Part shown: positions 1 to 64,000 of the stretch, in pieces
Numbering within the stretch: the stretch's first letter is position 1
Layout of the letters: every line of letters starts with the position of its first letter
Origin: a bacterium
GTDB taxonomy: Bacteria > Chloroflexota > Dormibacteria > Aeolococcales > Bog-877
Assembly (NCBI GenBank): GCA_021791415.1
Contig: JAJYWQ010000044.1
Coordinates: 12,401-76,400 of the forward strand
Reading direction: 5' to 3'
DNA: 64,000 bases
Made by a program: the position numbers and the translations under genes
Notes under the pieces: generated by a model
Told to the model about the DNA's origin: nothing
What the model saw: only the letters and a program-made list of their open reading frames with translations
The model's database searches: none

Positions 1-553
1 CCCAGGTGCAGGCCCCCTCGCACTGGACACTCTGGTCGCACACCCGGCTGCAGATGTCGGGCAGGACGGAGGTCTCGCGCAGGACGGCGTGCGCGCCCTG
101 CAGGTCGCGCTCCCGAATGGCGGCGATGAAGCGCGGGATGTCATTGTGAGCCGGGCATCCTTCGAGGCAGGTCGGGTCAGGGCAGGCGAGGCACCGATCG
201 GCCTCTCGCAAGGCGTCCTTCCAGGTGCTGAACCCGCGCCTGACCTCTGTCGTGTTGCCTCGAAGACGGCTCGGATACAGGGTGAGCGAGACGTGCCGCG
301 GCCCGACCACCGTGGGCCCGCTGACGGAGATGGCGGCATAGGGGCAGACCCGCTGGCACTGCCGGCAACCGACACAGAGGCGGTCGTCGGCTCGGACGAT
401 CCACCGCTCCTGGTCCAGCCCCAGCGCCCCGGTGGGGCAGCGCACGGCGCACTCCTGGCAGCCGACACAGCGCTCGCTGTCAACCCGTACCTCGGCGTGC
501 CGGGCCGGTGCCGCAAGCCCTGGCCCGATCCCCTCGCGGACATCGACACTCAT
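1..553 (-). CDS. Fe-S oxidoreductase. N-terminal 2x[4Fe-4S] ferredoxin domain followed by a glutamate-synthase-small-subunit (GltD)-like Cys-rich domain. The 3' end runs off the window (partial).
   Basis: Reverse-strand translation from ATG near 553 gives MSVDVREGIG... with CVGCQECAVRCP and CVGCRQCQRVCP, then CLACPDPTCLEGCP...IPRF, which is the GltD/NfnB-type N-terminus. The forward ORF 89..688 has non-protein-like composition. Confidence 0.6.
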   Translation of the reverse strand, partial: MSVDVREGIGPGLAAPARHAEVRVDSERCVGCQECAVRCPTGALGLDQERWIVRADDRLCVGCRQCQRVCPYAAISVSGPTVVGPRHVSLTLYPSRLRGNTTEVRRGFSTWKDALREADRCLACPDPTCLEGCPAHNDIPRFIAAIRERDLQGAHAVLRETSVLPDICSRVCDQSVQCEGACTW

Positions 554-584
554 TCCGAGGTCTCCCACACCCTTGCGGCCGACG

Positions 585-2135
585 TCACTGGATTCCGCCC
601 ATGGCCACGTACAGGGCCGCCACGCCAAGGCCGGCAACCACCACGGCGGAGGTGCCGATCAGCCTCAGGCCGGCCAGCCTGGACGTGAGCGGCGCAAGGT
701 CACGGCCGGAGATCCGCCAGGTGGCGTAGGCCGCGCCCAAGGTGCCTATGGCGGTGACCACCACCTGGCTGATGACCACCCCCTGCGGAGTCAGCAGGTG
801 GAGGTTGTAGAGGGAGGAGTGGGCGGTGCCGAACAGATTCCACCCGAAGCCGAAGGGATCCGAGATGGCGGGGATGATCCGCGGCGCGTGATACCAGAAC
901 CTCGGCAGCTGCCGGGCGAGGTAGTCCGCAGCCATGAGGGGGATGAAGCCGTACGCCAGGGGCGCGAACCAGCTGGTGAAGGAGCCCGCTCTTCCCGGCA
1001 CCCGGCGCACGGACCTCACCAGGGCGACGCTGCGCTTGGCCAGGAACTCCCTCACCCCGAAGGCGTAGGCGGCGACCAGGAGGGCGACCACACCGATGAT
1101 CGCCAGGTAGTCGACCGGGTTGGGGTAGCCGGGGAATCCGGTGTGGAGGTTGAGCCAGCGGTCCAGAGGTGCGTAGAAGGGCAGCGCGTTGACCTGCTGG
1201 AAGATCACCAGCCCGAACAGGATGGCCACCGCCCAGGCCACATCTACCCGGCGGCGGACGGGCGCCACGACTGAGGTGAGCGGCTTCTGCACGTACACCC
1301 CGACGTTGTCGTAGGGGCAGTTCTTGATGCACTCGGTGCACAGCCCGCACATCAGGTTGGAGGTGGCGCTGCCCGGCCACTCGTACCAGGGGCAGGGGTA
1401 GCCGCGCTCGCTGCCCCGCATGCAGTCCTTGGTGGGGCAGGTCAGGCAGCGCTCCCGGTCGCGGGTGCGCATCCCGGCCACCATCCCGGTGGACCCCACG
1501 GTCCCGATGAGGGCGGTGAGTGGGCAGAGGTAGCGGCAGAAGGTACGGCGCTCGAAGAGAAGGAAGGTGATCAGCGCCGAGCCGATCACGAAGAAGACCA
1601 GGAAGCTGGTGAACCGGGGGTCGCCGGGACCGGCGATGTTGAAGTACTCCTCGAACCAGGTGAGACCGAGGAACATGGCCACCGAGGGCAGCAACGCCCA
1701 CCGGCTGAGCCACTCCGGCCAGCGCAGGTGCAGCCCGATGGAGATGGCGTGACGCTTCCAGAACGTGTGGCGCTGAACCCACTCGGCGAAGCCACCGAAG
1801 GGACACATGACGCACCAGCCGCGGCCGACGCCCACCATGAGCAGGAACACCGCGCAGAACCAGATGTACCAGGTGATGACGGTGGCGAAGTTGTGAGTGG
1901 GAGCCAGAATCCCCACCAGCCCGGTCACGATCACCAGCCAGAAGATGATCTGGTTGGGCAGGATGAGCATGAACTGGAAGGGGCGGCTGCGGAGCAGGCG
2001 CCGCACCCGGGGATCTCGGGAGATGTCGCGCTGCGGGTCGGTCGGCCCGAAGTGAGCCTCCAGCCCGGCACGAGACGGCTGGCGCACCCGGGTGGGCAGG
2101 TCGCGGACCGGAAGTTCCTTCAGCGGCAGGGCCAT
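585..2135 (-). CDS. NapH/MauN-like membrane-bound polyferredoxin (4Fe-4S binding integral membrane protein)
   Basis: Start MALPLKELPV preceded by AGGAGGTG 9 nt upstream on the coding strand. Several TM helices. CVMCPFGG motif plus CLTCP...CMRG...CPW...CGLCTECIKNCPY ferredoxin motifs. Lies 31 nt upstream of the GltD-like gene on the same strand. Confidence 0.65.
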   Translation of the reverse strand: MALPLKELPVRDLPTRVRQPSRAGLEAHFGPTDPQRDISRDPRVRRLLRSRPFQFMLILPNQIIFWLVIVTGLVGILAPTHNFATVITWYIWFCAVFLLMVGVGRGWCVMCPFGGFAEWVQRHTFWKRHAISIGLHLRWPEWLSRWALLPSVAMFLGLTWFEEYFNIAGPGDPRFTSFLVFFVIGSALITFLLFERRTFCRYLCPLTALIGTVGSTGMVAGMRTRDRERCLTCPTKDCMRGSERGYPCPWYEWPGSATSNLMCGLCTECIKNCPYDNVGVYVQKPLTSVVAPVRRRVDVAWAVAILFGLVIFQQVNALPFYAPLDRWLNLHTGFPGYPNPVDYLAIIGVVALLVAAYAFGVREFLAKRSVALVRSVRRVPGRAGSFTSWFAPLAYGFIPLMAADYLARQLPRFWYHAPRIIPAISDPFGFGWNLFGTAHSSLYNLHLLTPQGVVISQVVVTAIGTLGAAYATWRISGRDLAPLTSRLAGLRLIGTSAVVVAGLGVAALYVAMGGIQ

Positions 2136-2175
2136 TGTGGGATGCACCTCCTGTGGCACTTGAGGGATTCCACGG

Positions 2176-3885
2176 GTGACGGTAGGCGATATCGCGCGGA
2201 AGGGGCAGGGCCGAAGGTCCCGCGAATCTCGGGACCTTCGGCCCCTCTCCCCTGCTACAGTTCTGATCTGTCCAGTGGCCAGCGCCAGCCCCGATCGCCG
2301 TGACCTGCTGCTGGAGGCGGGCCTGGCGCTCACCTCCGAGCTTTCGCTCCCATCGCTTCTGCGGCGGATCGTGAGGCTCGCCTGCCAGCTCACTGACGCG
2401 AGGTATGGGGCGCTCGGCGTCCTCGGTCCCGGGGGCGGGATCTCGCAGTTCGTCACCCACGGCGTCAGCGCCGTTGAACGGGGCCGGATCGGGCGTCTTC
2501 CAGAGGGCCGGGGTATCCTGGGGGCCCTGCTGCGACCCGGTCCGCCGCTGCGCCTGGACGACCTCGGCTCAGATTCCCGATCGGTTGGCTTCCCGCCCCA
2601 TCACCCGCCCATGCGCTCATTTCTGGGAGCGCCGGTGGTGATTCGTCGGACCGTCTTCGGGAGCATCTACCTCACCGAGAAGCAGGGCGGGCTGCCCTTC
2701 ACCGCGGACGACCAGCTGTCACTGGAGGTCCTCGCGGGCCAGGCGGCGGTGGCCGTCGCCAACGCCACCCTGTACCAGAGGGCCGTGTCCCGCCAGCGCT
2801 GGCTGGCAGCGCTCCGGGAGGTGGCCCAGGCCACCATCACCGGAGGCGAGCCGTCCGAGGCTCTGCGGCTGGTGGCCGCGTACAGCCGGGAGCTGATCGG
2901 TGGCGGAGCCGCCCTTTTGGCTCGCACCGACGGCGGCATTCGACAGGAGCCCGAGGTGCTGGCCGCCGCCGGTCCGGGGGCCAGGAGCCTCGCCCGGCGG
3001 CTGGGCGCTGCCACCCGGGATCCCGTCGCCGGGGCGGTCCGGCGGGGGCGGCAGTTGGTGATCCAGGTCCCGGCTGCGACCCGAACCGGACGGAGCCCAG
3101 GGACGGCGCCGCTGGCGGTCCTGCCATTCGGGCAAGGGGGGCCCAATCGAGGCGTCCTGCTGGCCTTGGGAGCGGCGGGAGCGCCGCTGCCCGAAGAGGA
3201 GGCTGTCGAGATGCTCACCGCGCTGGCCGCCCAGACCGCCGTGGCCCTGCAGTTTCAGCAGAGCCAGAGCGAGCGGCAGCGGCTGGCCCTGCTGGACGAG
3301 CGGGAGAGGATCGCCAAAGAGCTCCACGACGGGGTGATTCAGTCCCTGTTCGCCGTCGGCATGGGGTTGCAGGCCGTGGCTCCAGCCACAGACGACGTCA
3401 CCCGCCAGCGGCTCGAACGGGCGGTGCTGGAGCTCGACCAGGTCATCGGCGACCTGCGCCAGTACATATTCGGGCTCCGACCAGGCATCCTGGGATCCAG
3501 CCGGCTGGCTGATGCCATGCGCCGCCTGGGGGAGGATTTCCAGGACCGATGCGGGGTCCACACGGTGGTGGAGGTGGACTCAGAGGTGGAGGCGCGGCTC
3601 GGCGCCCAGGCGGGCGAGCTGCTCCAGCTGACGCGAGAGGCCCTTTCCAACGTCGGCCGGCACGCCCAGGCCACCAGCTGCCGGGTGCGCGCCCGGGCCC
3701 AGGCGAGGTCCACTGTGGTCACCATCTCCGACGACGGTCGGGGCTTCGCCGTCCGCAGGGCCCGCGGCCGGGGCCAGGGCCTGCAGAACATGCGGGACCG
3801 AGCCCGGGGCATCGGTGGCAGGCTGGCGATCACCTCGGCCCCCGGCCGGGGCGCCCGCCTGCGGCTGGTGGTGCCCCATGGCTGA
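2176..3885 (+). CDS. DosS/DosT (DevS)-like sensor histidine kinase with two GAF domains, HisKA_3 and HATPase
   Basis: GAF-A contains GFPPHHPPMRSFLGAPV, as in the DosS/DosT haem pocket. HisKA_3 box ERERIAKELHDGVIQSLF. C-terminal ATPase motifs present. Start uncertain (GTG 2176 or GTG about 2275). The 3' end overlaps the response regulator start by 8 nt. Confidence 0.8.
   Translation: MTVGDIARKGQGRRSRESRDLRPLSPATVLICPVASASPDRRDLLLEAGLALTSELSLPSLLRRIVRLACQLTDARYGALGVLGPGGGISQFVTHGVSAVERGRIGRLPEGRGILGALLRPGPPLRLDDLGSDSRSVGFPPHHPPMRSFLGAPVVIRRTVFGSIYLTEKQGGLPFTADDQLSLEVLAGQAAVAVANATLYQRAVSRQRWLAALREVAQATITGGEPSEALRLVAAYSRELIGGGAALLARTDGGIRQEPEVLAAAGPGARSLARRLGAATRDPVAGAVRRGRQLVIQVPAATRTGRSPGTAPLAVLPFGQGGPNRGVLLALGAAGAPLPEEEAVEMLTALAAQTAVALQFQQSQSERQRLALLDERERIAKELHDGVIQSLFAVGMGLQAVAPATDDVTRQRLERAVLELDQVIGDLRQYIFGLRPGILGSSRLADAMRRLGEDFQDRCGVHTVVEVDSEVEARLGAQAGELLQLTREALSNVGRHAQATSCRVRARAQARSTVVTISDDGRGFAVRRARGRGQGLQNMRDRARGIGGRLAITSAPGRGARLRLVVPHG
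2208..2244. promoter_or_regulatory. Perfect 15 bp inverted repeat with a 7 nt loop, in the divergent intergenic region or 5' leader
   Basis: GGGCCGAAGGTCCCG cgaatct CGGGACCTTCGGCCC. Sits between the NapH-like start (2135, minus) and the DosS-like kinase start (2176 GTG or about 2275 GTG, plus). Confidence 0.4.
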
Positions 3886-4546
3886 GGAACCGCCGCCCAG
3901 CCGGTTGCGGGTGATGCTGGTGGACGACCACGAGCTGGTCCGCGACGGCCTCCGCGCGGTCCTGGGCGCCTCCGGGGAGTTCGACATCGTCGCCGAGGCC
4001 GCGGACGAGGCTGGGGCGATCCGGGAGTTCGAACGCACCAGCCCCGACGTCGTCCTGATGGACGTGCGCCTGGGGTCGGGAAGTGGGATCGAGGCGACCC
4101 GTGAGATGCGGGCCCGCAGGCCCGAAACGAAAGTCCTCATGCTCACCTCCTTCGCCGACGACGAGGCGCTTTTCGCCTCGGTCATGGCCGGCGCGGCCGG
4201 TTACCTCCTGAAGCAGATCCGCGGTGGGGAGATCGTGGCCGCGGTCCGGGCCATCGGAGCCGGTGGAAGCCTGCTGGACCCGGCGCTCACCCGGACCGTC
4301 CTGGACCAGTGGCGAGAGGCCAGAAGCCGGCTCCGCGACGAACGGCTGGCGCGCCTCTCAGCCCAGGAGGAGCGCATCCTGAGCCGGGTGGCCGCAGGGC
4401 GCACCAATCGGGAGATCGCCGCCGAGCTTCACCTGGCCGAAAAGACCGTCAAGAACTACGTCTCCAGCATCCTGGACAAGCTGGAGGTGGCCCGGCGAGC
4501 TGAGGCCGCCGCCTACTTGGCGCGCCACGGGCGGTCCACGTCCTGA
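3878..4546 (+). CDS. NarL/LuxR-family response regulator (DosR/DevR-like)
   Basis: MAEEPPPSRLRVMLVDDHELVRDGL receiver domain. C-terminal LuxR HTH (REIAAELHLAEKTVKNYVSSILDKL). Overlaps the kinase stop (ATGGCTGA). Confidence 0.85.
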   Translation: MAEEPPPSRLRVMLVDDHELVRDGLRAVLGASGEFDIVAEAADEAGAIREFERTSPDVVLMDVRLGSGSGIEATREMRARRPETKVLMLTSFADDEALFASVMAGAAGYLLKQIRGGEIVAAVRAIGAGGSLLDPALTRTVLDQWREARSRLRDERLARLSAQEERILSRVAAGRTNREIAAELHLAEKTVKNYVSSILDKLEVARRAEAAAYLARHGRSTS

Positions 4547-4663
4547 CAGACGCCGGCGCCGGACCGCTCGGTGGCGTCGGCGGCTTAAAGCTCAAGGCAA
4601 CCGAGGCTCAGTTCGTATGAGGTCCTCAGTGACGGCTGCGCTGCGGGCGTGCCCGGCGGCGCC

Positions 4664-5356
4664 TCAGCCCGTCGGCCGGGGCGTCTTCCCACCGTCCCGG
4701 GGCGGAGCCCAAGCCACCGCGGACTCCGCGGCCGCCAACGCAGTCGCGGCGTGGGGGGCGGAGACGCCCCGGTGCGGCTCCAAGACCCGGTCTATGATCC
4801 CGTACTCGACGGCCTCGGTCGCGGTGAGGAAGTAGTCCCGGTCGATGTCCCGCTCGACCTGACCCAGGGGCCGACCGGAGTGGTGGGCGATGATCTCCGC
4901 CATCCGCCGGGTGTTGGCCAGCACCTCGCGCAGCTGGATCTCCATGTCCCGGGGCGCGCCGCGTGTTCCGGCGGTGCCTTGGTGGATCATGATCTTGCTG
5001 CTGGGGAGCGCCATCCGCCTTCCGGCGGCCCCCCCGCACAGAATCATCGCGGCGGCCGACATCCCCATCCCGATACAGGTGGTGGCCACTGGACAGCTCA
5101 CCTGCTGCATCACGTCGTAAATCGCGAAGCCGGCGTATGCCAATCCCCCGGGCGAGTTGATGTAGAGCTGGATCTCGCTCTCCGGGTCCTGGGCCTCCAG
5201 GTACAGCATCTCCGCGACCAGCAGGTTGGCAACCCGGTCGTCGACCTCCTCGCCCAGGAATAGGATGCGCTCCTTCACCAGCAGGGAGTAGATGTCGAAG
5301 GCCCGCTCCCCCCTGGCCGAACTGTCCAGGACCGTCGGCACCAAGCCGGCGGTCAC
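4664..5356 (-). CDS. clpP: ATP-dependent Clp protease proteolytic subunit ClpP (catalytically intact)
   Basis: ERILFLG...YINSPGG...GMGMSAAA...MIHQ...DIDRD carries the Ser-His-Asp triad. GTG start at 5356 has GGAG 8 nt upstream. The AT-rich MIYF... extension in the track has atypical codon usage. About 45 aa C-terminal Ala/Pro-rich tail. Confidence 0.85.
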   Translation of the reverse strand: MTAGLVPTVLDSSARGERAFDIYSLLVKERILFLGEEVDDRVANLLVAEMLYLEAQDPESEIQLYINSPGGLAYAGFAIYDVMQQVSCPVATTCIGMGMSAAAMILCGGAAGRRMALPSSKIMIHQGTAGTRGAPRDMEIQLREVLANTRRMAEIIAHHSGRPLGQVERDIDRDYFLTATEAVEYGIIDRVLEPHRGVSAPHAATALAAAESAVAWAPPRDGGKTPRPTG

Positions 5357-5410
5357 AGCCGGTGCTCCGCTGAGGCCGCACCGCCTGGCGCCGCCCGGTG
5401 AGCCACCCTC

Positions 5411-5427
5411 TTCATATCGTATGAAGT
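5411..5427. promoter_or_regulatory. AT-rich palindrome TTCATA-N3-TATGAA in the clpP/clgR-like divergent promoter region (±2 bp)
   Basis: TTCATATCGTATGAA inside a roughly 45 bp AT-rich patch (ttcatatcgtatgaagtatatcattcaaggtatga) in an otherwise 70% GC sequence. Confidence 0.35.
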
Positions 5428-5470
5428 ATATCATTCAAGGTATGAGACGGCATGGACGGGGAGCCCACGG

Positions 5471-5731
5471 GTGACGGGGCGCAGGCACGAAACCCCCTTC
5501 CCTGGGTTCCAGGAGATGGCGGAGCGGCGCCGGCACCTGGGAGGCCAGCTCGCCGCCCGCCGGCTGGCTGCGGGACTTTCGCAGACGGAGCTCGCTGCCC
5601 GCATGGGCACCTCGCAGTCCGCTGTGGCGCGGCTGGAGGCGGGGAAGGCGGACGTCCGGATTTCCACGGTGACCAGGTACGCGCGGGCCCTGGCGCTCCA
5701 GGTGGAGATCACCCTGGGGGAACGTGGCTGA
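5471..5731 (+). CDS. XRE-family helix-turn-helix transcriptional regulator (ClgR-like)
   Basis: LSQTELAARMGTSQSAVARLEAG HTH. GTG start has GGGGAG upstream. Divergent from clpP. Stop overlaps the downstream ClpP-like gene. Confidence 0.6.
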   Translation: MTGRRHETPFPGFQEMAERRRHLGGQLAARRLAAGLSQTELAARMGTSQSAVARLEAGKADVRISTVTRYARALALQVEITLGERG

Positions 5732-6302
5732 GGAGGGGGCCCCGCCGGTCTGGGCCCTTCTGCAAGAGGAGCTGTCGGCCCGGGGGATGATCCTGATCCA
5801 GGGACACCTGGACCATCAGCTGGCCACCCGCGCGGCTGCCCAGCTGATGGAGTGTGACGCCGTCTCCGACGCGCCCGCTCGCATCCACCTGTTCACCTCG
5901 TCCGGGGAGTTCGGCTGCGCCCTCACGCTCATGGACACGATCACGGCGCTGGGCATACCGACCGAGGTCACGGCGGTGGGGGCGGTGCAGGGCCCTGGCC
6001 TTGGTGTGCTGGCGGTCGCCGACCGCCGGGTGGCAACACCCAACTGCCGGCTCGCCTTCGCCGCCCCTCGACTGCAGTTGGACGGGGACCTGACCGAGCT
6101 GACCGGACTCCTAGACGCCGAGTTGCGAGATCAGCAGCGGTGGACAGAGCAGGTGGCCCAAGCCACCGGGCGGCCGCTCGAGCTCGTGGAGGCGGACCTC
6201 GCCACCGCCCTCACCCTCGCGCCGGAAGCGGCCCTGCGCTACCGGCTGATCGACGAGGTGCTGGCCGCCTCCCCCGGGCCCTCGAGGGGATCGCTGAGGT
6301 AG
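5725..6302 (+). CDS. ClpP-family paralog lacking the catalytic triad (ClpR-like pseudo-protease)
   Basis: LLQEELSARGMILIQGHLDHQLA...LFTSSGEFGCALTLMDTI aligns with the ClpP fold. The active-site Ser, His and Asp positions are replaced (GAVQGPG, RLAFAAP). Overlaps the XRE regulator stop by 7 nt. Confidence 0.6.
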
Positions 6303-6660
6303 GGATCGGGCGGCTCGCCTCCACCGACCGCCAACCGGGCGGGAGGCAGGTCACTGGAGCGCTCCGCCAGGCCGAGGATCTGATCACCGATCCCCTGGTG
6401 GCGGAGCACGTCCCACCCGGCCTCAGGCTCCAGCGGGGTGGTGGCGACGACCTGATCACCCTCGACATGAACGTTCCAACCCAGGTTCTCCAGCCGCCGG
6501 AGCACCGGCGAGAGGATGGCCGCGCGGTCGTGGATCTGCTTGGCGGCGGCGGCTATCCGCACCGAAACCGGGAGGTCCGCGGGGGTGGGCCTGTCGGGGA
6601 AGCCGAAGGAGTGCATCTCCATGTACGTTTCCATGTGCCGGGAGATGGGCTCCCGGGTCA
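6239..6660 (-). CDS. Hypothetical protein, last gene of the bd-like/Rieske-b operon
   Basis: In-frame tail of track ORF 6239..7402 after the CydA-like stop at 6709. GTG about 6660 has GGTGAGGAG 9 nt upstream. High GC3. No recognisable motifs. Confidence 0.3.
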
Positions 6661-6708
6661 CCTCGCGGAGCTCCTCACCCGCCCGCCGGATGGGCCGGAA
6701 GACCAGCC

Positions 6709-8100
6709 TCACGGTCCGGTCCTGGTGGGCACCATGACCCCCAGATTGCTCGCCGGACCATTGAGGGCCGGGCCGCTGGTGGAGGGCGGCGTGTAATTCT
6801 GCTGCTGATTGATGAGCATGTGGTTGGTGATCAGGAAGGGGCCCCGGCTGTCCTCGCGGATGTAACCCATCAGAGCCATGATCAGGGAGATGGCCACCCC
6901 CACGGTGATGAGGGAGATGGCCTGTCCCCGCCCGGCGTCCCCCCAGTGCAGCCGGCCTCGGGAGAGATGGACGGCGTAGACGGTGATCGCGGTGATGGTC
7001 ACCCCGGTGAAGACGATGAGGGCCGTGAGCTTCCAGGGGATCATCTGCCCCCAGGGGATGAGCAGCCCCCCCTGCCAGATGGGGACATTGGCGTTGGCGG
7101 CGAAGACGCTCTCGTAGCTCCAGGCCAGCGACGAAGGGGTGGAGATCAGCAACCAGGCCGCGAAGGAGAGAGCGGTGCACACCGCCAGCGCCGGCGAGCG
7201 GAAGCCGCTGACCCGAACCCGGCGCCAGAGGTAGAAGATCCCCACGGTGAAGATCGCCCCCAGGAGGAACACCTGGAAGAGGAAGGCCACCGACAGCCCG
7301 CCCAGCATCATCTCGTACCAGGAGGCATAGGCGTGGAGCTGGATCTCCTTGGCGTACTCCCACCCGACCAGGGGCTGGGCGATCGTGAACCCCACCGCCC
7401 ACATCAGCCCGTAGTGGCCCATCCAGTCCAGGTAGGCACGATGCAACTGCTGCCGGGAACGCCAGAGCAGGCGGATCCCCGCCACCAGCGCCACCATCGC
7501 CCCGGCGAAGGCGATGTTGCCGACGAAGCGGTGCATCTCCAGAGGGATCTCTGTGGGGTTCATGAGGATGAGCGGCAGGTTGAAGGCCGGACGGGGCGTG
7601 AGCATGTAGGAGGCCACCACGTTGATCATCAGCATCTGGATGCTGGCGTTGATGAAGAGGAGGATCTCCAGCCCCACCCGCAGCCCCCTCACCCGTCCCA
7701 GCCGGTCCCAGCGCGCATAGAGCGGGTAGAGGCAGATGATCTCGCCGACGAAGGCGGCGGCCTCGGCCACGAAGGGCCAGAACAGGATCCTCTCCAGGGT
7801 CACGAAGAAGTGGCTCCAGAGCCCCAGGAAGAGGATCATCACCGCGAAGATCGCCAGGGAGCCTCCCACCGCGAAGGTCGCCCCCAGGACGGTGACCAGC
7901 CCCTTGGAGAAGCGGTCGTAGTGGGGGTTGCGGCGCTTCCAGCCCATGAAGTCCGTGACCGCCAGGATTATGTACCCGCCCTGCTGAAAGGCCGCGAACT
8001 GAATGTGGCCGAGCATCAGCAGGGCGACCAGGGCGGTCGCCACGCCGGTGGAGATCGGGACCGGGGTGAGCTGGGGGGTGGAAGCGAGGATCAAGTGCAT
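6709..8100 (-). CDS. Cytochrome bd-family subunit I (CydA-like) paralog 2
   Basis: Polytopic membrane protein with the CydA signature WDRLG (PLYARWDRLGRVRGL). Start is 1 nt after the cytochrome b stop. Confidence 0.7.
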   Translation of the reverse strand: MHLILASTPQLTPVPISTGVATALVALLMLGHIQFAAFQQGGYIILAVTDFMGWKRRNPHYDRFSKGLVTVLGATFAVGGSLAIFAVMILFLGLWSHFFVTLERILFWPFVAEAAAFVGEIICLYPLYARWDRLGRVRGLRVGLEILLFINASIQMLMINVVASYMLTPRPAFNLPLILMNPTEIPLEMHRFVGNIAFAGAMVALVAGIRLLWRSRQQLHRAYLDWMGHYGLMWAVGFTIAQPLVGWEYAKEIQLHAYASWYEMMLGGLSVAFLFQVFLLGAIFTVGIFYLWRRVRVSGFRSPALAVCTALSFAAWLLISTPSSLAWSYESVFAANANVPIWQGGLLIPWGQMIPWKLTALIVFTGVTITAITVYAVHLSRGRLHWGDAGRGQAISLITVGVAISLIMALMGYIREDSRGPFLITNHMLINQQQNYTPPSTSGPALNGPASNLGVMVPTRTGP

Positions 8101-8101
8101 A

Positions 8102-9310
8102 TCAGAGGTTGAAGAGCCGGTTCACCGCCAGCAGCGCCTCGAAGAGGAGGAACAGCACCACGAAGAGGGCCGGGATCATAACCTCGGGGCGGCGCCAGGG
8201 CTCCCGACCCGGGGTCCGGTCGAGGAAGGGTACCAAGATCAGGAGGGTTGTCCCTATCCCCGGGACGATGAAGACCCCGACCGGGATCATCCAGGCCTGG
8301 GGGAACTGCACCAGCATCTGGTCGAGCGGAAGGAAGAACCACTCAGGGGTGGGGACGTAGTTGAGGGCGGCCGGGTTGGCGGCGCGCTCCAGGGGGGCGC
8401 CCACCACCACCGCCATGACGAAGATGAGCAGCACCAGCCCGAAGCTCACCACCGAGTCCTTGAACACCTGGGAGGGGAAGAACTCGTCGAGGTCCACCGG
8501 CACCGCGTATCCAGGGTCCGAGGGAATGGCCGGATAGGGGTACTCGACATGAGCCATCCGCCGCGCCCTCTCCTCCGCGGTCTCCTCCTCGACTCCCTCG
8601 TAGTTGACCCAGGACCCGTGCTCGCCGTGACGCCGGAGCAAGATCAGGTGCAGCCCGATGAGGGGAACCAGCAGGGCCGGCAGCAGCCAGATGTGGATGG
8701 CGAAGAAGCGTGTCAGGGTGGCCGGCCCCATCTGGGGCCCACCACGGAGGATCTCCTGCAGCTGGGTCCCGAAGATGGGGAAGTACTCGACGACATGGGT
8801 CACCACGGTCGCCGTCCAGTAGGCGGCCTGGTCCCAGGGCAGCATCGCCCCGGTGATCCCCAGCCCCAGGACCAGCAGGAACAGGACCACGCCGACTATC
8901 CAGTTGAGCTCTCGGGGCTTCTTGTAGGAGCCGCTCACGAAGGTGCGAACCATGTGCAGCCCGATGACCACGAACAGCACGTAGGCCCCCCAGAGGTGCA
9001 TCCCCCGGACGATGGCCCCGAACTCGTCGTGCCTCTCGGTGAAGTTGAGACTCTCCCAGGCCTCGGTGGTCGAGGGCACGTAGGTCCAGAGGAGGAACAT
9101 CCCGGTCACTATCTGGTTCACGATCAGGATCAGGGTCGCGCTGCCCAGGGAGTAGGCCCAGGCTCCTCGCCGGGGCACCGCCTCGTAGAGGAGCTGGTGG
9201 ACCAGGTCGGTGACCCCGAGGCGCTCGTCCACCCACCTGTAGGTGGTGGCCATCACCCCGGCGAAGGGCCGGCTCAGGCGACCTGCCAGACGGCTTCTCT
9301 CGGCGGCCAT
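8102..9310 (-). CDS. Cytochrome b (fused b6/subunit IV type) of a Rieske/b quinol oxidoreductase
   Basis: Conserved His pairs in TM helices and the PEWFFLP motif. 402 aa. Alternative start at MATTYRW (about 9253). Confidence 0.85.
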   Translation of the reverse strand: MAAERSRLAGRLSRPFAGVMATTYRWVDERLGVTDLVHQLLYEAVPRRGAWAYSLGSATLILIVNQIVTGMFLLWTYVPSTTEAWESLNFTERHDEFGAIVRGMHLWGAYVLFVVIGLHMVRTFVSGSYKKPRELNWIVGVVLFLLVLGLGITGAMLPWDQAAYWTATVVTHVVEYFPIFGTQLQEILRGGPQMGPATLTRFFAIHIWLLPALLVPLIGLHLILLRRHGEHGSWVNYEGVEEETAEERARRMAHVEYPYPAIPSDPGYAVPVDLDEFFPSQVFKDSVVSFGLVLLIFVMAVVVGAPLERAANPAALNYVPTPEWFFLPLDQMLVQFPQAWMIPVGVFIVPGIGTTLLILVPFLDRTPGREPWRRPEVMIPALFVVLFLLFEALLAVNRLFNL

Positions 9311-9313
9311 CCC

Positions 9314-9832
9314 CTACCCCTCCGTGAGCACGTTGCGGACGTACAGGGTGGTGCCCACCAGCTTGTGCTGGTAGCGGAAGAGCGGCTGCGGGGGAGGTCC
9401 CCCGATGTTGGTCCCGTCGATGCTGTAGAGGCCACCGTGGCAGGGGCAGAGGAAGACGTTGAGGTTGATGTCCCAGTGGACGTCACACTGCATGTGGGTG
9501 CAGACGTTGGACAGAGTGAGGAGCTGCACCTTGCCGTTCAGGTTGAGCTTGACCACGTAAACGGTGCGGGGAACCGGGGGCACCTGCCAGGCGTCCCCGC
9601 CCTGGTCCAACAGGACCACGTAGGCGGTGGGGACCCCGACCGGGACGTGCTGGATGTCGGCCACCATCACCCAGGGGTAGCGACCCTTGTAGAAGGCGGG
9701 GCTGAGGATCGATCCCACGATCGGGGCCCCGATGAGGAGGCCGATCCCCGCACCTGTCACCTGGATGCCCAGGGTCATGAACTTGCGCCGCGACATCCGG
9801 CGCTGTGAGATGGCCAACTCTTGGTCAGGCAC
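9314..9832 (-). CDS. Rieske [2Fe-2S] protein with twin-arginine signal
   Basis: CTHMQC...CPCHGG cluster ligands. SRRKFMTLG Tat motif. GTG start at 9832, alternative ATG about 9796. Confidence 0.85.
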   Translation of the reverse strand: MPDQELAISQRRMSRRKFMTLGIQVTGAGIGLLIGAPIVGSILSPAFYKGRYPWVMVADIQHVPVGVPTAYVVLLDQGGDAWQVPPVPRTVYVVKLNLNGKVQLLTLSNVCTHMQCDVHWDINLNVFLCPCHGGLYSIDGTNIGGPPPQPLFRYQHKLVGTTLYVRNVLTEG

Positions 9833-10058
9833 TTCCGCGCACCACCAGCAGGATCAAGAGGCTGAGGCAGAGGCCAAGGAAGAAGACGAAGGTGAAGAAG
9901 CTGGCGCCCACGGCCAGCCAGCCGGACATGGTGTCCCCGGCCAGGAAGAGCTGGCGGACCCGGCGCATGGCCATCCAGAACCCGGCCAGCATGACCACGA
10001 AGAAGGAGGTGATGATCAGCCCCAGGTACCAGGCCGACTCGAAGTCCTGGTAGTTCAT
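9825..10058 (-). CDS. Small two-TM membrane protein (77 aa), translationally coupled
   Basis: MNYQDFESAWYLGLIITSFFVVMLAGFWMAM...FFTFVFFLGLCLSLLILLVV. Its ATG overlaps the upstream gene stop (ATGA) and its stop overlaps the Rieske start. Confidence 0.5.
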   Translation of the reverse strand: MNYQDFESAWYLGLIITSFFVVMLAGFWMAMRRVRQLFLAGDTMSGWLAVGASFFTFVFFLGLCLSLLILLVVRGSA

Positions 10059-11401
10059 GGGAGGGTCCCCGGCGGAGCGTTGAAGTTCTGCGCCGACTGG
10101 TGCAGGGTGAGCAGGCAGGAGGCCTGGCCGGTGCCAGCGTCTATGCCGCAGGGGAGCTTGGCATTCTCCTTCACGACCCCCATGAAGATGGTGAGGGCCA
10201 GCGCCGCCACGGCCACCGCGCCCATGGCCCGCGGGACCAGGGGCGCGAGCGGGACTGCAGCTCCCCCCCGGCGCACCTCCACGAGGTAGCGGCCAAGGTT
10301 GATCGCGGTGGCGATGAACGCCACGAAGAGTGCCGTGTAGCGCAGCCACACGAGACCTGGAGGGAGGACGGCGGCGGGCAGCGCCGTGCCCGCCATCCCC
10401 AGCAGGGAGATCGCGGTCAACCCGGCGCCCGGCCCGGAGGATGGCCCCCGGTGCAACCAGAAGACGAGGTTCGCCCCCACCACCACCACCGCCAGAAGAC
10501 CCACCTGGCCGATGAACATGCTTCCCGAGTTGAAGACGAAGAGGTTGTCGAAGGCCCCGATAGAGCTGGTCTTGATCGCCTCGGCCAGAAGGAACCCGGA
10601 GATAGGCTGGGCCAGGAGGAAGATCGACCCGATGGCGAAGGTGACCCGGCTCGTCCAGGTGTGGTACTGGCGCTCCTCCTCGGTCTTGGCACGCCTCGCC
10701 CTCCAGACGGCGATCGCCGCCAGCACCAAAGCCGACCAGGAGAGGGTGGCCCCGGCGTAGTGCAGCAGCAGCCAGGGGTAGCTCGGGGAGTACATGGCGT
10801 GGGCCGCGCTGACCGCCGTCCCCGGGGTCAGGGCAAAGCTGTCCAGCTGGACGATCATGAAGAGGAAGAGGTACTGGATCAGGGCGAAGGTGAGCCCCAC
10901 CGCCAAGTGCAGCCTGGGCCCCAGTCGATCCCAGCCGTACACGTAGAGCAGCAGCAGGGGGATGCCCACGAAGAAGCTGGCGAAGGCGATGGTCAGGGGC
11001 AGCAGCAGGAGGTTGAGCAGGGTGCCGATCAGGCGGCCGTAGAGCCCGGTCAGCAGCACCACCGCGAAGACCGCCCAGGTGGCCCCGAAGCTGTACAGAT
11101 AGAGGACCGAGTGCGACAGCCCGCGGGCATAGCGAAGGCAGTTGGGGCTGGCCCCGGGGCGCCTCCCGGCCAGCTCCATGAAGGGGGCGATCCCGGCAGC
11201 CCCGAGGATGTAGCCCACGATGGCGATGTGGATGAGGAAGGTCGCCCCGATGGCGAATTCAGCCCCCAGGGTGCCCAGAGGCAACCGGGGTTGTGGGCTC
11301 GGGAAGGCAGACAGCAGCACTGGAACCCAATGCTGACGGGCTGAGGGGGCCGAAGGCAAGCCGGGAGCGGCGCGGCGATAATCGACAGGTGCCGGAGCCA
11401 T
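10055..11401 (-). CDS. Cytochrome bd-family subunit I (CydA-like) paralog 1
   Basis: YVYGWDRLGPRLHLAVGLTFAL matches the CydA GWDRLG region. Nine or more TM helices. Start uncertain: the 11401 ATG overlaps the holA start, alternative GTG about 11320. Confidence 0.7.
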   Translation of the reverse strand: MAPAPVDYRRAAPGLPSAPSARQHWVPVLLSAFPSPQPRLPLGTLGAEFAIGATFLIHIAIVGYILGAAGIAPFMELAGRRPGASPNCLRYARGLSHSVLYLYSFGATWAVFAVVLLTGLYGRLIGTLLNLLLLPLTIAFASFFVGIPLLLLYVYGWDRLGPRLHLAVGLTFALIQYLFLFMIVQLDSFALTPGTAVSAAHAMYSPSYPWLLLHYAGATLSWSALVLAAIAVWRARRAKTEEERQYHTWTSRVTFAIGSIFLLAQPISGFLLAEAIKTSSIGAFDNLFVFNSGSMFIGQVGLLAVVVVGANLVFWLHRGPSSGPGAGLTAISLLGMAGTALPAAVLPPGLVWLRYTALFVAFIATAINLGRYLVEVRRGGAAVPLAPLVPRAMGAVAVAALALTIFMGVVKENAKLPCGIDAGTGQASCLLTLHQSAQNFNAPPGTLP

Positions 11402-12339
11402 TGGTCCTACTCCACGGAGAGGACCGCTACCTGGTCACCGAGGCCGCGGCGTCCCTCCGCGATCAACTGGTGGCGGAGATGGGGTCCGAACTGGGGCTGG
11501 AGGAGTTCCGGGACCTCTCTGACGGGGACGCCATCGAGAGGAGCCTGGCCAGCCCCCCGTTCCTGGCGCTGCGCCGGGTGGTGGTCCTCTGGGACCCGCA
11601 GGTCGGGCCCCGCGGGTCGCGAGAGACCGAGGACCTACTCCGCGCGATCTCCCACCGGGCAGACACCACGGCGGTGATCGTCGTGGTGCGGGCCCTGGTT
11701 CCGGCCACCAACAACCTGCCTCGCGGCCTGCGCGAGCTCGGAGCGGAGGTGCGGCTGGTCCCGCGGCCCAAGGGCGCCGCGCTCCGGCATCACGTCGATC
11801 AGCGCGTGCGGGCCCACGGCCTCAACCTCGCCGCCCAACTATCGCCGAAGCTGGTGGAGATCGCCGCTGAGAGCCTGGGCCGGCTGGAGATGGAGCTGGA
11901 CAAGCTGGCGCTGTATCCCGACAGGGCCGGGGAGCCGGTCGGCGAGGAGGTGGGCTACCGGCTCCTGACCCCGGTGCCCCCGCGCGAGCTCTACCGGCTG
12001 ACAGATGCGATCTTCGAAGCGCCCAGCCGGGTGGGAAGCCTCCTCTCCGGGCTGCTTTCGCGCCCCGAGGTGCCCCCCCAACTGGTGATCGGTGCGCTGG
12101 CCAGGGCCCTCCGGGACCTCATCGCCGCGGCCGACGGCGGCTCCGGCGCCCTCCCGTCCTGGAAGGCCGAGCGGATGAGTCGCCAGTTGAGACGAGCCGG
12201 GGCACCGCGGCTGCGCCGCTGGCTGGTGGCCCTGGCCGACCTCGACTGGGAGATTCGCGTGGGTCGACTTGACGCCATCCAGGGGCTGGAGACGTTACTG
12301 GCCCACATGGCGGCGGAGCTGTCGCCCCGCGCCGGCTGA
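11389..12339 (+). CDS. holA: DNA polymerase III delta subunit
   Basis: PLVLLHGEDRYLVTEAA N-terminus. Conserved holA-rpsT neighbourhood. Confidence 0.6.
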   Translation: MPEPLVLLHGEDRYLVTEAAASLRDQLVAEMGSELGLEEFRDLSDGDAIERSLASPPFLALRRVVVLWDPQVGPRGSRETEDLLRAISHRADTTAVIVVVRALVPATNNLPRGLRELGAEVRLVPRPKGAALRHHVDQRVRAHGLNLAAQLSPKLVEIAAESLGRLEMELDKLALYPDRAGEPVGEEVGYRLLTPVPPRELYRLTDAIFEAPSRVGSLLSGLLSRPEVPPQLVIGALARALRDLIAAADGGSGALPSWKAERMSRQLRRAGAPRLRRWLVALADLDWEIRVGRLDAIQGLETLLAHMAAELSPRAG

Positions 12340-12341
12340 CC

Positions 12342-12764
12342 TCAGTCGCGCTCCGCTTCGGACCCCGCGCTGCGCCGGCTCCGCTGCGCCGTGCGCACCG
12401 TCTTGGTGACGGGCTTGGCCTTGCCTGCCGCAGTCTTCCGCTGCGAGGCGGTGGACTTGGACCTCGTGCCCTGCGCCGCGCCGCGCCGCGCGCCGCCCGC
12501 AGTCTGAACGGCGGTGGCCGCGGCCAGGGCACGCATCAGCCGCGACTTGCGCCGGGCCACATTGCGCGGGTGGAGCACCCCGTGCTCGGCCGCCTTGTCC
12601 AGCGCCGAGGTGGCGAGACGACCGAGCTCCGGCGCCTCCTCCCCGCCCACGGCGCGGCGAGCCTTGGCCACCGCTGTGCGCACCGCGGAGCGCACGGAGC
12701 GATTCCGATCGTGCTTGCGCTCGGCGGCGCGGACCCGCTTGCGAGCTGAACTGGTGTTGGCCAA
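12342..12764 (-). CDS. rpsT: 30S ribosomal protein S20 with a basic C-terminal extension
   Basis: MANTSSARKRVRAAERKHDRNRSVRSAVRT. TTG start. Confidence 0.85.
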   Translation of the reverse strand: MANTSSARKRVRAAERKHDRNRSVRSAVRTAVAKARRAVGGEEAPELGRLATSALDKAAEHGVLHPRNVARRKSRLMRALAAATAVQTAGGARRGAAQGTRSKSTASQRKTAAGKAKPVTKTVRTAQRSRRSAGSEAERD

Positions 12765-12858
12765 GGCTGTCCCCGTTTAGCGCCCCAGGGGGCGAACTGA
12801 ATCTAGCGCTCGACGCGCCCCGTGCCCGGCCAGTATACGGCAGCGGGGACTGGCGGAA

Positions 12859-13740
12859 GTGGCGGGTAAAGTAGGCCGGATGCTGGACGTCGCCCAGGCC
12901 CCCGCCAAGCTGAACCTGGCCCTGGAACTGGTGGGCCGGCGCGCCGACGGCTTTCACCTCCTGACCGCTGTCTCCCAGACCGTGGCCTGGAGCGACCTGG
13001 TGGCCGCCGAGCTGGACCGCGGTCAGAACACCCCCGGAGAGATCTCGGTGGCGGTCAGGGGGCCCTTCCGGGATGGGGTGCCTGAGGGGCCCGACAACAT
13101 AGTGGCCCGGGCCGCCGCCGCCCTCCACCGCCGCGGGGTGGGCCGCGAGGTGGTGTCGGTGGCGATCTGGAAGCGCATACCCACCAAGAGCGGCCTCGGC
13201 GGCGGGTCGGCCGACGCCGCGGCGGTGCTCCGGCTCGCCGCCGGCGACGACCTGGCCGCGCGTCTCGCCGACGTGGCCCTCGAGTGCGGCGCCGACGTGC
13301 CGTTCGCTCTCCGCGGCGGAGCGGCCCTCCTGGGCGGGGTGGGTGAGGTGCTCACTCCCCTCCCCCATCTGGCACCGACGGTGATCCTGGTGGCGGTGCT
13401 GGGGGCCGTGGAGACCGCCCGGGCTTACTCCTCGGTCCAGAGCGAGGAGATGACGGACGGAAGCCGGGCCGCGGCGGTGGCCCAGGCCCTGAGGAGAGGG
13501 GAGCTGCCATCCCCGGAACTCTTGGGCAGCGCCCTCGAGGCCGCCGCCCTGCGGGTGGCCCCCGAGCTGGAGCCGCGGCTCGAGCGGCTGCGCGCCGCCA
13601 CACCACATCTGAGCTGGGCGATGACCGGAAGCGGCGGGGCGTTCTTCGCGCTTGCCAAGCCCGCCGAGGCGGGGCCGGCGCTGGCCGCCTGCCGGGCCGC
13701 GCTGCCGGGCCTGCCGATTCGCGCCACGGCGCCGGCATGA
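12859..13740 (+). CDS. ispE: 4-diphosphocytidyl-2-C-methyl-D-erythritol kinase
   Basis: APAKLNLALELVGRRADGFHLL and KRIPTKSGLGGGSADAAAVL GHMP kinase motifs. Start GTG 12859 or ATG 12880. Confidence 0.8.
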   Translation: MAGKVGRMLDVAQAPAKLNLALELVGRRADGFHLLTAVSQTVAWSDLVAAELDRGQNTPGEISVAVRGPFRDGVPEGPDNIVARAAAALHRRGVGREVVSVAIWKRIPTKSGLGGGSADAAAVLRLAAGDDLAARLADVALECGADVPFALRGGAALLGGVGEVLTPLPHLAPTVILVAVLGAVETARAYSSVQSEEMTDGSRAAAVAQALRRGELPSPELLGSALEAAALRVAPELEPRLERLRAATPHLSWAMTGSGGAFFALAKPAEAGPALAACRAALPGLPIRATAPA

Positions 13741-15137
13741 GCTGGGCAGACCCCCGGACGAGGCTCGCGCTGCTGGCCGGGAAGGTCACCGCCTGGGCCT
13801 CGCGCGGGCTGAGGATGGGCGGGGGCACAACGCTCCCGGGCGATGTCGCCAGGGCGATCGATCCCCGGGTCCTGCGCAAGCTGGCAGCGTCTCCCAGGCG
13901 GGGCACCGTGCTGGTCACCGGGACCAACGGCAAGACCACCACCGCCGCCCTCCTGCGGCGGATGGCGACCGCGGCAGGGTGGCGCACGGGCGGGAACCAG
14001 AGCGGCTCGAACCTCATCTATGGGCTGACCGCCGCCGCCATCGCCCATGCCGATCTCCGGGGTCGGATGGATGTGGACTGGCTGGTACTCGAGGTCGACG
14101 AGCTGAGCGCGCTGGCGGCAGCAAGGGAGTTGCGGCCAGAGATTCTGGTGGTGCTGAACGCGTTCCGCGACCAGCTGGACCGGTCCTTCGAGGTGGACCA
14201 GGTAGCAGCTCGCCTGGGGGAGGCAGTCGCCGCGCTTCCCGAGACGGCGGTGGCCGTCCTCAACTCTGACGACCCACGCATAGCGGCCCTGGATGGGGCG
14301 GCCAGGACATCCCTCTTCGGGATCGAGGACCGGGAAGCGGACCGCGGAGGACTGCCGGAGTCTGCCGACCGTCCGGTCTGTCCCCGCTGTGGGACTTCGC
14401 TGCATTTCGACGCCGTCTACTACGGTCAGTGCGGGGACTATCGCTGTCCCGCCTGCGGCTGGTCGCGTCCCTCACCAGCGATGCGGGTGATCCGGGTCAT
14501 CGGCGCTGGCCTGGAGCATGTGGAGCTCACCCTGGCAGGCCCGGGCGGAGGTGTCGGGCCCGTGGAGGTCCCGCTGGCCGGTGCCCACAACGCCGCCAAC
14601 GTCGCGGCGGCGGCGGCGGCGGCGCTGGAGATGGGCGCCGATTGGGATCAGATCGAGCACGGGCTGCAGCAGTTCCGCCCCGCCTTCGGCAGGTCCCAGG
14701 TGGTGCGCTGGCGCCAGCGGCAGGTGCGCCTGCTTCTGGCCAAGAACCCGGCGGGAATGCAGGCCAGCCTGGAGGCGGTCCTCGGTGGAGACGCGGGCCC
14801 GGTGCTCGGGCTGGCCCTGAACGACGGGATCGCCGACGGCACCGACATCTCCTGGATCTGGGACGTGGAGTTCGAGAAGCTGGCCACGGTTGGGCCCCGC
14901 TGGATCGTACTGAGCGGCCGCCGGGCGGCAGAGCTGGCCCTGCGTCTCCGCTACGCCGGTCTGGCCGCGTCGCGGCTCTTGGTCCGCCCCGCCCCGGAGG
15001 AGGCCTTGGACGAGCTCGCGGAGAGGGCCGCACCGGGGACGGCGGCCCCGGCCCTCCTCACCTACACGGCGATGCTGGCCTGGCACCGGACAGTGGTCGG
15101 AGCCGGGGGAGCCAAGCCCTTCTGGACCGAGGGCTGA
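13737..15137 (+). CDS. murT: Lipid II isoglutaminyl synthase subunit MurT (Mur ligase family with Zn ribbon)
   Basis: VLVTGTNGKTTTAALL Mur-ligase P-loop. CPRCG...CPACG ribbon. ATGA overlap with ispE. Confidence 0.8.
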   Translation: MSWADPRTRLALLAGKVTAWASRGLRMGGGTTLPGDVARAIDPRVLRKLAASPRRGTVLVTGTNGKTTTAALLRRMATAAGWRTGGNQSGSNLIYGLTAAAIAHADLRGRMDVDWLVLEVDELSALAAARELRPEILVVLNAFRDQLDRSFEVDQVAARLGEAVAALPETAVAVLNSDDPRIAALDGAARTSLFGIEDREADRGGLPESADRPVCPRCGTSLHFDAVYYGQCGDYRCPACGWSRPSPAMRVIRVIGAGLEHVELTLAGPGGGVGPVEVPLAGAHNAANVAAAAAAALEMGADWDQIEHGLQQFRPAFGRSQVVRWRQRQVRLLLAKNPAGMQASLEAVLGGDAGPVLGLALNDGIADGTDISWIWDVEFEKLATVGPRWIVLSGRRAAELALRLRYAGLAASRLLVRPAPEEALDELAERAAPGTAAPALLTYTAMLAWHRTVVGAGGAKPFWTEG

Positions 15138-15952
15138 TGGCCGCCTCCAGTTCGCTGCGGCTGGGCGTGCTGTACCCCCGCGAGATGAACCTGTACGGCG
15201 ACCGCGGCAACGTCCTGGCCCTGGTCCGGCGCGCCGCGCTCCGAGGGGTGGAGTTGGAGGTCATGACCCTCGGCCTCGATGGAGGCCCTCCCCAGGAGAT
15301 CGAGGCATGCTCCGGCTTCCTTATCGGAGGCGGGCAGGACTTGGACCAGCTGGCCCTGGCCCATGATCTGGTGGCCCGAAAGGGACCGGCGCTCCGGGAG
15401 GCGGTGTCCGGAGGCGCCCCCCTCCTGGCCGTCTGCGCCGGCTACCAGCTCCTGGGCAAGCACTACCGGACGGCGACAGGGGATCTCATCCCCGGCCTGG
15501 GCATCCTCCCGCTGCGCACCGAGGCCGGCCCCCGCCGCCTGGTGGGCAACATCCTGGTCGCCGCCAACCCCGGACTCGGCCTGTCCAACCCCCTTCTCGT
15601 CGGCTTCGAGAACCATTCGGGACGGACCATGCTGGAACCAGGGTTGCAGCCCCTGGGGGAGGTGGTCCGGGGCGAGGGGAACGACGGAGACTCAGGTGCC
15701 GAGGGAGCGATTCTGGGGTCGGTGATCGGGACCTACCTGCATGGGCCCCTCCTGCCCAAGAATCCAGCCCTCGCCGACTGGTGGCTGTTCGCCGCCGCCG
15801 ACCGGACCGGTACGACCCTGGACAGATCCCACCTGGACGACTCCGCCGAGGAGGCCGCCCGCCGTGAGGCGATCCAGATCACTCTGCGTGGATCCCGGGC
15901 CCGGGGATACCGCCTCCTGGGACGGCGGGCACGAATCAGGCGAACTGGCTGA
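15137..15952 (+). CDS. gatD: Lipid II isoglutaminyl synthase glutaminase subunit GatD (CobB/CobQ-like GATase)
   Basis: MAASSSLRLGVLYPREMNLYGDRGN...LAVCAGYQLLG...GTYLHGP. TGATG overlap with murT. Confidence 0.8.
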   Translation: MAASSSLRLGVLYPREMNLYGDRGNVLALVRRAALRGVELEVMTLGLDGGPPQEIEACSGFLIGGGQDLDQLALAHDLVARKGPALREAVSGGAPLLAVCAGYQLLGKHYRTATGDLIPGLGILPLRTEAGPRRLVGNILVAANPGLGLSNPLLVGFENHSGRTMLEPGLQPLGEVVRGEGNDGDSGAEGAILGSVIGTYLHGPLLPKNPALADWWLFAAADRTGTTLDRSHLDDSAEEAARREAIQITLRGSRARGYRLLGRRARIRRTG

Positions 15953-16871
15953 GGGAGGACTGCGGCAGTTGAGGCGATCCGGGGAGGATCACCGCCGGCT
16001 TGGAGAGCGCGAAGTCGGCCCCGAAGTGGCTGAAGTCGACCACCATCTGCAGGGCCATGGCCGCGCTGCCGGTCACAGGCGGGGTGCCGCTGGGCGCCAG
16101 CATCGAGAGGGCACCCAGGTCCAGCGTGGCGGAGGAGGACGAGGTGAGGCGCTGGGGAAGATGGTTGGTGGTGGCCACCCATCCGTCCACGGTGGTGGAT
16201 CCAAAGTTGACCAACTGGGGAAGTATGGCGGCACCAGGGGTGGCTCCGGCGGACTTCCCCAGGCTTCCCGTGGCCCCTGCCAACGCAGAAGCGAGCGCCG
16301 AGCCCGGTATCTCGGCGCGCATGCGCTCGGTGGGCAATCCGTTCACAGACCCCCCGCTACCCAAGTCGGTGACCTTGGTGGCCGACCTGAGGCTCGCCAG
16401 GAGCTGCCGTAGCTGGGTCTGGAGCCCCGCCACGCCACCTGGCAGCGCAGCGGCGCCGGCCGACCCGAGCGCATACCACTGGGTTCCGTTGAGGCTCACG
16501 TATCCCGCGCCCCCGACCTCGAGGAGATGGACGGTGCCGGGAAAAAGTGCCGGAAGGCTGTAGGTCAGCTCCTCGGTCCCGCGTGACTGGTAGAGGACTT
16601 CACCGGTGACGGTCGAGCCGGAAAGCTTGGCCGCCTCCTGCTGCAGCTGCTGCAGGGTCGCCGGAGGCAATCCGGAAACTCCATGGAGGGAGAGGCTCAG
16701 GGTCGCTGAGTAGCCGGCCTGGAAGCTGGTGCCAAGGGCCGCCGTCCCGGAGGCGCCCAGGAGGTTGGCAGCCACCGCGGGGTCGCGATGGTGAGACACC
16801 GCCCCACAGCCGGCCAGGAGCACGGTCGCCACCGCCGCCGTGAGAACTCGGCGCCAGCTCATAGGCCGCAT
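15936..16871 (-). CDS. Secreted lipoprotein, function unknown
   Basis: Signal peptide with LLAGCGA lipobox. Ser/Thr/Gly/Ala-rich mature protein. Confidence 0.55.
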   Translation of the reverse strand: MRPMSWRRVLTAAVATVLLAGCGAVSHHRDPAVAANLLGASGTAALGTSFQAGYSATLSLSLHGVSGLPPATLQQLQQEAAKLSGSTVTGEVLYQSRGTEELTYSLPALFPGTVHLLEVGGAGYVSLNGTQWYALGSAGAAALPGGVAGLQTQLRQLLASLRSATKVTDLGSGGSVNGLPTERMRAEIPGSALASALAGATGSLGKSAGATPGAAILPQLVNFGSTTVDGWVATTNHLPQRLTSSSSATLDLGALSMLAPSGTPPVTGSAAMALQMVVDFSHFGADFALSKPAVILPGSPQLPQSSLSQFA

Positions 16872-16948
16872 CCTAGCCCATGGCCGTCGACAGCGCCGCG
16901 CGGCAAGCTGATCGTCACAGGCCAGCCCCGCCGTAGTAGCTTTGCAAG

Positions 16949-19096
16949 GTGCCTGATCCCCTGCCCGCCGCCGTCCGCCCTGAGGTCGGGCGCGAGATCC
17001 CGGCCGATCCCTTGGTGGATCCGGCCAACTACATCAACCGGGAGCTGAGCTGGCTGGACTTCGACTTCCGGGTCCTGGCCGAGGCCCGCGACCCCCGCGT
17101 CCCGCTGCTGGAGCGCCTGCGCTTCCTGGCCATCACCGCGAACAACCTCGACGAGTTCTACATGATCAGGGTGGCGTCCCTCTTGCGCCAGGTCGGTGAG
17201 CCCCTCCAGGCGACCCACCCTGACCGGATGACGCCCAAGGAGCAGCTGGCAGCGATCCGGCGGCGGAGCTCGGAGCTGGCCGCGGCCCAGCTTCACTGCC
17301 TCAGCACGGAGGTGGCCCCGGCGCTGGCCGAGCAGGGGGTCCGGCTCATCCTGGGCGAGGAGCCGCTCTCCGCCGAGGAGCAAGCGGAGTGCTCGCGCTT
17401 CTTCGAGCGCCAGCTCTATCCCCTGCTCACGCCTCTGGCCATCGACCCCGCCCACCCCTTTCCCTATCTCAGCAACCTCTCCCTCTCGATCGGGGTGGTG
17501 CTCGACGACCCTGAAGACCCAGGCGCCCGCGTGGCCCGGGTCAAGGTGCCGTCCGCGGTGCCCCGCTTCCTCCGGGCCGGGCCCCAGGGTCCGTTCGTGC
17601 CCGTGGAGCGGATCATCGCCGAGCGGCTGGACCGCCTCTTCCCGGGAATGCGGATCGTAGCCCGCGGCTACTTCCGGGTCACCCGCGACGCCGACTTCGA
17701 CGTGGACGAGGACGAACCCAACCTGCTCTCAGCCATAGAGGAGGAGCTTCGGGAACGGCGCTTCGGAGCGATCGTCCGGGTGGAGGCCGGGCCACGCCTG
17801 CCTGACGCGGTCGCCGCCATGCTCGAGGCCGAGCTGGGCATCGACGCCGGTGAGATCCAGGCGGTGGACGGGATCCTGGACCTGACAGGGCTGGCCCAGG
17901 TGATCGAGGCGGTCGACCGCCCCGACCTGGCCTACCACGCCTTCAGCGGCACCACCCCTCCCCGGCTGCTCAGCGTCCAGGACCAGGAGCCGGACTTCTT
18001 CGCCGTCCTCCGCGCCGGGGATGTGCTGGTCCAGCACCCCTACGACTCCTTCGCCGCCACCACCGAGCGGTTCATCGAGCAGGCTGCCCGCGACCCCCGG
18101 GTCCTGGCCATCAAGCAAACCCTCTACCGGACCTCTGGGGACACACCCCTAATCGGCGCTCTCACCCAGGCGGCGGAGGACGGCAAGCAGGTGGTGGTGC
18201 TGGTCGAAATCAAGGCCCGGTTCGACGAGCAGAACAACATCCGTTGGGCGCGGCAGCTGGAGCAGGTGGGGGCCCACGTGGCCTACGGCGTCCCCGGCCT
18301 CAAGACGCACGCCAAGCTGGTGCTCGTGGTCCGCCAGGAGGAGGGTACGGTTCGCCAATACGCCCACATCGGGACCGGGAACTACAACGCGGTAACGGCC
18401 CGGGTCTACACCGACTTCGGCCTTCTCACCGCGCGTCGGGAGATCACCGAGGAGGTGGCTGACCTCTTCAACTACCTGACCGGTTACTCCCGCAAGCACG
18501 ACTACCGCCACCTCTGGGTGGCCCCGATCAACGTGGTGGAGCGCTTCGAGGCGCTGCTGGACAGGGAGCTGGAGCATCTCCGGGCGGGCCGGCCGGCTGG
18601 AGTGCTGGGGAAGGTGAACGGGCTAACCGATGAGCGGGCGATCTCGGCGATCTACCACGCCTCGGCCCAGGGTCTCCCCATCCGCCTTCTGGTGCGGGGA
18701 ATCTGCGCGCTGCGCCCGGGCATCCCAGGGGTCAGCGAGACGGTCACGGTGCACAGCGTCATCGGGCGTTTCCTGGAGCACGGCCGCGCCTTCGCCTTCG
18801 AGAACGGCGGCTCCCCCGAGGTCTTCATGGGTTCTGCCGATCTCATGGGCCGCAACCTCTACCGGCGCGTCGAATGCATAGTCCCCCTCCTGGACCCGTC
18901 CTGCCGGAGGGAGGTGCAGGAGGTTCTGGAGCTCACCTGGGCCGACCACCGCCAATCCTGGAAGCTCGAGTCCTCGGCCGCCTGGAGGCGGCTCGACGCG
19001 GCCGGTGACGCCCCGGGGATCCAGGAGCTCTTGATAGAGAGAGCCAGGTCCAGGGCGCCGCGCTGGGTGGGTTCCGGGGAGGCCAGCGATGGGTAG
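16949..19096 (+). CDS. ppk: Polyphosphate kinase 1
   Basis: NRELSWLDFDFRVLAEA...NNLDEFYMIRVA and the C-terminal PLD-like region. Possible later start at GTG about 17015. Confidence 0.85.
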   Translation: MPDPLPAAVRPEVGREIPADPLVDPANYINRELSWLDFDFRVLAEARDPRVPLLERLRFLAITANNLDEFYMIRVASLLRQVGEPLQATHPDRMTPKEQLAAIRRRSSELAAAQLHCLSTEVAPALAEQGVRLILGEEPLSAEEQAECSRFFERQLYPLLTPLAIDPAHPFPYLSNLSLSIGVVLDDPEDPGARVARVKVPSAVPRFLRAGPQGPFVPVERIIAERLDRLFPGMRIVARGYFRVTRDADFDVDEDEPNLLSAIEEELRERRFGAIVRVEAGPRLPDAVAAMLEAELGIDAGEIQAVDGILDLTGLAQVIEAVDRPDLAYHAFSGTTPPRLLSVQDQEPDFFAVLRAGDVLVQHPYDSFAATTERFIEQAARDPRVLAIKQTLYRTSGDTPLIGALTQAAEDGKQVVVLVEIKARFDEQNNIRWARQLEQVGAHVAYGVPGLKTHAKLVLVVRQEEGTVRQYAHIGTGNYNAVTARVYTDFGLLTARREITEEVADLFNYLTGYSRKHDYRHLWVAPINVVERFEALLDRELEHLRAGRPAGVLGKVNGLTDERAISAIYHASAQGLPIRLLVRGICALRPGIPGVSETVTVHSVIGRFLEHGRAFAFENGGSPEVFMGSADLMGRNLYRRVECIVPLLDPSCRREVQEVLELTWADHRQSWKLESSAAWRRLDAAGDAPGIQELLIERARSRAPRWVGSGEASDG

Positions 19097-19499
19097 GCCC
19101 GACGCTCTGGCCTTCATCTCGACCAACCACCGGGCGGTCCTGGCCACCTACCGACGGGACGGCTCGGCCCAGCTGTCCCCCGTGGTGGCGGGGGTGGACG
19201 GGAAAGGCAGGGTAGTGGTGAGCAGCCGTGAGGGAGCGGTGAAGACCCAGAACGTGCGCCGCGATCCCCGGGTGGCGCTCACCGCCTTCACCGACCGCTT
19301 CTTCGGACCCTGGGTGGTGGTGTGGGGCTCGGCCGAGGTGGTGTCCCTTCCGGCAGCCTTGCCCCTCCTGGAGGCGTACTACCGAGTGGTGGTGGGCGAG
19401 CACCCGGACTGGGATGAATACAGAGCCGCCATGGCCGCGGAGCGCCGGGTCCTGCTGCGGATCACGGTGGAGCGGTCGGGCCCGGAGCGCTCCGGCTGA
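19089..19499 (+). CDS. PPOX-class (pyridoxamine 5'-phosphate oxidase-like, probably F420-dependent) protein
   Basis: ALAFISTNHRAVLATYRRDGSAQLSPVV...RVVVSSREGAVKTQNVRRDPRVAL. 8 nt overlap with ppk. Confidence 0.6.
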   Translation: MGRPDALAFISTNHRAVLATYRRDGSAQLSPVVAGVDGKGRVVVSSREGAVKTQNVRRDPRVALTAFTDRFFGPWVVVWGSAEVVSLPAALPLLEAYYRVVVGEHPDWDEYRAAMAAERRVLLRITVERSGPERSG

Positions 19500-19540
19500 C
19501 CGCCCTGCCCGCGGAGCGGCTCCCTACCGCCCTAGCCAAG

Positions 19541-20206
19541 GTGGGAGAGTTCGCCGCCGCCAGAGTGACGCCTGGGATGCGCCTCGGGCTGGGCACGGGG
19601 CGCACCGCCTCGGCGTTCCTGGACGCGCTGGAGCCGCGGGTCCGCCAGGGGCTCGTGGTGTCGGCGGTCTGCACATCTCAGGCCACCGAGCGGCGCGCCC
19701 GTTCGATGGGCATCACCATCCTTCCGGACACCGGTGAAGGGCTGGACCTGGATGTCGACGGTGCCGACGAGGTCACCCGGGAGCTGGACTTGATCAAGGG
19801 GGCGGGCGGTGCCATGGTCCGCGAGAAGATCGTCGCCGAGCGGAGCCGGCGCTTCTGGGTTGTCGCCGATGCGACCAAGAGGGTGGGACGGCTGGGCGAG
19901 CGGGCGGCGCTGCCGATCGAGGTGCTGACCTTCGACTGGGCGGGGACCCAGCGCCGGATCGAGGGCATCTGCCAGCTCAGGACCAGGCTGCGGGGCGGCC
20001 AGGAGCCCTTCATCTCCGACAACGGCAACCTGGTCCTGGATGCGGACCTCGCAGGCTGCTCTGAGCCGTGGCGCGAACTTGCCCAGCGGCTGGCCGAGGT
20101 GCCAGGAGTGGTGGGGCACGGCCTCTTTCTTGGCCTGGCGACGGCGGCCGTCATCTCGGACGGCCTGCGGGTGGAGGTGCTGGGGGACCTGGAGGACTCC
20201 CGCTGA
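19541..20206 (+). CDS. rpiA: Ribose-5-phosphate isomerase A
   Basis: GLGTGRTASAF...LDVDGADEV...IKGAGGAMVREKIVA...DNGNLVLD. Confidence 0.75.
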   Translation: MGEFAAARVTPGMRLGLGTGRTASAFLDALEPRVRQGLVVSAVCTSQATERRARSMGITILPDTGEGLDLDVDGADEVTRELDLIKGAGGAMVREKIVAERSRRFWVVADATKRVGRLGERAALPIEVLTFDWAGTQRRIEGICQLRTRLRGGQEPFISDNGNLVLDADLAGCSEPWRELAQRLAEVPGVVGHGLFLGLATAAVISDGLRVEVLGDLEDSR

Positions 20207-20208
20207 AG

Positions 20209-20697
20209 TCAACGACGGCGGTTGAGGCCGAGAATCAGGGCCAGGGGAATCACCACCCCCAGGAAACCGGTCACCACGGCGATCCCGTTGGGGAGCTGCT
20301 TGGGGTTGGCCATCCCGACATAGGAGAAGAGGGCCGAGAGTACGGCCACCGCCAAGATGATCACGATGGCCGCCACCAGCACCCAGGTTTCGTTCTCCTG
20401 GCGGCTGACCACGAAGTCGGGCCAGCGATTGCGCACATACCGATAGACGCTGAGACCGGTGAGGCTGTTGAGGATGAGGGCACTGACCAAAGCGCTCACC
20501 GCCACTCCCCAGCGAAAGGCGCCCAGCTGGGAGATGACCCAGGCCGAGAAGTTGACCACCAGCAGCCCCACCGGGGTGGCCAGCCCGATGACGGGCAGGA
20601 TGCAGGAGCGCCAGTCCTGAGGCAGAGGGATGTAGATCCCGTTCTGGGCTGGCCACCGCCCGTGGCGACCCCTCCCCTCTGGATCGCCTTCAGGCAT
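20209..20697 (-). CDS. Hypothetical 4-TM membrane protein
   Basis: Only the C-terminal 162 aa of track ORF 20209..21186 is hydrophobic and protein-like. Its ATG has GGAGGAG upstream. Confidence 0.45.
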   Translation of the reverse strand: MPEGDPEGRGRHGRWPAQNGIYIPLPQDWRSCILPVIGLATPVGLLVVNFSAWVISQLGAFRWGVAVSALVSALILNSLTGLSVYRYVRNRWPDFVVSRQENETWVLVAAIVIILAVAVLSALFSYVGMANPKQLPNGIAVVTGFLGVVIPLALILGLNRRR

Positions 20698-20788
20698 CTC
20701 GCTCCTCCAATCCGCCCCTGGCGGGAGCCGAACTTGGCCGCCATTGTGGGGCAACAGTTGGGCCCCGCCGCATGATCGCAGCCGCGCC

Positions 20789-21970
20789 GTGAATCTGGTC
20801 GACCTGGTCATCGTCCTGGCCCTGGCCATCACCGGGGTCGCTGGGTACCGGCGTGGGCTCACCTTCTCGGTCCTGTCGATGGCCGGGCTTCTGGGCGGGC
20901 TCCTTCTCGGCTCCTGGCTGGCCACCCTGCTGCCGGCACGACTGCACGGATTCTCCAGCGCTGAGCGCACGGCGCTGGCCATCGCCGTGGTCTTGGCCGT
21001 CGGCTTCCTGGGCAACGCCCTGGGCGGTCTCCTGGGGGCAAGGTTGCGCCTCACGGCCCTCCGGAGCCGGATCGGTGGGGGCCTGGACTCGCTGGCCGGG
21101 CTGGCCTGGAGCCTGATAGTCACCCTGGCGGTGAGCTGGTACCTGGGCCTGATCTTCGCCGCCGGGCCAATACCACAGCTCTCCAATCAGATTCAGGGCT
21201 CCTCAATCCTCCGTGCCCTGGCGCGGACCCTCCCCGCCGGACCGGCCTGGATGGGAGACCTTCAGCACCTTCTCAGCGCCGTACCGTTCCCTGAGGTCTT
21301 CGCCACCCTGGTGCCGCCCCTGCCCGGGCCGGTGGCGATCCCCCAGGACCTGGCCTCCCACCCTCAGGTGGACCAGGTCGCCGCGGAGACCGTGAAGGTG
21401 ATCACCAGCGGTTGTGGTGGCCTCATCGAAGGGAGCGGCTTCCCCGTCGGTCCCCAGGTCGTGGTGACCAACGCCCATGTGGTCGCGGGCGGCCAGTCGG
21501 TCCAGGTCCAGGTGCCCGGCTCCGCGGCGACTCTGGCTGCAGAGGTGGTGTACTTCAATCCCCAGGTCGACCTGGCCCTGCTGCGGGTCCCCGCGCTGCG
21601 CCTGCCCCCGCTCGCCTTCAGCGAGACCTCTCCACGGGGGACCGAGGGCGCGGTCATCGGATACCCCGAAGGAGGACCGGAGCAGGTGGTGGGTGGGGCG
21701 GTCCGGGGCACGGTCGAGGCCGTGGGCCGCGACATCTACTCCCAGGGGCTGGTCACGAGGCAGATCCTGGTCCTGCAGGCGGACGTCATCCCCGGCAACT
21801 CCGGTGGGCCCTTCGTCAACCTCTCCGGGCAGGTGCTGGGGATCGTGTTCGCCAAGTCGCTGGTGACCACCAACGAGGGGTACGCTCTCAGCGCGGCCGA
21901 GGTGCTGCCCGAGATCTCCCATAACCTGGCCGACACCACGCGTGCCGGGACCGGGGCCTGCGTCTCCTGA
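20789..21970 (+). CDS. MarP-like membrane-anchored serine protease (CvpA-family TM domain plus trypsin-like S1C domain)
   Basis: N-terminal 4 TM (LVDLVIVLALAITGVAGYRRG). C-terminal VVTNAHVV...DLALLRV...GNSGGP catalytic triad context. Confidence 0.7.
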   Translation: MNLVDLVIVLALAITGVAGYRRGLTFSVLSMAGLLGGLLLGSWLATLLPARLHGFSSAERTALAIAVVLAVGFLGNALGGLLGARLRLTALRSRIGGGLDSLAGLAWSLIVTLAVSWYLGLIFAAGPIPQLSNQIQGSSILRALARTLPAGPAWMGDLQHLLSAVPFPEVFATLVPPLPGPVAIPQDLASHPQVDQVAAETVKVITSGCGGLIEGSGFPVGPQVVVTNAHVVAGGQSVQVQVPGSAATLAAEVVYFNPQVDLALLRVPALRLPPLAFSETSPRGTEGAVIGYPEGGPEQVVGGAVRGTVEAVGRDIYSQGLVTRQILVLQADVIPGNSGGPFVNLSGQVLGIVFAKSLVTTNEGYALSAAEVLPEISHNLADTTRAGTGACVS

Positions 21971-22006
21971 GTTTACTTAGGCGCCCTAATTAGGTAGACT
22001 AACTAT
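21971..22006 (+). promoter_or_regulatory. Sigma-70-like promoter (TTTACT-17-TAGACT) with embedded palindrome CTAATTAG. Probable leaderless start for the MarR gene.
   Basis: gTTTACTtaggcgccctaattaggTAGACTaactatGTG. AT-rich. GTG start lies 6-7 nt after the -10. Confidence 0.35.
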
Positions 22007-22468
22007 GTGAGCGCGCTGGCGGCCCGCGACCGGGGAATCGAGGCGGTGGGAGCAGAGCTGGGAGAGAGGCTCCCGGGGATTGCCAGCCGGCTGTCCAAGG
22101 GTTTGCGCCAGGCGCACGACCCAATAGGTCTCAGACCGGGCGAGTTCCCCGTCCTGTCGTTCCTCCTGAGGCGCCCTGGCGCGACTGTCTCCGAGCTGGC
22201 CCAGGCCGAAGGGGTTCGCACCCCGTCCATGACGGCCATCCTTGCCCAGATGGAGGCGGGGGGCCTGATCTCCAAGGCGGGAGACAGATCTGACCGCCGC
22301 TGCGTGCGAGTGGGGCTCACGGCCCGGGGCGACGAGCTGGCCAGGGCCGCCGTTGCGGCCCGGAAGGCGTGGTTTGAGGCCAGGCTCGCCCGCCTCTCCA
22401 GGGCGCAGATCGTGGCCCTCGACAGGGCGATGGAGGCACTGGAGCGGCTCACCGAGGTGGAGCCTTGA
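22007..22468 (+). CDS. MarR-family transcriptional regulator
   Basis: Winged-helix region GEFPVLSFLLRRPGATVSELAQAEGVRTPSMTAILAQMEAGGLISK...DRRCVRVGLT. Confidence 0.75.
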   Translation: MSALAARDRGIEAVGAELGERLPGIASRLSKGLRQAHDPIGLRPGEFPVLSFLLRRPGATVSELAQAEGVRTPSMTAILAQMEAGGLISKAGDRSDRRCVRVGLTARGDELARAAVAARKAWFEARLARLSRAQIVALDRAMEALERLTEVEP

Positions 22469-23754
22469 TCCGTGCCCCTCGGGCCATCACCCAGCGCACC
22501 TTCCAGGCGCTTTCGACGCGCAACTACCGGCTGTTCTTCGGGGGGCAACTGGTCTCGGTGACGGGCAGTTGGCTGCAGTCCACAGCCCAGGCCTGGTTGA
22601 TCCTGCAGCTCACCCACTCAGCGTTCATGCTCGGGCTCCTGGTCATGGTCCAGTTCCTGCCCAATCTGCTCCTCCAGCCGTTGGGGGGGGTGATCGCCGA
22701 CCGCTTCCCCAAGCGTCGGATGCTGATCGGCACCCAGAGTTCGTTCGCTGTGGTGGCTGGGGCCCTGGGGATCCTGGTGGGGCTGCATCAGGTGCAGACG
22801 TGGGAGGTGTTCCTGGTGGTGACGGCTTTCGGGCTCATCAACGTGGTGGACGGGCCGACCCGGCAGGCGTTCGTCCCCGAGATGGTCGGCAGCGACCAGC
22901 TCCCCAACGCAGTCGCCCTCAACTCCACGGTGTTCAACGGGGCCCGCGTGGTGGGCCCTGCCCTGGGGGGGATCCTCATAGCCACCGTGGGAACGGCCCT
23001 CTGCTTCGACCTCAACGCCATCTCGTATCTGGCGGTGATCGGAGCCCTCTGGCTGATGCGGCCCCAGGACCTGCACCTGAGCCGAAGGCCCCGGTCAACC
23101 GAGAATGCCCTGGCCCAGATCCGAGAAGGCGCCGCGTACGCCCGGCGCACTCCGGAGGTGCTCATGGTGATCCTCCTCATGCTGGTTGTCGGGACCTTCT
23201 CCTACAACCTCTCCGTGATGGTCCCGGCGCTCGCCCGCAATGGCCTCCACGTAGGCGCCACCGGTTTCGGCCTGCTCTCCGCATCCCTGGGCGTGGGGGC
23301 CCTCCTCGGAGCTCTGGGGGTCGCCTATGCGGGCCGCGCGGCGGTCCCCGCGCTGCTGGTCGGCTGTGCCGTGTTCGGGATCTTCCTCGCCGGCGCGGGG
23401 CAGATGGACAGCATCGTTCCGGCCATGGCCCTGCTGGCGGTCGCCGGGGCGGGGATGATCGTCTACTCGGCGATGTCCAACAGCATCATCCAGCTGCACA
23501 CCCCGGCCCACCTGCGCGGCCGAGTGATGGCGCTGTACCTCTGGGTCTTCCTGGGCACGACCCCCTTCGGCAGCCCTCTCGCGGGCTGGGTGGAGCAGAA
23601 CTTCGGCAGCCGGACCACCCTGGCGGTGGCGGGCTTGGTGGCGCTTCTGACCGCCGCCGTCGGCGCGGCCCTCTGGGCCCGGCGCCGGCCACGGGGAGAC
23701 TACTCCTCCTCGGCGGGGTCTCCGGGCAAGCTGGTGGACGTCCCCACGGCGTGA
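22465..23754 (+). CDS. MFS transporter (EntS/efflux-like)
   Basis: 12 predicted TM helices. MFS motif GGVIADRFPKRRML. 4 nt overlap with marR. Confidence 0.75.
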   Translation: MIRAPRAITQRTFQALSTRNYRLFFGGQLVSVTGSWLQSTAQAWLILQLTHSAFMLGLLVMVQFLPNLLLQPLGGVIADRFPKRRMLIGTQSSFAVVAGALGILVGLHQVQTWEVFLVVTAFGLINVVDGPTRQAFVPEMVGSDQLPNAVALNSTVFNGARVVGPALGGILIATVGTALCFDLNAISYLAVIGALWLMRPQDLHLSRRPRSTENALAQIREGAAYARRTPEVLMVILLMLVVGTFSYNLSVMVPALARNGLHVGATGFGLLSASLGVGALLGALGVAYAGRAAVPALLVGCAVFGIFLAGAGQMDSIVPAMALLAVAGAGMIVYSAMSNSIIQLHTPAHLRGRVMALYLWVFLGTTPFGSPLAGWVEQNFGSRTTLAVAGLVALLTAAVGAALWARRRPRGDYSSSAGSPGKLVDVPTA

Positions 23755-24503
23755 TATCCGCCGTCCACGTGGACGATCTCGCCAGTGGTGGCGGGGAAGT
23801 AGTCGGAGAGCAGGGCGACCACGGCCTTGCCCACTGGGCCGGTATCCCGGGCGTCCCACCCAAGTGGGGCCTGCCGCTCGAAGGCCCTGGGAAACTCGGA
23901 GAAGCCCGGGATACCCTTGGCGGCCACCGTGAAGGTGGGGCCGGCGGAAACCGCGTTGACGCGGACCCGGCGGGGCCCCAGGTACTGGGCCAGGTAGCGG
24001 ACCACTGCCTCCAGAGCGGCCTTGGAGACCCCCATCCAGTCATACCCCGGCCACGCCTGGGAGGCGTCAAAGTCCAGCGTCACGACCGAGGCGCCGCTGG
24101 GATTGAGCAGCGGCAAGAGGGAGACCACCAGCTGGCGGAGGGAGTAAGCCGAGATGCGCAGCGCGGTGGCGGCCGACTCCCAAGGGGTGTCGAGGAAGGC
24201 CCCACCCAGCGCGTCCGTGGGAGCGAACGCCACCCCATGGACGATCCCGTCCAGCTGCCACCTCCGCCGCGCCAGCTCGCCGGCGAGCCTCTCGAAGTCC
24301 GCGTCCAGGGAGACGTCCAGCTCCAAGACTTCCGGCACCGGGTCCAGGCGCTGGGCGCTGCGCTCGGTGAGCCGCATGGGCCTGCCGAAGGATGTGAGGA
24401 CAACCTCGGCACCGTCCTCCTGAGCCTGCCTGGCGACGGCGAAAGGCAGGGAGGCGGGGGTGAGGACCCCGGTGACCAGGATCCGCTTACCTTGGAGCAG
24501 CAT
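23700..24503 (-). CDS. fabI: NADH-dependent enoyl-[acyl-carrier-protein] reductase (FabI/InhA type)
   Basis: MLLQGKRILVTGVLTPASLPFAVA...YDWMGVSKAALEA (Tyr/Lys). Start at the internal Met of the track ORF. Confidence 0.8.
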   Translation of the reverse strand: MLLQGKRILVTGVLTPASLPFAVARQAQEDGAEVVLTSFGRPMRLTERSAQRLDPVPEVLELDVSLDADFERLAGELARRRWQLDGIVHGVAFAPTDALGGAFLDTPWESAATALRISAYSLRQLVVSLLPLLNPSGASVVTLDFDASQAWPGYDWMGVSKAALEAVVRYLAQYLGPRRVRVNAVSAGPTFTVAAKGIPGFSEFPRAFERQAPLGWDARDTGPVGKAVVALLSDYFPATTGEIVHVDGGYHAVGTSTSLPGDPAEEE

Positions 24504-24579
24504 CGCGCCGTAGGTTAGCGGCTTGGGGGCGGAGTTGGCTGGACGGGCTGGCCGTCGGCGTCGGCTACAATCCCGGCAC

Positions 24580-25617
24580 ATGGCCGCCGGGACCAGGCCT
24601 AGGCGCCGCCGCGCCGGGCTCTCGACCCACAGATCGTCCTTCTCATGGGGCCGGCACCCAGCCCTGCTGGCGTTCCTCCTCCTTGTCGGCTTCGGTGTGT
24701 CCGGGGTGAGCGGGGTGGTCGCCTATTTCCTGCCTGCGGTCACCACGGCTCTGCACGTCACGGGCCAGAAGACGACCGGAAACGGGGGCAAGGCGACCCA
24801 CCCGGGCGCCACCGTCACCCCTCCCCCGCCGGGCCAGCCGTTCACGGTGCTCCTTCTGGGTTCCGACAACGACACCAAGTTCTCACCCAGCAGCGTGCTG
24901 ACCCAGACCATGATCCTGGTGCGGGTGGACCCCGCCACCCACCACGCGGTCATGCTCTCCATCCCCAGGGACCTCTGGGTGCCCCTCTCCACCGGCGGCA
25001 GCGCCAAGATCGACGCGGCCTACGCCTATGGGGGGGCGGCGGCGGCGATCCAGACGGTGGAGAACAACTTCAACGTCACCGTCAACTATTGGGCGTGGAT
25101 CGGCCTCGGGGGGCTGGTGGGGCTGGTGAATCAACTGGGAGGGGTGGACGTCCTCGCCCAGATGCCCATCCTGGACGTCCAGTATCCCTACGACCTCACC
25201 GGCAGCAACCCGTACGCCAACCAGCGGATCGCCATCCTCCCGGGCCCCCAGCGGCTCGACGGGGTGAACGCCCTAACCTACGTCCGCTCCCGCCACGGTG
25301 ACATCCTGGAGGACATAGCCCGGGGCCAGAAGCAGCAGCAGCTGCTGGTGGACATCAAGGACGCCGCCAAGCTGATGAGCCTCGCCGACATCCCCCGGAT
25401 CGCCAGCAGCCTGGCCGGTGAGGTGCGCACCAACCTGAGCCTCACCCAGATCAGCTCGGTGGCGGCGCTGGCCCACGACTTCAGCAACGGGGACGTCACC
25501 CAGATCGTGATGCTGGGGACCGACTACCGCGGCGCGAACATCAACGGGCAGTCCGCTCTGGTCCCCAAGTGGCCAGCGATCAACTCCCTGATCGCCCAGA
25601 ACTTCCCCCCGGGATGA
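24580..25617 (+). CDS. LytR-CpsA-Psr (LCP) family cell-wall polymer transferase
   Basis: N-terminal TM, then VLLLGSDND...MILVRVDP...SIPRDLWVPL...DAAYAYGG. Divergent from fabI. Confidence 0.75.
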   Translation: MAAGTRPRRRRAGLSTHRSSFSWGRHPALLAFLLLVGFGVSGVSGVVAYFLPAVTTALHVTGQKTTGNGGKATHPGATVTPPPPGQPFTVLLLGSDNDTKFSPSSVLTQTMILVRVDPATHHAVMLSIPRDLWVPLSTGGSAKIDAAYAYGGAAAAIQTVENNFNVTVNYWAWIGLGGLVGLVNQLGGVDVLAQMPILDVQYPYDLTGSNPYANQRIAILPGPQRLDGVNALTYVRSRHGDILEDIARGQKQQQLLVDIKDAAKLMSLADIPRIASSLAGEVRTNLSLTQISSVAALAHDFSNGDVTQIVMLGTDYRGANINGQSALVPKWPAINSLIAQNFPPG

Positions 25618-26642
25618 GTTCGCGACAGCTCCTGGCCAGCCTCGCCACGGTCGCCCTCATGGCGCTCTTCGGGTACGGCGTTTGGGCGGTTCTGGGAACC
25701 CTGCAAAGCCGGGCGAATCACGTTGTCGACCCGGTCCAGTCCCAAGCCCTGCTGGCCCTCCCGGGGACCATCTACCTCGCCCAGGGAGGCTCGCTGTACA
25801 GCCTCCAGGGGCTGCACTTCACCAGGCTCAGCACCCCGCCAGGCGACTGGGTGCAGGTGGCTCCCGCCACCGGTGGGGACCTGCTGGCGGTGGACAAGGG
25901 CAACGGCTACAGCAACCTCTACCTCCTCAGCCCGGGGGGCCAGGTCATCCGCACCCTGCTCCAGGAGAGCTCCCCCAAATACTTCGACAACCACTTCGTC
26001 TACTACCCCCGGGTGAGCCCCAATGGGCAGAGCCTCTTCTACGCCTGGAACTGGATCGATCCGTACGCCAACTACAACGTCGACTTCGAGATCCTCTCGG
26101 CTCCGCTCTCCAATCCAGGGTCAGGTCCCACGGTTTGGAGCCTCTCCAACCTCTACTACCAGGGAGGGGACGTGGAGCCACTGCCCCTGGCCAACGGGTC
26201 TCTCATCTACGTCAAGTACGCCACCGACACCAGCACCGGTGCCGTCTACTCCCAGCTGGCGTACGTCACCTCGCCAGGAGCGGAGCCCCAGTTCCTCACC
26301 ACCCCGGCGCAGAACTGCAGTGAGCCCGCCCTCAACCCCCAGGGCACCGAGATCGCCATGATCTGTTCCAACAATCAACTCCAGACCTCAACCCTCGACG
26401 TCGCCAGCTGGAACGGCAGCACACTCGGGCCTCTGGCGGAGCTCTCCACCGGCCCCATGGCGGCGATGCCCACATGGTCACCGAACGGACAGAGCCTAGT
26501 CTTCATGAACGTCCCGCAGCGGGCGCTACCCTTCCAGCTCTACTGGGTACCGAAGGCAGGCAGCGCCAAGCCCGGGGCCCCTCAGCAGGTGACCCAGGAT
26601 CTGTCCCTGACGGCGACTTCGGCCCCCGTGTGGTATTCCTGA
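25614..26642 (+). CDS. Membrane-anchored beta-propeller (TolB/WD40-like) protein
   Basis: N-terminal TM. Repeated SPDG/SPNGQS-like blade motifs. ATGA overlap with the LCP gene. Confidence 0.5.
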   Translation: MSSRQLLASLATVALMALFGYGVWAVLGTLQSRANHVVDPVQSQALLALPGTIYLAQGGSLYSLQGLHFTRLSTPPGDWVQVAPATGGDLLAVDKGNGYSNLYLLSPGGQVIRTLLQESSPKYFDNHFVYYPRVSPNGQSLFYAWNWIDPYANYNVDFEILSAPLSNPGSGPTVWSLSNLYYQGGDVEPLPLANGSLIYVKYATDTSTGAVYSQLAYVTSPGAEPQFLTTPAQNCSEPALNPQGTEIAMICSNNQLQTSTLDVASWNGSTLGPLAELSTGPMAAMPTWSPNGQSLVFMNVPQRALPFQLYWVPKAGSAKPGAPQQVTQDLSLTATSAPVWYS

Positions 26643-26761
26643 CAGCGGAGCGGCTCTGAGCTAGTCAAGGCGCTGCCGGGGCTACGGCCTCTGCTCTGGT
26701 TGCGAAGAACGGACCACCGGCTGGCCCTCGGCGATGCATAGAGCGAGCCCACCCTCTGCGG

Positions 26762-29386
26762 CTAGCTCCTCCGGCCAGGAGCTCCGGGCACCTGAGGCGG
26801 CTGCCAGGGGCGCCCCAGCTCGTCCACCAGAAGGGCGATCAGAGCCGACCACCCGGTCTGGTGCGAAGCCCCCTGGCCGCTGCCGTCCTCGGCGTGGAAG
26901 TACTCGTGGAAGAGCAGGCAATCCCGCCAGGTGGGATCGTCCTGGAACTTGGAGTACCCGCCAAAGACGGGACGGCGCCCGTCCGCGCCGCGGCGCAGGA
27001 TGGAGACCGTGCGCCCCGCCAGCCGGTCGGCCACCTCAGTCAGGTTCAGGGCAGGGCCACCCGGGGCGGGGAACTCGTGGGTGAAGCCGGCGCCCAGGCC
27101 GACCCCCAGGAGGCGCAGCGCCTGGATCAGCAGGTATCCCGTGGGCAGCCAGATCGGTCCCCGCCAGTTGGAGTTGCCACCCATGATCCGCTCCTCCGCC
27201 GGCCCAGGCTCGTAGCGGACAGCAGGCATATCGGGGACCAGTTGGGACTGGAAGGGCTCGCGCAGGTGAGCCTTGGACAGGGACCGCAGCCCGAAGTCCG
27301 AGAGGAACTCCGAGGGGCTCAGGAGCCGGTCCAGGAGGCGGTGGAGCCTCTCCGGGCCGAGCAGGGAGAGGACCGCGTAGGGATCGTCCCCGGCCGCCCG
27401 GTAATGGAAGGCGCGCTGCTCCTGGTGGGCAGTCAGCTGGCGCTCCAGCCGAGGCAGGCGGTCTAGGGTGTGCTGGTGCACAACCTCGGTGGCCGCCAGC
27501 GGCAGCAGGCCCACCAGGCTGCGAACTCGTAGCACCTCGCTGCGGCCGTCGGCCAGCCTGAGCCGGTCGTAGTAGAAGCCTTCGGTCTCGTCCCAGAGCC
27601 CGGGCTGGCCGTCGTCGCCGTTGAGCGCCTGGGCGATGTGGGCGAAATGGTTGAAGAAGCGGATGGCCATGTCTTCGTACTGCGGCTCCTCCACTGCCAG
27701 CTCGGCGGCGATCCGGAACATCTTCACCGCGAACATCCCCACCCAGGCGGTGGCGTCCGCTTCCCAAATCTCCGCCCCAGAAGGGAGGTGGCTACGGTCC
27801 ACCGCGGAGATGTTGTCCAGGCCAAGAAACCCGCCGGCGAAGATGTCGTGGGCGCTGACATCCCGACGGTTCACCCACCAGCCGTAGTTGAACAAAAGGG
27901 CCAGGAACGCCCGCTCCAAGAACCCCCGGTCGGGCCGGCCGGTGCGGTTGCGCTCGCGGACGTAGATCTGCCACACCGCGGCGGCGTGCACCGGCGGGTT
28001 GGAGTCGGAGAAGCTCCACTCGTAGGCGGGAAGCTGTCCATCCTCCCGCGTGTAGTCGGGCCGCAGCAGCAGCATCACCTGGCGCTTGGCCAGCTCGGGA
28101 TCGAATGGCTGCAGCGCCAGAGCATGGAAGGCCAGATCCCAGGAGGCGAACCAGGGGTACTCCCAGCTGTCCGGCATGACGACCACGTCCGCCGCCCGCA
28201 AGCCCCGCCAACCGGAGTTCCGGCCCTCGAGGCGTGAAGCTGGGGGCGGAGGCTGGGCAGGGTCTCCGTCCAGCCACCGGCCCACGTCGTACTCGTAGTA
28301 CTGCTGGGTCCATATCAGCCCGGCCAGCCCCTGTCGGAGGATCAGCCGGTCGTCGTCGTCGCAGCCCTGGGGGGCAGCGCGGAGGTGATAGGCGGTGGCC
28401 GCAGCCCGCCGGCGCTCGCACACTCCGTCGACCATCGTGGACGAGAGCCCCTCCAGGTCTCCCCAGACCCAGCGCACCACCCGGCTCTCCCCTGCTCCCA
28501 GCTCGAGGACGAACTGGGCGGCGGCCCGGGTCCCCACCATGGCGGGATTGCACAGGCTGGGCTCCTGACGCACCACCGCATCCCCTATGGCCCCCTTGGG
28601 GTACAGCGTGGTGGCCGGAGCCCCGAAGAGCTGGGCCACGTCGGTCTCGTTGTCGCAGAAGAGGAAGGTTGCGCCGGGGTCGACGGCCAGCCGATAGCCC
28701 GGGAAGTCGGGGTGATCGAGGGTGACAACGCCGCCCCGCAGGGCTAGCTTCGGCGGGGGCGTCCCGGACCATGACCAGGTGTTGCGCAGCCACACCTGGG
28801 AGAGCAGGTGGAGCCGCGCCGGCGCCGAGCTGCGGTTGCTGACGGTCACCCGGCAGCAGACCACGGTGGGTGAGTCCTGGGCGTACTCGACCTGCACGTC
28901 GAAGTAGCGGCCATCCTCGAAGAAGCCCAGGTCCAGGAGCTTCAGCTCCGGACCGGGCTGCCGATTGCGTACCCGGAGCTCTTGATAGGGGAAGGCCGCC
29001 ATCGGGTAGCGGTAGACAGCGGCGAGGTAGCTGGAGTCCGGCAGGGCGTCCAGGTAGTGCCAGTACTCCTTGACGTCCTCACCGTGGTTGCCCTCGGCGT
29101 TGGTGAGGCCGAAAAGCCTCTCCTTGAGGATCTCGTCTACCCCGTTCCACAGACCCAGCCCCAGGCACACCGTCTGCCGGCGATCGGAGATGCCCAGCAG
29201 CCCGTCCTCCCCCCATCGGTACGCCCTAAGGCGGCTGTGCTCGAAGGGGAAGTAGGCCCAGGCGTCCCCATCCTCGCTGTAGTCCTCCCGGACCGTGCCC
29301 CACTGGCGGAGGGAGAGGTAGGGTCCCCAGGGCCTCCCGGGATCCTCCGGCGATGCGTCTTGGTGCGGGGGGAGGTCGGGGGGCAC
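26762..29386 (-). CDS. GH63-family glycoside hydrolase (glucosylglycerate/mannosylglycerate hydrolase-like)
   Basis: WGPYLSLRQWGTVREDYS...YRWGEDG N-terminus and VVVMPDSWEYPWFASWDLAFH catalytic-domain motif. Confidence 0.75.
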   Translation of the reverse strand: MPPDLPPHQDASPEDPGRPWGPYLSLRQWGTVREDYSEDGDAWAYFPFEHSRLRAYRWGEDGLLGISDRRQTVCLGLGLWNGVDEILKERLFGLTNAEGNHGEDVKEYWHYLDALPDSSYLAAVYRYPMAAFPYQELRVRNRQPGPELKLLDLGFFEDGRYFDVQVEYAQDSPTVVCCRVTVSNRSSAPARLHLLSQVWLRNTWSWSGTPPPKLALRGGVVTLDHPDFPGYRLAVDPGATFLFCDNETDVAQLFGAPATTLYPKGAIGDAVVRQEPSLCNPAMVGTRAAAQFVLELGAGESRVVRWVWGDLEGLSSTMVDGVCERRRAAATAYHLRAAPQGCDDDDRLILRQGLAGLIWTQQYYEYDVGRWLDGDPAQPPPPASRLEGRNSGWRGLRAADVVVMPDSWEYPWFASWDLAFHALALQPFDPELAKRQVMLLLRPDYTREDGQLPAYEWSFSDSNPPVHAAAVWQIYVRERNRTGRPDRGFLERAFLALLFNYGWWVNRRDVSAHDIFAGGFLGLDNISAVDRSHLPSGAEIWEADATAWVGMFAVKMFRIAAELAVEEPQYEDMAIRFFNHFAHIAQALNGDDGQPGLWDETEGFYYDRLRLADGRSEVLRVRSLVGLLPLAATEVVHQHTLDRLPRLERQLTAHQEQRAFHYRAAGDDPYAVLSLLGPERLHRLLDRLLSPSEFLSDFGLRSLSKAHLREPFQSQLVPDMPAVRYEPGPAEERIMGGNSNWRGPIWLPTGYLLIQALRLLGVGLGAGFTHEFPAPGGPALNLTEVADRLAGRTVSILRRGADGRRPVFGGYSKFQDDPTWRDCLLFHEYFHAEDGSGQGASHQTGWSALIALLVDELGRPWQPPQVPGAPGRRS

Positions 29387-29398
29387 CGGGAGATTCTC

Positions 29399-29653
29399 TC
29401 AGCCGGAGGGTGTCCCGGGCCCTTGCTCGTCCCGGCGTGCCCTGCGGCCCGGGGTGCCGTCCAGGGTGAGGGCCAGCGCCGGGCATGCCCCCACGCTGCG
29501 ACGAACCCGCCGCCCAAGGTCATGTGGCAGTGGGTCGGGGGAGATGATCGGGTAGCCGAAGTCGTCCAGGGTCACGAGCTCAGGCAGCATCTCGGCGCAA
29601 AGCCGGTGGCCCACGCAGAGGGTGGGATCCACGTGCAGATAATGGCGGCTCAC
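29399..29653 (-). CDS. Small [3Fe-4S]/[4Fe-4S] ferredoxin
   Basis: VDPTLCVGHRLCAEMLPELVTLDDFGYP. GTGA overlap with the NuoF-like stop. Confidence 0.6.
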   Translation of the reverse strand: MSRHYLHVDPTLCVGHRLCAEMLPELVTLDDFGYPIISPDPLPHDLGRRVRRSVGACPALALTLDGTPGRRARRDEQGPGTPSG

Positions 29654-30948
29654 CGCGGATGCGCTACGGGCGGCAGCGGCAGCGACGACTGCCGGTGGCC
29701 CCCGCAAGCTCCCTTCCGGTGGCGCTGCAGCTCCTCTGGGAAGGCCACCGCCGCCGAGCGGGCGAGGTTCACCGCACCGTCCGGGTGGCGGCAGGCACCT
29801 CTTCCCTCGATCTGGTCGCCCCACCGTTGCAGCTGCGCCAGCGCCTCTACAGACCCGTTGTCGGCCACCTCGTTCAGCGCCGAGGCCATGGCCGGAAGAC
29901 CGAAGGCACACGGCCCACACTGGCGGGCTCCCTGCGCCGCCAGCCAGGCCAGGACCCGCCCTGACTCCCGCAGCCCGCACGTACCCCGGGGAAGGAGGTG
30001 GAGGACCCCGGCACCGGGAGTCGCCCCGGCCGGACGGAGGCTCGCCCGGGACAGAGCGAGGCCCTGGACCTCCGGCGCTCTGAGCCAGGAGCCGAAGTAG
30101 CCGCCCACCAGCAGCGCGACCGCCTCCGGGTCGGCACCGGCCACCTGGAGGATTTGCGGAAGCGGGGTGCCGATGGGCACCTCGTAGACCCCGGGCCCCT
30201 CCACCGCACCGCTGAGGGTTACGAGCATGGTGCCGGGCTCATCGGCGAGCCCTAACCCCCGGAACCAATCCGGGCCGAGCCGGAGCACCAAGCCGAGGTG
30301 GGCGAGGGTCTCGACGTTCTGCACCAGGGTGGGCTGCCCCCGCCAGCCCCGGTCGACCACCCGGGGCGGCTGGTACCGGGGGAGGGCTGGCCCGCCCTCC
30401 AGCCAGCGAATCAGAGCGGACTCCTCGCCGCCCACGAAGTTCGCCGGCCCGCGCACCACGTCGACTGGGAGAGTGAGGTCCTGGCGCTCTCGCATAGCCG
30501 TCCGCACCGCGGCCAGCGCCGGAGCTGAGTGGGCGACCAGGAAGGCCTGCCGGGCTCCGAGGATCCTGGTGACCGCCAGCAACCCGTCCAGGACCAGATG
30601 CGGCCGGAGGCGGAGGAGAAGATCATCCTTGCCCGCCACCGGTTCGGTCTCCGACCCGTTCACCACTACCACAGATCCCGGTCCATGGCGGCGCACGGCG
30701 GCCAGCTTGTCAGAGGTCGGGTAACCGCCCCCTCCCCGTCCGCGCAGCCCGGAGCGCCGCAACCGATCGAGGAGCTGATCGGGCCCCGCCCTTCCCGTCC
30801 AGTCGGTGATGTCTCCCCCCAGCCTGCTCACGTGGTGGACCAGCGGCTCAGCCCCGCCCAGCCTGGATCCGGCCAGGAGGCGCTTGGTCCACGGGCCGCT
30901 CCGGGGCAGATCGAGGTCCAACTCCGCCGCCGTGGCCAGCAGGCTCAC
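29650..30948 (-). CDS. NuoF (complex I 51 kDa subunit)-like NAD(H)-binding Fe-S flavoprotein, stand-alone
   Basis: GRGGGGYPT nucleotide-binding motif. C-terminal CGPCAFG...C 4Fe-4S motif. ATGA overlap with the upstream gene. Confidence 0.65.
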   Translation of the reverse strand: MSLLATAAELDLDLPRSGPWTKRLLAGSRLGGAEPLVHHVSRLGGDITDWTGRAGPDQLLDRLRRSGLRGRGGGGYPTSDKLAAVRRHGPGSVVVVNGSETEPVAGKDDLLLRLRPHLVLDGLLAVTRILGARQAFLVAHSAPALAAVRTAMRERQDLTLPVDVVRGPANFVGGEESALIRWLEGGPALPRYQPPRVVDRGWRGQPTLVQNVETLAHLGLVLRLGPDWFRGLGLADEPGTMLVTLSGAVEGPGVYEVPIGTPLPQILQVAGADPEAVALLVGGYFGSWLRAPEVQGLALSRASLRPAGATPGAGVLHLLPRGTCGLRESGRVLAWLAAQGARQCGPCAFGLPAMASALNEVADNGSVEALAQLQRWGDQIEGRGACRHPDGAVNLARSAAVAFPEELQRHRKGACGGHRQSSLPLPPVAHPR

Positions 30949-32057
30949 GAGTCCTGGCCTCCGTCCCCGCCGGCTGGGCCGGCGGCGACACTGCCCAAGT
31001 ACAGCAGCCCCGAGACCGAGGAGGCGGGCACCGGGCCGTTCATCGTCAGCTCGGCCGGCATTGCGGCACCTCCACGGGGGGCGAGCCTGAAGATCAGGGA
31101 GCCCGGCCCAACCGACACGACCGCGCCCGTGTAGATCTGCGACCCCGTGGCCGGCCGGTAGGTGACAGCGCCCCGGTCAACCGCGAGGGATCCGCCCGGG
31201 AGCTGATTGGCGACCAGAGAGACCATCAGCTGGCCTCCGGCTCCCCCCTGCACCCTGCCGGAGATGCTGATCGTCTCCACCTGGCCACTCGGGGAGGAGG
31301 TCGCCGAGCCCAGGAAGCTGGCAGTGAATGGAGCCAGGGCGGGCGGCCTTCCCCGGGCTCCGGCGGCGGTGGGCGCTCCCGAGGCAAGTGCGGTGGTGGG
31401 AGTCCCCGCTCGACGGGCCCAGCCGCTCTGCAACGGCCCGGCCGCCGACCAGACCAGGACGGCCATGGGAGTGGCCGCGGCGGCCGCCATGAGAAGGACC
31501 CGCACTCCAGCACGGTACCGGTTGGCCCGGCCAACTCGGAAGATAACGGTCGCCGCCACCAGTCCCACGCACCCCACCTCGAACCCGAAGACCCAGGTGA
31601 GCCTGGTGTCAGTACCGGTGCCGAGGGAATGGAGGACGGCAACGGGCCAGGAGAGATAGGTCAGCCAGTGGATCACCCGCCACCAACGGAGCCGCAGGTG
31701 GGATCGCAGGAGGCTGGTGACCACCACAGCGGCAATGAGGTCCAGGCTCAGGCTGCCGAGCCCCAGCCAGAACGGCCGGTAGGGACTCACGAACGGCACC
31801 AGCGCCGCCCACCAGCCGACCGGGACGAACGGGTCCAGCTCGATGGTGACTACGTGGATGACCAGGAGCACCACCGCCAGCAGGGCAAGGTTGCGATGCA
31901 CCGCCTGGACGGCGAACCGCGGCCAGGCCCCGGGGTGCCACCCCCCCTGGATGGCGATCCCCAGGACGAGATTGGCCGTGAGCACCGCCAGCAGCACCAG
32001 CCCGCTGCCGCGGGCCAGGTACCAGAGCGTCATCGGTCCACCGAGGGCTGCGGCCAT
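30945..32057 (-). CDS. Ferric-reductase-like transmembrane haem protein (MsrQ/FRD-type, six TM with paired His) plus an extracytoplasmic C-terminal domain
   Basis: MTLWYLARGSGLVLLAVLT...HRNLALLAVVLLVIHVV...HWLTYLSWPVAVLHSL. C-terminal roughly 180 aa is Ser/Thr/Gly-rich and non-membrane. Confidence 0.5.
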   Translation of the reverse strand: MAAALGGPMTLWYLARGSGLVLLAVLTANLVLGIAIQGGWHPGAWPRFAVQAVHRNLALLAVVLLVIHVVTIELDPFVPVGWWAALVPFVSPYRPFWLGLGSLSLDLIAAVVVTSLLRSHLRLRWWRVIHWLTYLSWPVAVLHSLGTGTDTRLTWVFGFEVGCVGLVAATVIFRVGRANRYRAGVRVLLMAAAAATPMAVLVWSAAGPLQSGWARRAGTPTTALASGAPTAAGARGRPPALAPFTASFLGSATSSPSGQVETISISGRVQGGAGGQLMVSLVANQLPGGSLAVDRGAVTYRPATGSQIYTGAVVSVGPGSLIFRLAPRGGAAMPAELTMNGPVPASSVSGLLYLGSVAAGPAGGDGGQDS

Positions 32058-32059
32058 CC

Positions 32060-33040
32060 TCAGCGTCCAGCCTGGCCAGCCAGGGGTACGAGCTCCTCAC
32101 CCTGGGAGGGCCAGCCGCCGCAGTGGACGACCCGACCATCCGCGGACACCAGCCGGGCCGCGGCGCGAAACCTGGCCAGGAGAGCCTCAGCGAGCTCACC
32201 TCCGACCAGGGCTGCGGTGGACAGGGCATTGGCCCGCAGGCAGCTGTCGGCGACCACGGTGGCCGTCTGCCAGCGACCTCGGGCCGGACGCCCCGTGCGG
32301 GGATCGATCAGATGGTGCATGGACATCCCCTGACGGAGCCAGCGCCGGACTGCGGTCGAGGAGGTCGCCAGGCCGCGGGCGAAAAGGCTGACCGTCTGCC
32401 CCGGCTCGTCCTCGCCCCCCAGATGGTCGTCGGCGATCCGGACCGTCCAGCCACCGGCAGGCACCGGGCCCGAGGTGGCGATATCCCCTCCCAGGCTCAC
32501 CAGGCAGGCGGCTCCCGCGGCCGCCCCGGCCAGCGTGGCGGCGCGATCTGCGGCCCAGGCCTTGGCCGTCGCACCAAGGTCCAGCAGCAGGCCGGGGGGG
32601 CGAGTGAGGACCTGACCCTCGAGCTGTACCCGGTGCCAACCGGGAGCCGGCCCTGAGGGAGCGACAGGTGCGCTGGCGCGCTCCTGGAGCTGGGAGAAGT
32701 CGCGGTCGTACCCTGCTGCCAGGAGCGCGGCGCCGACGGTGGGGTCGAAAAGACCGCCGGTCTCTCGCGACCAGTGGAGGGCATCGGCCAGCAAGCCAGC
32801 CAGCTCGCGGCTAACAAAGATCCTGAACCGGGGATCCGAGTTGACCCGGGAGAGTTCGGAGCCCGGCTTGAACCGGCTGGCCAGGTCGTCGACCCGGGCG
32901 ATCACCCGGTCGGCCTCCGTCAACGCCGGAGCCAGCTGGTGCCCGCCGGCCACCAGGACCCGTGCCGTGGTGCCGAGCGCGGGCCGCCACGCACCGGCGA
33001 CACCGGGGATGTTGGCCAGGCGGGCCCAACCCCCGTCCAC
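32060..33040 (-). CDS. apbE: FAD:protein FMN transferase (ApbE)
   Basis: LDLGATAKAWAAD and SLGGDIA...HHLIDPRTGRP motifs. Start overlaps the upstream small ORF stop (TGAGTG). Confidence 0.75.
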   Translation of the reverse strand: MDGGWARLANIPGVAGAWRPALGTTARVLVAGGHQLAPALTEADRVIARVDDLASRFKPGSELSRVNSDPRFRIFVSRELAGLLADALHWSRETGGLFDPTVGAALLAAGYDRDFSQLQERASAPVAPSGPAPGWHRVQLEGQVLTRPPGLLLDLGATAKAWAADRAATLAGAAAGAACLVSLGGDIATSGPVPAGGWTVRIADDHLGGEDEPGQTVSLFARGLATSSTAVRRWLRQGMSMHHLIDPRTGRPARGRWQTATVVADSCLRANALSTAALVGGELAEALLARFRAAARLVSADGRVVHCGGWPSQGEELVPLAGQAGR

Positions 33041-33343
33041 TCAGGACCCGCCGGAGGTGACCACCGGCGGGGCGGTCGCCGGAGCAGGGGCGACGCCGCC
33101 ACCGGAGGTCGCTCCCCCACTTGGAGAGCCGGATGTCGCCCCTCCAGCGGAGGAGCCGGACGCCGGCGTGGAAGCCGCAGGACTGGTCACGTGGGCGCTC
33201 CGGCCCGGGATGGCGTTGGCCACGGCAGCCGCCACCGCCCCTGTCCCGGCCATGGCCGCCAGGGTGAGCCACACGGTGGCCCGCCTCACCCTGGCTTCGC
33301 CCCGGCTCCGCTCTTGCTGGCTGAAGCGAGGTGTGTATGCCAT
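33041..33343 (-). CDS. Small membrane-anchored Ser/Gly/Thr/Ala/Pro-rich protein (100 aa) with tandem SGGATSG motifs
   Basis: N-terminal anchor VWLTLAAMAGTGAVAAAVANA, then ...GSSAGGATSGSPSGGATSGGG.... High GC3. Coupled to apbE. Confidence 0.4.
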   Translation of the reverse strand: MAYTPRFSQQERSRGEARVRRATVWLTLAAMAGTGAVAAAVANAIPGRSAHVTSPAASTPASGSSAGGATSGSPSGGATSGGGVAPAPATAPPVVTSGGS

Positions 33344-33365
33344 GGGGCGATGGTGCCATTAGAAG

Positions 33366-33440
33366 CTGGGATTCGATCCCAGAGAACGCTGGGAGTATCC
33401 TGGGCCGAGTTAACGCAAGCCAGTTGCGCAACCGGCTTGC
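33366..33440. promoter_or_regulatory. Two palindromes in the divergent promoter between the ApbE operon and the Fur-family gene (±2 bp)
   Basis: CTGGGATtcgATCCCAG (about 33366-33382) and GCAAGCC-AGTTGCGCAACC-GGCTTGC (about 33415-33440, contains the 10 bp palindrome GTTGCGCAAC). Candidate -35 TTGCGC, 17 bp, then TATGAT. Confidence 0.35.
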
Positions 33441-33443
33441 TTT

Positions 33444-33884
33444 ATGTATGATGTGGCCATGGGCAGAAGGCCGAAGATCGCGGGAGCGGTTCAGGAACTT
33501 ATGGCGGCGCGGGGCCGGCACACCTGGACGCTGGAGGAACTCCGGCAGGCTCTGGCCGCCAAGGGAATCCGCGCCGACTTCTCTTCGGTGTTCCGGGCCA
33601 CCGCGCGACTGGAGACCGAAGGAGCGCTCCGCCGGGTGGAGTTGGACGATGGCCGCACTCATGTCGAGATCCAGGACGAGCACCATGACCACTTCCGGTG
33701 CGAGCTGTGCGGCGAGGTCCTGGCAGTCCCCTGCGAAGCTTCGGGGGCGGCCATGCGAGCCCTGGAGGACGCCACCGGCCTCAAGATTCATGACCATCAC
33801 CTGGTCCTGACCGGTATCTGCCAGGCCTGTCGGGGTGGGCCTTCGGTGCAGATGGTGCCGAGCGCGGCGGGTGCGGCATCGTGA
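33444..33884 (+). CDS. Fur-family metalloregulator (Zur/Nur/Fur-like)
   Basis: HTWTLEELRQAL...HHDHFRCELCGEVLAV...C...C. Possible leaderless start at the second ATG (about 33459). Confidence 0.75.
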   Translation: MYDVAMGRRPKIAGAVQELMAARGRHTWTLEELRQALAAKGIRADFSSVFRATARLETEGALRRVELDDGRTHVEIQDEHHDHFRCELCGEVLAVPCEASGAAMRALEDATGLKIHDHHLVLTGICQACRGGPSVQMVPSAAGAAS

Positions 33885-34816
33885 TCGGGGCGGTGGTCAA
33901 CCTATGGGACCCGGTGCACGTCACCGGGGTGGCGATCTTCGTGACCGCGCTGATCCTGGGCATGGTCCATGGGATCACCCCGGACGAGCACACCTGGCCG
34001 ATCACCTTCAGCTACGCCATCGGCAGCTACTCCACCAAGCGGGGCTTCCGATCGGGCCTGATCTTCTCGCTCGCCTTCACGCTGCAGCGGGCAATCGCCG
34101 CCGAGCTGGCCTACCTGGGCTTCACCCGGATCCTCACCCTGGCGGGCGCCGACTATGCGATCTACGTAGTCGTAGGGATACTCATGGCCTGGGCGGGGCT
34201 GATGATCGTCAGGCGGGGCCGGCTACCCTTCCACTTCCACCTGCACATCCCCTGGCTGCAGAAGGACGCCGCCTTGGTGCACTCGGGGCAGGAGTTCCCC
34301 ACCCCCGGCTGGGTGCAGGACCCGCGGCCCTGGATGCCCGCCGTCCATGGCTTCGTGGCCGGATGGGGCTTCGGTGCCTTCGCCATCATCATCTACACGG
34401 TGCTGGCTCCGGCGATGCCCTCGCCGTTACTGGGGTGGGTGCCAGGGGCACTCTTCGGGATCGGGACAACCATCGTCCAGGTGCTGGCCGGCGCCGCCTT
34501 CGGCCGTTACGCCTCCCGGCGCGGACTTCCTCCGGAGGCCGTCCGGCAAGTGGCCCTCACGGTCGCGGGACGGACGCTCACCTGGGGAGGGCTGGCCTTC
34601 ATCGTGGGGGGCGTCTTCGGCCTGAGCTTTCCCCAGATCGCCAACCTCAGCTTCGCAACCGGCGTCCAGGTCCACAACCTGGATCAGATCGGCATGCCGC
34701 TCTTCCTGGTGGTGTTCGCCGTGGTCGGAGTGGGCCTCACATCCCTGATCCGGGAGACCAGGTCCTGGTCTCGGAGGCAGGCGGCCCAGGTGGCTTCCGC
34801 CTCGCATCCGGCCTGA
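33881..34816 (+). CDS. Polytopic membrane protein, putative metal-cation transporter (NicO/HupE-UreJ-like)
   Basis: 8 TM. His-rich loop motifs VHGITPDEHTW and HFHLHIP. GTGA overlap with the Fur-family gene. Confidence 0.45.
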   Translation: MIGAVVNLWDPVHVTGVAIFVTALILGMVHGITPDEHTWPITFSYAIGSYSTKRGFRSGLIFSLAFTLQRAIAAELAYLGFTRILTLAGADYAIYVVVGILMAWAGLMIVRRGRLPFHFHLHIPWLQKDAALVHSGQEFPTPGWVQDPRPWMPAVHGFVAGWGFGAFAIIIYTVLAPAMPSPLLGWVPGALFGIGTTIVQVLAGAAFGRYASRRGLPPEAVRQVALTVAGRTLTWGGLAFIVGGVFGLSFPQIANLSFATGVQVHNLDQIGMPLFLVVFAVVGVGLTSLIRETRSWSRRQAAQVASASHPA

Positions 34817-34839
34817 CGGACGGGCGGGACCGCCGCCTG

Positions 34840-36306
34840 TCACCCAGCGGGGCTGACCGGCAACCCGACCGCCCGGTCCACCTGGTCGGCGGCCGGCTCC
34901 TGCGTCAGCGGGCGTTGGACGGGGATGCGCACCTCGAAGGTCGCCCCCCCTCCCTCGGTCGGCCGGTACTGCACGGTGCCCTGGTGGGCGGTGACGATGG
35001 CGCTCACAATCGAAAGGCCGAGTCCCGTGCCCCCGGTCGCCCTCCCCCTGGACCGATCGCCTCGATAGAAGCGCTCGAAGATGCGCGCCGCCAACTCGTC
35101 AGGAATCCCCGGGCCGTGGTCAATCACCTGCACCACTCCCTGGTCTCCGACCAGCCGGGCGTCGATCTCCACCGCGGTTCCCTCCGGGGTGTGGACCACG
35201 GCGTTGCGCACCAAGTTGGTGACCACCTGCCGGAGCCGCGCCTCGTCCCCCTGGACGATCACCGGCGACCCCGCGTGAACGCGAATCCGGTGGCGGCGGT
35301 CGGCGGCTGACTGGTCAGCCGCCGCGTCCACCGCCAGCTCGGCCAGGTCGACCGGCTTGCGGTCCAGGGGCCGACCCCGATCCAGGCGGGCGAGAAGGAG
35401 CAGGTCATCCACCAGAAGGCCCATCCGCGTGGCTTCGCTTTCGATCCGGCTCATCGCCTTGTCCAGGTCATCGGGGTTGGAGCGAGCCCCGCGCCGGAAC
35501 AGCTCGGCGTAGCCTCGAATCGAGCTGAGGGGAGTGCGCAGCTCGTGGGACGCATCCGCGGCGAACTGCCGTAGACGCGCTTCGGATGCCTGGCGCTCGG
35601 CGAAGGCGCTCTCGATCTGGGCCAGCATCTCGTTGAGGCTGATGGCCAGCTGGCCGATCTCAGTCCGTTCGTCCACCCCCTGGACCCGTTGACTGAGATC
35701 GCCCCCGGCGATCTTTCGCGCCGTGTCCCGGATTTGCCGCAGCGGGCGGAGGCCGAGGTCCACCAGCCACCAAGCCGCCAGGCCCAGGGCCACCAGGACC
35801 ACTGCCCCCACGAGTATCTCAAGGGTCTGGAGCTGGCTCAAGGTCGCCTCCACCGACGTGAGGGGCATGGCCACCACGAAGGGCTCGGCCGGCCCGCCGG
35901 CAACCTGGACGCCGACCAGCAGGCCACGGAACGTGACCCCGTCACGGTTGCCCGCCGCCGTGAAGAAGTAGGGGGACGGAGGAATGTTGCCCGCGGTGAC
36001 CGAGGCCGGCAGGACCGGCCGCGGGGTGGTCTGAGCCGAGCCCCAGACCACCCCCTCCTGGCTCCCCCCGGGTCCAATGAAGGCGGCGTAGCTGCCCTCC
36101 GGGAGAGCGGTGCTGGTGGGGCAGTCGTTGTGGGTTACCTGGGAGATCACGCAGGCTCTGGCCGAGTCCACGGACTGCAGGAGTGCCTGCTCCAGCCGAT
36201 TCCAGAGGGACGACTGGAGCGCCAGATAGGTGACAGCGTCGGTGGCGACCAAGCCCGCCGCCACCAGGGCGATCAGGGCCAGCAGGAGCCGTAGGCGGAG
36301 GGTCAT
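34840..36306 (-). CDS. Sensor histidine kinase (HAMP, HisKA, HATPase), OmpR-partner type
   Basis: Two TM flanking a periplasmic domain. ADASHELRTPLSSIRGYAELF H-box. N, G1, G2 boxes. Confidence 0.8.
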   Translation of the reverse strand: MTLRLRLLLALIALVAAGLVATDAVTYLALQSSLWNRLEQALLQSVDSARACVISQVTHNDCPTSTALPEGSYAAFIGPGGSQEGVVWGSAQTTPRPVLPASVTAGNIPPSPYFFTAAGNRDGVTFRGLLVGVQVAGGPAEPFVVAMPLTSVEATLSQLQTLEILVGAVVLVALGLAAWWLVDLGLRPLRQIRDTARKIAGGDLSQRVQGVDERTEIGQLAISLNEMLAQIESAFAERQASEARLRQFAADASHELRTPLSSIRGYAELFRRGARSNPDDLDKAMSRIESEATRMGLLVDDLLLLARLDRGRPLDRKPVDLAELAVDAAADQSAADRRHRIRVHAGSPVIVQGDEARLRQVVTNLVRNAVVHTPEGTAVEIDARLVGDQGVVQVIDHGPGIPDELAARIFERFYRGDRSRGRATGGTGLGLSIVSAIVTAHQGTVQYRPTEGGGATFEVRIPVQRPLTQEPAADQVDRAVGLPVSPAG

Positions 36307-36308
36307 GG

Positions 36309-37001
36309 TCAGCCCCGGGGCAGTCGCAGAACGTACCCCATGCCCCTCACGGTGTGGATGAGCGGCGGATCGAAGGCGTCCACCTTCTTGCGCAGGTAGC
36401 TGATGTAGGTCTCCAGGATCCCGGCGTCGCCGCCGAAGTCATAACTCCACACGTGGTCGAGGATCTGGGCCCTTGTCAGCACGCGGCGGGCGTTGATCAG
36501 CAGGTAGCGGAGGAGCCGATACTCGGTGGCCGTGAGCTCGATCGGGTGCTCGCCCCGGCGCACCTCGCGCAGGTCCTCGTCCATCTCCAAGTCCGCGAAG
36601 GTGAGGATGTTGCGGCTCTCTTGGCGGTGCCCGCTGCGTCTGAGGATGACCCTAACACGGGCGATCAGCTCGTCAAGGCTGAAGGGCTTGGTGACGTAGT
36701 CGTCCCCCCCTACCGTGAGCCCGCGGACCTTGTCCTCCGTCGCGTCCTTGGCGGTCAGGAAGAGGATCGGCACGTCTATCCCGGTCGCCGCCACAGTCCG
36801 GGCCACCTCGAAGCCGTCCTGATCCGGGAGCATGACGTCCAGGATCACCAGGTGGGGCTTGAACTGACGGACCTTTTCCAGGGCCTCTCTGGCGCTCCGC
36901 GCCGTCTCGGTGTCGAAGTCGGCGTAGCGGAGCGCGGTGGAGACCAGTTCGACCAGGTTGAGCTCGTCGTCCACCACCAGCACCCGAGTGCGCTCACCCA
37001 C
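36309..37001 (-). CDS. OmpR-family response regulator
   Basis: RVLVVDDELNLVELV...ILDVMLPDQDG receiver. Winged-helix C-terminus (HTVRGMGYVL). ATGA overlap with the kinase. Confidence 0.85.
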   Translation of the reverse strand: MGERTRVLVVDDELNLVELVSTALRYADFDTETARSAREALEKVRQFKPHLVILDVMLPDQDGFEVARTVAATGIDVPILFLTAKDATEDKVRGLTVGGDDYVTKPFSLDELIARVRVILRRSGHRQESRNILTFADLEMDEDLREVRRGEHPIELTATEYRLLRYLLINARRVLTRAQILDHVWSYDFGGDAGILETYISYLRKKVDAFDPPLIHTVRGMGYVLRLPRG

Positions 37002-37191
37002 GCGCGAATTGTGGCCCCATTTGCTGAGAGTTGGCTGGGCGACATCTGAGCCGGCTGCGTGGGTACTCCGAGCAAATTCTCAGGCCGATCACAGCGCCCC
37101 CCCAGCTCTGGGGATCAGAGTGGCAGCTGTCGCCGGCACGGGCCCTGCGGGCCGGTCCGGCGGCAGCCCTATCCTTCCCTCCCCGCAGCGG

Positions 37192-37220
37192 CCCGGCACC
37201 AGCCGGGTCGCTGTATTTTT
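37192..37220 (+). terminator. Plus-strand intrinsic-terminator-like element: GC hairpin followed by a T-tract
   Basis: CCCGGCaccaGCCGGGtcgctgTATTTTTgtg. A T5 run is rare at this GC content. Lies in a 480 bp non-coding gap (37002-37485) upstream of the OmpR-type regulator. Confidence 0.3.
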
Positions 37221-37485
37221 GTGCCCTGTTCGACGCCCCGGCACGGGTCGAAGCGCCCTCCAGGGGCGCGGGGGATCGCCGGGGAGTCCGCCGCTCGAGG
37301 CTCCTTGGCTGGAGTTGGGGGGCGGCCCCGCCACCCACCAACGGGGAAGGCACGTACTGCTGATCTGGCCGCTCCCGTTGCCGGCCGTGACCGTCCACGA
37401 GTGAAGCCACTTCGTCGTCCTGCGCCGCCTCGCGGCGCGGCCACTTCCCGCCATGGGCCTCCTCGACCCAGGCTGGGCTGGATCG

Positions 37486-38211
37486 TCAAGCGGATCCTCC
37501 GGCAACTCCAAGCTGCACTGTCAAGACATGCCTTGCCAACAATGTGCCCGTCAGCTCCGTCTGGCACCTGACTATGCTCCCGAACTCTCGGCCGATCAGC
37601 GCAGTCCACACGTCTCCGCAGGGATGGACGATGGCAGCGTAGTAGGTGGTCACCACTGCCAGCGGCCGAGGTTTGGCACGAATGAACCATCCTTCCGGCT
37701 TGGCCTCGACTGAGTCCATCTCCACCGACGACAGGACCATGGCGGGATCTAGCATCTCTCGAAAATGTGGATCGCGGCAGATGTCTCCGTCATGGAGCCA
37801 CCCCGCTCCGCGATCCCTCGGCCCGAGGTGGTTGTACGGATCCTCCACCTCCTCTGAGCGGCCACTGTGCCGTACGACGTTCCACCCGTTGCGGGTGGCA
37901 CTCAGTTTCTCCTCGCACGACCACTCAACCGCCCCGCCGTACCCAGGGTCCTCAATCCACTGCTCCAAGGTTTGGGACGCCCCACCAGGGTGGCCGAAGA
38001 GCCGGCAACCGGAGATTGCTGCCCAGGGGTTCCTCCATGCGGGAGGAGGGAGCGGGAATCGGCCCCGGGCCACCAACAGGCCTTCCCTCTCATACCTCAC
38101 CCGGACCTGCGCTCGAAACCGGGCTCCTTCCCACCCTTGACCTGACTCGAGCATCCGTTCGACCACGTCTTCCCAAGTCAGGTCGACCTCCGAAACAGGT
38201 GGCCTTTCCAC
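37486..38211 (-). CDS. Hypothetical protein (241 aa, Trp/acidic-rich) on a lower-GC island
   Basis: Protein-like composition (MERPPVSEVDLTWEDVVERMLESGQGWEGARF...). Local GC about 60% and reduced GC3 versus neighbours. 5 nt downstream of the preceding ORF. Confidence 0.45.
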   Translation of the reverse strand: MERPPVSEVDLTWEDVVERMLESGQGWEGARFRAQVRVRYEREGLLVARGRFPLPPPAWRNPWAAISGCRLFGHPGGASQTLEQWIEDPGYGGAVEWSCEEKLSATRNGWNVVRHSGRSEEVEDPYNHLGPRDRGAGWLHDGDICRDPHFREMLDPAMVLSSVEMDSVEAKPEGWFIRAKPRPLAVVTTYYAAIVHPCGDVWTALIGREFGSIVRCQTELTGTLLARHVLTVQLGVAGGSA

Positions 38212-38216
38212 TGCAG

Positions 38217-38798
38217 TCAGTGCCGTCTCTGAGTTGGCGCAGACAGCCAGTCCAACGTGCTACGCAGCCCGCCCCACGCTTCCGATCGCGTCTCCACGTC
38301 AACAAGGGCTCCGAGATGCCAATCCAGGGTTGCCAGCCAGTTGTCAGCGTCACAGTCGACGACACGGCACGAATCGTGGTCACAGGTCCGGGGCCTCGGC
38401 CGGGCTCGAAGCCTCACTCGTTCTCCCGACGCCTCAGCCGAGAAGTCACACAGGAACGCGAGGAAGAGCGCGGGGTCGAGGTGTTCTACCACCGTCCGCG
38501 CCTCATGACTCTCCCACCAGGCGCCACCTCCACCACCTCGACTGGGCCTCCCCGGCCGAGGGTCCTCAACCACCTCCCATGACCCGCCCTTAACCGATAG
38601 CGTCATCGTTCGTACCCACGGCTCAACCCTTGCCAATGCGGGTCCCGGAACTCCGCGCTGGTCGCGATATTGGGTGACTCGCGCGACAAAGTCCATCTCC
38701 CGCAGCAGTCGTGGGGCGATCAACAACCTAGCCACCACGGCTCCGGCCGCCATGGGGCGCCACTCCCGAATCGCGTCTGCAGGCCGCGCCGACGGCAT
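38217..38798 (-). CDS. Hypothetical protein (up to 193 aa) on the lower-GC island. Start uncertain (internal Met MDFVARV possible).
   Basis: Contains CDHDSCRVVDCDADNW Cys/Asp cluster. No recognisable family. Confidence 0.4.
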   Translation of the reverse strand: MPSARPADAIREWRPMAAGAVVARLLIAPRLLREMDFVARVTQYRDQRGVPGPALARVEPWVRTMTLSVKGGSWEVVEDPRPGRPSRGGGGGAWWESHEARTVVEHLDPALFLAFLCDFSAEASGERVRLRARPRPRTCDHDSCRVVDCDADNWLATLDWHLGALVDVETRSEAWGGLRSTLDWLSAPTQRRH

Positions 38799-38984
38799 CT
38801 AGTGGCAGCCAGCTACCAGCCCGCTGGCGTGCGGGCCATCGACGAGTCCTTGTCGATGCGGATGGCCAGCACGGCGGGCCCCGGCTCGACCGTCATGACC
38901 ACCTCACCACCTGCAAGACGGCGATCCAGTGCCTTAGTGCCTATTCGCACCGACCCCGGGTCCAAGCGGCCTGACCGGCCAAAG

Positions 38985-39899
38985 TCATCCCCAGAGCGCC
39001 TCCACCGAGAGGTAGCGCTCGCCGCTGTCGTACGTGAAGGTGAGTACCCTGGCGCCGTCCGCCATCTGCGGCTCCAACGACGCCACAGCCGCCAGCGACG
39101 CGCCGGAAGAGATCCCCACCAGAACCCCCTCCTCCCGAGCCGACCGGCGGGCATAAGCGAACGCCTCATCTGCGGACACCTGGATCACTCCGTCCAGAAG
39201 GTCCTGACGCATAATCCCCGGCACGAACCCGGCACCGATCCCCTGGATTGGATGCGGGCTGTGGGTGCCCCCAGACAAGACCGGGGACAGCTCCGGCTCG
39301 ACCGCGTACACCTTGAGCGCGGGCCATCTCTTTTTCAGCACCTCGGCACACCCGGAGAGGTGCCCTCCGGTGCCCACTCCTGTGACCAGGTAGTCCAGCC
39401 CCTCGGGGAAGTCCGCGGCGATCTCCTCGGCGGTGGTCCGGCGGTGGATGTCGACGTTGGCGGGGTTGTCGAACTGCATGGGCATCCAGGCTCCCGGGGT
39501 CTCCTCGACCAGCTCCCGGGCCCGGGCGATGGCCCCCCTCATCCCCAGCTCTCTCGGGGTGAGGTCGATCTCGGCCCCGTAGGCCGCCATCAGCTTGCGC
39601 CGCTCCACCGAGAACGACTCGGGCATCACCAGGATCAGGCGGTACCCCTTGACGGCGGCCACCATGGCGAGACCCACACCGGTGTTCCCCGAGGTGGGTT
39701 CGACGATGACCGACCCTGAATTGAGGATCCCACCCCGCTCAGCGTCTTCCACCATGGCGAGGGCGATCCTGTCCTTGATGCTGCCCCCGGGGTTGACCCT
39801 CTCCTGCTTGAACCAGACCGTGACCCGGCGGTCGAAGAGGTGGTTGATCCGCACCACCGGAGTTCTGCCGATGGTCTCAAGGATGCTCTCGGCTCTCAC
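38985..39899 (-). CDS. cysK: Cysteine synthase A (O-acetylserine sulfhydrylase)
   Basis: [13 protein letters not shown]...[16 protein letters not shown]...[14 protein letters not shown] fold. Confidence 0.85.
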
Positions 39900-39933
39900 G
39901 TTGCCTCCCGGGGCCGGGTTCCGGCCCTGCTCA

Positions 39934-40770
39934 TCAGATGACGAAGTCGGGAGGGTCCAGCATCTCCCCCACTTGGCGGACCCGCACCTGACTGGAATGG
40001 TAGACGAGGGAGTAGGGGCCGACGCTGCTGGTCAGCCAGACGTTGCCGCCGACAACGCTGTCGTGCCCGACCACGGTCTCGCCGCCGAGGACGGTGGCGT
40101 TGGCATAGATCACAACCCGGTCCTCGATGGTGGGATGGCGCTTGGTGCCGCTGGCGCCCTTGGCGACGCTGAGGGCGCCCAGGGTGACCCCCTGATAGAG
40201 CTTGACGTCGTCGCCGATGACCGCGGTCTCGCCCACCACGATCCCTGTCCCGTGGTCGATGCAGAGGGCTCGCCCGATCGAGGCGCCGGGATGGATGTCG
40301 ATTCCGGTCCGAGCGTGCGCCACCTCGGCGAAAAGCCGAGGGAGCACGGGAAGGCCCTGATGGTGGAGGTGGTGGGCAACCCGGTGAGTGGCCATGGCCA
40401 GGAAGCCGGGATAGGCGGAGATCACCTCGTCCAAACTCTCCGCGGCGGGATCCCCCGCCAGGATCGCCTCAGCGTCCCGGGCCACCTGCTCCCGGATCAC
40501 CCCCAGGGAGGACAACAGCTGCTCGGACACCGTCCGGCCCTGCCGCTCATCCACGATCCCCCGCACCAGTTCGCACAGGCGGCCCTGAAGGTCCCGGAGG
40601 CCAGCCAGAATGTCTCCTGGCTCGCGGATGACCGTAGATGCCAGCTGGGGGAAGAGGAGCCCCAGGAGGTCGTCCATCCAGCCTTCGACCTCCCGGCGCA
40701 GCGGTATCGCGCGGCTTCCTCCGCGGTGGGCGGCGGCTAGTTCCCTGACGAGGTCGGGAGCTTGGTCCAC
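39934..40770 (-). CDS. cysE: Serine O-acetyltransferase
   Basis: [43 protein letters not shown] hexapeptide repeats. The N-terminal roughly 60 aa of the track ORF is the antisense read-through of a tRNA, so the start was moved to GTG about 40770 (uncertain). Confidence 0.75.
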
Positions 40771-40884
40771 ACTCCGATTCTCCCAGCAGCGGCCGTCCCG
40801 GCGGCCGTGGGGATCGGTCCCTTCGGATGGCCCGACCCAGACTGGGAACCGGATCGGACCGGCTATCATCGACCAGGACGACTT

Positions 40885-40957
40885 GGGGCCGTGGCGCAGC
40901 GGCAGCGCGCTTCCTTGGCATGGAAGAGGTCGCGGGTTCAATTCCCGCCGGCTCCAC
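40885..40957 (+). tRNA. tRNA-Ala (anticodon GGC)
   Basis: Cloverleaf: acceptor GGGGCCG/CGGCTCC with G3:U70. Anticodon stem CTTCC/GGAAG, loop ttGGCat. T-loop TTCAATT. Confidence 0.8.
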
Positions 40958-41037
40958 TTCACGCCCTCACTCGAAACCTCGACATGGAGTCTGCCGGTTC
41001 GGCCGGGGAATCGCTCTCGATCCGGCCGGTTGCCGAG

Positions 41038-41517
41038 CTAGCGGGGCCGATACTCGCCGGGTAGAAGGCGCGCAGTCACCGCAACTCGGTTCCAGGCGTT
41101 TATGACCACGATCGCCCAGATCAGCTGCGCCAACTCCTCCTCAGCGAAGTGCTGGCGAGCCACCTCGTAGGCCTCGAGAGGGACTCGGGTCTGGGCAACG
41201 TTGGTCACCGCGTCGGTGAGCTGCAACGCCGCCCGCTCGCGATCGGTGAAAAACGGCGCCTCATGCCAGGCCGCCACGGCATGGAGACGCTGCTGGCTCT
41301 CACCCCGAGCGGCGGCCTCCATGGTGTGCATGTCAACACAGTAGGCGCACCCATTGAGAATGGAAGCTCGTAGGCTGACCAGGTCGCGCAGCCCGGAGTC
41401 CAGCTCGACGCAGCCGTCGAGGACCACCATCGCCCGGTAGAGCGCGGGGGCCTGCTCGGACAAATTGATCCTCGGTCGCTCGAAGCCGATCGTGGCATCC
41501 TGGCAGTCCACCTGCAT
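41038..41517 (-). CDS. Carboxymuconolactone decarboxylase-family protein (AhpD-like)
   Basis: ILNGCAYCVDMH core motif. ATG at MQVDCQD has GAGGAG 7 nt upstream. Confidence 0.65.
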   Translation of the reverse strand: MQVDCQDATIGFERPRINLSEQAPALYRAMVVLDGCVELDSGLRDLVSLRASILNGCAYCVDMHTMEAAARGESQQRLHAVAAWHEAPFFTDRERAALQLTDAVTNVAQTRVPLEAYEVARQHFAEEELAQLIWAIVVINAWNRVAVTARLLPGEYRPR

Positions 41518-41589
41518 ATCGATCTCCTCATTCTCGGTAGCGACTTGACTCGGGGCCAGCCTAGCTCCAAGATGGCGCAGTGCCAAGGG

Positions 41590-43022
41590 CCAATCCGCCA
41601 TTAGAATCATGGGCCAATACGCCTGGTTCGGGACTCGACCTCTTCCTAGACCTCGCCGCGGCCCCATCGGGCGGCCCGGGGCTGAGAGCCCGTATCGAGC
41701 GGGGGCTGCGGGAGGCGATCCGATCGGGGCGCCTCTCCGTGGGCAGCCGGCTGCCCCCGACCCGGGAGCTGGCTCGGGATCTCGGGGTGTCCCGTGGCAC
41801 CGTCCTTCAGGCTTACGAGCAGCTCACCGCTGAGGGCTGGCTGGAAGCGAGGCCGGGCTTCGGCACGGTGGTGCGCCTCGAATACAAAGGTGAGCCGACG
41901 ACACCATCGGTGGGCGACGCTCAGCCCGTCCGCTGGCACTTCGACTTCCGGCCGGGGCGGCCTGACCCGAGCTCCTTTCCGCGCCGCGCCTGGCTGCGGG
42001 CGGCACGCCAAGCGATCGGGGCGGCGCCGAACCACGCCTTCTCCATCGGCGACCCCCAGGGCCACCTGGCCCTTCGGTTGGAGCTCGGTGCCTACCTCAG
42101 CCGGGCCCGAGGCCTGCAGGCGCCGCCCACCAGGGTGGTGGTGACCACGGGATTCATCCAGAACCTTGGGCTCATCGTCCGAAGCCTGGGGACGGGGGCG
42201 GGTAGGGTCGCCATGGAGGACCCGTGTCTGCCGCTCCACCGAGCGGTCGTCCAGGCCCACGGCCGTGATCCCATCCCCATAGCAGTGGACGGTGACGGGC
42301 TCCAGGTGTCAGACCTGGAGGGACGCGAGGACGTCTCCCTGGTCGTCGTCACCCCCAACCGGCAGCATCCCACCGGAGTCGTGCTCATCCCTGAGCGGCG
42401 GGCTCGGCTCTTGGCCTGGGCACGCCGGACAGGGGCGCTGGTCCTCGAAGACGACTACGACGGCGAGTTCCGGTACGACCGCCATCCCGTGAGTGCCCTC
42501 CAGAGTCTGGACCCGGAGGTGGTGGCCTACGCCGGCACCGTCTCCAAGACGCTGTCGCCCGCCGTCCGCCTCGGCTGGCTGGTGCTCCCGCAGGCTCGAG
42601 TTACAGCGGTGGTGGAGCAGAAGGCATACTCGGACTGGCAGAGTGGCGTCCTCGAGCAGCTGACCTTCGCCGAGTTCCTGCGGAGCGGCGCCTTCGACCG
42701 CCACGTGCGCCGAATGCGCCTCGTCTACCGCCACCGACGGGATGCGGTGATCCGCTCGCTGGCGAGGGTTCGACCCGACCTCCAGGTGGCCGGTGCCGAG
42801 GCCGGGCTCGACCTCTTGGTCCCGATGTCCGCGCCCACGGTCGAGGCGTCGGCCCTGGCCGCGGCGGCGGCCGCGGGCATCGGCCTCGGCGGGCTGTCGG
42901 GCGGCGGGTACTACCACCACGGGACAAGCTCCGGGGTGATGGTCGGCTACGGCGCCACCATGGAGTCCACCTTTGCCCGCGGAGTCGAGGCTCTTGCTGT
43001 CACATTCGCGCACCTGAGGTGA
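41590..43022 (+). CDS. MocR/GabR-family regulator (GntR HTH fused to a PLP-dependent aminotransferase-like domain)
   Basis: LPPTRELARDLGVSRGTVLQAYEQLTAEGWLEARPGFGTVV HTH. C-terminal fold-type I domain with VSKTLSPAVRLGWLV (Lys). Confidence 0.75.
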
Positions 43023-43281
43023 GCCGGCTGGGAGGATTGGCCCCACCTGCGACCGCCGTTTGACGCTCGAGCCGGCCAGCCCCCGCTCGGAGGTGAGCCC
43101 AGTCAGTGCTCCCACCTGGTCAGGATGTGGCCCGGCCCGGCCAACCAGTTGAGGCCTCCGGCTGCTGGCGGCGACGGATCGAGCATGGGAGTGAGGCCAA
43201 GGGAACCAGGTGGTCGGCGCCGCCTCCTCCCTGTCCAGGCGCTCAGCCGGCCCTGGAGATTCGAAGTTGGACTGGCCCGCG

Positions 43282-43782
43282 CTATCCGTCGCGGGAGGCC
43301 GCGAAGGCGCTGCTCAACTTCTCCCAGGTGGCGTCGAGGTGCTCGGGAACCACCTTCACGTCGGCCAACACCGGCATGAAGTTGGTGTCCCCGGACCAGC
43401 GCGGGACCAGGTGGAAATGGAGGTGGGTGTCGATCCCCGCCCCGGCCACACGTCCCTGGTTCCAGCCACCGTTGAAGCCGTCGCAGCCCAGTTCGGCCTC
43501 CAGGACTCGGGTCGCCAGCTGAAGCTGCCCCACCACGTCCGCCAGCTCGGCGGCATCCAGGACCGCCAGGTCGCCACCATGCGAACGGGGAGCCACCATG
43601 AGGTGCCCGGGGTTGTACGGGAAGCGATTGAGCATGACCAGGGAGAGCGCGCCCCGGTGCACCACAAGGGACTCCCGGTCGCCGGCCCCCAGGGCCCGGC
43701 AGAAGATGCACTCAGCGGGCGGCTGGGAGTCGGTCACCCTGTCGATGTAGGCCATCCGCCACGGCGCCCAGAGGGTCTCCAT
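43282..43782 (-). CDS. HIT-family (histidine triad) nucleotide hydrolase
   Basis: CIFCR...GIDTHLHFHLVPR histidine triad. Confidence 0.75.
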   Translation of the reverse strand: METLWAPWRMAYIDRVTDSQPPAECIFCRALGAGDRESLVVHRGALSLVMLNRFPYNPGHLMVAPRSHGGDLAVLDAAELADVVGQLQLATRVLEAELGCDGFNGGWNQGRVAGAGIDTHLHFHLVPRWSGDTNFMPVLADVKVVPEHLDATWEKLSSAFAASRDG

Positions 43783-43807
43783 GCGCTCCTCCCCAATTCG
43801 CCCGAAG

Positions 43808-43851
43808 TTGACGCGCTGCCCGGCGCCCCCTTAGACTACCGGGGTCCCCGG
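43808..43851 (+). promoter_or_regulatory. Candidate promoter TTGACG-18-TAGACT followed by palindrome CCGGGGTCCCCGG, upstream of the bS22 ORF
   Basis: cgaagTTGACGcgctgcccggcgcccccTTAGACTaCCGGGGtCCCCGG. Confidence 0.3.
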
Positions 43852-43941
43852 GCAGCCGCGTGGAGGGCTGTCCCAGATCCGCCTGCGGGCGCTTGTGAGG
43901 TGCTCTTCTTCGTGGGTTCGGTGATCAAGAAGCGGCGCAAG

Positions 43942-44007
43942 AAGATGCGCAAGCACAAGCACAAGAAGATGCTCAAGAAGACCCGCTGGCAGCGCCGCGG
44001 GAGCTGA
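43942..44007 (+). CDS. Ribosomal protein bS22 (AURKAIP1/DUF1713-type basic peptide, 21 aa)
   Basis: GTG start. MGSVIKKRRKKMRKHKHKKMLKKTRWQRRGS matches the actinobacterial bS22 pattern. GAGGTG 8-13 nt upstream. Confidence 0.6.
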   Translation, partial: KMRKHKHKKMLKKTRWQRRGS

Positions 44008-44063
44008 GCCTCTCCCCTTTTTCTTCGAGCTGGCAGCGACGGGGCGGGTCTATACTGCCCCCG

Positions 44064-44139
44064 GGGGCGATAGCTCAGCTGGCAGAGCGCTGCTTTCGCA
44101 CGGCAGAGGTCAGGGGTTCAAGTCCCCTTCGCTCCACCA
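44064..44139 (+). tRNA. tRNA-Ala (anticodon CGC), CCA encoded
   Basis: Acceptor GGGGCGA/TCGCTCC with G3:U70. D-arm GCTCAGCTGGCAGAGC. Anticodon loop ttCGCac. T-loop TTCAAGT. Followed by the GGTCGCCgcgGGCGACC hairpin. Confidence 0.8.
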
Positions 44140-44281
44140 CGGTCGCCGCGGGCGACCTTCGGGTCGGGACCCCGCGGAGCGAGCGGTCCCAGCGATCGCC
44201 CACACCTGCGGACGCCGACGTGGGTGCCCGAGGAGCAGAAGGCGCCCGGCGAAGTCGACCCGGCGCCAGGGGCTGGGGAGA

Positions 44282-45598
44282 CTACTCCCCTTCCAGGTTG
44301 GCGAAGTAGGCGGAGACGGCGTGGTCGAGCAGTTCCGGGGTCAGCCTCGGCTCGACGCCGAAATAGGCGGCGGCGTGGATCAGGTGATCCAGGATGTCCC
44401 GGGGCTCGCACCCATGCAACGGCCGCCCGGACTTGCGGTAGTGCTCCTCCACCAGGTAGCTCACGGCCTCCGGATCGTAGGTGAGACCCATGCTCTCGCA
44501 GGCCCGTCGGAAGATCCGCCCGTATTCGATCACTGAGGGGTTGGGGACCTCCACCTTGTAGCGGATCCGGCGGAGGAAGGCCTCGTCCACCAGGTCCTTC
44601 GGCTTTAGGTTGGTGGATAGGATGAGGATCTCGGTGAACGGCACCTGGACGGTGGTCCCAGCCCTGGAGATGTTCAGGTAGTCGTATCCCGCCTCCAGGG
44701 GCACGATGAGCCGGTTGAGGAGGTCCTGCGGCGAGAGCTGCTGCCGGCCGAAGTCGTCGACCACAAAGAGCCCCCCGTTGGCCTTCAGCTGCAAGGAGGC
44801 CTCATAGAAGCCCATTCGGGGGTCGAAGCTCAGCTCCAGCTCCCGACCCGTGAGCTCGCCACCCGCCATCACCACCGGGCGGGTGCAGAAGGCCCACCTC
44901 GTGTCATGGGGCGGGAGCTCGGCGGGCACCGGCTTGTGGTGCACTGGGTCGAAGATGCGGATCACCTCACCCTTGACATAGATGGCGTGGGGCACGAACA
45001 GGGGATCGCCCAGGAGTGAGGCGCAGGCCTGGGCGATGGTGCTCTTGCCATTGCCGGGCGGGCCGTACAGGAAGATCGACTGGCGCGAGCTGAGGGCCGG
45101 ACCGAGGCGGTTGAGCACGCTCGGCGGAAGCACCAGCTTGTCCAGGGCGGCCCGCAGGAGCTGATGGGTCACCATCGGGCCGGTGCGCCCCTGATAGCGA
45201 GCCACCGCCACGTACACCTCGAGGGGAACCGGAGCGGGCCCGGCGTACTGGCTCACCTCGATCAGCTCACGGGCACGCTCCCGTCCGGTGCGGCTGATGG
45301 CGTACTGCAGCCCCTCGGCGAAGCCGGCATCGCTGTCCACGGTGCCCCGGATGCCGGTGGTGCCGCAGTAGCCCTCGTCGGAGAGGAACTTCAGGGCGTC
45401 CGAAACCATGTTCCAGGGCAGACACACGTGACGCGCCAGGTCCCGACCCAGCATCCCGCCGTTGAAATAGAGGACCTTCAGGGCCAGGTCGCAGATGAAA
45501 TTGAACGGCAGGCCGGCCTCCTTGGGGCTCTGGGGAACCGGGGGGAAGCCGATCTGGCTACGGGAACTGGACGGCGAGCTGACGGTGGCTGCAGACAT
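44282..45598 (-). CDS. AAA+ ATPase of unknown function with an N-terminal roughly 190 aa domain
   Basis: Walker A LYGPPGNGKSTIA. Walker B LFVVDDFG. Sensor-2-like DEAFLRRI. Start chosen at MSAATVSS. Confidence 0.6.
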   Translation of the reverse strand: MSAATVSSPSSSRSQIGFPPVPQSPKEAGLPFNFICDLALKVLYFNGGMLGRDLARHVCLPWNMVSDALKFLSDEGYCGTTGIRGTVDSDAGFAEGLQYAISRTGRERARELIEVSQYAGPAPVPLEVYVAVARYQGRTGPMVTHQLLRAALDKLVLPPSVLNRLGPALSSRQSIFLYGPPGNGKSTIAQACASLLGDPLFVPHAIYVKGEVIRIFDPVHHKPVPAELPPHDTRWAFCTRPVVMAGGELTGRELELSFDPRMGFYEASLQLKANGGLFVVDDFGRQQLSPQDLLNRLIVPLEAGYDYLNISRAGTTVQVPFTEILILSTNLKPKDLVDEAFLRRIRYKVEVPNPSVIEYGRIFRRACESMGLTYDPEAVSYLVEEHYRKSGRPLHGCEPRDILDHLIHAAAYFGVEPRLTPELLDHAVSAYFANLEGE

Positions 45599-45828
45599 TC
45601 TCTGTGCTTCGAACTCCTTTGGGAGGTGGCGCGTCACCCCGGCTGACTGGCGCCAGTCTCCCACCGAACCCGCCGGATTCATCCCCTGCCACCAGCAGTT
45701 TGCAGAGCCGTGAGGCGATCGCCACCGGTCTGTGACCGGCCCCACCAACTCCCTCAATCCGGGGACGGCTGCCCGGAGACTGGCATAATCGCCGAACGGA
45801 TGGCAGCCTTAAGGACCCGGCCCCACCC

Positions 45829-47961
45829 ATGCAGGAGATAGAGCTCCCGGCCGGCAAGCGGCGCCGTTCCAGTTCCGGACGCCGTCGTGGGGGCCGGGGG
45901 GGGCGGGAGGCCAGCTTCTGGCACCGGCACGGATTCCTGCGCCACAGCGCCCTGGCCCTGGTGGTCCTGGTGCTGGCCGGGTGCGCCGGCCTGGGGACCG
46001 GGTTCATAGTTCTCGCCGCCTTCCAGGTCGGACTCCCGTCAGTCACCGACCTCCCCAACCTGGGGCCTCCGCAGAACAGCTACCTGCTGGCCAGCGACGG
46101 GACACTCCTCACGGTGCTCCACGAGCCCGGGGAGCAGCACATCCACGTCGGCATCTCGCAGGTCAGCCCCTGGGTGATCAAGGCCACAGTCTCAGTCGAG
46201 GACCGCCACTTCTTCCAGGACGCCGGCTCGGTGGATCTTCCGCGCATCATCTCCGCCGGGCTGCACGACATCGTCCACCACAACTCGCTGCAGGGAGCCA
46301 GCACCATCACCGAGCAGCTGGCCAAGATCTCCTTCCTCACCCCGGCCCAAACCATCACCCGCAAGATCCGGGAGCTGCTCCTGGGCTTCGAGATCTCCAA
46401 GACATTCAAGCCCGACCAGATCCTGCAGATGTACCTCAACCGGATCGACTACGGCAACCAGGCCATCGGCATCGGCACCGCTGCCGAGCTCTACTTCCAC
46501 ATCCCGGCCAACAAGCTGGACCTGGCCCAGGCCAGCATGCTGGCGGGGATCCCCGATGCCCCCTCCGCCTTCGACCCCCTGGCCTACGTGGGAGTCAAGG
46601 GCCCCAACTACGCCAAGCTGCGCCAGCAGGTGGTCCTGGAGGCGATGGTGGCCAATCACTACATCACCCAGTCCCAGGCCGACGCCGCCTACAAGGAGCA
46701 GCTCACCTACTACCCCTGGCAGGACAGCAGCCCCCTGCTGGCCCCCAACTTCGTGACCTACGTCGAGAGCGAGCTGCAGCAGCGGTTCGGCGACGCCTAC
46801 CTCAACCCGGGCGGCTGGACCATCTACACCACCCTGAACATGGCTGACCAGCAGGCGGCGGAGCAGACCCTCCAGAACCCTGCCAACAACGCCAGGCTGC
46901 TCCGCGAGTACAACATCGGGGACTCTGCCCTGGTCTCCCTCGACCCCAGGGACGGGGAGATCCTCGCCATGGTGGGCACCAGCAACTATGGCGGCCCGGT
47001 GGGCCAGATCAACATGACAGTGGAGCCGCGCCGCCCGGGGTCGAGCTTCAAGATCTTCACCTACACCGCCGCCATCGCCTCCGGCAAGTTCACCATGACC
47101 ACCCCGGTCCTCGACGCGCCCATCAACATCAACGGCTACCAACCCCAGAACTACGAGCACTACTTCAGCGGCATCTGCCAGCTGCAGGTCTGCCTGGGCA
47201 ACTCCATCAACATCCCGGCCGTCAAGGTGGAGATGATCACGGGGCTGCCCAACGTGGTGGCCATGGCAGAGCGGATGGGAGCCTCCCTGCTGCTGAACCC
47301 CCAGAACACCTACGGTGACGCCCTCACCCTGGGGGGGCTGTCCATCGGGGTCACCGAGCTGCAGGTGGCGACCGGGGCCTCGGTGCTGGCCAGCGGCGGG
47401 GTGCTACATGAGCCCACCTCGATCCTCAAGGTGGTCCAAGGGGGGAAGACCATCTATCAGTACAACGTGGCCAACAACTCGGTCCAGGTGGTGCCACCGG
47501 ACGTGGCCTTCATCATGAACGCCATGCTCTCCAACAACAACAACCGGCTTCGGGATTTCGGTCCCTACGCCCACCTGACCCTCCCCGGCCGCCCGGTCTC
47601 GGCCAAGACCGGCACCTCCGACGCCCAGTACGCCAACGGCGCCTACTCCAACAACATCGAGGACAACTGGACATTCGGCTGGACCCCGCAGCTGGTGACC
47701 GGCGTCTGGGTGGGCAACCCGGACGGGCAGACGCTGAGCAACGTCACCTCGGGGATCTCCGGGGCTGCCCCCCTCTGGCAGAGCTACATGGAGCGGGTCC
47801 TCTCCGGGCAGCCGGTGCTCTGGTACACCAAGCCGGCCGATGTCGTCCAGGTCGGTTCCGGCCCCTACCCCTACTACTATCTGCCCAACACGGTGAGCTA
47901 CGCCAACCAGGTCGTGAACTGCCCCCCGGCCTACCGCTCGGGCTGGAACGGCACCTGCTGA
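45829..47961 (+). CDS. Class A penicillin-binding protein (transglycosylase plus transpeptidase)
   Basis: GT51 motifs (SVEDRHFF, GASTITEQLAK). Transpeptidase SSFK, SxN, KTGT. Confidence 0.85.
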   Translation: MQEIELPAGKRRRSSSGRRRGGRGGREASFWHRHGFLRHSALALVVLVLAGCAGLGTGFIVLAAFQVGLPSVTDLPNLGPPQNSYLLASDGTLLTVLHEPGEQHIHVGISQVSPWVIKATVSVEDRHFFQDAGSVDLPRIISAGLHDIVHHNSLQGASTITEQLAKISFLTPAQTITRKIRELLLGFEISKTFKPDQILQMYLNRIDYGNQAIGIGTAAELYFHIPANKLDLAQASMLAGIPDAPSAFDPLAYVGVKGPNYAKLRQQVVLEAMVANHYITQSQADAAYKEQLTYYPWQDSSPLLAPNFVTYVESELQQRFGDAYLNPGGWTIYTTLNMADQQAAEQTLQNPANNARLLREYNIGDSALVSLDPRDGEILAMVGTSNYGGPVGQINMTVEPRRPGSSFKIFTYTAAIASGKFTMTTPVLDAPININGYQPQNYEHYFSGICQLQVCLGNSINIPAVKVEMITGLPNVVAMAERMGASLLLNPQNTYGDALTLGGLSIGVTELQVATGASVLASGGVLHEPTSILKVVQGGKTIYQYNVANNSVQVVPPDVAFIMNAMLSNNNNRLRDFGPYAHLTLPGRPVSAKTGTSDAQYANGAYSNNIEDNWTFGWTPQLVTGVWVGNPDGQTLSNVTSGISGAAPLWQSYMERVLSGQPVLWYTKPADVVQVGSGPYPYYYLPNTVSYANQVVNCPPAYRSGWNGTC

Positions 47962-48935
47962 CGCTCCTCGGGGCGCCCGGCCAGGACGGCGGAGGCCAGC
48001 CTCTCCGGCGAGTCGGACTCCAGGGCGTCGGGAAAGTGGCAGCAGACCTCGCTGACACCTAGGTCCAGGTAGGCCTGGAGCTGTTGGGCACAGCCTTCAG
48101 GTGTTCCCACCAGCCGCCTGGCCCGGAACTTGGCGCGTTCCTCTCCGTGGCGGTTGAACCGCTCCACCAGCCGGTCCGCCTGGACCTCCGTCTCCCCCAC
48201 CAGGCAGTCCAGCACCACCGCGACACGCACGCTGTGAAGCGGCCGTCCGACCTGGCGGCAGTGCTCCGCGAGGACATCCAGCTTGCGGGAGACTCTCTCG
48301 GGAGGGCCGAAGAGGCTGCAGCCGTCGGCGTGCCGGGCCACCTGCCACAGGGTGAGCCGCTCACCCCCGCCGGCGATCCAGATCGGAGGAAAAGGTTGCT
48401 GCAACGGTCGGGGGATCACGGCGGCACCGTCGATCACCGTGTAACGGCCTTCGAAGTGGGTGGGCTCCCCGGTCCAGCACGCCCGCAGAAGCTCGGCGGC
48501 TTCGCCGGCGGCCAGGATCCGCTCCCTCAGAGCTGGGGTCGGCAGCCCGAACGCCCTCAGCTCCCGGGCGTCGGAGCCGGCACCGAGCCCCACCTCCAGC
48601 CGGCCCCCACTCAACACGTCGAGGTTCGCCAGCTGGTGTGCGAGCGGCCCGAGGTGGTGCCGGGGTAGCGCCAGGCACATCGTCCCCACCCGCACCTGGG
48701 TCGTGGCCCAGGCGACCACCGCCAGGGCGATCAGGGGATCCAGGATCGGGCCCGGCGGCCCGGGGTCCGCCGACCGCAGGTGGTCGTACACCCAGACCGC
48801 GCCGAAGCCAGCTCTCTCCGCCCTCAGGGCCACTCCCACCATGGTCTCGAAGTAGCGCTCCGGCACCTCGGGCGGTAGATCGTGCCGCCAGCCCTGGGGT
48901 AAAAAGCATCCCAGGCGAAGCTGCGAGCCGGTCAC
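47931..48935 (-). CDS. Luciferase-like monooxygenase family oxidoreductase (probably F420-dependent)
   Basis: LGCFLPQG...GFGAVWVYDHL TIM-barrel LLM signature. Convergent 30 nt overlap with the PBP. Confidence 0.7.
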   Translation of the reverse strand: MTGSQLRLGCFLPQGWRHDLPPEVPERYFETMVGVALRAERAGFGAVWVYDHLRSADPGPPGPILDPLIALAVVAWATTQVRVGTMCLALPRHHLGPLAHQLANLDVLSGGRLEVGLGAGSDARELRAFGLPTPALRERILAAGEAAELLRACWTGEPTHFEGRYTVIDGAAVIPRPLQQPFPPIWIAGGGERLTLWQVARHADGCSLFGPPERVSRKLDVLAEHCRQVGRPLHSVRVAVVLDCLVGETEVQADRLVERFNRHGEERAKFRARRLVGTPEGCAQQLQAYLDLGVSEVCCHFPDALESDSPERLASAVLAGRPEERQQVPFQPER

Positions 48936-49303
48936 CTGGGAGCCGCAGCCACCCGCTCAAGGGGCCGCGGCCGCACCCGTCGGGCCGGCCCCCAGAGGCC
49001 CTCGAGATCGTAATAGGCGCGCTCCCCGGGGAGGAATATGTGAGCGATCACCGAGTCGAAGTCGAGGCAGACCCAGGAGCCCTCCTCCATCCCCGCCCGG
49101 CTCAGCGGATGCTGCCCCGCAAGCGCCGCAGCCTCGTCCATGGCGTCGGCGACGGCACGGACCTGGCGGTCGGTGTCGCCCTCGCAGATCACCAGGTAGT
49201 CGGCCATCGTCGTCTTGCCCCTGAGGTCGACCCGCACCACGTTGCGGGCCTTGCGCGAGAGCGCGGCGTCGGCGATCAGCCGGCTCAATTGCAGAGGCGT
49301 CAT
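48932..49303 (-). CDS. rsfS: Ribosomal silencing factor RsfS (Iojap)
   Basis: DLRGKTTMADYLVICEG...SWVCLDFDSVIAHIF. Confidence 0.8.
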   Translation of the reverse strand: MTPLQLSRLIADAALSRKARNVVRVDLRGKTTMADYLVICEGDTDRQVRAVADAMDEAAALAGQHPLSRAGMEEGSWVCLDFDSVIAHIFLPGERAYYDLEGLWGPARRVRPRPLERVAAAPR

Positions 49304-49959
49304 CTGGGGGCGATTATCCCATCGGCAACGGGCGCGGCCGGCGCCGACTCCCGGTAGAGCCCGCGCTCCCGGATGTACCGGAGGACCGGGGCCGCCAGGA
49401 GCCCCTCGGCAACCTCGCCGCGACGCAGTCTGGCCCGGACTCTGCTGGCCTCCACCTCCGGCGCCGTCAGGGAGACCAGCTCAGGCTCCCGGCCCAACCA
49501 GCCGTGGCCCTTCAGCTCCTCGACCGCCGCCCCCGCTCCGATCCTGGCTCCGGGTCGGTCGAACACCACCAGACGGGCCAGTTCCGCGACCAAGTCGGGG
49601 CGGTGCCAGCGCCAGAGGCTCCGCGCGGCGTCGGACCCCACGGCCAGCAGGAGCGTCCGCTCAGGGTCACCATCGAGCAAGCGCGCCAGGGTGTCGGAAG
49701 TGTAGGAGGGGCCGGGGCGCCCCACCTCCAGGTCGGACACGGACACCAGGGGGTCCCCGACCTCCTGCACCATGAGCTGGGCCATGCGCAGCCGGTCCTC
49801 CGGGCTGGCGCTCGGGGTCCGGCGGTGGACGGGGTGCCCATTGGGAATCACCATCAGAGGCAGCCGGAGGGTGCTGCGCAATCCCACGATCACCTGCTGA
49901 TGGCCCAGGTGGGGAGGGTCGAAGGTTCCCCCGAAGACCACCAGCGGCTGAGCCGTCAC
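49300..49959 (-). CDS. nadD: Nicotinate-nucleotide adenylyltransferase
   Basis: VVFGGTFDPPHLGHQ. Confidence 0.8.
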   Translation of the reverse strand: MTAQPLVVFGGTFDPPHLGHQQVIVGLRSTLRLPLMVIPNGHPVHRRTPSASPEDRLRMAQLMVQEVGDPLVSVSDLEVGRPGPSYTSDTLARLLDGDPERTLLLAVGSDAARSLWRWHRPDLVAELARLVVFDRPGARIGAGAAVEELKGHGWLGREPELVSLTAPEVEASRVRARLRRGEVAEGLLAAPVLRYIRERGLYRESAPAAPVADGIIAPR

Positions 49960-51242
49960 CTGGCCGGGGACTCTGGGATGAAGGTGAACTCCACGTCCCC
50001 GATCTCCACGACGTCTCCCTCAGACGCTCCTGAGGCCGAGAGCTGGGACTCCACCCCGAGCCGCCGGAGCTGCCTCTGCAGCCGGGTGACCTCTTCTGGG
50101 TCGTCCAGGTCCGCCGCCGCCACGAGCCGCAGTACCCGTTCGCCGACTACCCGATAACGGCCCGCGCCCCCCTCCACCACGACCTCCTGCCGCGTCGGAC
50201 GGGGACCGGGATAGAGGCGGAACCCGCCAGGGTCAAGTGGCTCCCGGCCCCTCGCCAGCCCGAGGGACTCCTGCAGGAGCCCATCCAGCCCCTCTCCAGT
50301 CAGGGCCGAGACCTGGAGGACCGCAGACGCCGCTCCGGCTGCCTCCCGCAGCGCCTTTACGACCCTGGCACGGTCCCGCCCCACCATGAGGTCCACCTTA
50401 TTGGCGGCTACCACCCGCGGGCGGGCGGCCAGCTCTTCGTCCCATGCCCTCAACTCCCGGTGGACCTCGGAGTACGCCTGCACGGCGGCCTCCGGGCCGG
50501 AGCTGGCATCGACCACCTGCACCAGGGACCTCGTCCTCTGCAAATGACGCAGGAAGCCGATGCCCAAGCCGGCCCCGAGGTGGGCACCCTCGATCAGGCC
50601 GGGGACATCAGCCACCGTGATGGTGCGACCGCCCTCCAATTCCGCGACCCCGAGATTGGGGGTCAACGTGGTGAAGGGATAGTCGGCCACCTTCGGGCGG
50701 GCTCCGGTGAGGCGGGCCAGGAGGCTGGACTTGCCGGCATTGGGCAGGCCAACCAGGCCCAGGTCCGCAATCAGCCGGAGCTCGAGCCTGACCACCGCCA
50801 CCGCCCCGGGGTCCCCGAGCTCCCGGTGGCGGGGCGTCTGGGCCACCGGGGTGGCGAAGTGGGTGTTGCCCCAGCCCCCCCTGCCGCCGGCGGCCACCAC
50901 CAGGGTCGCTCCCGGGCTGTCCAGGTCGGCAAGGAGTCGGCCCGTGCCTGAGTCGAACACCATGGTGCCCACGGGGACCGCGAGTCGGACCGCCTCGCCA
51001 TCGGCCCCGTGGCGCCGGGAGGGTCCCCCAGGCCCACCGGCCGCGGCCTTGAATCGGCGCTCCGTTTGGAATCGCTGCAGGGAGGCCTCGCTGGAATCGG
51101 CCACCAGCACCACGTCTCCGCCGCGCCCTCCATCCCCGCCGTCCGGCCCCCCCCGGGGCACGAACTTCTCTCGACGGAGGCTGTTGGACCCCGCTCCGCC
51201 CCTGCCGCCGCTCAGGTGGAGCTCGACTTCGTCAAGGAACAT
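49956..51242 (-). CDS. obg: GTPase Obg/CgtA
   Basis: MFLDEVELHLSGGRGGAG...RREKFVPRGGPDGGDGGRGGDV Obg fold. G1-G4 boxes. Confidence 0.85.
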   Translation of the reverse strand: MFLDEVELHLSGGRGGAGSNSLRREKFVPRGGPDGGDGGRGGDVVLVADSSEASLQRFQTERRFKAAAGGPGGPSRRHGADGEAVRLAVPVGTMVFDSGTGRLLADLDSPGATLVVAAGGRGGWGNTHFATPVAQTPRHRELGDPGAVAVVRLELRLIADLGLVGLPNAGKSSLLARLTGARPKVADYPFTTLTPNLGVAELEGGRTITVADVPGLIEGAHLGAGLGIGFLRHLQRTRSLVQVVDASSGPEAAVQAYSEVHRELRAWDEELAARPRVVAANKVDLMVGRDRARVVKALREAAGAASAVLQVSALTGEGLDGLLQESLGLARGREPLDPGGFRLYPGPRPTRQEVVVEGGAGRYRVVGERVLRLVAAADLDDPEEVTRLQRQLRRLGVESQLSASGASEGDVVEIGDVEFTFIPESPAR

Positions 51243-51272
51243 CAGGACCGGCTGGCGGCGGCCGGCGCTAAC

Positions 51273-51542
51273 TTAGCCGGCGTCGGCAGTAACGGGATGT
51301 ATGGCGACCCGGGTGCGGTCGGTGCGGTACGGCTGGTAGACCACCTGGCCGGGAGTGAGCGCGAATAGGGTGTGGTCTCGACCAACCCCGACCCCGGTAC
51401 CAGCCAGGATCCGAGTGCCGCGCTGGCGCACCAGAACGGCCCCGGCCAGGACCTGCTCGCCGCCGTAGACCTTCACGCCCAGCCTCTGAGACTGGCTGTC
51501 CCGCCCGTTCCGGCTGCTCCCACCACCCTTCTTATGAGCCAT
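51273..51542 (-). CDS. rpmA: 50S ribosomal protein L27
   Basis: [24 protein letters not shown]. Confidence 0.85.
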
Positions 51543-52125
51543 CGCCACCTCCCCCGTCCCCTTCCGCGACGGTCTCAGCCTTGGCCTCGCCGGCGGGGGC
51601 TCGACGGCGCCGAGGCGCCTTCCCTGCCTTGGCAGTCGCGCCCGCAGCCCCCACGACCTCCGGATTCTCCTCGGGCGCCTCGACCTCGGCGACCTCAGCC
51701 GGCACCGCCTGCGCAGGAGCCTCCTCCGCGGCTGCCGGGGCCGCCGCCCGAGATGACCTGCGGGTGGCCGGCGCTCGGCGCTGCCCAGCGGGCGCCTGGC
51801 CCGGCCCCAGGACCTCCTCGATCCGCAGCTCAGTCAGCTCGGCCCGGAACCCCATGGTGCGCCGGTAGCGCTTCTTGGGCTTGTATTTGAACACCACCAC
51901 CTTGGGGCCGCGAAGGTGGCTGACCGCGGTGGCGGTGACCCTCGCGCCCTCCACCCTGGGCCGTCCGACGGCGGTCTCCAGGCTGTCCCCGGGCTCGGCC
52001 ACCAGCATGCGCACGTCGCCCAGCTCCACGGCCTGACCCTCGGCCACGGCCATGCGGTCCACCACCATCCTCTCACCGGGCCGCGCCCGATACTGGCGTC
52101 CCCCCACCTGGACTACGGCGTACAT
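51532..52125 (-). CDS. rplU: 50S ribosomal protein L21 with a roughly 100 aa acidic Ala/Glu/Pro-rich C-terminal extension
   Basis: [18 protein letters not shown]...[27 protein letters not shown]. Start at the internal Met of the track ORF. Confidence 0.85.
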
Positions 52126-52231
52126 GCGAACTCCCGAATCGAGGCTGGAGCCGGGGCTCCACAGCCCAGGCGGAAGCAGCCGCCCCAAGGCGCGCTCAGT
52201 TGGGGAGTTTACCAGACCGCCCGCGAGCGGA

Positions 52232-53161
52232 TCAGGGACCGGTGACCGCCACCGGTGCCAGCGCCGAGTAGTTGGTCTGGATCTCGTTCTGGTTGCTCGA
52301 TCCGGTCCCGGTGACCACCGTGGCCGAGGCCTGGTACACCCCGGCGCCAACATCGGGCAGGACTCGGACCTTGAAGGTGATGCTGAGGACCCCCGGTCCG
52401 GCGGTGCTCGAGCCGGGGATGTCGAAACCGACCCAGTTGGGAATCACCGAGCCGACCACCGGGGTGGCGGCGCCCCCCGTGCTGGCGTTGCCGGAGGTGG
52501 AGATGGTGGACTGGTAGTCGAAGTCCGACGGCAGGGTGATGCTGAGAGTAGTGCCCATGCCGGCCCCACTTCCGGTGTTGGTCAAGGTGGCCACGTAGGT
52601 CAGGGTGGACCCCGCGGTCACGGTGGACGGGCTGGCGCGGAGGCTGAGGGCGATGTCGGGGGCCGGAGTCACCTGGAGGGCCAGGGGCGCGGCGGTGAGG
52701 GTCCCCGAGTACCCGGTGGCAAACACCTGGGGAACAAGGGTCGCCGACCCACTTCCACCGGTGGCCTCGAACTGCGCGGTCACGATCACCTGGCTGGGAA
52801 GCCCCGGCGCTCCCACCCCAATGGTCCAGGAGCCCCAGGTGAGGGTCGCCTGCCGGGACACCGGAGAGATGTCGGCCGAGCGCACCGAATCCCCGTTCTC
52901 CGTGACCGAGACCGTGTTGGTGTAGGTGAACCCGTTGGGAACCGCCACCCGCAGGGTTACCCCCTGGAGTGAGCTGCTCCCCACGTTGGTGATGGTGACC
53001 TGCACGTCGGTGGAGGATCCCTGCGCCACCTGGTTGGAGGCGGCGTTGCCCCCCAGGGCGACCACCTGGGTTTGAACCTTCAGCCCGGCGATGGCCGGTG
53101 CGGAGCCGCAGCCCCCCAGAGCGCCACCCGCCAGCACGAGCGCCGGAGCGGCGACCGCCAA
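52232..53161 (-). CDS. Lipoprotein with DUF11-like repeated beta-domains (cell-surface)
   Basis: LAGGALGGCGS lipobox. Repeated VTITNVGSSS / TLTYVATLTNTGSGAG units. TTG start uncertain. Confidence 0.5.
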   Translation of the reverse strand: MAVAAPALVLAGGALGGCGSAPAIAGLKVQTQVVALGGNAASNQVAQGSSTDVQVTITNVGSSSLQGVTLRVAVPNGFTYTNTVSVTENGDSVRSADISPVSRQATLTWGSWTIGVGAPGLPSQVIVTAQFEATGGSGSATLVPQVFATGYSGTLTAAPLALQVTPAPDIALSLRASPSTVTAGSTLTYVATLTNTGSGAGMGTTLSITLPSDFDYQSTISTSGNASTGGAATPVVGSVIPNWVGFDIPGSSTAGPGVLSITFKVRVLPDVGAGVYQASATVVTGTGSSNQNEIQTNYSALAPVAVTGP

Positions 53162-53178
53162 CCCCCCCAGCCGTGCCT

Positions 53179-53862
53179 TCAGCGCCCGCCCCCGGCGTGG
53201 TTGCTGCTGGCCAAGGGGCGCCTGGTGTTGGCGTACTTCCCCACCGGCACCGAGCGGTCCGGGGCCGTGGGCAGCGGATCGGGGTAGCCGACCTCACCCA
53301 GAAGCCGCATGGCCAGCTGGCAGTCGAGGCCGATCACGGTGTCCGTCCGGCCGCCAATCGCCTCCACCAGGCCACCTCCCAACCCCTGCACCGCATATCC
53401 TCCGGCCTTGTCCAGGGGTTCGCCGCCCGCCAGGTACTGCTCCAGCTCATCCAGGCTGAAGTCCCGCATCCGCACCGCCGATCGCGACACCCCGATACGC
53501 TCCTCGCCGGTGGCCGGGGCGAGGGCGCACACACCGGAGAGGACCACGTGGCGCTGCCCGCGCAGCTCCAAGAGCATCTCGCGCGCTCGCTGGACGGTCC
53601 CCGGCTTCCCCAGCGGGCCAGAGGACCCGACGACGATGGTGTCGGCGGCCAGGATGCAGACCGGGCCGGGGCCGACCGAGGCCGCCACGGCGTGGGCTTT
53701 GGCTCGGGCGATCAGCTGGACCGCGAGGTCGGCGCAGACCCCCGGCGGCAGGGACTCGTCAATGTCCGGAGCCACGGTGCGGATGCGGAGACCCAACCGC
53801 TGCAGGAGCTCTCTCCGACGCGGGGAGCTGGAAGCGAGGACCAGTTCGGTCAAAGACGCTTC
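53179..53862 (-). CDS. maf: Maf-like nucleoside triphosphate pyrophosphatase
   Basis: LVLASSSPRRRELL...ILAADTIV...GKP...LSG..H.V.SGV...EPLDKAGGYAVQG. TTG start has GAGGAAG upstream. Confidence 0.7.
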   Translation of the reverse strand, partial: EASLTELVLASSSPRRRELLQRLGLRIRTVAPDIDESLPPGVCADLAVQLIARAKAHAVAASVGPGPVCILAADTIVVGSSGPLGKPGTVQRAREMLLELRGQRHVVLSGVCALAPATGEERIGVSRSAVRMRDFSLDELEQYLAGGEPLDKAGGYAVQGLGGGLVEAIGGRTDTVIGLDCQLAMRLLGEVGYPDPLPTAPDRSVPVGKYANTRRPLASSNHAGGGR

Positions 53863-53920
53863 CTCGGGTCCCGGCCCCTCGAGCCGGCCTCCCCCATGGC
53901 ACAGGTCGACGAGGTCGGGT

Positions 53921-54634
53921 TCACGGGATCCATATTCTACCAGCGCGCGAGACGAGCGCCCGTCCCCAGCCGGTGTCGGCGGCCCGTCCGGCGACGCCGG
54001 CGGCGCCGCCCAGCACCAGCGCGCCCGACCCCCACACCGCCAGCCCCACCACCACCGGCCACCCCGCCATGGCCGGAATGAGGAGGAAGGCGCAGGCGCC
54101 GCCGAGTGACGTCCAGCGGAGTGCCCCGGAGGGAGAGCCCGGGCTCCCCGCCCAGAGGGGAAGGGAGCCCAGGATGGCGACACCCACCGCGACCCGGCCG
54201 ACCTCGGCTCCGGCGCCCCGTGCGGAGAGCACCTCCGCCCATCCGGGGCTGCGCAGGATCAGGGCGAGGCCCAGGAGCACCAGAGAGACAAGGACGGGGT
54301 ACAGGACGTCACGGCCCGAGCGGACGGCCGCACCTTCACCTGTACGCCCCCAGAGCACTCCCAAGACCGTCATCGGCAGCGACGCCAGCGGGGCCGCCGC
54401 CAGCCCCAGGCTCCCAAGCTGCAGCAGGGGACTGCCCGGCCAGGGCAGGGCCAGCGCCACAAGCTCCGCGCCGGTGAGCACCGCCATCGAGGGGACGGGT
54501 GCGGATGCCAGTCGACGTCCCCGCCCGAGGTGGAAGGCCAGGAGGGAGGCGGCCGACGCCCCCAGCAGGCTGACTCCCGCGGGATAGATGACGAGCCCGG
54601 CCAGAAGAGCGAGCAAGAAAAGGAGGTGACTCAC
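53921..54634 (-). CDS. Hypothetical polytopic membrane protein (Ala/Leu/Gly-rich)
   Basis: Uniformly hydrophobic TM-like segments. The antisense frames are non-protein-like. 4 nt overlap with the upstream gene. Confidence 0.4.
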   Translation of the reverse strand: MSHLLFLLALLAGLVIYPAGVSLLGASAASLLAFHLGRGRRLASAPVPSMAVLTGAELVALALPWPGSPLLQLGSLGLAAAPLASLPMTVLGVLWGRTGEGAAVRSGRDVLYPVLVSLVLLGLALILRSPGWAEVLSARGAGAEVGRVAVGVAILGSLPLWAGSPGSPSGALRWTSLGGACAFLLIPAMAGWPVVVGLAVWGSGALVLGGAAGVAGRAADTGWGRALVSRAGRIWIP

Positions 54635-56531
54635 AGGTGAACCCCGAACACCGCGGACAGCGTCTGCTGGGGAACCACCCCGATCACCAGCGTGGCGACC
54701 GCCACCAGCAGCGCCACCCCCTCCCGGATCCGCCCCCCCGAGGGACGGCGAGGGGCCTGCGTGGCTGCCCTCATCCCGAGCGCAGAACCAGCAAGCTGCA
54801 GACCCATCACCACCAGCAGCCAGGTGGCGAGGGTCGAGCTCACGGGCGCGGCCGCCAGCACCAGCAGAAGACGTCCGCTGAATCCTCCGAACGGAGGTGT
54901 GCCAGATACCCCTACCCAGGCCACCAGCTGCGACCGGCGGCCCACGTCCTCACTCAGCACCGCGCCGCTGAGCCAGTGCGCCAGCAGCAGTAACAGGACC
55001 GCCCCCAGGGCGGTGACGCTGCCGAGGCCTACAGCCGTCGCCACCAGGCCGGCATCGGCCGCGGCCACGCTCCAGTAGCGGGACTCCGGGTCAGCCACCA
55101 GCCCGTGCAGCGACCAGAACACCGCCCCGGCGACCCCCAGGCCCACGAGGAGCTCCTGGAGTGGCAGCCCAATCGCGTGGGGCGACGCAGCCACCAGGCG
55201 GAGGCCCAAGACCGCGCCGACGGGAAGGAGCCACACCCGCCACAGGGACGCCTCGGCGGCGCCCACCCGCCGGGAAGCCCCCGGGATGAGAGAGAAAGGG
55301 ACGACGCCCATCAGGCTGGTGACAGCTCCGGCATAGAGGATCGCCACCAGGATGCCCGGGGCCGCGCCCTGCTCCACCGACGGGGTGATCACCGCTCCCA
55401 CGAGCAGGGCGCCCATCGCCAGCAGCGCCTGGCGCGCCAGGCTCCTCACCGGCAGCTGCGGGCCGGCCGAGCGGGACCAGCGCACCCAGACTACCCCCAG
55501 GACGGCACCGCACCCCAGGGCCACCGACACCAGGCCGGTGGCCGTGAGCACCACCACCGCCGGCACCGCCAGCAGCACCGACGTGGCGGCCAGCCCGGGG
55601 GTGGCCCCCTCACCGATGGCCACCTCCAGGACCTGGGCGGCGAGGGCGGCCACGACAACGCCAGCAGCCAGGCGGGTCGGGGCCAGCACCCCGATCTGCA
55701 GATCCGCCAGCGGCCTGGGGAGGACAGGTGCCACGGCGGCGGCCACGGTGGAGAGGGCGACCACCGCAGTCGCCCCGGCCAGGACCACGGCCAGCCGAGT
55801 TCGCGGACCGGCCCCCAGCCTCCACACCACCAGGGCCAGCGGCACTGGGAGCAGGAAGGATGCGGCGAGCGCCAGGCTCACCCCTGGACCTCCCACGGCT
55901 GGGCGTGGGCGAAGAATCCCAGGAGGACCGCCGGTCCGCCCGCAGCCAGGGCGGCCGCCTGCCAGGCACCGCCCCCTGAGCCCAGCAGGATGAAGGTGCA
56001 TGCCCCCATGCCGATCGCCAGTGCACCGAGAGCCAGGTCCGACGGCCCACGACCAGTCCCGATCCGAATGGCCCCCACCTCCCAGGCGAACAGGCAGGCG
56101 AAGGCCGGGCCCTGCGTGCTGATGGTGCCCGCGCCCAGATGTCCTGAGAGCAGGCGAGCTGCCAGCAGCCCGCCCAGGCCCAGAAGCAACCGGAAGCTGC
56201 GCTCGCTGAACACCCGGGGCCGGCCCACGACCGGAGCTTTGCCCAGCAGCCAGACCAGGGACCCGAGCCGGGCTCCCAGCCCTCCCGCCCAGATCATCAG
56301 CGCGCACACGATCCCGAGGAGAAGGGGCACCGCCAGGCTTGTCGCTCCGCCAGCGAGGTAGGCGACCCCGCCGAAGCCCGCCCCCAGGCAGATGGCGCTG
56401 ACCAGGGCCCCCCTGGTGCCGCTGGCCAGCAGCGCCACCGCGGCCGCCAGGAAGCCCCCCGCGGCCAGCAGCGACGGGCCCATCAGCGCTGCACCAGCAG
56501 CCAGGACACCGCCAGCGAGGCGGCCAGCCAC
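54631..56531 (-). pseudogene. Large membrane protein of the NuoL/M/N-MrpA/D-like superfamily, interrupted by a frameshift near 55878
   Basis: Track ORF 55878..56531 (217 aa, TM-like) ends exactly where the TM-like part of ORF 54631..56670 begins (residue about 265, VSLALAASF...). C-terminal GTPPFGGFSGRL resembles the GxPPxxGF motif. The first roughly 260 aa of the long ORF are Arg/Gly/Pro junk. Confidence 0.35.
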
Positions 56532-58174
56532 ATCCAGACTGGGCGCTCGGCCATCTCCCGGGCCGATATCCGCAGTCCCGCCGAGAGAGCTCGCCGAACC
56601 GTGCCGGCGACCACCAGCCCCTGCTCCCAGCGGGGAGGGCGCCAGGATTCAGACCGCTGGGACGCGGCAACCGGGCTCTCGTCCTGAGCCGAGCGGCCCA
56701 GGACCTCCCGCACGCCCCAGTACCCGCCGGCCAAGACCACCGCCACCAGGGCGAGGTAACCCCCCGGCCAGAGCAGGCCGGGGAGCTGCAGAGAGAGCGG
56801 ATCTGGCGCGGTGAGCACCGGCAGGCCGGTCGCCGCGTCGGTCGTCACCGGCGCCGCGATCCCTTGGAGCACCCCGCCGGGGAGGAGGGCGGCAGCGGCA
56901 AGAAGTAGGCCCGGGACGATGAGGGGCCAGGGAAGTGGGCGGCACGGCGCCCGGAGCAATCTGGATCCCCCCACCGCCAGTCCTGCCAGCGCCACCAGGA
57001 ACCCCAGGGCCGGCAGCGCTCCATCCACGAGGCCGGTGGTGAGGCCCAGGGCCAGCCCTGCCACGCCGGCTGTCACCGCCGCGGAGACGGGGAGCGCCAG
57101 TGGCACGAGGAGAGCTTTGGACGCTCCTGGACGCAGGGCCCAGGTGGCCGCTGGCTGGTCGGACAACAGCAGCCGCGGCCCGAGGAGGGCTGTCAGCTCC
57201 AGTGATATCCCGGCCACCACTGAGAGGGCGGTCCCAGAGGCTGAGTCGGCCCCGAAGCCGAGCAGAACCAGCGCCGCCATCACCATCAGCAGGGAGCGCA
57301 TCCCCGTCCCGGCGGGCTCCCTGACCTGCAGCAGGAGAGCGCCCAGCCCGAGGATGAGGGCGACTCCGTCCAGCGCTGTGCCCAGGGCTGGGTGAGGCCA
57401 GGTCCCACCTGCCAGCTCCTGCACCCGGAGCAGGACCGAGAGCCCGGTGGGGACAGCGACGACGGCCAGAAGGTCTCCGAGGTCTGCGGCCCGGGCCGAG
57501 CTGTATCGGTCGGGTAGGAAGGATGCCCCACAGAGCCGCGCCACCCCGGGGATCACCAGCACCCCGGCCAGCGGCAGCGATATGGCCGCCGTGGGGATCC
57601 CGGCGAAGACCAGTGTTCCTGTCGTCAGGTTGAGGCCCACGACCGCCCCCAACCAGATCAGTGAGACCGCCTGGTCCCCGACGGCGGCGGCTACCAGCCG
57701 ACCACTCGGCGCCCGGGGGAGGCGGGCGTAGCTGAGGCCGATCCCGCCCACCGCCGACAGCTGAAGTCCGATGTACATCGCCAAGAGCCCCCCGGCAAGC
57801 CCGGCGAACATGGCGCCCAGCGCCGCGGTGCCGAGAGCCGCGCTGGCCAAGGGCCCGTCCCGAGTTGCGAAACTGATCACCAGGGCGGCAGTGGCTGCCG
57901 CGATGGCCAGGGCCAGGCCGGCATAGTCCACCTGCAGCGTCACCGGCAGGTTGGGAGTGATCCGCCAGAGGGTCACCGCCAGGACGCCACCGGGGGGCAA
58001 GGCGAGCACGACGTAGACCAGGTCCGCCACGGCGCCCAGAAGGGCCAGCCTCAACAAGACCCGCCCAGTCCCCGCAGCCCGGGCGGGGAGAACCTCACCC
58101 AGGACCCCGGCGGCCAGTGCCGTGACCGCCACCGCCAGCAGTGCCAGCGCCGGCAGGTGCTGGAGGGTTAGCAC
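56483..58174 (-). CDS. Hypothetical polytopic membrane protein (possibly antiporter-like/proton-conducting family, degenerate)
   Basis: 563 aa, more than 12 TM-like segments, Ala/Leu/Gly-rich. Starts 17 nt after valS. Confidence 0.4.
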   Translation of the reverse strand: MLTLQHLPALALLAVAVTALAAGVLGEVLPARAAGTGRVLLRLALLGAVADLVYVVLALPPGGVLAVTLWRITPNLPVTLQVDYAGLALAIAAATAALVISFATRDGPLASAALGTAALGAMFAGLAGGLLAMYIGLQLSAVGGIGLSYARLPRAPSGRLVAAAVGDQAVSLIWLGAVVGLNLTTGTLVFAGIPTAAISLPLAGVLVIPGVARLCGASFLPDRYSSARAADLGDLLAVVAVPTGLSVLLRVQELAGGTWPHPALGTALDGVALILGLGALLLQVREPAGTGMRSLLMVMAALVLLGFGADSASGTALSVVAGISLELTALLGPRLLLSDQPAATWALRPGASKALLVPLALPVSAAVTAGVAGLALGLTTGLVDGALPALGFLVALAGLAVGGSRLLRAPCRPLPWPLIVPGLLLAAAALLPGGVLQGIAAPVTTDAATGLPVLTAPDPLSLQLPGLLWPGGYLALVAVVLAGGYWGVREVLGRSAQDESPVAASQRSESWRPPRWEQGLVVAGTVRRALSAGLRISAREMAERPVWMWLAASLAVSWLLVQR

Positions 58175-58190
58175 GCCTTCCCCGCTGGGG

Positions 58191-60806
58191 TCAGTCGGCC
58201 AGGGTTCGGCGGAGCAGTTCCAGGCGCCTCACGGCCGCCGCCAGCCGCTCCCTCTCCCGGGCCACGACCTCATCGGGAGCCCGAGCGGAGAACTGCGAGG
58301 CCAGCTTGGCGTCCAGCCGCTGTCGGGTGGCCTCCAGGTCGGTCAGCTCCCTCTCCAGCCGCCGGCGCACGTCTGAGTGCCGAGCCGCGGCCGCCCCCAG
58401 GTGGACGGAGCTTCCGCCCACGGCCAGGGAGGCGAAGTTCTCCTCCGCGCCCTCTCCGCCGGTCTCGAAGCTCACCGGAGCGATCTGGGCAAGATAGGTG
58501 GGAACCTCGGGGAAGCGGAGATCCTCACCGAGTTCGGCCAGGCGCACCGGCACCCTGGGCGCGCTCCGGCTGCCGCCCACCCCCAGCTCTTGCAGCCAGC
58601 TGCGCAGCTCGCCCGCGAGCTCCTGGAAGGCGGCCATCGTCCGCTCTGCCGCGGCGTCCTCGGGGAGCCCTTTGGTGGTGGGCCAGGCCGCGAAGTCCAG
58701 GGTGGGAGGGGTTCCGGAGAACTGCTGCGCCAGCTCGTCGGTCACAAAGGGCATGACCGGGTGGAGCAGGTGCAACGTGGTCAGCAGCACCTCCCGGGCC
58801 ACCCAGAGGGCCGCTGGGTCGTGACGCTCCATCCTTGCCTTCACAAGTTCCAGGTACCAGTCGGCGACCTCGTCCCAGCTGAAGCGCCGCACGGACTCCA
58901 CGGCATCACCCAGGGCGAAGGTGTCATAGGCGGTGGTGACCTCGTCCACGAGGGTGCGCAGGCGGGAGAGAATCCAGCGGTCGGCGAGCTCCAACTGGGC
59001 CGGCGGAGGGGGGTCGGCCGCGGGTATGCGTCCGGTGCCCTCAGGGAAGTGAGCCAGGTGGAGCAGCCGCACCATGTTCCAAAGCTTGTTGGCGAACCGC
59101 GCAAAGCCGTCGAGCCTGGTCTCGTCGAAGCGGGCGTCCTGGGTGCCCATGGCCACGGCGGCCCCCCACCCCCTGAGGGCGTCGGCCCCATGTCGCTCCA
59201 CCATCTCCAAGGGGTCGACGACGTTGCCGCGGGACTTGGACTGGCGGGCGCCGTCGGCCCCCAGGATGGTGGCGTGGAAGATGACGTCCGGGAAGGGAAG
59301 GTCGTCGGTGAAGCGCAAGCCCATGATCACCATCCGCGCCACCCATAGATAGATGATGTCGCGCGCCGTGCTCAGCACCGAGGTCGGGTAGAACCGCGCC
59401 ATCTCCGGCGTTGGGTCGGGCCAGCCGAGGATGGCAAAGGGCCAGAGGGAGCTGGAAAACCAGGTGTCGAGGACATCGGGGTCGAACGTCAAGTCGGAGT
59501 CGAGACACTCGGGACACCGTTGCGGATCGTCGACGAAGGCAAACACGTGCCCCCGCCCACAGGTGGCGACCGGGATGCGGTGGCCCAGCCAGAGCTGACG
59601 GCTGATGCACCAGTCGCGCAGCCCGTCCAGCCATCCGAGGTACTGGGACTCGAAGTGGGGAGGGTGGAAGCGGATACGACCTTCCCGAGCCGCCGCAGCG
59701 GCAGGAGCCGCCAGCTCGGCCATCCTCATCCACCATTGCGGCGTGACCAAGGGCTCGATGACGGCCCCGCAGCGGTCGCAGTGGCCGACCTGGTGGGTGA
59801 TGGGGTCGGCGCGCACCAGGGCGCCTGCCGCCTCCAGGATCTCCACCGACCGCTGCCGAGCATCCGCCACCGGCAGGCCGTCCAGAGCGGGCACCTCGGG
59901 CACCCTCATCCGCCCCTTCAGGTCGATCACCGTCAGCACCGGCAGGTGGTGCCGGAGCCCAATCTCGAAGTCCTCGGGGGCGTGCCCGGGGGTGATCTTG
60001 AGAGCCCCAGTACCGATCTCCGGGCGCACTGCCGGATCCGAGATCACGGGCAGGTTGCGGCCGGAGATCGGCTCCCGAACCACCTTGCCCACCAGGCCGG
60101 CAAACCGGGGGTCGTCGGGGGACACCGCCACGGCCACGTCGGCCACGATGGTCTCCGGGCGGGTGGTGGCCACCACCACCTCTCCCTCCTCCCCCACCAA
60201 CCGGTAGCGGACCTGGTAGAAGACGTCAACCTGCTCCTGATACTCCACCTCCTCGTCCGAGATGGCGCTCTCGCAGCGGGGGCACCAGTTGACGATCCGT
60301 GGGCCCCGGTAGATCAGTCCCTGGTCGAAGAGCTCCTTGAAGGCGATGCGGATCACCCGGACGTAGGCGGGGTCCAGCGTGAAGCGCTCCCGGGTCCAGT
60401 CGCAGCTTGCCCCCATCCCCCGCAGCTGGGTGACGATCCGTCCCTGGTACTCCGCGTACCACCGCTCGACCCGCCGTCCGAACTCCTCCCGGCCGATCTC
60501 CTCCTTCGAGGTTCCCTCGGCCGCCAGCTGGCGCTCGATCACGTTCTGAGTGGCGATGGCGGCATGGTCGGTGCCCGGCACCCACAGAACCTCGTAACCG
60601 CGCATGCGGTGGTAGCGGCAGAGGCTGTCCTGGATCACCGCGTTGAGCGCGTGGCCCATGTGCAGGGCGCCGGTGATGTTGGGCGGCGGGAGGGCGATGG
60701 AGAAGGCGGGCTTGGGGCTGGCGGGGTCGGCCACCCCGAGCTTCAGCTCCGCCCACCGCTCTCCCCAGCGCCTCTCGGTGGGCTTGGGCTGGTAGGCCGT
60801 CTCCAC
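58191..60806 (-). CDS. valS: Valyl-tRNA synthetase
   Basis: HIGH (PPNITGALHMGHA) and KMSKS (SKSRGNVVDP) motifs. C-terminal coiled coil. Confidence 0.9.
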   Translation of the reverse strand: METAYQPKPTERRWGERWAELKLGVADPASPKPAFSIALPPPNITGALHMGHALNAVIQDSLCRYHRMRGYEVLWVPGTDHAAIATQNVIERQLAAEGTSKEEIGREEFGRRVERWYAEYQGRIVTQLRGMGASCDWTRERFTLDPAYVRVIRIAFKELFDQGLIYRGPRIVNWCPRCESAISDEEVEYQEQVDVFYQVRYRLVGEEGEVVVATTRPETIVADVAVAVSPDDPRFAGLVGKVVREPISGRNLPVISDPAVRPEIGTGALKITPGHAPEDFEIGLRHHLPVLTVIDLKGRMRVPEVPALDGLPVADARQRSVEILEAAGALVRADPITHQVGHCDRCGAVIEPLVTPQWWMRMAELAAPAAAAAREGRIRFHPPHFESQYLGWLDGLRDWCISRQLWLGHRIPVATCGRGHVFAFVDDPQRCPECLDSDLTFDPDVLDTWFSSSLWPFAILGWPDPTPEMARFYPTSVLSTARDIIYLWVARMVIMGLRFTDDLPFPDVIFHATILGADGARQSKSRGNVVDPLEMVERHGADALRGWGAAVAMGTQDARFDETRLDGFARFANKLWNMVRLLHLAHFPEGTGRIPAADPPPPAQLELADRWILSRLRTLVDEVTTAYDTFALGDAVESVRRFSWDEVADWYLELVKARMERHDPAALWVAREVLLTTLHLLHPVMPFVTDELAQQFSGTPPTLDFAAWPTTKGLPEDAAAERTMAAFQELAGELRSWLQELGVGGSRSAPRVPVRLAELGEDLRFPEVPTYLAQIAPVSFETGGEGAEENFASLAVGGSSVHLGAAAARHSDVRRRLERELTDLEATRQRLDAKLASQFSARAPDEVVARERERLAAAVRRLELLRRTLAD

Positions 60807-60815
60807 GTCAGCCCC

Positions 60816-63140
60816 TCAGCGCACGCTGGCGGACGCGGGTTCCAGCTCCCCTGCCACCTGGCGCGCTGCCGCGACCAGATGGCGCAGGGAGGGATCGACC
60901 TCGGGCCACGTCCTGGTCTTGAGGCCGCAGTCGGGGTTGGCCCAGAGCCGTTCTGCGGGGATCACCCGGGCGGCCGCCCGGAGCCGCTCCGCCATCTCTT
61001 CCACCGAGGGGACCAGGGGGGAGTGGATGTCGTACAGCCCCGGTCCCACCGGCCCCGGGTATCCGGAGTCGGCCAGGGAGCGAAGCAGGGTCATCCCCGA
61101 TCGGGCGGCCTCGATGTAGAGGGCATCGGCCTCCATCTCCTCGATGCCCTCCATGATGTCGGAGAACTCCGCATAGCACATGTGGGTATGGACCTGCGCC
61201 GAGCTCGGCGCTCCGCCGGCGGCCAGCCGGAACGAGTCGACTGCCCAGCGGAGGTAGGCCGCGTGGTCGGCACGGCGCAGGGGCAAAGCCTCGCGCAGTG
61301 CCGGCTCATCTATCTGCACCACCCTGATCCCGGCTGCGACCAGGTCTGCCACCTCGTCCCTGAGCGCCAGGGCGATCTGCTTGCAGCTGGTGGCTCGATC
61401 CAGATCCTCGCGGGGGAAGGACCACTGCAGGATGGTCACCGGCCCGGTGATGACCCCCTTAACCGGCCGGTCGGTCAGCCCCTGGGTGAACGTGGTCCAG
61501 GCCACGGTCATCGGCGATCGCCTCCAGACGTCCCCCAGGACTATGGGCGGCTTGGCACACCTGGAGCCATACGACTGGACCCAGCCTCGGGCGGTGGTCA
61601 CCATTCCCTCGAGCCGCTCTGCGAAGTACTCCACCATGTCATTGCGCTCGGGCTCCCCGTGGACCAAGAGGTCCAGCCCCGCCTCCTCCTGGAAGCGCAC
61701 GACCCTGGTGATCTCCTGGCGAATCACCTCTTCGTAGCCCGCGACGTCCAGCTCTCCCCGGCGCAGCCGGGCCCGGGCCTGGCGCAGCTCCGAACGCTGC
61801 GGGAAAGAGCCGATGGTGGTGGTGGGGATGAGGGGCCATTGGAGGCTCCTGGCAAACTCCCGCCGCTGGTCCTGGGTCTGTCCCCGACGCAGATCCGAGG
61901 GGGAGACCTCGCCGAGCCTGGCGGCGACCTCGGGGCGGTGGCGTCGCGGAGAGGTGCGCCGGCCCTCGACGGAGGCCCGGGCCGCCTCCAACTCTGAGCG
62001 GACGTCCTGCCCGCCGGCCGCCTTGGCCAGCAGCGCCACCTCCTCCAGCTTCTCCTCGGCGAAGGCCAGCCAGGAGAGGAGCTCGTGGTCCAGACCCGAA
62101 GTCTCGCCCCGGGTGGTCCAGGGCAGGTGCATGAGGGAGCACGAGGGGGCGATCATCACCCGCGACGGCCCCAGCTTGGATGTCGCCCTGGCGATGGCGG
62201 CCATCGCCGGGTCGGGGTCCATCCGCCACACATTGCGGCCATCCACCAGACCCAGCGACAGGCTCAAAGACTCCGGGGCCGCGCTCAGCGCGCGCTCCAG
62301 GTCCTCGGGTCCGCGCGCGAGGTCCAGATGGACGGCGTCGACGGGCAGTCCCACCACGCTCTCCAGGTTCGGCCCGAGGCCGCCGAAGTAGGAGGCGAGG
62401 AGGATCTTGAGCCCGGGCGCCGACTGCCGCAGCTGGAGGTAGGCGCGCTCCATCCCCTCCAGCAGGGAGACCGGGGCGTCCTGAGCCAGGCAGGGCTCGT
62501 CCAGCTGCACCCACTCGGCCCCGGCAGCCCCCAGCCGGCGCAGAAGCTCCTGATAGACCGGGACCAGCTCGTCCAGCAGCCGCAGAGGGGACCTGGAACT
62601 TCCCGGGATCTTGCTGAGACAGAGGAAGGTCAGGGGGCCGAGCAGCGTCGGCCTGGTTTCGAACCCCGCCGCCCGAGCCTCTTGGAACTCGTCCACGACG
62701 CGGCTGGAGCTGAGGGCGAAGGTCTGATCGGGCTCCAGCTCCGGCACCAGGTAGTGGTAGTTGGTGTCGAACCACTTGGTCATGTCCAGAGGAGCGACCT
62801 CACCGCCTGGTCCCTCGGCCCCACGGGCCATGGCGAACGTCAGGTCGAGCTCGGACTCCAGCCCCAGCCGCCGAAAGCGAGCCGGGATCGCGCCGACCAT
62901 GAGGGCGGTGTCCAACACGTGGTCATAGAGGGAGAAATCACCACTGGGGAAGATGTCGATCCCGGCCTTGCTCTGGGTGCTCCAGCGCATCCGGCGAATC
63001 TCCCGGGCGGCCTGGAGAAGCGCCGCCTGGCCGATGCGACCGGCCCAGTGCGCCTCCAGCGCGCGCTTCAGCTCGCGGTCCGGGCCGATGCGGGGAAAGC
63101 CGAGGCTGCTGGTTGTGACCCGGCCGTTGTTGTCAGGCAT
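60816..63140 (-). CDS. metE: Cobalamin-independent methionine synthase
   Basis: N-terminus SSLGFPRIGPDRELKRALEAHW. Duplicated UroD-like barrels. C-terminal His/Cys/Glu Zn site context. Confidence 0.9.
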   Translation of the reverse strand: MPDNNGRVTTSSLGFPRIGPDRELKRALEAHWAGRIGQAALLQAAREIRRMRWSTQSKAGIDIFPSGDFSLYDHVLDTALMVGAIPARFRRLGLESELDLTFAMARGAEGPGGEVAPLDMTKWFDTNYHYLVPELEPDQTFALSSSRVVDEFQEARAAGFETRPTLLGPLTFLCLSKIPGSSRSPLRLLDELVPVYQELLRRLGAAGAEWVQLDEPCLAQDAPVSLLEGMERAYLQLRQSAPGLKILLASYFGGLGPNLESVVGLPVDAVHLDLARGPEDLERALSAAPESLSLSLGLVDGRNVWRMDPDPAMAAIARATSKLGPSRVMIAPSCSLMHLPWTTRGETSGLDHELLSWLAFAEEKLEEVALLAKAAGGQDVRSELEAARASVEGRRTSPRRHRPEVAARLGEVSPSDLRRGQTQDQRREFARSLQWPLIPTTTIGSFPQRSELRQARARLRRGELDVAGYEEVIRQEITRVVRFQEEAGLDLLVHGEPERNDMVEYFAERLEGMVTTARGWVQSYGSRCAKPPIVLGDVWRRSPMTVAWTTFTQGLTDRPVKGVITGPVTILQWSFPREDLDRATSCKQIALALRDEVADLVAAGIRVVQIDEPALREALPLRRADHAAYLRWAVDSFRLAAGGAPSSAQVHTHMCYAEFSDIMEGIEEMEADALYIEAARSGMTLLRSLADSGYPGPVGPGLYDIHSPLVPSVEEMAERLRAAARVIPAERLWANPDCGLKTRTWPEVDPSLRHLVAAARQVAGELEPASASVR

Positions 63141-63293
63141 CTTCGACGACTCCTCTTGGCACCGGCCGCCTCCGCCATGGGCGGAGGACCGTGCATGGAC
63201 CCGGCCGCGGGCGCGCGCCCCGGACGCAGCCCGCCTCCCAGGACGGCCCGTGCCGCTGGACCCAGTTTACCCGCCCCGGCCACCGCCGAGGGA
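63141..63293 (-). ncRNA. Candidate cobalamin (B12) riboswitch in the metE 5' leader
   Basis: Minus-strand leader contains GCACGGTCCTCCGCCCATGG (compare the B12-element core GCACGGTCCCGCCACTG) and a downstream AGGCGGCCGGTGCC B12-box-like segment ahead of an AGAGGAG SD. Confidence 0.3.
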
Positions 63294-64000
63294 TCAGGCC
63301 GAGGCCGCCTCCTCCTCGACCACCAGCTCCGGGTCGGTGGCTTCCAGGATGGCGCTCTCGGTGATGATGCAGCGCTTCACCTCGGGACGGGAGGGCACCT
63401 CGAACATGCTGCTGAGGAGAGCGGCCTCGAGGATGCTCTTCAGCCCCCGGGCCCCGGTCCCCAGCGACAGCGCCTTGTGGGCGATGGCCCGCAGCGCCGC
63501 CTCCTCGAAGACCAGCTCGACATCGTCCAGAGCGAAGAACTTCTCGTACTGCTTGACAAAGGCGTTCTTGGGCTCGGTGAGGATGTGGAGGATGTCCTCC
63601 TCGTCCAGGCTCTCCAGCGAGACCACCACAGGCAGCCGCCCGACGAACTCTGGGATCAGGCCGTAGCGGAGCAGGTCCTGGGCCTGGAGATGGTGGAGGA
63701 TCTGAGTGCTCTCCTTGGTCCTCGGGCCCCCAGGCTCGCTGGAGAAGCCGATGGTCCGGTGGCCCACGCGCTGCTCGATGATCCTCTCCAGCCCCTCGAA
63801 GGCCCCCCCGCAGATGAAGAGGATGTTGGCGGTGTTGATCTGGATGAAGTCCTGGTGGGGGTGCTTGCGGCCTCCTTGGGGAGGGACGTTGGCCACCGTC
63901 CCCTCAAGGATCTTGAGGAGCGCCTGCTGGACGCCCTCGCCGGAGACATCCCGGGTGATCGAGGGGTTGTCGGACTTGCGGGAGATCTTGTCGATCTCGT
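63294..64000 (-). CDS. clpX: ATP-dependent Clp protease ATP-binding subunit ClpX (C-terminal part; 5' end lies beyond the window)
   Basis: ...[43 protein letters not shown]...[18 protein letters not shown]. Confidence 0.85.

Follow-up and report, generated by a model that had tools for sequence, protein, structure and literature searches.

The small open reading frame examined here lies in a 64-kb window (64,000 nucleotides, the whole stretch of DNA that was analysed) and is the first gene of an operon that continues with genes encoding a FAD:protein FMN transferase (ApbE), a membrane protein resembling MsrQ and the ferric reductases, a NuoF-like protein, and a small single-cluster ferredoxin (Table 1). 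An earlier note on this DNA had described the frame as an apparently unannotatable gene for an anchored protein of 100 amino acids. Both the frame and its lack of annotation were confirmed: it runs from ATG to TGA on the minus strand, and neither Pfam nor NCBIfam gave a family match for its product or for five of its relatives (related loci are designated below by numbers prefixed with L).

Table 1. Genes, protein segments, and other features of the operon and its divergent promoter region (positions within the window; residue numbers refer to the small protein).
Feature	Position	Strand	Remarks
Small single-cluster ferredoxin	29399..29653	minus	84 aa; PF13459 Fer4_15, E=1.7e-9
NuoF-like NADH/FMN/4Fe-4S protein	29650..30948	minus	432 aa; 4-nt overlap with preceding gene
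MsrQ-like / ferric-reductase-type membrane protein	30945..32057	minus	370 aa
apbE	32060..33040	minus	326 aa; FAD:protein FMN transferase without signal peptide or lipobox
TGA/GTG junction	33038..33043	minus	Stop 33043..33041 abuts apbE GTG 33040..33038, same frame; termination-reinitiation coupling
Small ORF	33041..33343	minus	ATG to TGA, 100 aa + stop; unnamed anchored protein; first gene of operon
C-terminal heptapeptide V-V-T-S-G-G-S-COOH	33044..33064	minus	Conserved; candidate ApbE flavinylation tag, Ser100 = predicted FMN attachment site
Low-complexity disordered tail I45-P93	33065..33211	minus	Holds two GGATSG copies (33101-33145), not conserved
Hydrophobic helix V24-A44	33212..33274	minus	Membrane anchor or uncleaved/cleavable signal sequence; end A-N-A, then I-P-G-R
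Basic N-terminal motif R12-T23, RSRGEARVRRAT	33275..33310	minus	Predicted cytoplasmic
Near-perfect 26-bp palindrome GCAAGCCAGTTGCGCAACCGGCTTGC	33415..33440		Conserved divergent promoter region; candidate operator
Fur-family regulator, divergent	33444..33884	plus	PF01475, E=8e-14

The identification of apbE immediately downstream of the small ORF, also made in the earlier note, is well founded: the encoded protein matches PF02424 (E=1e-53) over residues 23-290, aligns domain-wide to 1vrm, 4xdt, and 6nxi, and contains the family blocks DLGATAK, SLGGD, ATS, and HHLIDPxTG as invariant columns (alignment A2). An N-terminal lipoprotein or secretion signal is typical of the ApbE family without defining it. 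Neither was detected on this ApbE, and all 28 aligned members of its clade likewise have at most 30 non-hydrophobic residues before the domain. Devoid of an export signal, the enzyme should be cytoplasmic. The MsrQ-like protein has six hydrophobic segments (counted by eye) and a C-terminal domain of ~160 aa for which no family match was found; its match to PF01794 (E=5.8e-5, 23.6 bits) falls under the Pfam cut-off of 28 bits, whereas the corresponding matches in L007, L088, and L089 were not flagged as below it, and the haem-ligand histidines H54, H68, H130, and H143 are kept in 81-82 of 82 homologues. The NuoF-like protein matches PF01512, PF10531, and PF10589, as well as TIGR01959 (E=4.5e-55, under the equivalog cut-off), and the ferredoxin gene holds the same position in relatives. 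Upstream of the operon, the divergent gene for a Fur-family regulator also adjoins it in L001-L004, and the core of the intervening palindrome is invariant in the window, L001, L003, L004, and L008, which makes this palindrome a candidate operator for the adjoining regulator. In Streptosporangiaceae-type loci, a CsoR/RcnR-type repressor takes the place of the Fur-family regulator. Scans for sigma-70 promoters and intrinsic terminators over positions 32900-33600 found none.

The single N-terminal hydrophobic anchor described in the earlier note corresponds to one hydrophobic segment, residues 24-44, which follows a basic N-terminus and in the small proteins reaches a Kyte-Doolittle maximum of ~1.8-2.0. 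AlphaFold2 predicts a single helix over residues 6-44, with block-mean pLDDT of 79-86 over residues 11-40, and coil with pLDDT of ~50-67 after residue 44. The tail is indeed low in complexity and dominated by S, G, T, A, and P. The model consists of this helix and the disordered tail, without a flavin-binding fold. Across the family, alignments of the region preceding the helix give the consensus R-D-x-G-L-R-R-x-R-R-x-T, with R12, G15, and T23 invariant in alignments A3 and A5. Lysines and arginines number 4.6-5.2 on the N-terminal side of the hydrophobic segment versus 0.9-1.3 on its C-terminal side, a charge bias that, following the positive-inside rule, predicts the tail to be on the outer face of the membrane. 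Tails measure 27-124 aa (S 19%, A 17%, P 14%, T 11%, G 11%) and their linker part has dN values of 0.19-0.56. A second tail motif, L-Q-P-P-x-Q-A-P or A-P-A-P, was considered and set aside, since its presence in only 36 of 65 members means that it does not define the family. As for the motif PSGGATSG, which the earlier note had reported twice, the hexapeptide GGATSG is repeated (residues 67-72 and 76-81) in the contexts SAGGATSG and PSGGATSG, so that the full octapeptide occurs once. These internal repeats had been compared with the attachment site of ApbE. They do not fit [S/T]GA[S/T] and vary in close relatives (GGNASG, GGGASG, GGGAAS, GGSASG, GGGTSG), and we rejected them as a site; the conserved candidate is the extreme C-terminus.

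The small ORF is a real gene, conserved in two phyla and under purifying selection, and its C-terminal motif is under selection at the protein level. Within a set of 73 loci from Dormibacterota and Actinomycetota, defined by the presence of apbE, a bis-haem MsrQ-like gene, and a NuoF-like gene, 62 have an anchored ORF with the ending [ST]-G-[GA]-[ST]-stop upstream of apbE; as a background, [ST]G[AG][ST] ends 0.8% of the ORFs in the same loci, with the family itself counted in. Orthologous small ORFs precede apbE in L001-L010 and in most of L011-L087. The comparison with relatives that the earlier note had proposed as a check therefore came out in favour of the ORF, although not of its internal GGATSG motif. 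L012, L016, and L017, which have this type of ApbE and neither an MsrQ-like nor a NuoF-like gene, also lack the small ORF. Values of dN/dS are 0.22-0.39 for the small ORF versus 0.20-0.28 for apbE, and its last 17 codons accumulate 5-11 synonymous versus 0-3 nonsynonymous differences per pair. When the tail was left out and the first 48 residues alone served as a profile, 88 "hypothetical" proteins were recovered, and SGAS forms the end of 79 of them. An exhaustive profile search extended the family to 129 clusters; 91 of the 127 representative clusters inspected carry the C-terminal motif, as SGGS (41), SGAS (39), SGGT (5), TGAS (5), or SGAT (1).

These data bear on whether the frame could be spurious, as it would be if what is conserved in this GC-rich DNA were nucleotide-level signals (a leader, or a GGNGG Shine-Dalgarno sequence) serving the expression of apbE. 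The Gly-Gly codons do sit at the expected ribosome-binding site of apbE. Codon preference does not separate the frames (score of 0.18 for that of the small ORF versus 0.20 for another), so that the genome-typical codon usage invoked by the earlier note, although borne out by a GC3 of 0.79 close to that of neighbouring genes (0.78-0.90), is weak evidence. However, the sequence GGAGG itself occurs in just 19 of 66 loci, the motif draws on all four Gly codons across loci, the fourth-last codon can be TCN, ACN, or AGC, and the second-last is an Ala codon (GCN instead of GGN) in 12 loci; amino acids are fixed despite abundant synonymous changes, and the N-terminal motif, the helix, and the C-terminal motif are found together in the 129 clusters. 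An RNA element was dropped from consideration, as no Rfam family matched at E<=1 over positions 32800-33600. A Shine-Dalgarno sequence alone, as an account of SGGS, is at odds with codon usage and with dS/dN across the last 17 codons, and the probability that the ORF is spurious is next to nil. Another explanation would see in the small ORF the detached N-terminal signal-anchor of ApbE, either because the gene was split by a nonsense mutation or a sequencing error, or because UGA is read through to yield an outward-facing anchored ApbE. A single in-frame TGA does part an "anchor plus linker" from a signal-less ApbE domain that begins 22 codons further on, and the same TGA/GTG arrangement is repeated in L001, L003, and L008. 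In this junction, the hexamer TGAGTG cited in the earlier note is present, but the TGA and the GTG abut in frame rather than overlap as had been claimed. The relative frame of the two genes varies by lineage: among 66 loci, there are 37 RTGA overlaps (-1), 5 junctions at +3 (window included), and 9 at +4, most of the remaining ones being <=10 nt, which amounts to tight coupling. The stop is conserved in the two phyla, and selection on the protein motif is strong right up to it. In L086, where the gene order is rearranged, the small gene is still in the operon but adjoins the MsrQ-like gene, with three genes between it and apbE. Moreover, TGA is an ordinary stop in 10 of 11 neighbouring genes, and the few long database "fusions", which might have passed for longer domain-bearing relatives, are frameshifted gene calls reading into apbE. 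Frame variation, the gene order of L086, and TGA usage largely refute an interrupted or read-through ApbE fusion as a general mechanism, and we regard it as very improbable.

The last four residues of the small protein resemble the attachment site of ApbE, so that it may be a flavin carrier without a folded domain. Residues 97-100 are the sole [ST]G[AG][ST] match among the five proteins of the operon. No D..[ST]GA[ST] site occurs in any ORF >=80 aa within the 64-kb window, and a six-frame scan of the window for D..[ST]GA[ST] or [ST]GA[ST][ILVM][ST] gave no substrate site. FMN_bind (PF04205) has no Pfam match in the operon, nor, even at E<=1, in the small protein of the window or its five relatives. 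Set against the ApbE motif D-x-x-[S/T]-G-A-[S/T], in which the acceptor is the last residue, the small protein of the window provides S100 as acceptor, and a terminal Ser or Thr is found not only in the 62 of 73 loci that keep the strict motif but also in most variant endings; S97 and G98, which occupy positions -3 and -2, are invariant in alignment A5 and in 66 loci. About 10 of the 73 loci have different or variant endings, including SGDS, SAGS, TSGS, YHDN, and a TSGGTS-THVP extension. Two deviations count against a flavin tag: the Ala at -1 is replaced by Gly in the window (G99, SGGS) and in approximately half of the family, and the Asp at -6 is absent, its place being taken by V94 in the window and, in the SGAS subfamily, by Q or G. 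The literal canonical [S/T]GA[S/T] is nevertheless present in about half of the family, with Ala before the terminal residue in 12 of 66 loci, in all 79 motif-bearing word-index matches, and in 45 of 91 motif-bearing representative clusters. According to the mutational work covered in a review, A-to-V and G-to-A substitutions in a model substrate cut flavinylation to ~50%, D-to-A has a minor effect only, and Ser is accepted, while the literature consulted here gives no report on A-to-G; a 7-residue tag is also described as sufficient for ApbE and as working best at a protein terminus (PMC12052999).

On balance, we favour the view that the C-terminal end of the small protein is a natural flavin tag, whose terminal Ser would be flavinylated by the signal-less ApbE and whose tethered FMN would serve an electron-transfer module leading from NADH to haem. 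A minimal anchored substrate peptide for ApbE, as the earlier note had supposed, is also the best-supported reading of the present data, although its internal site is not. The protein would be composed of four parts, namely a cytoplasmic Arg-rich motif, one membrane helix, a disordered tail, and a C-terminal end of consensus [V/A]-[V/T]-[S/T]-G-[G/A]-[S/T]-COOH acting as the tag. The co-translated ApbE would move FMN from FAD to the hydroxyl of the terminal Ser, and this FMN, held on a flexible leash, would become the flavin cofactor of the co-encoded module, with electrons flowing from NADH to the FMN and 4Fe-4S centres of the NuoF-like protein, then to the ferredoxin, to the two haems of the MsrQ-like protein, and to the tethered FMN. 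A metal-responsive repressor recurs next to the operon, so that a metal ion might be the final acceptor. One difficulty is that a flavin on a tail modelled as disordered would have no obvious binding pocket. Another concerns topology: with a cytoplasmic ApbE and an outward tail, the modification of the tail would have to precede its translocation, for which we know of no precedent. The small protein of the window contains a twin arginine (V-R-R-A-T-V-W), but RR is limited to 47 of 62 loci and, among database matches, to 31 of 79, where many carry R-K...S-R instead. Tat export is therefore unlikely to be a family feature, and we set aside a Tat signal, or hitch-hiking, as a family-wide answer to the topology problem.

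One rival explanation is a structural or assembly subunit instead of a flavin carrier, with a helix that packs on the MsrQ-like protein and/or tethers the soluble ApbE and NuoF-like proteins, and a motif that is a docking peptide, a pseudo-substrate, or unrelated. Such a subunit would accommodate an Arg-rich motif and a helix conserved beyond the need of a simple anchor, the permanence of the small gene beside the MsrQ-like gene in L086, the departure of the motif from the canonical ApbE site (Gly for Ala, without Asp), and the predicted location of ApbE and the tail on opposite sides of the membrane. Nevertheless, it would leave the ApbE of the operon without any substrate, and it sits poorly with the literal terminal [S/T]GA[S/T] in about half of the family, the arrangement best modified by ApbE, and with a terminal Ser or Thr that is almost never lost; we therefore consider it unlikely. 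The hydrophobic segment could also be a cleavable signal peptide, with A-x-A followed by PG[RK], that would release a soluble S/T/P-rich peptide, either a diffusible flavopeptide shuttle or a molecule unrelated to flavin. Many members have A-N-A, A-H-A, or S-Q-A before a conserved PG[RKH], and the twin arginine of the window and of the 47 loci would fit as well, but AlphaFold2 shows one long unbroken helix and many members lack A-x-A or RR, which makes cleavage decidedly unlikely. As far as flavinylation is concerned, a cleaved product would share it with the flavin tag and differ only in whether it stays anchored.

The known ApbE substrates with an FMN_bind domain (PF04205), such as NqrC, RnfG, PplA, NosR, and PceC, are likewise anchored or secreted and encoded beside apbE, and have their Ser/Thr acceptor in an [S/T]-G-A-[S/T]-type motif. 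In contrast with them, the small protein lacks any fold after its helix, has the motif at its extreme C-terminus, and shows no Asp at -6; Gly also stands in for Ala in roughly half of the members, that of the window among them. The gene neighbourhood resembles the NuoF-like variant of the MsrQ-like/apbE clusters, a recognised flavinylation-associated system that combines the same apbE, PF01794 bis-haem protein, and PF10589 NuoF-like NADH-binding protein (Meheust et al. 2021, eLife, PMC8238504). In the account of these clusters given there, lineages are mostly actinobacterial and the proposed role is NAD(P)H-driven transmembrane electron transfer or metal reduction (PMC8238504). The present operon does have the PF01794 membrane protein in an apbE cluster (match below the cut-off, four haem-ligand histidines conserved). 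By contrast, it has no FMN_bind, DUF2271, or DUF3570 substrate gene, its ApbE is without a signal, and a domain-less small protein stands in the substrate's place. A site on an unstructured C-terminal extension, without a dedicated domain, is flavinylated in nature in the FMN_red proteins (Huang et al. 2024, mSystems, PMC11334425). The FMN_red tail, however, folds back onto its own flavin-binding domain, whereas the small protein has none in cis, so that a pocket would need a partner such as the MsrQ-like protein. The natural family also resembles the C-terminal version of the engineered "Flavin-tag", a 7-residue peptide with a terminal acceptor Ser/Thr (Tong et al. 2021, as summarised in PMC12052999), which is synthetic and keeps D-x-x-[S/T]-G-A-[S/T], whereas the natural tail has V or Q at -6 and often G at -1. 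Cytosolic ApbEs exist, and that of Klebsiella pneumoniae, involved in fumarate reductase maturation, is described in the same review as signal-less and active inside the cell (PMC12052999); it modifies a soluble enzyme of the cytoplasm that carries an FMN_bind domain, in contrast with the anchored and predictedly outward tail found here. A literature search for a prior description of the small-protein/ApbE system returned general surveys only.

Flavinylation by ApbE is one of the major ways in which electrons leave bacterial cells and, to our knowledge, every accepted substrate of this enzyme has its flavin in or beside a folded flavin-binding domain. This substrate range would be extended by a family, numbering at least 129 clusters, in which the final residue of a disordered tail is the sole candidate site, and the engineered Flavin-tag would gain a natural counterpart. 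It would also raise the mechanistic question of how an ApbE without a signal modifies a tail whose predicted location is outside the membrane. More tentatively, and as a possibility to which we give rather less than even weight, the small protein would be the first domain-less natural ApbE substrate, a complete "flavin on a leash". In the cytoplasm, a signal-less ApbE translated from the shared mRNA would attach FMN to its last residue, and the tail would then be threaded across the membrane, where it would accept electrons at the outer face from a bis-haem conduit driven by NADH. Such a system would be widespread in Actinomycetota and Dormibacterota, and earlier surveys, being keyed on Pfam domains and signal peptides, would have missed it. 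The recurring metal-responsive repressor beside the operon points to metal reduction as a possible physiological role. With the proposed flavin tag, an unnamed gene of many soil Actinomycetota and uncultured Dormibacterota acquires a testable function. The operon is present in the cultured hosts Kutzneria buriramensis DSM 45791, Paractinoplanes deccanensis NBRC 13994, and Prescottella defluvii, as well as in cultured Streptomyces and Actinoplanes strains.

The first gene of the operon encodes a protein with a basic N-terminus (six Arg within residues 6-21), a hydrophobic segment and a tail composed almost entirely of Ser, Gly, Thr, Ala and Pro, with ...APPVVTSGGS at its C-terminal end, for which Pfam and NCBIfam contain no model. 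AlphaFold2, run with a 22-sequence alignment, predicted a single helix (residues 6-44) followed by a low-confidence unstructured coil. The anchored ORF described in an earlier note is indeed present, although its repeated unit is only the hexapeptide GGATSG and not PSGGATSG, as had been claimed. Its GC3 (0.79) resembles that of its neighbours, in agreement with the genome-typical codon usage also put forward in that note, but the frames cannot be told apart by the codon-preference score, and codon usage alone is weak proof of this ORF. TGA ends 10 of 11 neighbouring genes of the window and, being an ordinary stop codon there, nothing suggests recoding at the stop of the small ORF.

Features of the operon and its surroundings in the window
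Feature	Position	Strand	Remarks
Small ORF, 100 aa	ATG 33343 to TGA 33043..33041	-	ORF reading
Hydrophobic segment, 21 residues	V24-A44 of small protein	-	followed by I-P-G-R
apbE	GTG start 33040	-	PF02424, E=1e-53, domain from residue 23
MsrQ-like protein, C-terminal ~160 aa	30945-31430	-	no family match
NuoF-like protein	operon member	-	NADH/FMN/4Fe-4S, family matches
Ferredoxin, single-cluster	operon member	-	family match
Divergent intergenic region	33344-33443		between small ORF and Fur gene
Near-perfect 26-bp palindrome GCAAGCCAGTTGCGCAACCGGCTTGC	33415-33440		directly upstream of Fur gene
Multi-pass membrane protein, 311 aa	33881-34816	+	4-nt overlap with Fur-gene stop
HisKA/HATPase sensor kinase and OmpR-type response regulator	34840-37001	-	one side of operon
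GH63/MGH1-like glycoside hydrolase	26762-29386	-	other side of operon

We consider it nearly certain that the small ORF is a genuine, conserved and unnamed component of this operon. Reference genomes scanned with an ApbE alignment yielded 80 loci (individual contigs have handles beginning with L) from Dormibacterota and many Actinomycetota lineages, including Streptosporangiales, Solirubrobacterales, Acidimicrobiales, Gaiellales, Micromonosporaceae, Pseudonocardiaceae, Streptomyces, Prescottella and Microbacteriaceae. MsrQ-like and NuoF-like genes come after apbE in 73 loci, and in 62 of these apbE is preceded by an ORF that contains a hydrophobic segment and closes with [ST]-G-[GA]-[ST]-stop; the conservation in relatives that the earlier note had proposed to check is thus found. 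The endings counted were SGGS (47), SGAS (9), TGGS (5), TGAS (2), SGGT (1) and SGAT (1), with near variants (SGDS, SAGS, TSGS, SAAS) in several other loci and divergent endings in about 10 of the 73. The strict ending is found in 0.8% of ORFs of at least 45 aa in the same loci, the small-protein family included. Three loci with this ApbE type and no MsrQ-like or NuoF-like gene (L012, L016, L017) lack such an upstream ORF. Among five Dormibacterial orthologues, dN/dS was 0.22-0.39 for the small ORF versus 0.20-0.28 for apbE; evolution is fastest in the linker that joins helix and C-terminus, and the final 17 codons differ per pair by 5-11 synonymous versus 0-3 nonsynonymous changes.

As an independent test of the family, a profile of the N-terminal 48 residues only (consensus R-D-x-G-L-R-R-x-R-R-x-T, a hydrophobic segment and P-G-[RKH]) was searched against 5.8 billion proteins. 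Its 88 matches are 52-84 aa long and without exception unnamed or 'hypothetical'; 79 of them end in SGAS, and the other nine are apparently truncated or frameshifted. Both matches traced to contigs (L088 and L089) lie in the same operon type: small ORF, apbE (4-nt overlap), Ferric_reduct, NuoF-like and Fer4_15 genes. When 1.84 billion cluster representatives were searched exhaustively with a profile, 129 matched at E<=1e-3; of the 127 inspected, 91 had the strict motif end (SGGS 41, SGAS 39, SGGT 5, TGAS 5, SGAT 1); we rejected domain fusions, the few long matches being frameshifted read-ins to apbE. The SGAS subfamily can be aligned to the window protein over its full length, and R12, G15, T23, S97, G98 and S100 are invariant in this alignment. 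A sub-group upstream of apbE in L007, L028 and L046, together with the sequence P0322, has a common N-terminal pattern (...RRMSNW[ST]xAAL) and the endings IATGSGDS, ...HPAAYHDN, ...VKPYHDN and ...AVWHDN, and may represent a diverged branch whose C-terminus differs. A loose proline-rich element (L-Q-P-P-A-Q-A-P, V-P-A-Q-P-P-A-P or, in Dormibacteria, A-P-A-P; for example in L013, L020, L027, L032 and L087) located 10-90 residues ahead of the C-terminus in 36 of 65 family members may be a second docking element.

The conserved end might simply be the Shine-Dalgarno sequence of apbE, since the Gly-Gly codons occupy the position expected for it. Nevertheless, GGAGG is spelled in just 19 of 66 loci, both Gly positions draw on all four Gly codons, and Ala (GCN) replaces the second Gly in 12 of the 66, destroying any G-run; the residue ahead of the pair is encoded by TCN, ACN and AGC codons, and the terminal Ser/Thr is retained whether or not the apbE start overlaps the stop. 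We rejected this explanation because such codon variation, together with the dS/dN pattern of the last 17 codons, indicates that the constraint acts on the peptide.

A severed or read-through ApbE fusion was our first suspicion, given that the window apbE lacks a signal peptide and that the small ORF resembles an in-frame anchor plus linker. The earlier note had the stop overlapping the apbE start; the two genes are immediately consecutive, but TGA and GTG lie end to end in one frame and share no nucleotide. However, every ApbE homologue down to an identity of 64% has a called length of exactly 326 aa, with an orthologous small ORF in the DNA upstream. The two genes lie in different frames in L004 (TGA-G-GTG) and overlap in L005 (GTGA) and L007 (TGATG); among 66 loci there are 37 RTGA overlaps, 9 junctions at +4 and 5 in-frame ones at +3, as in the window, the remainder lying mostly within about 10 nt. 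Moreover, the order in L086 is small ORF, MsrQ-like, NuoF-like, ferredoxin and apbE, so that the small gene does not adjoin apbE. These junctions and gene orders rule out a broken or read-through fusion as a general explanation; small ORF and apbE are two genes, usually coupled by termination-reinitiation. The in-frame arrangement across a single TGA (33038-33043 in the window; also L001, L003 and L008) is lineage-specific, and putative low-level UGA read-through in this lineage would yield an ApbE of about 427 aa with a membrane anchor. L086 (DATLRQ010000005.1), with this bacterial operon and a Dormibacteria-like small ORF, is labelled 'Candidatus Micrarchaeaceae archaeon' and is probably mis-binned.

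What, then, does this ApbE modify? The operon contains no FMN_bind gene, and the canonical site D-x-x-[S/T]-G-A-[S/T], whose last residue is the acceptor, is absent from all ORFs of at least 80 aa in the window. Across the five operon proteins, [ST]G[AG][ST] matches just once, at the four C-terminal residues of the small protein, which is most economically read as the ApbE substrate. The substrate peptide proposed in the earlier note is likely, with the site at the C-terminus and not in the internal SGGATSG repeats. Seven residues suffice for ApbE flavinylation, tags work best at a protein terminus, replacement of the motif Asp by Ala matters little, Ser can serve as acceptor and some ApbEs are cytosolic (2025 ApbE review, PMC12052999); Huang et al. 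(PMC11334425) described FMN_red proteins flavinylated on an unstructured C-terminal extension. In this role the small protein would present a naturally occurring flavin tag at its C-terminus, held on a flexible leash, and we give slightly better than even chances to its being flavinylated on the terminal Ser and serving as the flavin carrier of the module. We do not file it as an established substrate because it has SGGS instead of SGAS and lacks the motif Asp. The operon is of the same working kind as the ApbE-dependent MsrQ-like extracytosolic electron-transfer clusters of Meheust et al., but differs in that its substrate candidate has no flavin-binding domain, the candidate site is the C-terminal residue and the ApbE is signal-less. 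We found no earlier description of the small-protein family in the literature on ApbE and flavinylation; previous surveys picked their clusters on the basis of Pfam domains and signal-peptide predictions, which accounts for its absence from them.

The operon is predicted to encode a complete inside-to-outside electron path, made up of the NuoF-like NADH/FMN/4Fe-4S protein, the single-cluster ferredoxin and the MsrQ-like membrane protein. The MsrQ-like membrane protein has H54/H68 and H130/H143 (14 and 13 residues apart), conserved in 81-82 of 82 homologues, which is the bis-haem pattern of the ferric-reductase/NOX superfamily; a flavin tethered on the small protein would take electrons from the outer haem. 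The MsrQ-like C-terminus should be cytoplasmic, since L007 fuses MsrQ-like and NuoF-like parts in one protein (635 aa). A role in cytoplasmic docking is probable for the C-terminal domain of ~160 aa, which L006 (231 aa) lacks and which this fusion replaces in L007. Small-protein family members average 4.6-5.2 Lys plus Arg ahead of the helix versus 0.9-1.3 behind it, which predicts an N-in, C-out orientation. The main puzzle is that the whole ApbE clade lacks export signals whereas the tail is predicted outside. Unless the C-terminus crosses the membrane only after cytoplasmic flavinylation of the tail, the predicted topology or the assignment as substrate must be in error. We speculate that a site at the very last residue and translation coupled to apbE would suit modification before export. 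Tat export is unlikely to be a family feature, since just 47 of the 62 loci and 31 of the 79 database matches have RR.

A metal-responsive repressor always adjoins the operon divergently (Fur in the window and L001-L004, CsoR/RcnR type in L088 and L089), which hints at metal reduction as its physiological output. The CsoR/RcnR-type repressor (PF02583; L088 4304-4585, L089 4500-4781) replaces Fur in Streptosporangiaceae-type loci, close to a YbjN-like gene also found directly 5' of a lone apbE in L016, L017 and L039, which have neither small ORF nor MsrQ-like/NuoF-like genes. The divergent intergenic region is highly conserved among Dormibacterial relatives; its palindrome is a likely candidate operator, and the small-ORF leader also has a conserved inverted repeat (TCCCAG...CTGGGA). 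The 311-aa membrane protein is conserved next to the Fur gene of L001 and L003. It matches no Pfam or NCBIfam family, and its H-x5-D-E-H stretch (HGITPDEH) suggests a putative metal transporter. Both flanks, the sensor kinase/response regulator and the glycoside hydrolase, are syntenic in L001 and L003.

Follow-up and report, generated by a model that had tools for sequence, protein, structure and literature searches.

A small islet between cysK and a two-component operon probably carries the orphaned distal half of a rare S1-S2-A-B operon

Two adjacent, co-oriented minus-strand genes, orfA and orfB, lie between cysK and a two-component operon in the stretch of DNA analysed here (64 kb in all, hereafter the window). 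The features of the locus are listed in Table 1. The stop codon of orfA and the GTG start codon of orfB are separated by 5 nt. An earlier note on this DNA had described the two ORFs as 241 and up to 193 aa long with that same spacing, and both are indeed present, the second being most likely shorter. The 193-aa reading of orfA (38217..38798, minus strand) is an open frame. The ATG at 38753 (M16 of that frame), which gives a protein of 178 aa, is most likely the true start, because the homologues all begin there, a Shine-Dalgarno sequence lies upstream and the leader has diverged. In a base-level alignment with L001, a related locus described below, the 45 nt upstream of the ATG differ by 24%, compared with ~10% within the gene. 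The start at 38798 was rejected since no homologue carries the extension and since it diverges to this degree from L001; the extension is probably an untranslated leader.

Table 1. Features of the orfA-orfB locus and its flanks (positions are those of the window).
Feature	Position	Strand	Description
Transferred cassette (putative)	37478..38812	-	1335 bp, 89% identical to L001, L002 and L003
orfA	38217..38753	-	178 aa (most likely start), first module of the A-B unit, predicted soluble, Trp-rich
orfB	37486..38211	-	241 aa, GTG start, second module of the A-B unit
In-frame upstream extension behind the 193-aa reading	38754..38798	-	in no homologue
Shine-Dalgarno sequence GGGAG	38763..38767	-	9 nt 5' of the orfA ATG; conserved in L001
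S2 3'-end remnant	38799..38812	-	last four codons and TAG stop (CTGGCTGCCACTAG)
cysK	38985..39899	-	upstream flank; TIGR01139, 393 bits (above cut-off); GC3 0.87
OmpR-type response regulator gene	36309..37001	-	downstream flank; GC3 0.90
Hairpin and purine tract 5' of the response regulator gene	37171..37215	-	conserved in L020 and L021

No signal peptide and no hydrophobic segment were found in either protein (Kyte-Doolittle 19-residue maximum 1.25), on which basis the A-B protein is predicted to be soluble. Neither contains a helix-turn-helix or nuclease motif. The earlier description of one protein as Trp- and acidic-rich holds in part: the orfB product is mildly acidic (pI 5.6), but the richness in Trp is common to both (4.1-4.5%). 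The CDHDSCRVVDCDADNW cluster that had been pointed out exists, yet its Cys residues are not conserved across the family, and a metal-binding site was rejected for this reason.

The islet formed by the two genes has a GC content of 64.3%, compared with a mean of 69.8% (sd 2.3%, 1.3-kb windows), and is the lowest-GC 1.3-kb stretch of the window. The low-GC island reported earlier is therefore there, although "about 60%" slightly overstated the drop, the lowest 400-nt value being 62.5%. The GC3 is relaxed as had been stated: it is 0.69-0.71 in orfA and orfB against 0.87-0.90 in the flanking genes (0.87 in the histidine kinase gene; Table 1 for the others), and it stays at 0.85-0.94 at the other low-GC spots of the window. 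On the response-regulator side, the hairpin and purine tract have kept 91-95% identity in L020 and L021, two distant relatives in which the flanking DNA cannot be aligned. We take this element to be host-native DNA and the boundary of the islet on that side. A terminator-like site was not found in the gap between cysK and orfA, and read-through from cysK probably transcribes orfA-orfB. At the borders of the islet, integrase genes, other mobility genes and att sites are absent, repeats occur only at chance level and no known RNAs were found. The nearest tRNA, tRNA-Ala(GGC) at 40885-40957, is 2.1 kb away, past cysK and cysE. This agrees with the earlier statement that no integrase, repeats or tRNA lie at the borders.

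Long ORFs are abundant in high-GC DNA, and neither gene is accepted by gene callers whose training used the whole contig; the annotation of the 95-131 kb contigs retains no more of the pair than an 84-aa tail of orfB. The frames could in principle have arisen by chance, or be the shadow of a 271-aa ORF on the plus strand (37767-38582), but the probability of this is negligible. When the window is compared with L001, dN/dS is 0.32 for orfA and 0.28 for orfB, while the other five frames give 0.5-1.7 (0.7-1.7 for the antisense frames). Purifying selection is thus confined to the annotated frames, and the antisense ORF was rejected on these grounds. The same comparison covers 1234 nt at 10% divergence without a single indel, and 64 of the 119 substitutions are at third codon positions. 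Protein homologues of orfA and orfB exist in several lineages, at identities down to 20-30%; those of orfB, fused A+B proteins included, are 20-50% identical. Since dN/dS is about 0.3, indels are absent and distant protein homologues exist, we regard orfA and orfB as real genes, which bears out the earlier view of them as protein-like, unrecognisable sequences. In strains where proteins of 160 or 84 aa were called, pseudogenisation was rejected because the DNA is intact and the callers had picked internal starts.

The two proteins are related to each other. A and B align by BLASTP (E 3e-6), and hhalign of the A-type alignment A6 against A7 gives a probability of 99% (E 2.6e-18 over 182 columns), which makes them full-length tandem paralogues. 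Elsewhere, A and B form a single chain of 416-429 aa. The fusions P0006, P0035, P0009 and P0016 line up collinearly with A+B, P0006 (429 aa) spanning residues 3-411 of the concatenated pair, and the fusion was found repeatedly, on several independent contigs. In the lineages where the genes are split, they are always closely spaced or overlapping (by 4 nt in L100 and 29 nt in L105). The full-length paralogy together with the fusion in other lineages argues that A and B are two halves of one functional unit, and together they would constitute a single two-module (pseudo-dimeric) protein, soluble and cytoplasmic. The arrangement resembles split/fused Rosetta-stone pairs, in which adjacent coupled paralogues in one place are collinear with single-chain homologues in another, the classical signature of two subunits in one complex; unlike a functional family, this is a general evolutionary pattern and carries no information on activity. 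The A-B family is very small, with 16 representatives among 1.84 billion proteins, and it was not found in 185,579 GTDB species representatives (two scans), in plasmids and phages (tblastn) or in IMG/VR.

The 1335-bp block that holds both genes is the sole blastn similarity between the window and the 12.5-kb locus L001. The homology stops sharply at 37478 and 38812, the flanks are unrelated, and tblastx of L001 against the window returned compositional noise only. L002 and L003 likewise share just this block with the window. In L001 the context is a 10-kb island of low GC3 between leuA and a GntR gene; a tRNA-like fragment in L001 was called by neither ARAGORN nor Rfam. L001, which carries the full operon, and L016, a locus of the window type, come from the same sample (ERZ27237452). 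No papers turned up in a literature search on the accessions of the assembly and samples.

In L001, the A-B pair is preceded by two further genes, S1 and S2, which encode small Cys-rich proteins with signal peptides. Neither has a homolog in Pfam, NCBIfam or the PDB, the best match being an Ig V domain (E 0.12). S2 precedes A-B in five lineages, L001 and four more distant ones; the order is S1-S2-A-B in L001 and two of them and S2-A-B only in the two others. The gaps in the S2-A-B order are 7-45 nt in four lineages, and 241 nt in the fifth, L104, where orfA may be mis-called. Between lineages whose A-B proteins are only ~40% identical, S1 and S2 are 57-68% identical. This conserved order points to S1/S2-A-B as the ancestral operon. 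The last 14 nt of the block in the window (38799..38812) align with the end of the S2 gene of L001 (..ACTGGCTGCCCCTAG = ..TGCP*), and beyond them the window contains no further similarity to S1 or S2.

The atypical codon composition, the occurrence of the same block in an unrelated context and the position of its relatives beside mobility or toxin-antitoxin genes support the horizontal acquisition of orfA-orfB as a small islet, as the earlier note had proposed. The operons of L001, L100 and L108 sit among resolvase, transposase or toxin-antitoxin genes: a resolvase gene in L100, two DDE transposase genes in L108, and PIN and HTH_17 genes in L001. In a metagenome scan with the histidine kinase, the relatives were all <=65% identical, and the closest with usable flanks were 55-60% identical; these have the orthologous response regulator-histidine kinase operon without adjoining A-B, and also without adjoining cysK. 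Within the species, the pair is present in 8/8 contigs. As no empty-site genome was found, we infer the timing and direction of the transfer from composition and context alone.

The earlier note had further suggested an immunity/toxin-like pair or a small defence module. Compactness, atypical composition and the location of relatives in accessory regions that also bear PIN-type toxin-antitoxin genes would suit a toxin-antitoxin or a small anti-phage defence pair, but we consider this very improbable. A and B are each other's paralogues over their full length and one polypeptide in other lineages, so they are not expected to be antagonists. No toxin, antitoxin or defence domain was found in PADLOC, Pfam or NCBIfam, and PHROG gave no match either; helix-turn-helix and nuclease motifs are lacking. 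Moreover, the products of the conserved partner genes are secreted proteins, unlike typical defence effectors. Neither suggestion held in that form, and an immunity function can be hypothesized solely with A-B in the role of an antidote to, or a partner for, the secreted S1/S2 proteins that the relatives encode upstream.

Searches of family and structure databases gave no counterpart. The orfA and orfB proteins had no match in Pfam, NCBIfam, PADLOC, PHROG or the PDB. At E<=10, Pfam returned nothing for 15/15 family members searched or for the HMM consensus sequences. NCBIfam returned nothing for fused and distant members, and no family of PADLOC-DB v2 matched either protein at E<=1. Searches of the PDB by sequence and with the profiles A3, A5, A6 and A7 gave only noise (FliT and a de novo beta-sheet design, for example). 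AlphaFold2 run on 3-sequence alignments gave models with pLDDT values of 30 and 37, which were unusable.

In orfB, His196, Asp200 and Cys216 (motifs AIVHPxGDxW and CxT) are nearly invariant across the B-type sequences, and the A-type module carries other residues at these positions. Such an asymmetry between conserved and replaced residues is typical of enzyme/pseudo-enzyme pairs. The orfB protein could then be an enzyme that uses these three residues, orfA its degenerate non-catalytic paralogue, and the S proteins might be substrates or products. We find this quite unlikely. In the closest outgroup, P0005, His196 and Gly199 are replaced by L and D, and P0014 has Ala for Cys216. We know of no Cys/His hydrolase that fits the H-x3-D-x15-C spacing in predicted beta-strands, and Pfam, NCBIfam and the PDB contain no match even by profiles and consensus sequences. 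Since the only candidate catalytic residues are missing from A and lost in some B members, the A-B unit is probably not an enzyme.

A second proposal, on the fold, would not conflict with the explanation that we favor below. Each module might be a half-barrel like LolA or the N-terminal domain of MucB/RseB (PF03888), binding a hydrophobic ligand or a lipoprotein tail. The proposal comes from a 229-aa gene 5' of the gene for the fused protein P0016 in L009, whose product is a probable distant paralogue of the family (hmmsearch 13.6 bits, rank 2 of 5001 against shuffles; hhalign E 1.4e-3). The three top PDB matches of this 229-aa protein are all MucB (E 0.11), and the alignment pairs its LDPAMVL..GETRLAGRPAHRLVARP stretch with MucB residues 89-123. 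The family shows a helix (LDPxLVL), a beta-hairpin ending in PR/P and a "W.x.vD...G.l" strand pair, a short local resemblance to these domains; its helix-hairpin-"W.a.vD...G.l" pattern presumably resembles that region of RseB. In opposition to this, the bridging L009 paralogue reaches a hhalign probability of just 18%, and with a cut-off of E<=10 neither the members nor the consensus sequences and profiles match MucB_RseB, LolA or a related Pfam family; no PDB chain was matched either. The family profiles scored an RseB sequence at the level of shuffled ones. LolA, RseB and MucB are periplasmic, whereas A and B are without signal peptides and hence predicted to be cytoplasmic. The likeness in fold, which is predicted from sequence, is thus a possibility that we hold with considerable doubt.

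We think it fairly likely that a rare S1-S2-A-B operon of uncultured high-GC bacteria contributed its distal half to the islet, with A-B as one binding unit that is orphaned in this genome. The evolutionary and architectural part of this explanation is highly probable. Only A-B reached the window: the junction lies inside the final 14 nt of S2, and cysK and the two-component operon now enclose the block. The A-B unit is predicted to act most likely by binding.

The pair might also be a functionless, hitch-hiking remnant, a truncated piece of the S1-S2-A-B operon that ended up between cysK and the two-component operon and whose decay is yet to come. This would account for the missing S1 and S2 and for the junction that cuts S2. 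The GC3, which shows no shift to that of the host, and the rejection of both genes by callers trained on the whole contig fit as well, as do the SNPs of the population (4 nonsynonymous and 3 synonymous within the species), a sample too small to show selection in the host. We nevertheless judge it rather unlikely. Both ORFs are intact in all 8 of the same-species contigs, which derive from different samples and MAGs, and the comparison with L001 gave the low dN/dS and the lack of indels described above. In addition, other lineages have retained A-B without the S genes. L110 has the A-B pair alone, and L010 has a fused gene with a GC3 of 0.89, near the 0.94-0.97 of its host, which implies long retention. 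A-B therefore appears able to persist without S genes.

If the orphaned A-B unit does act by binding, it may be a soluble partner (antidote, chaperone or regulator) of the secreted S proteins, left alone in the genome of the window. As S1 and S2 have no known function, the idea draws only on the conserved gene order, and we put it forward tentatively. How a cytoplasmic partner would serve Sec-exported proteins is not obvious. The locus can be compared with the orphan immunity or partner genes of secreted-toxin, bacteriocin and polymorphic-toxin loci. In the relatives, A-B lies directly 3' of small secreted-protein genes, co-oriented and with short gaps or overlaps; the family is tiny, fast-evolving, patchy and found on accessory DNA, and the window has the downstream genes without those for the secreted proteins. 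In contrast to such systems, S1 and S2 are not known toxins, and no known immunity family matches A-B, which is also large (~420 aa in total), duplicated and without membrane or export signals. These traits would be unusual for a protein acting against a Sec-exported one. Protective binding by A-B is only putative. A bolder version, to which we give little credence, sees S1-S2-A-B as a new mobile module in which secreted, disulfide-rich, Ig-like S1/S2 proteins would act on neighbours or on the cell's own envelope, the duplicated cytoplasmic A-B of new fold would be the antidote or sensor, and the organism of the window would hold an orphaned antidote picked up from a lineage living alongside it, as the shared sample of L016 and L001 would allow.

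A small islet of hypothetical genes gained by horizontal transfer is an ordinary phenomenon. Here it is unusually cleanly documented, since one can see the donor-type operon, the split as well as the fused forms, and the breakpoint inside S2. Genes of this sort escape callers trained on the genome, and the A-B family is for this reason largely invisible in MAG annotations. The analysis nonetheless defines a very rare protein family and two linked families of secreted proteins, none of which has a description in the databases. If the S proteins are effectors and A-B their partner, the operon would represent a new inter-bacterial competition or envelope module.

The two minus-strand ORFs of the GC-poor island lie 5 nt apart and orfB encodes 241 aa, as the earlier note had described, but orfA most likely encodes 178 aa and not 193. 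The ATG at 38753 is its probable start because all orfA homologues start at this position, a GGGAG Shine-Dalgarno is found 9 nt 5' of it and the putative 45-nt extension diverges by 24% from L001, the metagenome contig with the nearest copy, compared with ~10% inside the gene. Both proteins contain 4.1-4.5% Trp and neither has a hydrophobic segment or a signal peptide; the pI of the orfB product is 5.6. The string CDHDSC..CDADNW, noticed earlier, is present, but its Cys are not conserved, since relatives align there with DVDAAAALVDCDADLW and similar sequences.

Judged by their conservation, orfA and orfB are real genes. A copy with 89% identity is found on metagenome contigs L001-L003. Between the window and L001 there are zero indels over 1234 nt, both frames are intact and third codon positions take about half of the substitutions. 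The dN/dS (Nei-Gojobori) was 0.32 for orfA and 0.28 for orfB, against 0.5-1.7 when the whole block was read in other frames, including the antisense frames with a 271-aa ORF. An exhaustive HMMER search with concatenated A+B against 1.84 billion cluster representatives recovered homologues down to 20-30% identity, the family amounting to 16 representatives. We see practically no chance that the two ORFs are spurious. The A-B DNA is intact in 8/8 contigs of the window's own species, with 7 SNPs in all (3 synonymous, 4 nonsynonymous); one of these contigs, L012, matches the window at 100% identity, and L012 and L013 as a pair are identical or nearly identical to it. The public gene calls on the 95-131 kb contigs of the species nevertheless omit orfA and reduce orfB to an 84-aa tail, and JGI and NCBI calls on other contigs give a 160-aa orfB. 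As the DNA is intact, the genes are largely invisible in MAG annotations because of their atypical codon usage.

The island is the GC minimum among the 1.3-kb stretches of the window (64.3%, against a mean of 69.8%, sd 2.3%). The reported drop in GC was thus genuine, but the value of about 60% was slightly low, the minimum over 400 nt being 62.5%. GC3 is relaxed as stated, 0.69-0.71 in the two genes against 0.87 in the histidine kinase, 0.90 in the OmpR-type response regulator and 0.87 in cysK. This is unique to the A-B spot within the window, since the other GC-poor stretches keep a GC3 of 0.85-0.94. Together with this composition, the occurrence of the 1335-bp block at 89% identity in the different genomic context of L001 bears out the proposal of an acquired cassette. 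That block is the only DNA common to L001 and the window. In L001, A-B forms the end of a ~10-kb low-GC3 island that runs from leuA (GC3 0.83) to a GntR gene (GC3 0.94) and also encodes PIN-domain toxins and an HTH_17 gene. In the L001 gene 5' of orfA the homology starts 14 nt short of the stop codon, and it ends 8 nt past the orfB stop; the start inside the upstream gene means that the window copy was truncated from a longer operon.

Coordinates of the features in the window and in related contigs
Feature	Sequence	Position	Strand	Length	Remark
orfB	window	37486..38211	minus	241 aa	
ORF	window	38217..38798	minus	193 aa	5 nt from orfB
orfA	window	start, ATG at 38753	minus	178 aa	most likely start
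Block common with L001	window	37478..38812		1335 bp	
Hairpin element	window	37171..37215	minus	45 nt	~185 nt 5' of response-regulator gene
Hairpin element	L020	4710-4754			
Hairpin element	L021	800-842			
Indel	window	29400-34800		5.4 kb	
ORF listed as cysE	window	39934-40962		342 aa	
True cysE	window	~39934-40677		247 aa	as called on L012
tRNA-Ala(GGC)	window	40885-40957			strand opposite to cysE
tRNA-Ala(CGC)	window	44064-44139			second tRNA
A-B locus	L012/L013	10915-12917			
tRNA 3'-end look-alike	L001	~7988-8040	minus		400 nt 5' of S1
S1/S2 genes	L001	8430-9413			
S1/S2 genes	L004	1196-2200			
S1/S2 genes	L100	410-1483			
S1/S2 genes	L104	8906-9373			
S1/S2 genes	L105	393-884			
229-aa protein gene	L009	327-1016		229 aa	directly 5' of fused P0016

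Between the island and the response-regulator gene lies a 45-nt element, made of a hairpin with a 12-bp stem and the purine tract GGGGAGGGAAGG after it. Two distant relatives, L020 and L021, have it at 91-95% identity, although their histidine kinase is only 55-60% identical and their other intergenic DNA cannot be aligned with the window; the stem is invariant and the loop varies. Because the element is kept in distant relatives of the two-component operon, host-native DNA resumes by 37215. It has no match in Rfam and is possibly a cis-regulatory element of that operon; a likeness to plus-strand intrinsic terminators was not conserved. In agreement with the earlier note, no integrase or meaningful repeats were found at the island borders, and no tRNA lies closer than 2.1 kb. 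No empty site was found: every same-species contig has A-B, and the nearest other relatives (histidine kinase 55-60% identical) lack A-B and also lack a cysK adjoining the two-component genes.

Several other features of these contigs were observed. Compared with its two nearest relatives, L020 and L021, in which the histidine-kinase gene is directly followed by a GH63-like gene (28.7-29.4 kb in the window), the window has a 5.4-kb indel with genes for a 311-aa membrane protein, FUR, ApbE, a 370-aa protein, a NuoF-like protein and Fer4; its GC3 is normal, unlike that of the A-B island. The ORF listed as cysE overruns tRNA-Ala(GGC). The tRNA look-alike of L001 comprises a T-arm (GGCGGTTCGATCCCGCC), an acceptor strand and CCA; it could be what remains of an attachment site of the L001 island, and was called by neither ARAGORN nor Rfam.

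A and B share 33% identity over 67 aa in their C-terminal halves (BLASTP, E 3e-6). In profile-profile comparison of A-type with B-type alignments the match covers A from end to end (182 columns; probability 99%, E 2.6e-18), B being longer simply through insertions. Single-chain forms, collinear A then B, are found repeatedly on several independent contigs (P0006/P0035 and P0016, 429 aa; P0009, 416 aa). Split genes are tightly spaced, with overlaps of 4 nt in L100 and 29 nt in L105. Together, paralogy, fusion and tight spacing are a classical mark of a two-subunit complex, and they exclude a toxin/antitoxin relation of A to B. The immunity/toxin pair suggested earlier does not agree with full-length paralogues that are fused to one polypeptide elsewhere. 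Nor did the suggested small defence module find support, PADLOC, Pfam, NCBIfam and PHROGs giving no match for both proteins, family members and consensus sequences. We regard a toxin-antitoxin or defence pair as very improbable.

In five lineages (L001-3, L004-8/L108-9, L100-103, L104 and L105-7) the co-oriented gene 5' of A-B encodes S2, a small secreted Cys-rich protein of 155-166 aa. S2 and A-B are separated by 7-45 nt in four lineages and by 241 nt in L104, whose orfA is possibly mis-called. Features of S2 are an AxA signal-peptidase site, the mature N-terminus SPQIIVPPGFNC, a PHxSxH motif, four conserved Cys and a C-terminal GCP. A second secreted Cys-rich protein, S1 (152-174 aa; motifs CCG and YLWYYVVDP..CDASTTYYAGYC), precedes S2 in 3/5 lineages. 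Between lineages S1 and S2 are 57-68% identical and A-B only ~40%. In L100 a resolvase lies downstream of the operon, and L108 has two DDE transposases upstream of it. Pfam and NCBIfam gave no match for S1 or S2 and the PDB none of significance, its best for S2 being an Ig V domain (E 0.12). Neither is present in the window, nor in two other lineages: L110, with a split pair whose A gene was left uncalled, and L010/L011, in which a fused gene is flanked by RNase HII and a carboxyltransferase (GC3 of the fused gene 0.89, near the host's 0.94-0.97). Sample ERZ27237452 contains both L001, with the full S1-S2-A-B operon, and L016, a window-type genome with only A-B adjoining cysK.

We are confident that the window holds a truncated, horizontally acquired S1-S2-A-B copy in which A and B are paralogous halves of one soluble protein, and that the toxin/antitoxin and defence readings are wrong. 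From gene order and sequence features only, we tentatively propose that A-B may be a non-enzymatic, cytoplasmic, pseudo-dimeric binding protein, which would serve the secreted S proteins as a partner (antidote, chaperone or regulator) and would be orphaned in the window genome. It would probably be transcribed from cysK by read-through, as the DNA from cysK to orfA has no terminator-like site. That A-B is a functionless remnant in this host appears rather unlikely. An enzyme/pseudo-enzyme pair, with B catalytic via His196, Asp200 and Cys216, is improbable and is weakened by P0005, which lacks His196, and P0014, which lacks Cys216.

The sequences proved as unrecognisable as first described, neither single sequences nor four profiles giving more than noise in PDB searches. 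At scan sensitivity no family member was found in GTDB representative genomes, plasmids, phages or IMG/VR. Structure prediction of both proteins, proposed earlier as a check, gave AlphaFold2 models from shallow alignments with pLDDT of only 30 and 37. Among the sequences studied, the 229-aa L009 protein alone hints at similarity to a solved structure. It is probably a distant paralogue, a third and more divergent copy of the module that A and B share (rank 2/5001 against shuffles; hhalign E 1.4e-3, with a probability of only 18%). Its top three PDB matches are all MucB (N-domain, E 0.11), and the alignment falls exactly on the LDP-helix/hairpin motif of the family. This weak lead suggests a LolA/MucB-like ligand binder, a fold statement compatible with the main model, which we regard as tentative: an approximate RseB sequence scored at noise against the family profiles, and A and B lack the export signal, whereas LolA/RseB-type proteins are exported.

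Small horizontally acquired islets of hypothetical genes are an ordinary kind of object, and without fold or function this case neither opens nor settles a major question; that it represents a new module of secreted effectors and their partner, the latter orphaned in the window genome, seems unlikely. Nevertheless, the case is cleanly resolved, with the donor-type operon, the breakpoint and the split and fused forms all visible. The A/B, S1 and S2 families are undescribed and extremely rare, and atypical codon usage keeps these A-B genes largely out of MAG annotations.
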